Source: Sulfurimonas sp. (GTDB lineage: Bacteria; Campylobacterota; Campylobacteria; Campylobacterales; Sulfurimonadaceae). Taken from it: a stretch of 24,000 nucleotides of DNA. Of the stretch, positions 1 to 24,000 are shown one piece after another (positions within the stretch are counted from its first letter, which is position 1; every line of letters starts with the position of its first letter). Location of the stretch: positions 1,683-25,682 of the forward strand of contig NZ_JBLHOE010000003.1 in assembly GCF_047622445.1 (NCBI RefSeq). Reading direction: 5' to 3'. The position numbers were made by a program, and so were the translations under genes. Under the pieces are notes generated by a model. That model made no database searches. It was not told the origin of the DNA and saw only the letters and a list, made by a program, of their open reading frames with translations.

Positions 1-229
1 TCCCCCAAAAAGCAATCCAGTGAAGAGGGTAAGCTGAGTAATCAAGGTAAATTACAAGTAAAATAAATGCAAAACCACTAAGAGTTGAAGCACGTCCCCA
101 GCGTTCGAGTTTTAGTAAATGTTGAAAATCTTCTTCAGTTGTAGCACCAATAGTTTTTTTAATCGCATCTATGTCTTTTTGTAATTGCTTCTGATCCACG
201 TCTTTATAATCAGTGTAAGTCTCTGCCAT
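1..229 (-). CDS. Partial CDS (N-terminus only, continues past the window start): putative membrane fatty-acid desaturase family protein
   Basis: Absent from the ORF track because it runs off the window edge. The reverse complement from ATG (comp. 229-227) reads MAETYTDYKDVDQKQLQKDIDAIKKTIGATTEEDFQHLLKLERWGRASTLSGFAFILLVIYLDYSAYPLHWIAFWG, with no stop before position 1. A soluble leader is followed by a hydrophobic segment. The HL.K.ERWGR pattern resembles N-termini of bacterial desaturase-family proteins as I recall them. The diagnostic His boxes lie outside the window. Confidence 0.4.
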   Translation of the reverse strand, partial: MAETYTDYKDVDQKQLQKDIDAIKKTIGATTEEDFQHLLKLERWGRASTLSGFAFILLVIYLDYSAYPLHWIAFWG

Positions 230-346
230 GGGTAACCTTATTAATATATTAGCCTGAAATTATATATAAAAAAGCTTAATATTCACAGTATATTTATAAA
301 TAATTCTTTTTAATAACAGATGTGATTATTTTTTGATAAAACACAG

Positions 347-352
347 TATAAT
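347..352 (+). promoter_or_regulatory. Candidate -10 box (TATAAT) for the RND permease gene
   Basis: An exact TATAAT lies 30 nt upstream of ATG 382, in an AT-rich divergent intergenic region. An AGGGG Shine-Dalgarno sits at 372-376. No clear -35 element is visible. Confidence 0.25.
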
Positions 353-381
353 ATATTTTATTCAATGAAAGTAGGGGATAC

Positions 382-2079
382 ATGAAAGTTTATAAGTCTA
401 AGAATATTGCAGGTTATTTAGCAGAAGCATTTCTCAAAAATCCTTTAACAATGATTTTTGGTATTTCCATTTTATTACTTGGATATATATCCCTACTTGT
501 AATGCCACGAGAAGAAGACCCTCAAATCGCAGTGAGTGGTGGGTCGGTTATAATCGCTCTTCCTGGAACATCACCTAAAGAAATTACGAATGTTATTATT
601 AAACCTCTTGAACGTCGTATGAATGAGATTAAAGGTGTTGAACATATATACGGTACTGCTATGAATAATGTAGGTATGGTTAATGTACAATATTATATTG
701 GAGAAGAGAGAGAATCTTCAAATTTAAAGCTTTATGATAAAGTGATGCAAAATATGGACTCCCTTCCAATGGGCACAATGCAGCCCCTTATTAAACCATT
801 TGACATTGATATAGATATCCCAATTTTAAGTATTGCTTTTTTTAAGCTAGAAGATGAAAAGATTGATAACCTAAAATTGTATAAGACAATTCGTGATTTA
901 CAACAAGAAATCAATAGTTTAGAAAATGTTTCTAAAACTATTTTAAAAGGTGCAAAGAGTCCACAGTTTAACGTAATGATTGATTTGGATAAACTAGCAG
1001 CTTTTCATATTTCACTTGGTCAAGTAGCACAATCAATACAATCAATATCAAAAAATTCCCCTGAAATTGATGCTCCAACGCAAAGCAATGAGCTTATTGT
1101 TTTTGGTATAAAAAATGCCATTGAAGATATTGCTGATTTAAAAGATTTAATCATTGCGCAGTATAGAGGTTCTGCAATCTACTTAAGTGATATTGCAAAA
1201 ATTACGTATAGTTACGATATCCAAAATTTTCAAAAAGTTCTTTTAAGTTATAGAGATACAAATGGAGAGTTTCGTAAAGCAGGTGATCAATTAACGCTTA
1301 CGGTCGCAAAGCTGAAGGGAACTAATGCTGTTACAATTTCTGAGGATATTATTGCAAAGATTAGAGAATCTAAAGAGGAACTTCAAAGTCAAGGTGTTGG
1401 TTATATTATCACAAGAAATTATGGTATTCGTGCGAATGAAGCGGTAAATGAGTTGGTTCACCACCTTGTCATAACAATATTTATCATTGCTCTTATCCTC
1501 ATACCATTTTTAGGATGGAGAGAATCTCTTGTTGTTACCATCGCGGTACCAATGATTTTAGCATTAACACTTTTTATTGCATATATGACAGACCAGACTA
1601 TCAATAGAATTACACTCTTTGCTTTTTTACTTAGTCTTGGACTTATAGTTGATGATGCGATAATCGTAATTGAAAATATTCACCGTCATATGCACTTGGC
1701 TAAAAGTAAGTTTCAAGACTTTGATGATCTAATTGTTGAAGCAACTGATGAAATAGGTCCTTCTACAAATGTTGCAACAATAGCGATTATTTTGACAATG
1801 GTTCCTATGGCATTTGTTGGAGGGATGATGGGACAATTTATGTTACCCATACCACTTAATGTACCGATTGCTTTAGCAGTATCTCTTTTTGTTGCGTATG
1901 TATTTACCCCATATTTAGCTAAAATATTAATGAGACATAAGCATCAGGAGTGTGAGCTTGAAGGGCCCCAAGAGATTGGAGTTATGAGAAATTTTGGATG
2001 TAAACTAGAAAAGAATATTGGTATTGTTTATTACATGATAGTAAAAAATAAGTGGAGTTGGTTGCAATGGAAAAAATAG
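382..2079 (+). CDS. RND (AcrB/AcrD/AcrF-type) efflux permease, N-terminal half (TM1, periplasmic porter loop, TM2-6)
   Basis: 565-aa ORF with an AGGGG RBS. The N-terminus FLKNPLTMIFGISILLLGYISLLVMPREEDPQI is the typical RND TM1 plus P.E..P motif. The TM4 region LSLGLIVDDAIIVIENIHRH is the conserved proton-relay motif. The ORF stops right after the post-TM6 cytoplasmic linker. Confidence 0.85.
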   Translation: MKVYKSKNIAGYLAEAFLKNPLTMIFGISILLLGYISLLVMPREEDPQIAVSGGSVIIALPGTSPKEITNVIIKPLERRMNEIKGVEHIYGTAMNNVGMVNVQYYIGEERESSNLKLYDKVMQNMDSLPMGTMQPLIKPFDIDIDIPILSIAFFKLEDEKIDNLKLYKTIRDLQQEINSLENVSKTILKGAKSPQFNVMIDLDKLAAFHISLGQVAQSIQSISKNSPEIDAPTQSNELIVFGIKNAIEDIADLKDLIIAQYRGSAIYLSDIAKITYSYDIQNFQKVLLSYRDTNGEFRKAGDQLTLTVAKLKGTNAVTISEDIIAKIRESKEELQSQGVGYIITRNYGIRANEAVNELVHHLVITIFIIALILIPFLGWRESLVVTIAVPMILALTLFIAYMTDQTINRITLFAFLLSLGLIVDDAIIVIENIHRHMHLAKSKFQDFDDLIVEATDEIGPSTNVATIAIILTMVPMAFVGGMMGQFMLPIPLNVPIALAVSLFVAYVFTPYLAKILMRHKHQECELEGPQEIGVMRNFGCKLEKNIGIVYYMIVKNKWSWLQWKK

Positions 2080-3839
2080 TTTATACTATCTTAGACAAGG
2101 CGTGGCTAAGACGTACGGTTGTAATCATAACATTAGTATTATTGGGTGCTTCATTTATGATGATACCTACAAAACTTGTTTTGGCTAAAATGCTACCAGG
2201 AAAAAGTGCAAATACTTTTACAATATATATTGATACACCAACAAACAGTTCTATTGCGCAGACTGAATCGGTTACGGAGTGTATTCAAGATGTACTTATA
2301 AAAGAAAAAGCTGTGATTGATTTGGAAGTGTACCTAGGTCAAGGTGCACCACTTGACTACGCAGGTTTAGTAAAGGGAAGTGATTTTAAACGAATGAAGT
2401 ATCAAGCTGAAATTGTGGTTAATCTTACTCATAAAAATACTCGTGATGAAGCCTCATATAACATGATACACCGTATGCGTCCTTTGATTAATGATACTTG
2501 TAATCCTGTAGTACCGGGAAGTACTATACGTTTTGTTGAGATGCCAGCAGGTCCTCCAACTTTAGCGACAATCGCTATAGAATTGTATGGTAAAGATGAT
2601 AAGCTTATGCGTAAAACCGCGGCTATAATAGCAGAGACTTTCAAGCAAACGGAAGGTCTCGTTGATATTGACACGATGGAAGATACTATTTATACTAAAT
2701 ACGAACTAGCACCGAATAAAGAGAAGATTATGATTAGTGGGCTTAATGTAGAACAGGTAAATAATATTATTTATCTTGCATTTAAGGGTATGTCAGTTGC
2801 AGTGAAAAATACGCGAGATCAACAAGATCAGATTCCAATTTTTGTCCGTCTATCTGAAGAGTCACATCGTTTTAGTGATAAATCAATAGAGGCACTTAAC
2901 CGTAAATTGTCTTCATTAAAGTTGATGAATAAAATGGGTGTAATGGTTCCTCTTAAGGAAGTTGTTTCGGTGCATGAGGTTTTATCAAGTCCTACAATTT
3001 TTCGAAAAAACTTAAAAAACATGATTAGCATAACAGCTGAGTGTGACATGGTTAGTCAAGTATATCCTCTTCTTGAGGCAAGAGATGCTCTAGTAGAGAA
3101 ACTTTCAAAAGATTTTAATGTAACAAAGGTTCCTGGAATTTCGACATTTATGTTTGATCTTAATCTTCAGTCAAAAAATTCAAATGAAAAATTGCTTCTT
3201 CGCTGGGATGGAGAAATGAAAGTATCTTTGGATACTTTTAGAGATTTAGGGGGTGCATTTATTGCAGCTTTAGTATTGATGTTTTTACTTATTGTAGTTT
3301 ACTATAAGTCATTTGCATTGAGTGGTATCGTACTAGCCGGATCTTTTCTTTCCATAATGGGTGTTATCTCTGGACATTGGCTTACTGATAAAATCCAGCT
3401 TTTGATTACTGGAGATAACTTTTATCTTACAGCAACTTCATTAATTGGATTTATTTCTCTTATGGGAATTAGTGCCCGAAGTTCACTTTTATTAATAGAT
3501 TTCTCTCGAGCATTAATCGCAAAAGGAATGGATACACACCGTGCTATTGCCGTAGCTACCGGAACACGTTCTAAACCAATTATGCTTACAGCTATAGCTA
3601 TTATATTAGGAAGTCTTCTTTTATCGACTGACCCAATTTTTGGAGGCTTAGGTATTGCCCTCATTTTTGGTAGTATTGCAGCAACCTTAGTGTCATTATT
3701 TTTTATTCCAGTTCTTATGTACAATACTGATGCACTGAGTTGGCTGAAAAAAAAGCCAGAAGTTGATTCTTCCTCTCCTAGAAAACCTAAAGGTAAAACT
3801 AGTAAAGAGTCTGGTGAGAATGTAATTAATCTAATATAA
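2067..3839 (+). CDS. RND efflux permease, C-terminal half (TM7, second periplasmic loop, TM8-12)
   Basis: The frame is open from 2052 (GTG). An ATG at 2067 is preceded by GGAG (2054-2057) with a 9-nt spacer. It overlaps the upstream half by 13 nt. TM7 (TVVIITLVLLGASFMMI) is followed by LPGKSANTFTIYIDTP (the P..D...f...... P.g.s-type motif) and a C-terminal TM bundle with SLIGFISLMGISARSSLLLIDF. Confidence 0.8.
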   Translation: MEKIVYTILDKAWLRRTVVIITLVLLGASFMMIPTKLVLAKMLPGKSANTFTIYIDTPTNSSIAQTESVTECIQDVLIKEKAVIDLEVYLGQGAPLDYAGLVKGSDFKRMKYQAEIVVNLTHKNTRDEASYNMIHRMRPLINDTCNPVVPGSTIRFVEMPAGPPTLATIAIELYGKDDKLMRKTAAIIAETFKQTEGLVDIDTMEDTIYTKYELAPNKEKIMISGLNVEQVNNIIYLAFKGMSVAVKNTRDQQDQIPIFVRLSEESHRFSDKSIEALNRKLSSLKLMNKMGVMVPLKEVVSVHEVLSSPTIFRKNLKNMISITAECDMVSQVYPLLEARDALVEKLSKDFNVTKVPGISTFMFDLNLQSKNSNEKLLLRWDGEMKVSLDTFRDLGGAFIAALVLMFLLIVVYYKSFALSGIVLAGSFLSIMGVISGHWLTDKIQLLITGDNFYLTATSLIGFISLMGISARSSLLLIDFSRALIAKGMDTHRAIAVATGTRSKPIMLTAIAIILGSLLLSTDPIFGGLGIALIFGSIAATLVSLFFIPVLMYNTDALSWLKKKPEVDSSSPRKPKGKTSKESGENVINLI

Positions 3840-3893
3840 ACAGCAATTTGGATAAAATACAATAATTTTAATGTAATAATTATTGGAGATTTA

Positions 3894-4814
3894 ATGAACG
3901 CAGCCAAATATATTTGGATGAATGGAAAATTTATAAATTGGGATGATGCAAAGGTACATGTACTTTCTCATACGATACACTATGGAAATGGTGTCATCGA
4001 AGGAACAAAAGCGTATAAAACTGAAAAAGGTTATGCGATTTTTCGTTTGAATGAGCACACTACAAGATTAAAAGAATCTGCAAAGATGACACTTATAGAT
4101 ATCCCTTATTCAGTAGAGGAGATGAATCAAGCCCAGATTGATCTAATCAAAAAGAATGATTTCGTAGGGGATAATGTGTATATTCGTCCTTTTGCATTTT
4201 TAGGCTACGGTGTAATGGGTGTTTATCATAAGGATGCTCCAGTTGAAACCGTAATGTCTGCTTGGGAATGGGGTGCATATCTTGGTGAAGATGGTTTAAA
4301 AAATGGAATTAGACTCAAAATTGCATCAATGACAAGAGCTGCTAATACTTCAAGTATGGGTAAAGCAAAAGCAACTGCAAACTATTTAAATTCACAAATG
4401 GCAAAATACGAAGCTATTGATTGCGGATATGATGAAGCACTTCTTTTAGATGACCAAGGTTATGTAGCTGAAGCGAGTGGAGCATGTTTCTTTATGGTTA
4501 AACACGGTGAACTGATTACTCCTCCAAATGATAACTCTTTAGCCTCTATAACACAAAAAATGGTTATAGAGATTGCAGAATTTCTTGATATAAAAGTTAC
4601 ACGTAGACGTATAACAAGAGAAGAAATATATGTTGCGGATGAAGCATTTTTAACAGGAACAGCAGCTGAAATAACTCCAGTTGCTAATGTTGATGCAAGA
4701 GAGATCGGTTGTGGTAGTCGAGGTCCTATGACTGAACAAATTCAAACAATGTATTTTGATATTGTATTTGGTAGATGTGAAACATTTGAGCATTACTTAA
4801 CGTACATCGACTAA
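3894..4814 (+). CDS. ilvE: Branched-chain amino acid aminotransferase
   Basis: 306 aa. The N-terminus IWMNGKFINWDDAKVHVLSHTIHYGNGVIEGTKAY, plus FRL.EH..RL, ANYLNSQMAK and EIYVADEAFLTGTAAEITPV, are classic fold-type IV IlvE motifs. Confidence 0.9.
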   Translation: MNAAKYIWMNGKFINWDDAKVHVLSHTIHYGNGVIEGTKAYKTEKGYAIFRLNEHTTRLKESAKMTLIDIPYSVEEMNQAQIDLIKKNDFVGDNVYIRPFAFLGYGVMGVYHKDAPVETVMSAWEWGAYLGEDGLKNGIRLKIASMTRAANTSSMGKAKATANYLNSQMAKYEAIDCGYDEALLLDDQGYVAEASGACFFMVKHGELITPPNDNSLASITQKMVIEIAEFLDIKVTRRRITREEIYVADEAFLTGTAAEITPVANVDAREIGCGSRGPMTEQIQTMYFDIVFGRCETFEHYLTYID

Positions 4815-4819
4815 TTAGC

Positions 4820-4840
4820 AAAAGGAACTTAGTTCCTTTT
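4820..4840 (+). terminator. Stem-loop downstream of ilvE (perfect 9-bp stem AAAAGGAAC/GTTCCTTTT, 3-nt loop)
   Basis: Seen directly, starting 6 nt after the ilvE stop codon. The 3' arm ends in TTTT. A second imperfect hairpin with a TTTT tail lies at 4845-4870 (AGCT-GA-GGC / GCC-AGCT). Confidence 0.5.
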
Positions 4841-4904
4841 ATCTAGCTGAGGCTAGTAGAGCCAGCTTTTAAAAAAAGCAAAATTTTTACAAGGAAACAA
4901 TTTT

Positions 4905-6014
4905 ATGAAGGATACGATAACAATGGCATCAGATATGAATGATTATTTTAACAAGAAAAAAAGCGAGAACGGTAGTGGCAAAAAAACTACTGGTGGTTCA
5001 GGTGGTGGAAACGGTGGCGGAAAAGGCCCAGAATTCCCAAAAATTAACTTAGATATGGGTGGAAAGTCTGGAATAATTTATTTTGTAATTGCAGTTATAA
5101 TTATGTTAGTTCTAGCAAAACCTTTTACAATCATCGAAGAAGGACAACGTGGTATTTTAAGTACTAATGGTAAATACCAAGATCAAGCACTTTTACCGGG
5201 ACTTCACTTTATTGTTCCAGTTATACAAAAAGTATATGTAGTTGACACTAAAGTTCGTATTATTAATTATGCATCACGTATAGAAGCTAACTCTGGAGCA
5301 TCTGGAATTGGTTCAAAACCAGCTATTACAGTTCTTGATAGACGTGGTCTTCCTGTTACGATTGAACTTACTGTTCAGTATCGTCTTAACTCTCAGTTTG
5401 CAGCACAAACAATCTCTAATTGGGGATTCTCATGGGAAGATAAAATTATAAACCCTGTTGTAAGAGATGTTGTAAGAAATGTTGTTGGTAAGTATGATGC
5501 AGAGTCACTTCCTCAAATGAGAAATAAAATTGCAGCAGAAATCGATGAAGCAGTGAGAAAAAATGTTGTTGGCCTTAAAAATTCACCAGCAGATTTACAA
5601 TCAGTACAACTTCGTGAAATTGGACTTCCTCAAAAAGTAAAAGAGCAGATAGAACGTGTTCAAGTTGCAAAACAAGAAGTTCAAAAAGCAGAACAAGATG
5701 TACAGCGTGTAAAACAAGAAGCACTTAAACGTGCTGCAGAAGCTGAAGGTATCGCGCAAAAGAAAAGAATTGAAGCACAAGGTATTGCAGATGCGGTAAC
5801 GATTGAAGCTGATGCTCAAGCAAAAGCAAATATTTTAATTGCTAAGTCTTTAAGTAGTCAACTTTTACAATTAGAGCAAATTAAAATTCAAGGTAAATTT
5901 AATGATGCGCTTCGTGAAAACAAAGATGCTAAAATTTTCCTAACTCCTGGTGGATCAACTCCAAATATTTGGGTTGATACTAAAAACCTTAAGCAAAGAA
6001 CTACGGCTAACTAA
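4905..6014 (+). CDS. SPFH/band-7 (prohibitin/HflK-like) membrane protein with a Gly-rich N-terminal tail
   Basis: 369 aa with an AAGGAAA RBS 7 nt upstream. It has a single TM (IIYFVIAVIIMLVLA), then EEGQRGILSTNGKYQDQALLPGLHFIVPVIQKVYVVDTKV, which is the SPFH core. The C-terminus is a charged coiled coil (QVAKQEVQKAEQDVQRVKQEALKRAAEAEG). Confidence 0.8.
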   Translation: MKDTITMASDMNDYFNKKKSENGSGKKTTGGSGGGNGGGKGPEFPKINLDMGGKSGIIYFVIAVIIMLVLAKPFTIIEEGQRGILSTNGKYQDQALLPGLHFIVPVIQKVYVVDTKVRIINYASRIEANSGASGIGSKPAITVLDRRGLPVTIELTVQYRLNSQFAAQTISNWGFSWEDKIINPVVRDVVRNVVGKYDAESLPQMRNKIAAEIDEAVRKNVVGLKNSPADLQSVQLREIGLPQKVKEQIERVQVAKQEVQKAEQDVQRVKQEALKRAAEAEGIAQKKRIEAQGIADAVTIEADAQAKANILIAKSLSSQLLQLEQIKIQGKFNDALRENKDAKIFLTPGGSTPNIWVDTKNLKQRTTAN

Positions 6015-6017
6015 AAC

Positions 6018-6698
6018 ATGAATGAAGCAATACAAAGAGTAGATTGGGAGAAGTGTAAACTTCTTCCTGTTATCGTTCAGGACAATGCTAATGGTGAAGT
6101 TCTTATGATGGCTTATATGAATAAAGAAGCTTTAGAACTTTCTCTGTCTACAAAAATTGCACATTACTTCTCACGTTCTAAACAACGCATTTGGAAAAAA
6201 GGTGAAAGCAGTGGGCACACTCAATCTATACACTCTTTTAATCTTGATTGTGATAATGACACCCTTCTTCTAAAAGTAACGCAAGAAGGTGTAGCTTGTC
6301 ATACAGGTAGAAAGTCTTGCTTTTTTACAGAACTTGAAACAGGTGAAGCACATAGTGATGTTGAAGTAAATACTGATGCAATGTACGGAGTGATAGATAC
6401 TCTTTACCACACCATACAAGAACGTAAATATGCAGACCCTTCATCATCTTGGACAGCAAAACTTTTTGCAAAAGGTGACAACACAATTTTGAAAAAAGTT
6501 GTAGAAGAGGCTGGCGAATTTTGTTTTGCATACAAAGATAATGATGAGAAGGAAATGGTATATGAAGCAGCTGATTTAACATATCACATGTTAGTAGCTC
6601 TTGCTGCTAAAAATATTTCACCAGATAGAATCAAGCAAGAATTAGCGAGTAGATTTGATATGAGCGGGATAGCTGAGAAAAACTCAAGAGAAGACTAA
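6018..6698 (+). CDS. hisIE: Bifunctional phosphoribosyl-AMP cyclohydrolase / phosphoribosyl-ATP pyrophosphatase
   Basis: 226 aa. The HisI part reads LLPVIVQDNANGEVLMMAYMNKEALELS...SRSKQRIWKKGESSGHTQ...DCDNDTLLLKV.Q.GVACHTG..SCF. The HisE part reads LYHTIQERK...SWTAKLF.KG...ILKKVVEEAGE...EAADLTYHMLV. Confidence 0.9.
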   Translation: MNEAIQRVDWEKCKLLPVIVQDNANGEVLMMAYMNKEALELSLSTKIAHYFSRSKQRIWKKGESSGHTQSIHSFNLDCDNDTLLLKVTQEGVACHTGRKSCFFTELETGEAHSDVEVNTDAMYGVIDTLYHTIQERKYADPSSSWTAKLFAKGDNTILKKVVEEAGEFCFAYKDNDEKEMVYEAADLTYHMLVALAAKNISPDRIKQELASRFDMSGIAEKNSRED

Positions 6699-6711
6699 TT
6701 AGGACATATAT

Positions 6712-7224
6712 ATGAAGTCAAAGATACAAGCTTTTTTAGATACTTTAATCATGTATGATTATATTATTTTTGGAGCTAGCTTTGTTCTTTTTATCCTTTT
6801 TATTGTTCTTGGAATAGTTCTTCGTAAAAAGATAGCTCTTGCTATCATTTTAATACTTCTAGGCTTTATTATACTCATTATTACTCCAACTATTGGGCGT
6901 ATACAAATGCATAACTTTTTATTCTCAAATATGACTACATTATCTTCGCAAAAAAGATTAGAATTCACAGAGGCCATTGTTGTTAAAGGGATACTAGAAA
7001 ATACTTCTAGGTTTAATTTTAAGTCTTGTAAGATTACAGCAAATGTTCATAAAGTGAGTAAAAATACTCTAAAAAACTATATACTACAGTTTAAGACAAT
7101 CAAGAAAATGTCGATTATAAAAGAAGATATTGCTAAAGGCAAAAGCGTGAATTTTAAAATTATTGTAGAACCTTTTACGTATTCTCGAGATTACAATATT
7201 ACTTTAGGAGCGAAATGTAAATGA
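6712..7224 (+). CDS. Hypothetical membrane protein (2-TM hairpin plus soluble domain), possibly DUF2393-like
   Basis: 170 aa with a TAGGA RBS. It has two N-terminal hydrophobic helices and then a beta-rich-looking domain. The DUF2393 assignment rests only on my memory of an epsilonproteobacterial family with this architecture. Confidence 0.55.
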   Translation: MKSKIQAFLDTLIMYDYIIFGASFVLFILFIVLGIVLRKKIALAIILILLGFIILIITPTIGRIQMHNFLFSNMTTLSSQKRLEFTEAIVVKGILENTSRFNFKSCKITANVHKVSKNTLKNYILQFKTIKKMSIIKEDIAKGKSVNFKIIVEPFTYSRDYNITLGAKCK

Positions 7225-7766
7225 CTTTACTTAATTACTGGCACTATATATTCTTAGGGATATCTTTTTTAATTTTTTTAATTGGTGTTATATCTGCTTT
7301 TAGACAAGAAAAGAAGTTGATTATACCAATGTTAATTACAGCTTTCTTAATCTCTACTCTCTTAGCTTTTTTTTCTGTTATGGTGGTAGATAAATACACA
7401 AAAAAAGTAAAAGTTGTTAAGATTAAAAATAAAAGATTACTTTCCACTGAGCGGATAATTTATAGTGGTATTATTAAAAATGTAGGTAATTACCCTATAG
7501 GTAAGGTTGTTTTAGAAATTAAGCTTGTAAATAAAGGCCATGCTACAGGAAATGTCAAAGGCGGTAACTTTTATAAGGCGAGTGGAATTGTCGATTTCTT
7601 TAGTGGTGGGATGGGTATGGCAAAATCAAAACCACAATCAATTACAAAAGAGTTTATAGTAGCCAAGAATCTTAAAGCTGGTGCTGCAAAACAATTTAGA
7701 GTTCACTTTAAATATCCTGGATATTTTAGAAGTGTTGCTGATTTTGTGGAAGTAAGAGGGAAGTAA
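7221..7766 (+). CDS. Hypothetical membrane protein, distant tandem paralog of the preceding gene (DUF2393-like)
   Basis: 181 aa. It has an ATGA start/stop overlap with the upstream gene (7221-7224). It shares the same 2-TM plus soluble-domain layout. NKRLLSTERIIYSGIIKNVG aligns with QKRLEFTEAIVVKGILENTS of the neighbor. Confidence 0.55.
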   Translation: MTLLNYWHYIFLGISFLIFLIGVISAFRQEKKLIIPMLITAFLISTLLAFFSVMVVDKYTKKVKVVKIKNKRLLSTERIIYSGIIKNVGNYPIGKVVLEIKLVNKGHATGNVKGGNFYKASGIVDFFSGGMGMAKSKPQSITKEFIVAKNLKAGAAKQFRVHFKYPGYFRSVADFVEVRGK

Positions 7767-7775
7767 AGCTAAGTC

Positions 7776-8735
7776 TTAGTATTTAAGACCTATTGGTTTT
7801 AATGCTTTATTAATATTTTTAATTTGCGTATTTTTATTTTTACACCAAGCTGGGGAAAGAAGTGAATCATCATCAATGCCGGCTGTTACTCTTTGAACAG
7901 AGACATTTTCAGGCTTTAATTGGATAGTTTTTATTAAAACGTTGAGATACTCTTCTTCGCTGATAGGTGTAAATTTACCAGAAGTGAATTCATTTGCTAA
8001 AGCAGTTCTTCTTACTACATAAAGCGGATGGTACTTTACCGAATCAATACCCCACTTGTAAGCTTCTTTAGCAGTGTCAATCATCATCTCTTTAGTTTCG
8101 CCTGGAAGACCAAAGATAAGGTGTCCACAAACATTTAAACCAGCATCTTTAGACTTTATAATCCATTCTTTAACATTTGCACTATCATGCCCACGATTAA
8201 TTTTTTCTAATGTCTCATCGTAGATTGATTGGATACCAAACTCTATCCATATTTCTTTATCTTTGTTAAGTTCGCTTAGGTAAGAAAGAGTCTCTTCAGT
8301 AATAGAATCAGAACGAGTTCCAATACTGAGTCCAACTACATTCTCAAATGAAAGAGCTTTGTCATAGAGAGCTTTGAGTGTTTCAAAGGGAGCATAGGTA
8401 TTTGTAAAAGATTGAAAGTATACAAGAAATTTTTGAGCGCCATATTCTCTTGCTTGTCTTGCAGATATGGATTCAAATTGCTGTGTGAGTTGTAGTAATT
8501 GTTTATCTAAAAAAGGGTTTTCTTTAGAATCTAAGTTTAAATGGAAACCCTTTAGTTCTTGTACTTCACCAGTACTTGCAGAAAATGAATCATTTTGACA
8601 AAACGTACATCCACCTTTAGCAACAGTTCCATCAATATTTGGACAGGTGAAACCAGAAATATTGATTCCAACTTTATAAACTTTAGAATTAAATTTTTCT
8701 TTTAGATAATTTCCATATGTATAGATTTGCTTCAT
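7776..8735 (-). CDS. Radical SAM protein, TIGR01212 (YhcC-like) family
   Basis: The cluster motif is CPNIDGTVAKGGCTFC. GLSIGTRSD, IWIEFGIQS and HLIFGLPGET are also typical. I place the start at the ATG at comp. 8735-8733, which forms TAATG with the purF stop. The track ORF extends 12 codons further, to 8771, inside purF. Confidence 0.8.
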   Translation of the reverse strand: MKQIYTYGNYLKEKFNSKVYKVGINISGFTCPNIDGTVAKGGCTFCQNDSFSASTGEVQELKGFHLNLDSKENPFLDKQLLQLTQQFESISARQAREYGAQKFLVYFQSFTNTYAPFETLKALYDKALSFENVVGLSIGTRSDSITEETLSYLSELNKDKEIWIEFGIQSIYDETLEKINRGHDSANVKEWIIKSKDAGLNVCGHLIFGLPGETKEMMIDTAKEAYKWGIDSVKYHPLYVVRRTALANEFTSGKFTPISEEEYLNVLIKTIQLKPENVSVQRVTAGIDDDSLLSPAWCKNKNTQIKNINKALKPIGLKY

Positions 8736-10090
8736 TAAATTATATAGTTTCCTGTAAAACAAGCTGTACAATAGTTGTCAGTTGTAGCATTCACACTTCT
8801 TAAAAGTGAATTTTCATCAAGGTATGCTAAAGAATCAGCACCAATATAGTCACAAATTTCTTGTGTTGTCATATTTGCTGCAATAAGGTTTTCTTTATCT
8901 GGAGTATCAACCCCATAAAAACATGGATCTGTTGTTGGTGGTGAAGAAACACGCATATGAACTTCGCTTGCTCCTGCTTCTTTTAACATTCTAATAATTC
9001 TTTTTGAAGTGGTTCCACGTACAATCGAATCATCAATTACAATTACACGTTTTCCTGCGATTACGCCAGGCATAGGCGAAAGTTTCATTTTCACTTTAAG
9101 GTCACGTATCGCTTGTGTTGGCTCAATAAATGTACGACCAATGTAATGGTTACGCATAATTCCCATCTCGTAAGGTATCCCACTTTCTTGAGCATACCCT
9201 ATAGCAGAAGGAACGCCACCATCTGGAACCGGAATAACAACATCAGCATCAACTGGCTGGATATGAGCGAGTTCTTTACCCATATTTTTTCTCATCTGGT
9301 AAACTGATTGTCCAAATACATTTGAATCAGGTCTAGCAAAGTATACATATTCAAATATACAATGCTTTGGTGTTGGCTCAAAAACTTTGATTGATTTAGG
9401 TTTTTTACCTTCTTCAAATATGAGAAGTTCACCTGGTTCAACATCACGGATGAACTCAGCTCCAACAAGGTCAAATGCACATGTCTCAGAAGCAACAATA
9501 TAGCCACCATTTGGAAGACGACCTAAACTAAGAGGACGAAAACCATGAGCATCACGCATTGCGAACATTTTTTTTCTACTTAAAAAGACAAGAGAAAAGG
9601 CGCCTTCGATTTTTTGTACAGCGTCGATAATTCTATCTATAAGTTTATCTTTTTCGCTTTTAGCAATAAGGTGAATTAAGTTTTCTGTATCCATAAAGGT
9701 TTGAAAAATCGCACCTTTTTCGATGAGCTTATTTCGAACTTCTTCTGCATTTGTGAGGTTACCATTATGAACAATTGCCATTTCACCTAAGTCATATCTA
9801 GCAAATACCGGTTGAGCATCAAGTATTGAGTCATCTCCAGCAGTAGAGTAACGTGTATGCCCAATAGCACTTGAACCGCTTAATGTTTTTAGTTTTGCTT
9901 CATCAAAAACACGCATAACAAGACCACGTTTTTTAATAGTGTGAAGTTTTTTTCCATCAGAAGAGCTTATCCCAGCTGCTTCTTGACCACGATGCTGTAA
10001 CGCATGTAAAGAGAAGTAAGCTAATTTAGAAGCTTCTTCATGACCGAATATACCTACCACTGCACATTTTTCATTCATATTTTCGAGCAA
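8735..10090 (-). CDS. purF: Amidophosphoribosyltransferase (glutamine PRPP amidotransferase)
   Basis: 451 aa. The catalytic N-terminal Cys context is CAVVGIFG...LHALQHRGQEAAGI. RYSTAG and the PRPP loop VIVIDDSIVRGTTS are present, as are the C-terminal Fe-S cysteines (CFYGVDTP...CTACFTGNY). The start is TTG at 10090, with AAGGA 7 nt upstream. An alternative ATG lies at 10078. Confidence 0.92.
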   Translation of the reverse strand: MLENMNEKCAVVGIFGHEEASKLAYFSLHALQHRGQEAAGISSSDGKKLHTIKKRGLVMRVFDEAKLKTLSGSSAIGHTRYSTAGDDSILDAQPVFARYDLGEMAIVHNGNLTNAEEVRNKLIEKGAIFQTFMDTENLIHLIAKSEKDKLIDRIIDAVQKIEGAFSLVFLSRKKMFAMRDAHGFRPLSLGRLPNGGYIVASETCAFDLVGAEFIRDVEPGELLIFEEGKKPKSIKVFEPTPKHCIFEYVYFARPDSNVFGQSVYQMRKNMGKELAHIQPVDADVVIPVPDGGVPSAIGYAQESGIPYEMGIMRNHYIGRTFIEPTQAIRDLKVKMKLSPMPGVIAGKRVIVIDDSIVRGTTSKRIIRMLKEAGASEVHMRVSSPPTTDPCFYGVDTPDKENLIAANMTTQEICDYIGADSLAYLDENSLLRSVNATTDNYCTACFTGNYII

Positions 10091-10248
10091 GTTGAAATCC
10101 TTAGAAAATTACTATCTTTAATTGATGCAATTATACTTAAAATATATATAAATAAGCTCAAGCACTAAAGAATTAGTTATATATATTTAGTTAAGCAATG
10201 GAACGAAATATGCTTTTTGATGTAAAATATCTAATACAAGGTAGGTCT

Positions 10249-11052
10249 ATGAAGATTGTTTTACGCAATAATCTTATCCTTATCACTACAGATTTTGAGA
10301 CACTTAATGTCTCTTGGATGAAAGATTTTTTAAATCACCACGCAAGAGGTATGCTTTTTTTACCAAAGGCAGTCCTCGTATTTAGAAATGAAACATTAAC
10401 TGAAGTACGTGAAGATTTTCTTTGTCAGTTAAGTGAATACCATGCTTCGAAAAATGATTTTTCTCATGAATTTTTTCTTCGTTCTATGCTTAAGTATGGG
10501 AATCAACCTATAAAAATTGAACTTGAAGAACTAGAAGAGCCTGAAGTAGTTAAAGTTCAATTATATGCTTATGATAGAGATACGGTACTTATTTCTTTAG
10601 ACACACCAAATTCTTGGGTCATTAATTATCTGCGTTCACAACTTGAAGTGTATGTTGAGAGAGGAACAGATGTTTCTTTAGTCATAGATGTGAAAGAATA
10701 TAAGGCAAAAGCTAGATTGGAACGTGCTTTGAATAAGCGTCATATTTTACATTATCAAATCCAATATACCTATGACAATCATTTTATGTCTAAGTTATAT
10801 TCTGATTTTGCAAATTTTAGTTTTGGGGATTTATGTAAAGAGAGTGAAGATAATGAAAATGTTCAGTTTTATACAATTTTAGAATGTCCAGTAGGTGCGA
10901 GTCAAGATGCACTCAAAAAAAGTTATAAAAAATTAACGAAAGTCTATCATCCAGATAAGATTTTTCATGAAACACCAAATATGGTGAAGCATTACACACA
11001 AAAGTTTCAACTTCTTCAAGAAGCCTATACAGCTCTACGTGTTGTTTCTTAA
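10249..11052 (+). CDS. Protein with a C-terminal J-domain (DnaJ-like co-chaperone) and an uncharacterized N-terminal region
   Basis: The C-terminus reads FYTILECPVGASQDALKKSYKKLTKVYHPDK...KFQLLQEAYTALR, a canonical J-domain with HPD. I prefer the ATG at 10249, preceded by AAGGTAGG. The track ORF starts at 10198. Confidence 0.7.
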   Translation: MKIVLRNNLILITTDFETLNVSWMKDFLNHHARGMLFLPKAVLVFRNETLTEVREDFLCQLSEYHASKNDFSHEFFLRSMLKYGNQPIKIELEELEEPEVVKVQLYAYDRDTVLISLDTPNSWVINYLRSQLEVYVERGTDVSLVIDVKEYKAKARLERALNKRHILHYQIQYTYDNHFMSKLYSDFANFSFGDLCKESEDNENVQFYTILECPVGASQDALKKSYKKLTKVYHPDKIFHETPNMVKHYTQKFQLLQEAYTALRVVS

Positions 11053-11097
11053 ATAAATTCGTCTAAGAGTGCTGCTATAGTTTATAAAGAATTTTGG

Positions 11098-12030
11098 CTA
11101 TATAAATTCTTCTAGAAGCTCTTCTTTTGATATGTTTTTCACAAGTGCTGCAAAATCAGAAGAAGAGTAAAGTGCCAAATCTTTTCCACTTAAGTTTGTT
11201 AACTCTTTAGAAAAGCCCCGTTTAGAAAAGAGAACTATTTGAGTCGGTGTGATTTCCAGTTTCTCACATTTCTCTTGTATCTTATGTAATTCTTTTTTGT
11301 TCACTTGATGGTTTGTCCACTTACATTCGCCAACATAAATCTTTTCATCATCGGTAATTGTGAGAATATCTATCTCAATATTCGCATCCCAATAACTTCC
11401 AGAACTTAAAATTTGAGAATCACGAATATGGTAGTTAAGTAATAATTCTGAGAGTTCTTCATATACTAAACTAGTATATGAGTTTTGTTTGAGTGCAAAG
11501 TCTTTAAATAAATTTTCATAGTTTTTCTCTAATATATCTTTCGTATGAGGAGCTATAAAATAAAACCAAAATCGAATAAATGGTTGTGTGAAAAGTACTT
11601 TATGTGAGATTCTATGTCTTGCAATAGAGCGTTTTAATTTCTTTTTTGGATTGAGACTCTGGGCAGGCTCTTCACGTGAGTACTCTATACTTATAAGACC
11701 TTTTTCTTGAAGAAAGTTTAATGCAGCACCACCATTTCCATTGTTAAGTCCAGCTCTTTTAAAAGCAGAAAATATACGTCTATCACCAATAGCAAGCGCA
11801 CGTAAAAGTCGTTTGTTATTTGATTCATTTAATGTAAGTTCTTCGATTTTTTCGTTGAGAGTAGAAAAATTTTGTAGTATAAGTTCTTCTATAAGATAAG
11901 AAATTGGTTTAGTCGTATCAACATCCCAACCCAAACCACCAAATACAGCGAAGTAGTCTATTTGAGTTTCCATATCATCGGGGTAATTTCTTACATAAAA
12001 AGAACGAAATTGGTTTAAAAGTTTTGACAT
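11098..12030 (-). CDS. DUF234-type protein lacking the usual N-terminal ATPase: winged-helix-like region plus a PD-(D/E)xK nuclease-like C-terminus
   Basis: 310 aa. RLLRALAIGDRRIFS...ALNFLQEKGLISIE looks wHTH-like. FTQPFIRFWFYFI and EIDILTITDDEKIYVGECKWTN (a D...ExK pattern) match the DUF234 C-terminal module of archaeal-type ATPases as I recall it. No Walker A motif is visible. TAAGGTA RBS. The start lies 23 nt downstream of the polymerase gene stop. Confidence 0.6.
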   Translation of the reverse strand: MSKLLNQFRSFYVRNYPDDMETQIDYFAVFGGLGWDVDTTKPISYLIEELILQNFSTLNEKIEELTLNESNNKRLLRALAIGDRRIFSAFKRAGLNNGNGGAALNFLQEKGLISIEYSREEPAQSLNPKKKLKRSIARHRISHKVLFTQPFIRFWFYFIAPHTKDILEKNYENLFKDFALKQNSYTSLVYEELSELLLNYHIRDSQILSSGSYWDANIEIDILTITDDEKIYVGECKWTNHQVNKKELHKIQEKCEKLEITPTQIVLFSKRGFSKELTNLSGKDLALYSSSDFAALVKNISKEELLEEFI

Positions 12031-12053
12031 AAGTTTATTGTACCTTAGTTTTT

Positions 12054-13328
12054 TTAATAGAGCTCACTTCCCCACTTTAAAACATCTATCCCATACTTTT
12101 CTCTTAACTCCTGTGAAGAACTTGTAAGTTTTTTCATTTTTTGATCATCATAAAAGTTTAAAAGGGAAAGTTCTTTTTTTGAATCCCTTGTAAAACTAGA
12201 ACACGTAATACTAAGCCTGATTACATGCAGTCTTTTTTGTGTATCTGCTTCGTTAAATAATTGCATACAAAGTGAGTCGAATTTTTTTTCAGTAAATACT
12301 TCAGCTAAAGATATGTTTTTATGCGATTTTTGATTCATTTCATAAGAAATACCCAGATGAAATACTGTAGGAATAACATTTAGTTTTAAGATGGCATAAC
12401 TAAGGTGGCGAGCAAGTACATGCACTCTTCTTTTAAGTTCAACTCTATCATGTAGAGGATCTATAGTTCTTGAAATACCAATGGACTTTCTTGTATGTGT
12501 AGTTTTTATTGGCGCATCACTCAGTCCACTCACTCGATTATATAAATCTTTTGCATATGGTCCCCAAGACTCAACTGTTCCTCGTCTTTGTCTTAACTCT
12601 CCAAGTGTATGGATATGAACTGATGCCAGTTTTGATTTCATGCTTTTACCAATACCCGCAAAATTACCAACTAGTATTGGGTTGATAAAAGCGTCAAATT
12701 CATGCTCTCTGATTATTTTACATCCAAATGGTTTCGCATATGTAGTTGCAAGCTTCGCAATATATCTTGTTTTTGAAGCGCCTATGGATACTGGTAATTT
12801 TAAGACTTTTTTGATTTCATGTCGAAGATTATCTATGAACTGAGGTACATCTTCATCTTCTATCCATCCAGATACATCTCCATAAAACTCATCAATGCTG
12901 GCTTGCTCAATTAGGGGAATCCTTGCGCATAAGAATTGGTGAAGTTCATGGGAGAGTTTTTGATAAAGGGACATATTTGGTGCTTTTATGATTAAGTGAG
13001 GACATAACTCTAATGCTTCTTTAATGCTCATCGCAGTTTTGATACCATACTTTCTTGCTTCATAACTAGATGTAGTAAGAATACCACGAATACGACCATC
13101 CGCATCTTTAAACGCATTTATGTCATCATCGCTCTTTTCATAGGCTTTATAAAATGTAGGAACAAATGAACCGGAGTTTTCAAAGTTTACAGTTTGCTTT
13201 TTTGCTTCACGCGAGAATATTTTTGTATCACTTCTCCCTCCAATTGCCATGGCTTTATTCTCAAGGGAGGGATCAACAATTCTAGCAGCACTTGCGAAGA
13301 AGCAATCGATATCAATGTGTATTTTCAA
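12054..13328 (-). CDS. dinB: Y-family DNA polymerase (Pol IV/DinB-like) with an internal insertion
   Basis: 424 aa. The start is TTG with AAGGGG 7 nt upstream. IHIDIDCFFASAA contains the catalytic Asp pair, SSYEARKYGIKTAMS is present, and SIDEFYGDV contains the catalytic D-E. GIGKSMKSKL is HhH-like, and a little-finger region follows. Confidence 0.85.
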   Translation of the reverse strand: MKIHIDIDCFFASAARIVDPSLENKAMAIGGRSDTKIFSREAKKQTVNFENSGSFVPTFYKAYEKSDDDINAFKDADGRIRGILTTSSYEARKYGIKTAMSIKEALELCPHLIIKAPNMSLYQKLSHELHQFLCARIPLIEQASIDEFYGDVSGWIEDEDVPQFIDNLRHEIKKVLKLPVSIGASKTRYIAKLATTYAKPFGCKIIREHEFDAFINPILVGNFAGIGKSMKSKLASVHIHTLGELRQRRGTVESWGPYAKDLYNRVSGLSDAPIKTTHTRKSIGISRTIDPLHDRVELKRRVHVLARHLSYAILKLNVIPTVFHLGISYEMNQKSHKNISLAEVFTEKKFDSLCMQLFNEADTQKRLHVIRLSITCSSFTRDSKKELSLLNFYDDQKMKKLTSSSQELREKYGIDVLKWGSELY

Positions 13329-13356
13329 AAAATAAGCCCCTTCTAACGGTTATTTT

Positions 13357-13384
13357 AAAGGTGTATTTATTTTTTATACACTTT
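13357..13384. promoter_or_regulatory. Imperfect inverted repeat AAAG(G)TGTAT-N9-ATACACTTT upstream of the polymerase gene
   Basis: Seen directly, 29-56 nt upstream of the TTG start of the minus-strand polymerase gene. The arms are 9 bp with one bulged G. It is a candidate operator, and no cognate regulator is identifiable. Confidence 0.25.
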
Positions 13385-13609
13385 GTAATGTTGTAAACTA
13401 CTACTATTATTAATGAATAATAAGGGATTTTTTGAGAGAATATTAATTATATGGCAGATTGACATTTTTATCTATGTTGATTTGGTAGCCAATTTTTCGA
13501 CTTCTTTGACTTTTATTGTTTTTTAATCGTTTGAACTTCTACATTTTTTTCACTCAATTTAGCTAAAATACTATAAATAATTAAAAAATATTCTTTAAGG
13601 TATCGCCTA

Positions 13610-13969
13610 GTGTCTATGTTCCAAAAATCAGTTTTAAAAAGTATCAAACGAGATGAAAGTATAGTTGCTCATAGATGGGCAGAATATCAAAACTTATTAA
13701 ATCAGTTAGAGCTTGAAAAAATACCTAAAAAATTACAAAAATTTGATGAGTTTGTAAAAGAATATAAAAAAGTTAAGAAGTTAAAATTTGTGGATAAACT
13801 TGAAGAAAAAAACTTTAAAAATGAGTGGAAAGCACTTTTTGAAAATGACACTAGAATAGTGTTAGATTTAAAATCTCAAATTAAAACGACAGATAAAGAG
13901 ATTAATAGTATGGTTTATGAGCTTTACGGACTTAGTGATGAAGAGATAAAAGTTATTAAAGGTGCTTAA
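13610..13969 (+). CDS. 119-codon ORF that looks like an in-frame deletion remnant of a Type IIG (Eco57I/TaqI-C-terminal type) restriction-modification enzyme, likely non-functional
   Basis: The N-terminal MFQKSVLKSIKRDESIVAHRWAEYQ resembles the conserved N-terminus of large fused RM enzymes. The C-terminal NEWKALFENDTRIVLDLKSQIKTTDKEINSMVYELYGLSDEEIKVIKG matches their signature tail (...EID..VYELYGLTEEEI..VE). The whole ~1000-aa nuclease/methylase/TRD body is missing. Confidence 0.5.
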   Translation: MSMFQKSVLKSIKRDESIVAHRWAEYQNLLNQLELEKIPKKLQKFDEFVKEYKKVKKLKFVDKLEEKNFKNEWKALFENDTRIVLDLKSQIKTTDKEINSMVYELYGLSDEEIKVIKGA

Positions 13970-13970
13970 T

Positions 13971-14465
13971 ATGAATTTAGATAGTATAATTGATAAGGTT
14001 TCACTATCAAAAGAAAAACAAGTATCTTTATTTATATTCTGTGTAATTTTAATTATAGTTTCAAAAAATGATTTTCTTGTAGAGTTCTTTCAGATAGAAA
14101 GTTTGCTACTTAATTTAATGCCAACGATAGCGGTTTTATTATTCTTCTTATTTGGAACAATCATTGGAAAACCTATATATGATTTTTTTAAGAATAAATA
14201 TATTGGATATGTTAATAATAAGAATATGAATATATTTTTACAACAATTGACAAATGATGAAAAAGATATATTAAGATACTATCTTACAGAAAATAAAAGA
14301 ACTCAATATTTAAATATTTCTGATGGTGTAATAAATGGTTTATCTACAAAGGGGTTAGTTTATCGTCCGTCAAATGTTGGATTACCTTATGGCACTGACA
14401 TTGCCTACAATATTCAAGATATAGCATATAATATTTTACAAAAACATCCTGAATACTTGGACTAA
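13971..14465 (+). CDS. Small membrane protein, tentatively superinfection-exclusion-B (SieB, PF14163)-like
   Basis: The ATG at 13971 lies 1 nt after the upstream stop and has an AAAGGTG RBS. The track starts at GTG 13962. There are two hydrophobic segments (VSLFIFCVILIIV and LMPTIAVLLFFLFGTIIG), then LTNDEKDILRYYLTENKRTQYLNISDGVINGLSTKGLVYR, which resembles the SieB-family C-terminal pattern as I recall it. Confidence 0.45.
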   Translation: MNLDSIIDKVSLSKEKQVSLFIFCVILIIVSKNDFLVEFFQIESLLLNLMPTIAVLLFFLFGTIIGKPIYDFFKNKYIGYVNNKNMNIFLQQLTNDEKDILRYYLTENKRTQYLNISDGVINGLSTKGLVYRPSNVGLPYGTDIAYNIQDIAYNILQKHPEYLD

Positions 14466-14483
14466 AAATTTAAAAGGTAAATT

Positions 14484-14708
14484 ATGATTAAAATAGAAGT
14501 TCGTTATGTTAATGGAGACATGAGTGAGTTTGAAGAAAATGATAGTTTTATATCTAATCTCAGAAACTTAGAAAGTAAAGGTCTTGTAGGAAAAGCATTA
14601 ATTGATAGTTTGATAACTGATGACTGGGGTGTTCCTCCATCAGGCATTATTATAAAAGGAAAACGAAGCAATGGTGCTGTTATTAAAGAAGTTATTAACT
14701 ACAATTAG
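14484..14708 (+). CDS. Hypothetical 74-aa soluble protein
   Basis: An AAAGG RBS lies 6 nt upstream, and the gene starts 18 nt after the preceding gene. I recognize no motif. It is acidic in the N-terminal half and basic in the C-terminal half. Confidence 0.45.
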   Translation: MIKIEVRYVNGDMSEFEENDSFISNLRNLESKGLVGKALIDSLITDDWGVPPSGIIIKGKRSNGAVIKEVINYN

Positions 14709-14927
14709 CATTTATTTAAGTTGCTTTTTTTCTCCCAGGCTATGCTTGGGTGTGAAAATTTAACTACTTGACTTACACTATTTTGGTCTTAGATTATTAG
14801 AGCAAATATTATCTTTCCCTCTAACACCATCTCTCATATAAGACTTTTCTAAATTCCCTACTTTTTGCTATACAGCATAACTATAACAAAATAAATAATT
14901 TTAAAAAATTAAGAGATTTCTTTGAAA

Positions 14928-14943
14928 TTCCTAAAATTAGGAA
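14928..14943. promoter_or_regulatory. Palindrome TTCCTAA-AA-TTAGGAA upstream of the J-domain pseudogene
   Basis: Perfect 7-bp arms with a 2-nt spacer, ~70 nt upstream of ATG 15012. It is a candidate operator or dimeric-factor binding site. Confidence 0.2.
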
Positions 14944-15011
14944 GTTTAGAAGAAAAAACAATCCCCTCAACAATCTTCAAAAAGGTAAATTTTTTATTTA
15001 AAGGACAAGAG

Positions 15012-15276
15012 ATGATACAGGCACAAATTGAGAATGAGTTCATAGGTATAGACGGTATAAATGAGGTTAAGAAAATGTACAAAGAGTTAGCAAGAAAAGC
15101 TTCATCCTGATGTAGGAGGCTCAACAGAGCTTTTTAAAATACTAAATACAGTATATAACCATATTTTAGAAAATGGTATCAACTTTTCAAAAGATGGCCA
15201 CTATGATATTACTATAACTATTATAATGTATAAATTCATAGATACTTCATTGTATGACAGGAAGTCATTTTTTTAG
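15012..15276 (+). pseudogene. Small stand-alone J-domain protein gene disrupted by a 1-nt frameshift just before the HPD motif
   Basis: An AAGGA RBS (15001-15005) precedes ATG 15012, which reads MIQAQIENEFIGIDGINEVKKMYKELARKA, then SS-stop at 15108. Skipping one T near 15102 continues as HPDVGGSTELFKILNTVYNHILENGINF... to a TAG at 15274-15276. Joined, this gives a canonical J-domain helix II, HPD motif and helix III. Confidence 0.65.
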
Positions 15277-15289
15277 ACACCTTTAAAAA

Positions 15290-16135
15290 TCAATAACTAT
15301 CAAACTGCTCTTGTATTTTTGCTAAATCGTGATGATGGGCATACAAAGGTTCCATACTACCAAAGCGTACACGTTGCTCAAAAGTGCTATTAATATTTTT
15401 GTAAATTATACCAAGAGGCATTGGTGTTCCTTCAAGTACTTTTTGGATAGCTGCACTAAGGTTACTACTATCGTGAGAGTCCTCTAATATATAGCTATTA
15501 TCTTTAAACCATTTATATGTATTGGTTTTATTGAAGACTACACATGGCTGTAAAATATCTATAAGAGCATATCCCGGGTGTAAAAAAGCGGCTTTTAATA
15601 TCTCTTTTGCATGTTTAATATCTCCTATATTAACACGGGAGACAAATCCAGCTTTTAAAGCTAACGCAACACTTAGAGGATTAAAAGGTTCACTACCGAC
15701 ACCATCAACCTGAACCTTACTTGTAAAACCTTTTTGACTTGTAGGTGAAGCTTGACCTTTAGTAAGTCCATAAACCATATTATTGTGAACAATGTGAACG
15801 ATATTGACGTTACGACGAATCGCATGAAGAAAATGGTTACCACCTTCACCATACATATCACCATCGCCACCTTCAGCTATGACTGTTAACTGTGGATTAG
15901 CGGCTTTTAGGGCTGTTGCAACTGGTAAAGCTCTCCCATGTAAGACACCAAACATGTTTACATCAATATAGTAGGGCGTTTTCGCCGCCTGTCCAATTCC
16001 TGAAACGATAACCGTACTTCCTTTGTCCGCCTCTAATTCAGCAAGAATCTCTGTGACTAGCTTCAATATCCCAAAATTACCACATCCTGGACACCATGCT
16101 ACATCTACATTTTCTCTATTAAATGAATTGCTCAT
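15290..16135 (-). CDS. 2-oxoacid:ferredoxin (acceptor) oxidoreductase, beta subunit (TPP-binding)
   Basis: 281 aa. The Fe-S Cys motif is WCPGCGNFGI. The TPP motif is EGGDGDMYGEGGNHFLHAIRRNVNI..IVHNNMVYGLTKGQ. An ATGA overlap with the upstream alpha gene (16132-16135) indicates translational coupling. Confidence 0.88.
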   Translation of the reverse strand: MSNSFNRENVDVAWCPGCGNFGILKLVTEILAELEADKGSTVIVSGIGQAAKTPYYIDVNMFGVLHGRALPVATALKAANPQLTVIAEGGDGDMYGEGGNHFLHAIRRNVNIVHIVHNNMVYGLTKGQASPTSQKGFTSKVQVDGVGSEPFNPLSVALALKAGFVSRVNIGDIKHAKEILKAAFLHPGYALIDILQPCVVFNKTNTYKWFKDNSYILEDSHDSSNLSAAIQKVLEGTPMPLGIIYKNINSTFEQRVRFGSMEPLYAHHHDLAKIQEQFDSY

Positions 16136-18687
16136 GATAACTCCCTTAAAACTTTTACAATCATATCTTTAAGCTGATCAGCAAAAAAAGCGAAGCCATT
16201 AAACTGCAAAATTTGTTTGTCAATTTTAATACCATACATTTTTAGTCTCTGAGTAAAAGCTCCATCTGCATTGTTCTCGACAACTATTATATGTTTATAA
16301 TTTCTAAGAAAGTTCAGATGTTCAGGGTTTAGTGGATGTATCCATGTAAAATGAACCTGAGTTAAGTGAGAATCATCAATCATCTTCAAGGCTTCAGAAA
16401 TAGCACCCTGCGTGGATCCCCAGCCAATAACTGCAATATCTCCATCTCCATAACATTTTGGAGGGATAGCTTCTTCTATTAATGCTGTTTCTTTTTTTGA
16501 ACGTTTTAAGGCCATTTGTACTCGTTTGTTATAATCTTCAGTGATTTGACTTCTTTCATCATGTTCATGACCCTCTGAACAGACAAGTCCTATACCAAAA
16601 CCTGGAATTCCTCTCGGACTTACACCATTATCTAAATCTATATACCGTTTATATGTGTCTTTTGTTTTTGTAATGTAACGGCGTTGCTCATAGGATGCAA
16701 AATCAACATCTTCAATCATTGACATAGAATCAGCTAAATACTGATCAGTTAAAAATATAACAGGCAACTGGTATCTGTCTGCTAACTCAAAGGCAAGGTA
16801 GGCATAATCAATACATTCTTTAAGATTACCTGGTGCTAACAAGATTCTTTGAAATGCTCCATGACCTGAATGAAGTGCTAAATTTAAATCACCTTGTTCT
16901 GTTCGCGTAGGCATCCCGGTTGCTGGACCTGGTCTTTGAGCAAGATATATTACAGCTGGTGTCTCACTCATACCTGAGAGACTTAAAGCTTCACTCATCA
17001 GAGCAAATCCACCCCCAGATGTAGTTGTTAAAGCACGTGCTCCGCCATACCATGCTCCAAGCACCATATGTAAAGATGCTATTTCGTCTTCACTTTGTTC
17101 TACTACTATGTCAAATTCTTTTGACATGGATGCCATAAAGTTTAAGACACCGGTAGAAGGTGACATTGGATAAGAAGCGACAAAGTTACATCCTCCTGTT
17201 AAAAAACCAAATCCAGATGCTGTTGTTCCATCCATCAGGTGAAGTTTAGAAACTTCTTCTTTAGACACTCTTGGAATCTTGGGTAAGGTTGAACTATCTA
17301 GTTTCATTCCTGTTTGAAGGCCGATTTTAACTGCCTCAACATTTTTTTTATCTTCAGTAAAATACTTAGTTACACTTTCCAATAAAGGTTCTGCTTCAAT
17401 GTTAAGTAATCCAAAAATCACACCACTAATATAGGTATTAGCATAACGTGGGTTACCAAGCTTTTTAACTGTTTCTTTTATAGCAATAGAGGTAGAATTT
17501 TTATCCCTTGATATCTCATCTGCTAAAATAAGTGTCAAGCTTGTACATCTATTTTCTGCATGTTTTAAAGCTAGATTATCTATGGCAATAAATATATCTA
17601 CATCCCAGCACGCCGCTTTAATAGGGCAATCAGAGATGCGAATTAGTATAGTATTACTTCCACCGCGAACCCTTGACATATACTCCTTGCTAGAGAATAC
17701 ATAATATCCAGCATTTTTCAAAGAATTATTTAGGATTTTTTCTAGAGTTTCAATTCCTGTACCTGCCGCTCCTCCGATGAGTATAGAAATACTTGTGGAT
17801 TTATTGTCATTATCTTTTTCTTTCTCTATTGATAGTTTTACGGGCTTTAAAGTGGATTCAGATAGAAAAGGAAGGTCAAATTTTTTGGCAATTGGAAGTT
17901 TGCCTACAATAGGTTTTATAGAATTAACTGTTTTGCTAACAACCTCTTCTTCTTCTTCTTCTTCTTCTTCTTCTTTGTAATTAGATTTATCTCCCCAGGT
18001 TATTTTACCTCCGTAGTACCCAAGTATGATGACATTTATACCTGTAACTAGGACTATGAAGTGGTAGGTAATACCTAGCGCAGATAGATCATAAACAACA
18101 TTTGGATTTGTTACGTAAATCATAATTCCGATTATTCCAAGTAAGAGTGTTATCAATGAAACAATGATTTTTATAATAAAGGGGCGAGCTTTTGAAAGGT
18201 TATAATTAATCCACCAGCTTAAAAGGCCTGTTATCATAGCCAAAAGTCCTAAGACAGTGGCGACAAAAAAAGTATAATATACTGGGAGAGCATAAGCCTC
18301 TTTTGGATTAAAAAAGAATAATATGTCTAATACAGCTGCAAAAATATGTAAGACTATTGGAAAGTGAGATACCATTGGATGAGGATGGTATTTTTTATAC
18401 CAGACTCTAAGTCTCTCTTTTAAAAGTTTTTTTGATTCTTTGTTAGTATGAGTTAAAGTCTTTTCTTCTTCAAAGACTGCGACAACTGGAAATTTTTCAA
18501 AAACATCATCCCCATGCGGTGCATTTTCCATCATAGGGGTTAAGTCCAATCCAGCATTATGCATACCTTCGTGCTCTCCATTTTTCCATAGACTACTCGA
18601 AGTTACATCGTATACCTTCCCTTTATAAGCAATATACGCTTTCTTGCCATTGCGACCGTTGTGTACGCTAAGTTCATCTTTTGTCAT
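16132..18687 (-). CDS. Fusion protein: cytochrome-b5-like heme/steroid-binding domain, 4-TM DUF2231-like module, poly-Glu linker, and 2-oxoacid:ferredoxin oxidoreductase gamma and alpha domains
   Basis: I prefer the ATG at comp. 18687, with AGGA 6 nt upstream. The track starts at GTG 18726. Track residues 14-85 read ELSVHNGRNGKKAYIAYKGKVYDVTSSSLWKNGEH..MHNAGLDLT...APHG (COG4892-like). Residues 112-240 hold HPHPMVSHFPIVLHI plus four hydrophobic helices. Residues 252-261 are E10. Residues 311-480 hold the gamma motif ILIGGAAGTGIE...SRVRGGSN. Residues 495-864 hold the alpha motifs YPMSPST, EDEIASL and TTTSGGGFALMSE. Confidence 0.85.
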   Translation of the reverse strand: MTKDELSVHNGRNGKKAYIAYKGKVYDVTSSSLWKNGEHEGMHNAGLDLTPMMENAPHGDDVFEKFPVVAVFEEEKTLTHTNKESKKLLKERLRVWYKKYHPHPMVSHFPIVLHIFAAVLDILFFFNPKEAYALPVYYTFFVATVLGLLAMITGLLSWWINYNLSKARPFIIKIIVSLITLLLGIIGIMIYVTNPNVVYDLSALGITYHFIVLVTGINVIILGYYGGKITWGDKSNYKEEEEEEEEEEVVSKTVNSIKPIVGKLPIAKKFDLPFLSESTLKPVKLSIEKEKDNDNKSTSISILIGGAAGTGIETLEKILNNSLKNAGYYVFSSKEYMSRVRGGSNTILIRISDCPIKAACWDVDIFIAIDNLALKHAENRCTSLTLILADEISRDKNSTSIAIKETVKKLGNPRYANTYISGVIFGLLNIEAEPLLESVTKYFTEDKKNVEAVKIGLQTGMKLDSSTLPKIPRVSKEEVSKLHLMDGTTASGFGFLTGGCNFVASYPMSPSTGVLNFMASMSKEFDIVVEQSEDEIASLHMVLGAWYGGARALTTTSGGGFALMSEALSLSGMSETPAVIYLAQRPGPATGMPTRTEQGDLNLALHSGHGAFQRILLAPGNLKECIDYAYLAFELADRYQLPVIFLTDQYLADSMSMIEDVDFASYEQRRYITKTKDTYKRYIDLDNGVSPRGIPGFGIGLVCSEGHEHDERSQITEDYNKRVQMALKRSKKETALIEEAIPPKCYGDGDIAVIGWGSTQGAISEALKMIDDSHLTQVHFTWIHPLNPEHLNFLRNYKHIIVVENNADGAFTQRLKMYGIKIDKQILQFNGFAFFADQLKDMIVKVLRELS
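17944..17973 (-). repeat. Trinucleotide repeat (GAA)9GAG encoding Glu10 in the linker of the fusion protein
   Basis: The plus strand reads CTC(TTC)9 at 17944-17973. It is a perfect microsatellite inside the coding sequence. Confidence 0.95.
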
Positions 18688-18885
18688 AATTAATCCTATA
18701 AAGTTAGGTTTGCTTGTACTATGCACAGAATAAATATGGTCCTAAGCTGGTGTTAATTTAAATATTTTTTCCTGAAATATAATATATTCTTATTATATTT
18801 TAGCTTATGAAAATAAAAAAGTATCAAAATAAAACATATTAGATTAAAGATGTAAGAATAATTTTTAAATATCTCATAAAAATCT

Positions 18886-18894
18886 TGCTACAAT
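18886..18894 (+). promoter_or_regulatory. Extended -10-like element TGcTACAAT immediately upstream of the lipoprotein gene
   Basis: TGCTACAAT ends 6 nt before ATG 18901, and no Shine-Dalgarno is visible in between. This is compatible with a leaderless or very short-leader transcript. The call is speculative. Confidence 0.2.
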
Positions 18895-18900
18895 TCAATT

Positions 18901-19368
18901 ATGAAATATATTTTAATGATTCTCATGCTTTTTTTGAGTGCTTGTAGTATAAAAAATTATGAAAAAACACAGGCAAAAATAATTATTATAAAATCTTTGA
19001 AAATTAAGTTTGCAGATATCGGATACCTGAGAAGTACTGATAAAGCGATAGAACTTGAGATGTTTATTGCTGGTCATGCAGTACAAAAAATACAGATTAA
19101 CCATCTTATCTGTGTAAAAGAGGGCTGTATGAGTAAGGGTGGATTTAATGAGGATTATCTTCATCATTCATATCCAGATGATATACTACAAAATATATTA
19201 TTAGGGCATGAGATTTATGATGGAAAGTCAAAATCTAAGACAGACTCAGGTTTTGAGCAAAAGATAGTAAATGACGATGTAGATATAAAATATAGAGTAA
19301 ATGATAAAGAGATTTTCTTTAAAGATTCAAAAAATAAAATAATTTTTAAAATCAAGGATACCAAGTAG
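18901..19368 (+). CDS. Hypothetical lipoprotein
   Basis: 155 aa. The signal peptide with lipobox is MKYILMILMLFLSAC-S (L-S-A-C). I recognize no family for the mature part. Confidence 0.65.
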   Translation: MKYILMILMLFLSACSIKNYEKTQAKIIIIKSLKIKFADIGYLRSTDKAIELEMFIAGHAVQKIQINHLICVKEGCMSKGGFNEDYLHHSYPDDILQNILLGHEIYDGKSKSKTDSGFEQKIVNDDVDIKYRVNDKEIFFKDSKNKIIFKIKDTK

Positions 19369-20262
19369 ATGAAAGAACATACTAAATTTGTTGGAGCACA
19401 TACGAGTGCAAGTGGTGGAGTTTTTAATGCAGTTAATAACGCAAATGAGATTGGAGCTAAAGCTTTTGCTTTGTTTACAAAAAATCAAAAAAGATGGGAT
19501 GCAAAGCCATTTGATGCAAAAACTTTAGATACTTGGTTTGATGTTTTAGAAAAAAGTGGAATTCAACCTAAACATATACTTCCTCATGATTCTTATCTCA
19601 TAAATCTTGGAAATCCTGATGCAGAGAAATTAGAAAAAAGTAGAGTTGCTTTCATAGATGAACTGGAACGTTGTGAGACACTTGGTCTTGATAGATTGAA
19701 TTTTCACCCAGGAAGTCATTTAGTAAAATTTAAAGCAGCAGAAAAAAGAGACCCCGATTTTGTACAAAAAATAGAAAATGAATGTTTAGACCTTATAGCT
19801 GAATCAATAAATTACGCACTAGATAAAACTACTAATGTAAAAGCGGTGATAGAAAATACAGCGGGTCAAGGAACAAACCTTGGATATAAATTTGAGCACT
19901 TAGCATATATAATTGATAGAATTGAAGATAAATCCCGTGTAGGTGTTTGTATTGATACATGTCATATGTTTACAGCGGGATACGATATAAGAACTCGTGA
20001 AACTTATGACAAAACATGGAGTGATTTCGAATTAATAGTTGGTTCAAAATATTTAATGGGCATGCATATAAACGATTCTAAGCCACCGCTTGGAAGTCGT
20101 GTAGATAGACATCATTCACTTGGTTGTGGTGAAATAGGGCTTGATGCTTTTAGATTTATTATGAATGATTCTAGAATGGATGATATTCCACTTGTGTTAG
20201 AAACAATTGATGAGAGTATTTGGAAAGAAGAGATTGAGTTACTTTACTCATTTGTAAAATAA
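19369..20262 (+). CDS. nfo: Deoxyribonuclease IV (endonuclease IV, AP endonuclease)
   Basis: 297 aa, collinear with E. coli Nfo as I remember it: [75 protein letters not shown] and PLVLET. Confidence 0.92.
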
Positions 20263-20278
20263 AAGGCAAAAGAAAAGA

Positions 20279-22012
20279 ATGAAAAGTTTAGTAAATTTTA
20301 TCTCTGCGCAAGATATAGAAAAGTCTGTAATCTTCGAACATTTAAAATGTTCGAAAACAGAAGCAAATATACTTCAGGATTTAGCTAAAAAATATATGAC
20401 TGGTGAAGATGATGTATTAGTGTTAGATATTTTACAAGATTTATTTCCAAGTGACAAATACGAATATCTTGATAATTTATCGGAGATTAAAGAACTTTTA
20501 GAACTGGGTTGGTTACATCAACAAAGTTTTACACCGATTAAAATTTCTGAGGTAGCATCCATAGAGCTTCTCAATACATCAGTGGGACTTTCGTCATCAT
20601 TTTTGAAACTATTAGAAATGGGTACCTTAGAATCTGATTTACCAGATATTAAACCTTATGGCGATCACTTAGAGTATTTACAAGATCAATTTTTTAGAAT
20701 TGAGTTATACCAAAAGATGAGTACGATTCGTCAAAATGTTCATGAGCATTCATTGGGTATAGATAGAACACAAAATAAGCTGAATTTACTTGAAAAACGT
20801 ATTGAAGAGAGAGTAGAACAAACATCTGAAAAACTCGTTTTAGATAAATTTTTTAAACAAAAAAAGATGGAACTAAAAGAACAGGTAATTTTTATAGCAC
20901 TTTTACGTGAAGAATATAGCGCAACAGATACTTCTCTGCGTGAAATGAATGCTCTTATAGAACTCATTTCACTTGATGAATATGAAAGAATTAAAAACCG
21001 TTCTCTTCTTGAAGATGGATCAAATTTAATCAATGCTGGCATTATTGATTATGAAGAGATGTTAAATCCTTTTGGTGGAATATCACGTGCTTTTTACATT
21101 GTTGATGAGGTACTCCAAAGTATAATTCACCCACAAAAGAATAAAAAAGTAAGACGTTTAAAGCTCAATGCTCTCATTGATGAACAAGATATTTTTGAAC
21201 TCATAGAACCTGATACATCTCTTGATGATGTAGTTTTAAACGAAAAAACTGAGGAAACACTAGAAAACCTCATGAGACAAATGGACAAAGAAGTAGTCGC
21301 GCGTTTAGTGGAGTGGGGAATTAAAGACAAAAAGAGTGGAATAGATGCGAGAATCATTTTTTATGGTGCAGCTGGGACTGGTAAGACTATGACAGCATAT
21401 TCACTCGCTAAATCACTTAAACGTCAGGTTTTAGCTTTTGATTGTTCAAAAATTCTTTCTATGTATGTTGGTGAAAGTGAAAAAAATGTACGTAAAATCT
21501 TTGATACCTTTTATGATCTAAGTGAGAAGACGAAATCCGAACCGATACTTTTACTTAATGAAGCAGACCAATTTTTAGGTTCTCGTTCAAGTGGAAATAT
21601 TACAGGTTCAGATCAAATGCACAACCAGATGCAAAATATTTTTCTAGAGCAAATCGAAAACTTCAAAGGTATGCTGATAGCTACAACAAATTTACTTGAA
21701 AATATTGATAAAGCATTTTCTAGAAGATTTAATTATAAGATAGAATTTAAAAAACCAAATGAACAACAAAGAATTGAGCTTTGGGAAATGATGCTTCCAG
21801 CAGATGCACCATATGATAAAGATATAGATATACCCGCACTTGCAAAGTACTCTTTAACAGGTGGTCAAATTAATTTAATTGTAAAAAATACAGCATATAA
21901 AGTTGCAGTAAGTGAAAAACCAATTTTTTATCAAAAAGATTTTATTAATGAAATAAATAGAGAAAAAGATGGTAACTTTGACAGTGAAAAATCAATGGGT
22001 TTTTTAAAGTAA
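20279..22012 (+). CDS. AAA+ family ATPase (classical AAA, SpoVK/COG0464-like) with a ~340-aa uncharacterized N-terminal region
   Basis: 577 aa. Walker A is IIFYGAAGTGKT, Walker B is ILLLNEADQF, and the SRH region is IATTNLLENIDKAFSRRFNYKIEF. The N-terminal two-thirds is helical and acidic, with no motif I recognize. Confidence 0.8.
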   Translation: MKSLVNFISAQDIEKSVIFEHLKCSKTEANILQDLAKKYMTGEDDVLVLDILQDLFPSDKYEYLDNLSEIKELLELGWLHQQSFTPIKISEVASIELLNTSVGLSSSFLKLLEMGTLESDLPDIKPYGDHLEYLQDQFFRIELYQKMSTIRQNVHEHSLGIDRTQNKLNLLEKRIEERVEQTSEKLVLDKFFKQKKMELKEQVIFIALLREEYSATDTSLREMNALIELISLDEYERIKNRSLLEDGSNLINAGIIDYEEMLNPFGGISRAFYIVDEVLQSIIHPQKNKKVRRLKLNALIDEQDIFELIEPDTSLDDVVLNEKTEETLENLMRQMDKEVVARLVEWGIKDKKSGIDARIIFYGAAGTGKTMTAYSLAKSLKRQVLAFDCSKILSMYVGESEKNVRKIFDTFYDLSEKTKSEPILLLNEADQFLGSRSSGNITGSDQMHNQMQNIFLEQIENFKGMLIATTNLLENIDKAFSRRFNYKIEFKKPNEQQRIELWEMMLPADAPYDKDIDIPALAKYSLTGGQINLIVKNTAYKVAVSEKPIFYQKDFINEINREKDGNFDSEKSMGFLK

Positions 22013-22115
22013 TAAGTGTGTAAATGTTCTAATTGATGAATATTTATACAGGTAGAAATCAATTTTTGTCCTTAAGTGTGTAATAATCCCACATATAAAG
22101 AATAAAGGATTTTCT

Positions 22116-22364
22116 ATGAAAAGTAATATATTGAAATTAGTCGTAATATCGGGTCTTTTCGTAACACTTCAAGCTTCGAGTGATGGAAGCTATTTTAAAA
22201 AAGTACAAAAAGAAAGAGATCGAATTTCTGACAAGAGAGACTTAAAAGCAGAAGCTAGAAGATGGAATAATGATTTTGACAAGATGCTAAATAGACGTGC
22301 ATTTATAGATAAATCTCGTGAAATTAGAACCTCAATACGAAAAGAGGTTCAGAGAATATTTTAA
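22116..22364 (+). CDS. Small secreted basic protein, hypothetical
   Basis: 82 aa with an AAAGGA RBS. The signal peptide is MKSNILKLVVISGLFVTLQA-SS. The mature part is highly charged and helical-looking. Confidence 0.5.
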   Translation: MKSNILKLVVISGLFVTLQASSDGSYFKKVQKERDRISDKRDLKAEARRWNNDFDKMLNRRAFIDKSREIRTSIRKEVQRIF

Positions 22365-22370
22365 AACAAT

Positions 22371-22406
22371 GCTATATAAAATATTGTTCTAAATATTTTA
22401 TATAGC
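22371..22406. terminator. Perfect 14-bp inverted repeat GCTATATAAAATAT-N8-ATATTTTATATAGC just after the small secreted-protein gene
   Basis: Seen directly, starting 7 nt after the stop codon. The stem is entirely AT-rich and no U-tract follows. It may be a weak terminator or a protein-binding palindrome. Confidence 0.35.
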
Positions 22407-22633
22407 AACTTCTTCCTTAAAAAAAACAGTGTGTAAATTAGTGACACTAGTACCTCGTTTTATCTCCTAAATTTCTTTTTTTTAAAGCACTTTTAGTTAT
22501 AGTGCAAGTAACTGTTTTTTCTTACATACCCTAAAACAGATCTAAGCTCCTAGTTAAGGTCTGCATATGTATGAAAACAAATATAAAAAGAACTTGATTC
22601 CAGGGGTTTAGTTCTTATAAAAAGGTAGGTTAT

Positions 22634-23023
22634 ATGGATCATATTGCTACAGCAAATCCGTATTTTGGTGTATTTGTACTGTTCGTAATCACATTTGGTG
22701 CATTTTATGCAACAACTGTATTGGCGCGTTTAGCATCTCGTGCATTAGCTGCAAAAGATAGCGAAAAAATTAAATTATCGGTTTACGAATGTGGACCAGA
22801 AGTAACAAGACAACCAAATAGAATTTCGCCACAGTTTTATCTGTTCGCACTTTTATTTTTACTCTTTGATGTTGAAATCGTGTTTATGTTCCCATGGGCA
22901 GTAGATTTTAAACTTTTAGGATGGTTTGGTTTTGCTGAGATGTTAATGTTTATATTATTATTAACTATCGGTTTTGTATACGCATGGAAAAAAGGAGCAC
23001 TTGAATGGCACAACATAAAGTAA
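22634..23023 (+). CDS. nuoA: NADH-quinone oxidoreductase subunit A
   Basis: 129 aa with three TM segments. [17 protein letters not shown] and the C-terminal KKGALEW are NuoA/ND3 signatures. AAAAGGTAGG RBS. Confidence 0.9.
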
Positions 23024-23514
23024 ATTATTCACAAGATGGTGGACTTCCAGTTGCACTAACAAGTATAGATAAAATCGTAAACTGGGGTCGTTCAAATTCA
23101 ATTTGGGCTCTTACTTATGGTCTTGCTTGTTGTGGTATTGAGATGATGGCTTCTGGAGCTTCAAGATTTGACTTTGACCGGTATGGTACGATTTTTCGTG
23201 CTTCACCACGTCAAGCAGATGTTATGATAGTTGCTGGAACACTTACAAAAAAACACGCTGAGTTTATTAAGCGTTTATATGATCAAATGACTGAGCCTAG
23301 ATGGGTTATTTCAATGGGTTCATGTGCAAATACTGGTGGTATGTTTAATACATATGCAACTGTTCAAGGTTGTGACAGAATTATCCCTGTTGATTTATAT
23401 CTTCCAGGTTGTGCACCTCGTCCTGAAACGCTTCAGTATGGTGTAATGCTATTACAGAAAAAAATCCGTGCTAATCATGCTTCTAAAGCGCAAAAAGCAA
23501 AAAGGTTAATGTAA
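23005..23514 (+). CDS. nuoB: NADH-quinone oxidoreductase subunit B
   Basis: 169 aa. [29 protein letters not shown] and PGCAPRPE carry the N2 cluster cysteines. It overlaps nuoA by 19 nt. Confidence 0.92.
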
Positions 23515-24000
23515 TGAGAGCGTATAAGCCTAAAGATAATGTGCAAGCAAAAGCATACTATACAGATAGATTTTACGTGTCTCCTCAGGTTCCTCGCCAA
23601 GATGCTGCTAGTGATGAAGTTTTTGCTAAAGATTTAGAAGCAATATCGTCTAAGTTTACAGTAAATGATTCTTACATAGAAGTGGGGCAAATGGTAATTT
23701 ATATCAATGCTTCTGATATCTATGGCGTACTTGAACTTATGAGAGATGAATTAACGTATACGCAACTCACTGAAATGAGTGCAATAGACTGGATAGCAAA
23801 AGATAACACTTTTGAAATCTTTTACCAAATGTTAAGTATGACAAAGCGCAAGCGTATTCGTATTAAATATTCTATTAGAAATGGTCAAGCTGTTGATTCT
23901 GTAGAAAAACTTTTCAGATCAGCTGATTGGTCAGAGCGTGAAATGTTTGACATGTTTGGAATCGAAGCTAATAACCATCCATTTATGAAAAGAATTCTTA
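23514..24000 (+). CDS. nuoC: NADH-quinone oxidoreductase subunit C (partial, runs off the window end)
   Basis: Absent from the track because there is no stop in the window. ATG 23514 overlaps the nuoB stop (TAATG). It reads [10 protein letters not shown]...LTEMSAIDW...FEIFYQMLSMTKRKRIRIK...SADWSEREMFDMFGI.....HP..KRIL, the typical NuoC 30-kDa subunit core. Confidence 0.85.
   Translation, partial: MRAYKPKDNVQAKAYYTDRFYVSPQVPRQDAASDEVFAKDLEAISSKFTVNDSYIEVGQMVIYINASDIYGVLELMRDELTYTQLTEMSAIDWIAKDNTFEIFYQMLSMTKRKRIRIKYSIRNGQAVDSVEKLFRSADWSEREMFDMFGIEANNHPFMKRIL

Follow-up and report, generated by a model that had tools for sequence, protein, structure and literature searches.

A conserved 2-oxoacid oxidoreductase of the Campylobacterota with a predicted b5-type heme domain and a DUF2231 membrane anchor

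The window analysed here is a stretch of 24,000 nt from Sulfurimonas sp. (assembly GCF_047622445.1, contig NZ_JBLHOE010000003.1, positions 1,683-25,682 of the forward strand). On its minus strand, to which all the features given below belong, lies an open reading frame (16132..18726; 864 aa counted from the GTG at 18726) that encodes a cytb5M domain, a DUF2231 module with four transmembrane (TM) helices, a linker and the gamma and alpha parts of a 2-oxoacid:ferredoxin oxidoreductase (OFOR). Translation of the fusion gene almost certainly begins at the ATG at 18687 and not at the upstream GTG: AGGA is found 8 nt before this ATG, all the homologues begin with MT, and a database protein of a Sulfurimonas MAG, encoded on an 81-kb contig, matches the resulting 851 aa with 100% identity. 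The gene thus spans 16132..18687, and the residue numbers of its parts count from this ATG.

The continuous four-part organisation described in the first-pass annotation is upheld, with all four parts passing the Pfam gathering scores: Cyt-b5 (31.0 bits, cutoff 23.7), DUF2231 (PF09990; 40.3-44.6 bits, cutoff 26.4), POR (73.6 bits, 2.8e-20) and POR_N (182.2 bits, 1.6e-53). In addition, the alpha part matches NCBIfam TIGR03710 (2-oxoacid:acceptor oxidoreductase alpha) with 556 bits (cutoff 483). The motifs quoted in that annotation and its five His residues (H114, H116, H121, H127 and H222 in its own track numbering) are all present in the sequence, as is the Glu10 linker, encoded by a (GAA)9GAG tract at 17944..17973. 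Simple GAA repeats are error-prone and split versions of the gene occur in other species, which would suit an artefact in which a miscounted GAA tract or a faulty assembly has run two genes together, the first of them covering the N-terminal 300 codons. The probability of such an artefact is, however, close to nil: the identical protein lies on the 81-kb contig and twelve species-level genomes share the same frame with no stop. Moreover, the frame is continuous in over 110 independent clusters, most of them without a GAA tract, and a frameshift or assembly join near the repeat is therefore excluded.

The OFOR gamma-like domain (Pfam POR; 17317..17766) is followed by the alpha catalytic domains (16135..17202), which comprise POR_N and a C-terminal domain and resemble the alpha subunit of StOFOR (E=1.3e-69). 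The ATGA coupling to a TPP-type beta gene (15290..16135), noted earlier, is seen as an overlap; the 281-aa beta subunit has a TPP site and a WCPGCG loop, consists of TPP_enzyme_C (1.3e-27) and PFO_beta_C (1.1e-20) and scores 331 bits with TIGR02177 (cutoff 262). It contains only three Cys residues (C15, C18 and C198), Gln49 taking the place of the GIGC Cys, the third of the cluster, so that the four-Cys ligation of a [4Fe-4S] cluster (CxxC, GIGC, QPC) is incomplete. The same applies to 119 of 120 relatives, which form a broad subfamily, and is therefore a subfamily trait. The ferredoxin-docking CPGC loop of beta is conserved. In alpha, the Arg for the substrate carboxylate (R585) is invariant and the motif YPMSP replaces YPITP, with Ser for Thr. 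Lys49b and Asp468a, the residues that StOFOR1 requires for 2-oxoglutarate, are retained by most of the clade, the window protein carrying His at the Asp position; the substrate specificity, held in the first-pass annotation to be unreadable from the sequence, thus leaves readable hints.

Characterised two-subunit OFORs, namely StOFOR1/2 of Sulfolobus tokodaii (5B46-5B48), the OGOR of Magnetococcus marinus (MmOGOR; 6N2N) and KorAB of Hydrogenobacter thermophilus, share with the window enzyme the fused gamma and alpha parts, the TPP-type beta subunit, a single Fe-S cluster, the lack of a delta or ferredoxin domain, the CPGC docking loop, the conserved substrate Arg and the equivalents of Lys49b/Leu123b. 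They differ in being soluble enzymes served by free ferredoxin, whereas the window enzyme carries about 300 extra N-terminal residues (the putative heme domain b5M and four TM helices), Gln for the third cluster Cys and YPMSP for YPITP. As remarked earlier, neither the operon nor the region downstream contains a ferredoxin-like (delta) ORF or domain; such an absence is nevertheless normal rather than unusual for two-subunit enzymes, since StOFOR, MmOGOR and KorAB of H. thermophilus never have a delta and use free ferredoxin (PMC5020499).

Residues 1-72 (18472..18687) form the predicted heme-binding cytb5M domain, which matches the PDB entries 6VZ6 (M. burtonii; E=2.8e-25) and 6NZX (Hadesarchaea; E=3.2e-21) in phmmer searches, both being crystal structures that contain heme. 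A model of the domain superposes on the two with a TM-score of 0.88, an rmsd of 1.4-1.6 A and 55-57% identity (Foldseek). In cytb5M the axial bis-His ligands are H42 and H61, while H46 and S34 contact the heme (bioRxiv 10.1101/2021.11.30.470528). These align with H39, H58, H43 and S31 of the fusion protein, of which H39 and H58 are predicted to be the axial ligands and H43 and S31 heme contacts, S31 through a hydrogen bond. All four are invariant in the 24 aligned fusion homologues and H39, H58, H43 and S31 occur in 99%, 99%, 86% and 89%, respectively, of 95 diverse homologues of the module. The b5-like assignment of the first-pass annotation is thus borne out and can be refined to the cytb5M class, and from the ligand residues we infer a bis-His heme b domain. 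The fold and the heme-contact pattern S-x7-H-x3-H-x14-H are those of 6VZ6 and 6NZX, but these are uncharacterised, free-standing proteins of 78 aa, without the membrane module and the enzyme to which the domain of the window protein is fused.

A flexible linker and a Lys/Arg-rich amphipathic helix (aa 73-103; 18379..18471), with pLDDT below 50 at residues 75-87 and nine K/R among residues 82-103, end in a YHPHP motif (H101, H103). The DUF2231 module that follows (aa 104-227; 18007..18378) has four TM helices in the AF2 model (pLDDT about 90-98), and the HPHP...H motif opens TM1, in keeping with the earlier family assignment. Beyond it lies a disordered tether of about 70 residues (aa 228-298; 17794..18006; pLDDT 29-52), which includes the Glu10 stretch and differs in sequence and length among the homologues; disordered linkers thus connect both b5M and the OFOR with the TM bundle, which recalls enzymes whose cytochrome domains are mobile. 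The hydrophobic segments and the K/R distribution predict an N-in/C-in topology, which agrees with the earlier expectation of a membrane-tethered enzyme whose even number of helices places the b5-like domain on the cytoplasmic side with the catalytic domains.

The His triad H101/H103/H108 is conserved in 84-92% of the members of the DUF2231-module family and, along with the family-wide conserved P104, P110, G154, W158, Y162, K173 and G226, maps to the helix ends facing the cytoplasm, the side on which b5M also lies. An intramembrane pair, H114 (TM1) and H209 (TM4), is specific to the OFOR-linked clade of the Campylobacterota: the two occur together in 117 of 119 fusions and in 99 standalone proteins, are both missing in 85 and are mixed in six. 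This co-occurrence is phylogenetically structured and therefore reflects few independent events. Judged by helix position, H114 is in the cytoplasmic half of the bilayer and H209 in the other, periplasmic one, and the two may therefore not ligate one heme. In a Foldseek search for relatives of the DUF2231 fold the best TM hits (cytochrome b561, CcmC and CcmF) reached only E>=0.1, and a permissive Pfam scan matched DUF2231 alone; we know of no solved or characterised DUF2231 relative and of no cofactor for this family. Membership of the di-heme transmembrane cytochromes b (cytochrome b561, CybB, NarI and ferric-reductase types) was considered and rejected, as no sequence or fold homology is detectable and that type expects two inter-helix His pairs, where a single clade-specific pair is present.

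When proteins are clustered at 90% identity, the architecture recurs in more than 110 clusters from Sulfurimonas, Sulfurovum, Sulfuricurvum and Arcobacteraceae, with identities as low as 47%. About half of the related genomes have b5M-DUF2231 as a gene of its own, immediately upstream of OFOR alpha/beta, and in all 25 Campylobacterota loci with a downstream flank (12 fused, the window and 12 split) the module is either fused to or directly before these genes; in Desulfurella module and alpha/beta belong to one cluster, 1.7 kb apart. Variants without TM helices (b5M-OFOR; P0112/P0113, L087) and without b5M (DUF2231 adjoining the OFOR; L041, L052) also occur, and fused, split and variant forms interleave on a rough tree. 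Such separate-gene and part-lacking variants provide a Rosetta-stone link between module and OFOR. The part-lacking variants also show that neither part is indispensable, which speaks against the role of electron outlet considered below. The module itself, with the same two domains and His triad, is encoded by at least 585 species genomes, mostly without OFOR, from phyla that include Desulfobacterota, Spirochaetota and Deferribacterota. Outside the Campylobacterota and Desulfurella these standalone proteins (about 226 aa; COG4892 and PF09990) differ in being uncharacterised, not beside an OFOR and without H114/H209, and often follow a UbiA-like prenyltransferase (19 of 55 loci in other phyla, with a UbiE/MenG-type methyltransferase in eight), neighbours that suggest a link with quinones. 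No paper on the b5M-DUF2231-OFOR architecture was found in a literature search; an OFOR with a built-in b5-type domain and a membrane anchor is a conserved yet undescribed design.

The b5M-DUF2231 module is most likely the built-in electron outlet of the enzyme to the membrane; the fusion/fission and neighbourhood data back this part of the first-pass proposal, which they suggest rather than settle. The fuller reading, to which we give an even chance, is of a Campylobacterota-specific (alpha-beta)2 OFOR that has its own redox partner and sends electrons to the membrane in the oxidative direction only. The partner would be a cytoplasmic bis-His heme b (cytb5M) on flexible tethers with the four-helix DUF2231, fused to or encoded directly upstream of the enzyme. 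The enzyme would use TPP and CoA to decarboxylate a 2-oxoacid (pyruvate and/or 2-oxoglutarate) oxidatively and so reduce the single Fe-S cluster of beta, and the mobile b5M heme would dock where ferredoxin normally binds and accept the electrons one by one. They would then pass to a redox site of DUF2231, made up of the His triad at the cytoplasmic face and, in this clade, a probable extra heme at H114/H209; the last step would lead to menaquinone or some other acceptor in the membrane or periplasm. No free low-potential ferredoxin would be made, which would fit the oxygen-stress gene neighbourhoods.

By analogy, a tethered b5-type heme is the one-electron outlet of a catalytic domain in flavocytochrome b2, sulfite oxidase and assimilatory nitrate reductase, which differ in being eukaryotic and in combining a classical b5 with flavin or Mo cofactors; we know of no TPP/Fe-S enzyme with a fused mobile b5 outlet. 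The net reaction proposed here, TPP-dependent oxidation of a 2-oxoacid with electrons to the quinone pool, is that of the pyruvate:quinone oxidoreductases (E. coli PoxB, Corynebacterium PQO). The latter are peripheral FAD flavoproteins without CoA, Fe-S cluster, heme or TM helices, and the window enzyme was not assigned to them, as it has no TPP_enzyme_N/M or FAD domains and its architecture is of the OFOR type.

Alternatively, the module may be a tether, or a heme-based redox, O2 or NO sensor that switches the OFOR, with catalytic electrons still going to soluble ferredoxin or flavodoxin. The intact ferredoxin-docking loop, the relatives of the same beta subfamily that function without any module and the part-lacking variants are in keeping with this, and an oxygen-stress neighbourhood would suit a sensor too. 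We nevertheless consider it rather unlikely: hexacoordinate b5-type hemes with bis-His ligation as a rule carry electrons and do not sense gases, the TM-less fusion retains b5M despite the loss of anchoring, and the wide occurrence of the module without OFOR, near quinone-biosynthesis-type genes, argues for an autonomous redox function.

The direction of electron flow would follow from the potentials. The 2-oxoacid couples lie near -500 mV and those of heme b and quinones far above, which would leave the oxidative direction only. Placing such electrons on heme or quinone would waste energy that Campylobacterota could save through flavodoxin and complex I, a point that counts against an outlet of this kind. 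The earlier alternative, in which the membrane feeds electrons to the OFOR for reductive carboxylation, suits a host lineage of reverse TCA (rTCA) autotrophs, and a PEP synthase gene is adjacent in five related loci. It is thermodynamically implausible and, in our estimate, highly improbable, since the potentials of b-type hemes and of menaquinol lie hundreds of mV above what 2-oxoacid synthesis would need, no energy-coupling element is present and POR/OOR enzymes of four or five subunits are credited with the rTCA cycle of these organisms.

Gene neighbourhoods bear on the possible acceptors. An Fe-SOD gene adjoins in 11 Campylobacterota loci, often on the same strand with gaps of 24-70 nt, Rbr (rubrerythrin) and AhpC genes lie between module and OFOR in Desulfurella, a related Thermococcus OFOR sits inside a full SOR/Rd/Rbr/FDP/Prx cluster with a DOMON heme protein alongside, and Tpx is near the module in some Desulfobacterota. 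These associations could mean that the OFOR mainly supplies 2-oxoacid electrons to a non-respiratory oxidative-stress defence, in which the module keeps membrane quinols or antioxidants reduced or detoxifies O2 or superoxide at the membrane. Co-localisation may, however, reflect co-regulation only, many loci have no such neighbours (the window locus is without SOD, HiPIP or any further redox neighbour, which counts against the preferred reading too) and no direct acceptor can be named, which makes this a fairly improbable explanation. In six related loci a TAT-exported HiPIP is encoded beside the operon. It is the candidate carrier for a full transmembrane conduit, from the Fe-S cluster through b5M and DUF2231 heme(s) at H114/H209 to a periplasmic high-potential carrier that could pass electrons to the cbb3 oxidase. 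We regard this as decidedly unlikely; if true, it would be a new respiratory entry bypassing ferredoxin, complex I and the quinone pool, and the first function for the widespread DUF2231 family.

OFORs are regarded as soluble, oxygen-sensitive and ferredoxin-dependent enzymes, the weak point that keeps the reverse TCA cycle restricted to habitats poor in oxygen. Under the names now in use ('2-oxoacid:acceptor oxidoreductase subunit alpha' or '2-oxoglutarate ferredoxin oxidoreductase') the additional 300 residues go unnoticed, and surveys of rTCA genes may therefore count this enzyme as a carbon-fixation OOR. Studies of cytb5M have been confined to its place as the forerunner of the MAPR/PGRMC1 proteins of eukaryotes. 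If the preferred reading of a built-in outlet is true, the enzyme would be the first membrane-integral OFOR with its own heme acceptor, and would give a first clue to the function of two families so far uncharacterised, cytb5M and DUF2231 (the latter in at least 585 species genomes). Redoxclines and hydrothermal vents are dominated by Sulfurimonas, Sulfurovum and Sulfuricurvum, which carry the gene, often beside superoxide dismutase; the design may relate to coping with oxygen and would, if so, offer a concrete mechanism for 2-oxoacid oxidation under oxygen in these bacteria.

The fusion gene, which encodes the alpha subunit of a 2-oxoacid:ferredoxin oxidoreductase (OFOR), lies on the minus strand as an open reading frame (16132..18726) giving 864 aa from a GTG start. 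The biological start is almost certainly the ATG at 18687, which is preceded by an AGGA 8 nt upstream and gives a product of 851 aa; all homologues begin with MT(x)xEL, and a protein on an 81-kb contig of a Sulfurimonas MAG matches the 851-aa product at 100% identity. Residues are numbered here on the 851-aa form, to which 13 is added to obtain the numbering of the first-pass annotation. Four Pfam domains, each scoring above its gathering cutoff, were identified in the protein (864-aa numbering): Cyt-b5 (residues 15-79; 31.0 bits, cutoff 23.7), DUF2231 (116-247; 40.3 bits, cutoff 26.4), POR (321-470; 73.6 bits, cutoff 27.4) and POR_N (509-739; 182.2 bits, cutoff 27). The protein also passes the NCBIfam model TIGR03710 (2-oxoacid:acceptor oxidoreductase alpha), with 556 bits where 483 are required. 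The gene for the 281-aa beta subunit (15290..16135), with TPP_enzyme_C and PFO_beta_C domains, follows downstream with an ATGA overlap, and a Glu10 tract is encoded by (GAA)9GAG at 17944..17973. All the elements listed in the first-pass annotation are thus present. A scan for promoters and terminators gave no useful signal (25 promoter-like sites where 20.7 were expected; no terminators); the GC content of the window is about 30-36%.

A length error in the GAA tract had been feared as a source of the continuous frame, and the prevalence of the architecture had been left as a question. A search of 5.8 billion proteins recovered the same four-domain fusion in over 110 clusters (clustered at 90% identity) that are 47-100% identical to the query, from Sulfurimonas, Sulfuricurvum, Sulfurovum, Thiovulaceae, Thiomicrolovo and Arcobacteraceae, complete genomes included. 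The linker following TM4 varies in length and sequence among these homologues while the reading frame is unbroken, and the GAA run is missing from most of them. On comparison of the homologous sequences, the fusion ORF is no artefact.

The N-terminal domain is of the cytb5M class. Residues 1-72 match crystal structures from Methanococcoides burtonii (6VZ6, E=2.8e-25) and Hadesarchaea (6NZX, E=3.2e-21), and the b5 part of an AlphaFold model of residues 1-260 (mean pLDDT 89.6) superposes on the two with a TM-score of 0.88, an rmsd of 1.4-1.6 A and 55-57% identity. The crystallised cytb5M binds heme b through the axial ligands H42 and H61, with H46 as a further heme contact and a hydrogen bond from S34 (10.1101/2021.11.30.470528). 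In an ungapped alignment with constant offset these residues correspond to H39, H58, H43 and S31, which are invariant in all 24 fusion homologues of the alignment and present in 99%, 99%, 86% and 89%, respectively, of 95 far more diverse homologues of the module (the cytb5M and DUF2231 unit, fused or standalone). Heme binding by the domain is strongly predicted from the retention of these contact residues.

The membrane part shows four segments by hydropathy analysis, and in the AF2 model a Lys/Arg-rich helix (residues 82-100) precedes four long helices (104-126, 130-162, 168-193 and 203-226; pLDDT about 90-98). Of the Lys/Arg residues, nine precede TM1, two (with K173 in addition) are in the loop between TM2 and TM3, and the other two loops have one and none, a distribution that gives an N-in/C-in topology and indicates that b5M and OFOR share the cytoplasmic side, in agreement with the earlier placement of the two. 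Residues conserved across the DUF2231 family (H101, H103, P104, H108, P110, G154, W158, Y162, K173 and G226) all map, by the helix boundaries, to the cytoplasmic helix ends, which hints at a binding site for a cofactor or quinone on the side of b5M. H114 (TM1) and H209 (TM4) occur in only 5-7% of the broad DUF2231 family and are near-universal, with almost perfect co-occurrence, in the Campylobacterota OFOR-linked clade: both are present in 117 of 119 fusion proteins and in 99 standalone proteins, both are absent from 85 standalone proteins, and only one is present in 6. This phylogenetically structured co-occurrence would be consistent with an additional heme specific to the clade, although the two residues lie, by helix position, in opposite bilayer halves and may not share one heme. 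No solved or characterised relative of DUF2231 was found; the best fold matches of the TM part (CcmC, cytochrome b561, CcmF) reached only E>=0.1, and a permissive Pfam scan of this part returned DUF2231 and no second family.

The closest solved structures of the catalytic part are StOFOR1/2 of Sulfolobus tokodaii (alpha E=1.3e-69, beta E=2e-60) and the Magnetococcus OGOR. The absence of a delta gene, remarked upon in the first-pass annotation, stands but is not unusual, since enzymes of the StOFOR class have two subunits and one cluster and lack a ferredoxin domain (PMC5020499). Of the StOFOR residues binding the substrate carboxylate, Arg344a corresponds to the invariant R585 and the YPITP motif to YPMSP in the fusion protein; Lys49b (needed for 2-oxoglutarate), Leu123b (substrate pocket) and the CPGC loop (ferredoxin docking) are conserved in the present beta. 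From this comparison of substrate-site residues, the substrate is probably pyruvate and/or 2-oxoglutarate. The position of Asp468a of StOFOR1, which is required for 2-oxoglutarate activity, is Asp in most of the clade; the window protein (alpha residue about 707, GHEHDE) and its closest relatives, P0004, P0010 and P0017 among them, have His instead, a difference that may mark a split in substrate preference within the family. The beta subunit carries three Cys only, and the third [4Fe-4S] cluster ligand of the solved two-subunit OFORs (SGIGCS) is replaced by Gln49 (SGIGQA) here and in 24/24 related b5M-linked loci. The substitution was considered as a trait of the b5M partnership and rejected: GIGQ occurs without b5M in 119/120 of the nearest beta relatives (Thermococcus, Pyrococcus, Methanococcus, Desulfuromonas, Flexistipes, Planctomycetota), and therefore belongs to a broad subfamily and not to the fusion. 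Judged from these alignments, GIGQ defines a 3-Cys OFOR subfamily of which no member's structure is solved.

The best-supported reading, to which we attach moderate confidence, is that the b5M heme would act as the built-in one-electron acceptor of OFOR and relay electrons to DUF2231, which would pass them on to an acceptor in the membrane or periplasm, menaquinone or another. The full-length AF2 model (mean pLDDT 74.7) consists of three confident rigid modules with disordered linkers at 75-87 and 231-294, and this predicted modular, flexibly linked layout resembles that of enzymes with mobile cytochrome domains. A role of the b5M-DUF2231 unit as tether or sensor, which partly overlaps with electron relay to the membrane, is a less probable rival. 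The potentials of the 2-oxoacid couples are near -500 mV, and those of b-type hemes and menaquinone (-74 mV) are far higher. An enzyme relaying electrons to the membrane would therefore be irreversibly oxidative, and the alternative offered earlier, that the module feeds reductive carboxylation, is accordingly unlikely. Campylobacterota complex I is thought to take electrons from OFOR-reduced flavodoxin or ferredoxin; nuoA and nuoB homologues (Oxidored_q4, Oxidored_q6; 22634-23514, plus strand) open an operon for complex I at a distance of about 4 kb from the fusion gene.

The module also occurs outside the fusion. A search with the N-terminal 260 residues brought up some 110 b5M-DUF2231 proteins that stand alone, with lengths near 226 aa, and an exhaustive scan of 1.84 billion representatives yielded 1780 relatives (E<=1e-3), most of them 225-245 aa, some with tandem b5M domains and only two representative clusters being OFOR fusions. 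Metagenomic proteins with 3-6 tandem cytb5M domains include P0242 (655 aa), P0244 and P0247-P0251, among others. A genome scan detected the module in no fewer than 585 genomes at species level, and neighbourhoods were analysed for its best 80 loci together with additional loci. In each of the 25 Campylobacterota loci among them that have downstream flank, OFOR alpha/beta either is fused to the module (12 loci and the window) or follows it directly (12 split loci). Cultured carriers include Sulfurimonas sp. HSL3-7, Sulfurovum sp. TSL1 and Sulfuricurvum kujiense. Of the 55 loci that belong to Desulfobacterota, Spirochaetota, Deferribacterota and Anaerolineae, not one has an adjacent OFOR, and two have partial OFOR-like matches more than 6 kb away. 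In two Campylobacterota lineages a standalone module gene overlaps or directly precedes OFOR alpha (564-588 aa) and beta, and in Desulfurella acetivorans the module lies 1.7 kb upstream of OFOR alpha/beta in one cluster. Other variants have b5M fused straight to OFOR without the TM module (proteins P0112 and P0113; locus L087 on a 2.13-Mb chromosome) or a DUF2231-only gene that overlaps OFOR or directly precedes it, b5M being absent from the locus (L041 and L052, both retaining H114/H209). Frame breaks in the loci L017 and L031 may be MAG sequencing errors. A rough NJ tree built on the catalytic region of alpha, without bootstrap support, groups the Campylobacterota enzymes in a single clade, to which Desulfurella is sister. 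Split forms branch at the base (Sulfuricurvum) as well as among fused forms, and the TM-less form sits deep inside a fused clade. This interleaving implies repeated fusion, fission and module loss, a pattern expected of physically interacting partners.

An Fe/Mn superoxide dismutase gene adjoins the module-OFOR genes in 11 Campylobacterota loci, often on the same strand and 24-70 nt upstream. A small TAT-signal HiPIP homologue, a true one (PDB 1ISU, E=1.4e-8) but below the Pfam HIPIP cutoff, stands beside the operon in six (L016 6729-6983; L018 6680-6925; L027 1270-1500; L001 4467-4697; L022; L052), often between sodB and the module. PEP synthase is found nearby in five Campylobacterota loci and SufBCD in three; in Desulfurella, rubrerythrins and AhpC lie between module and OFOR. 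A Thermococcus contig (L088, 719-9906) carries a GIGQ two-subunit OFOR, its alpha called as 106 + 451 aa, adjoining a gene for a DOMON-domain heme protein inside an oxygen-detoxification cluster of SOR, rubredoxin, rubrerythrin, flavodiiron, NROR-like and peroxiredoxin genes, which echoes the oxygen-stress theme. A dedicated electron supply for ROS defence, partly overlapping with the transfer of OFOR electrons through b5M to the membrane, is likewise a less probable rival. For that transfer, bypassing a free, autoxidisable low-potential ferredoxin would make sense under O2, which fits the SOD, rubrerythrin and AhpC contexts. The window's own locus has no SOD, HiPIP, PEP synthase, SufBCD or rubrerythrin/AhpC gene, SOD and HiPIP being missing from the entire window; next to the fusion gene are a divergent lipoprotein-like ORF and genes for endonuclease IV and an AAA ATPase.

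In other phyla, the gene most often found beside the module encodes a divergent UbiA-like polyprenyltransferase, directly upstream on the same strand in 19/55 loci (range L028-L086; for example, L066 1651-2598 and L058 5168-5977), followed by a UbiE/MenG/MpqE-type methyltransferase (8/55), a molybdopterin/Fe-S protein (6/55) and thiol peroxidase (Tpx; 4/55). The UbiA-like and methyltransferase neighbours point to a link of the module with quinones, and together with Tpx they may form an undescribed quinone-related gene set.

Elsewhere in the window, the lowest GC (26-29%) is found at 13000-15300, a stretch that includes an ORF with a SieB (superinfection exclusion) domain (13962-14465) and, downstream of the beta gene, about 800 nt without convincing ORFs; it may be the remnant of a mobile or defence element. 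An AcrB/RND transporter (382-3839, plus strand) is encoded as two overlapping ORFs of 565 aa (profile positions 5-498) and 595 aa (523-1017); either the gene has suffered a frameshift or become a pseudogene, or the pump is genuinely made in two pieces. Tandem DUF2393 paralogues of 170 and 181 aa (6712-7766, plus strand) follow the hisIE gene.

In a literature search that left most subscription journals outside, so that absence is no proof, no description of a heme-linked or membrane-bound OFOR and no assigned function for DUF2231 (PF09990) were found. The architecture is not mentioned in the cytb5M preprints, nor was it found in the mostly non-subscription papers on Sulfurimonas OFOR, COG4892 and b5-linked OFOR; work on the oxygen tolerance of the rTCA cycle in Campylobacterota weighs 4- versus 5-subunit POR/OOR enzymes only. 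The fusion proteins are already in public databases under generic names, as '2-oxoacid:acceptor oxidoreductase subunit alpha' or '2-oxoglutarate ferredoxin oxidoreductase subunit alpha' only. A heme-linked membrane OFOR would be of clear interest to specialists in OFOR enzymes and in the Campylobacterota.
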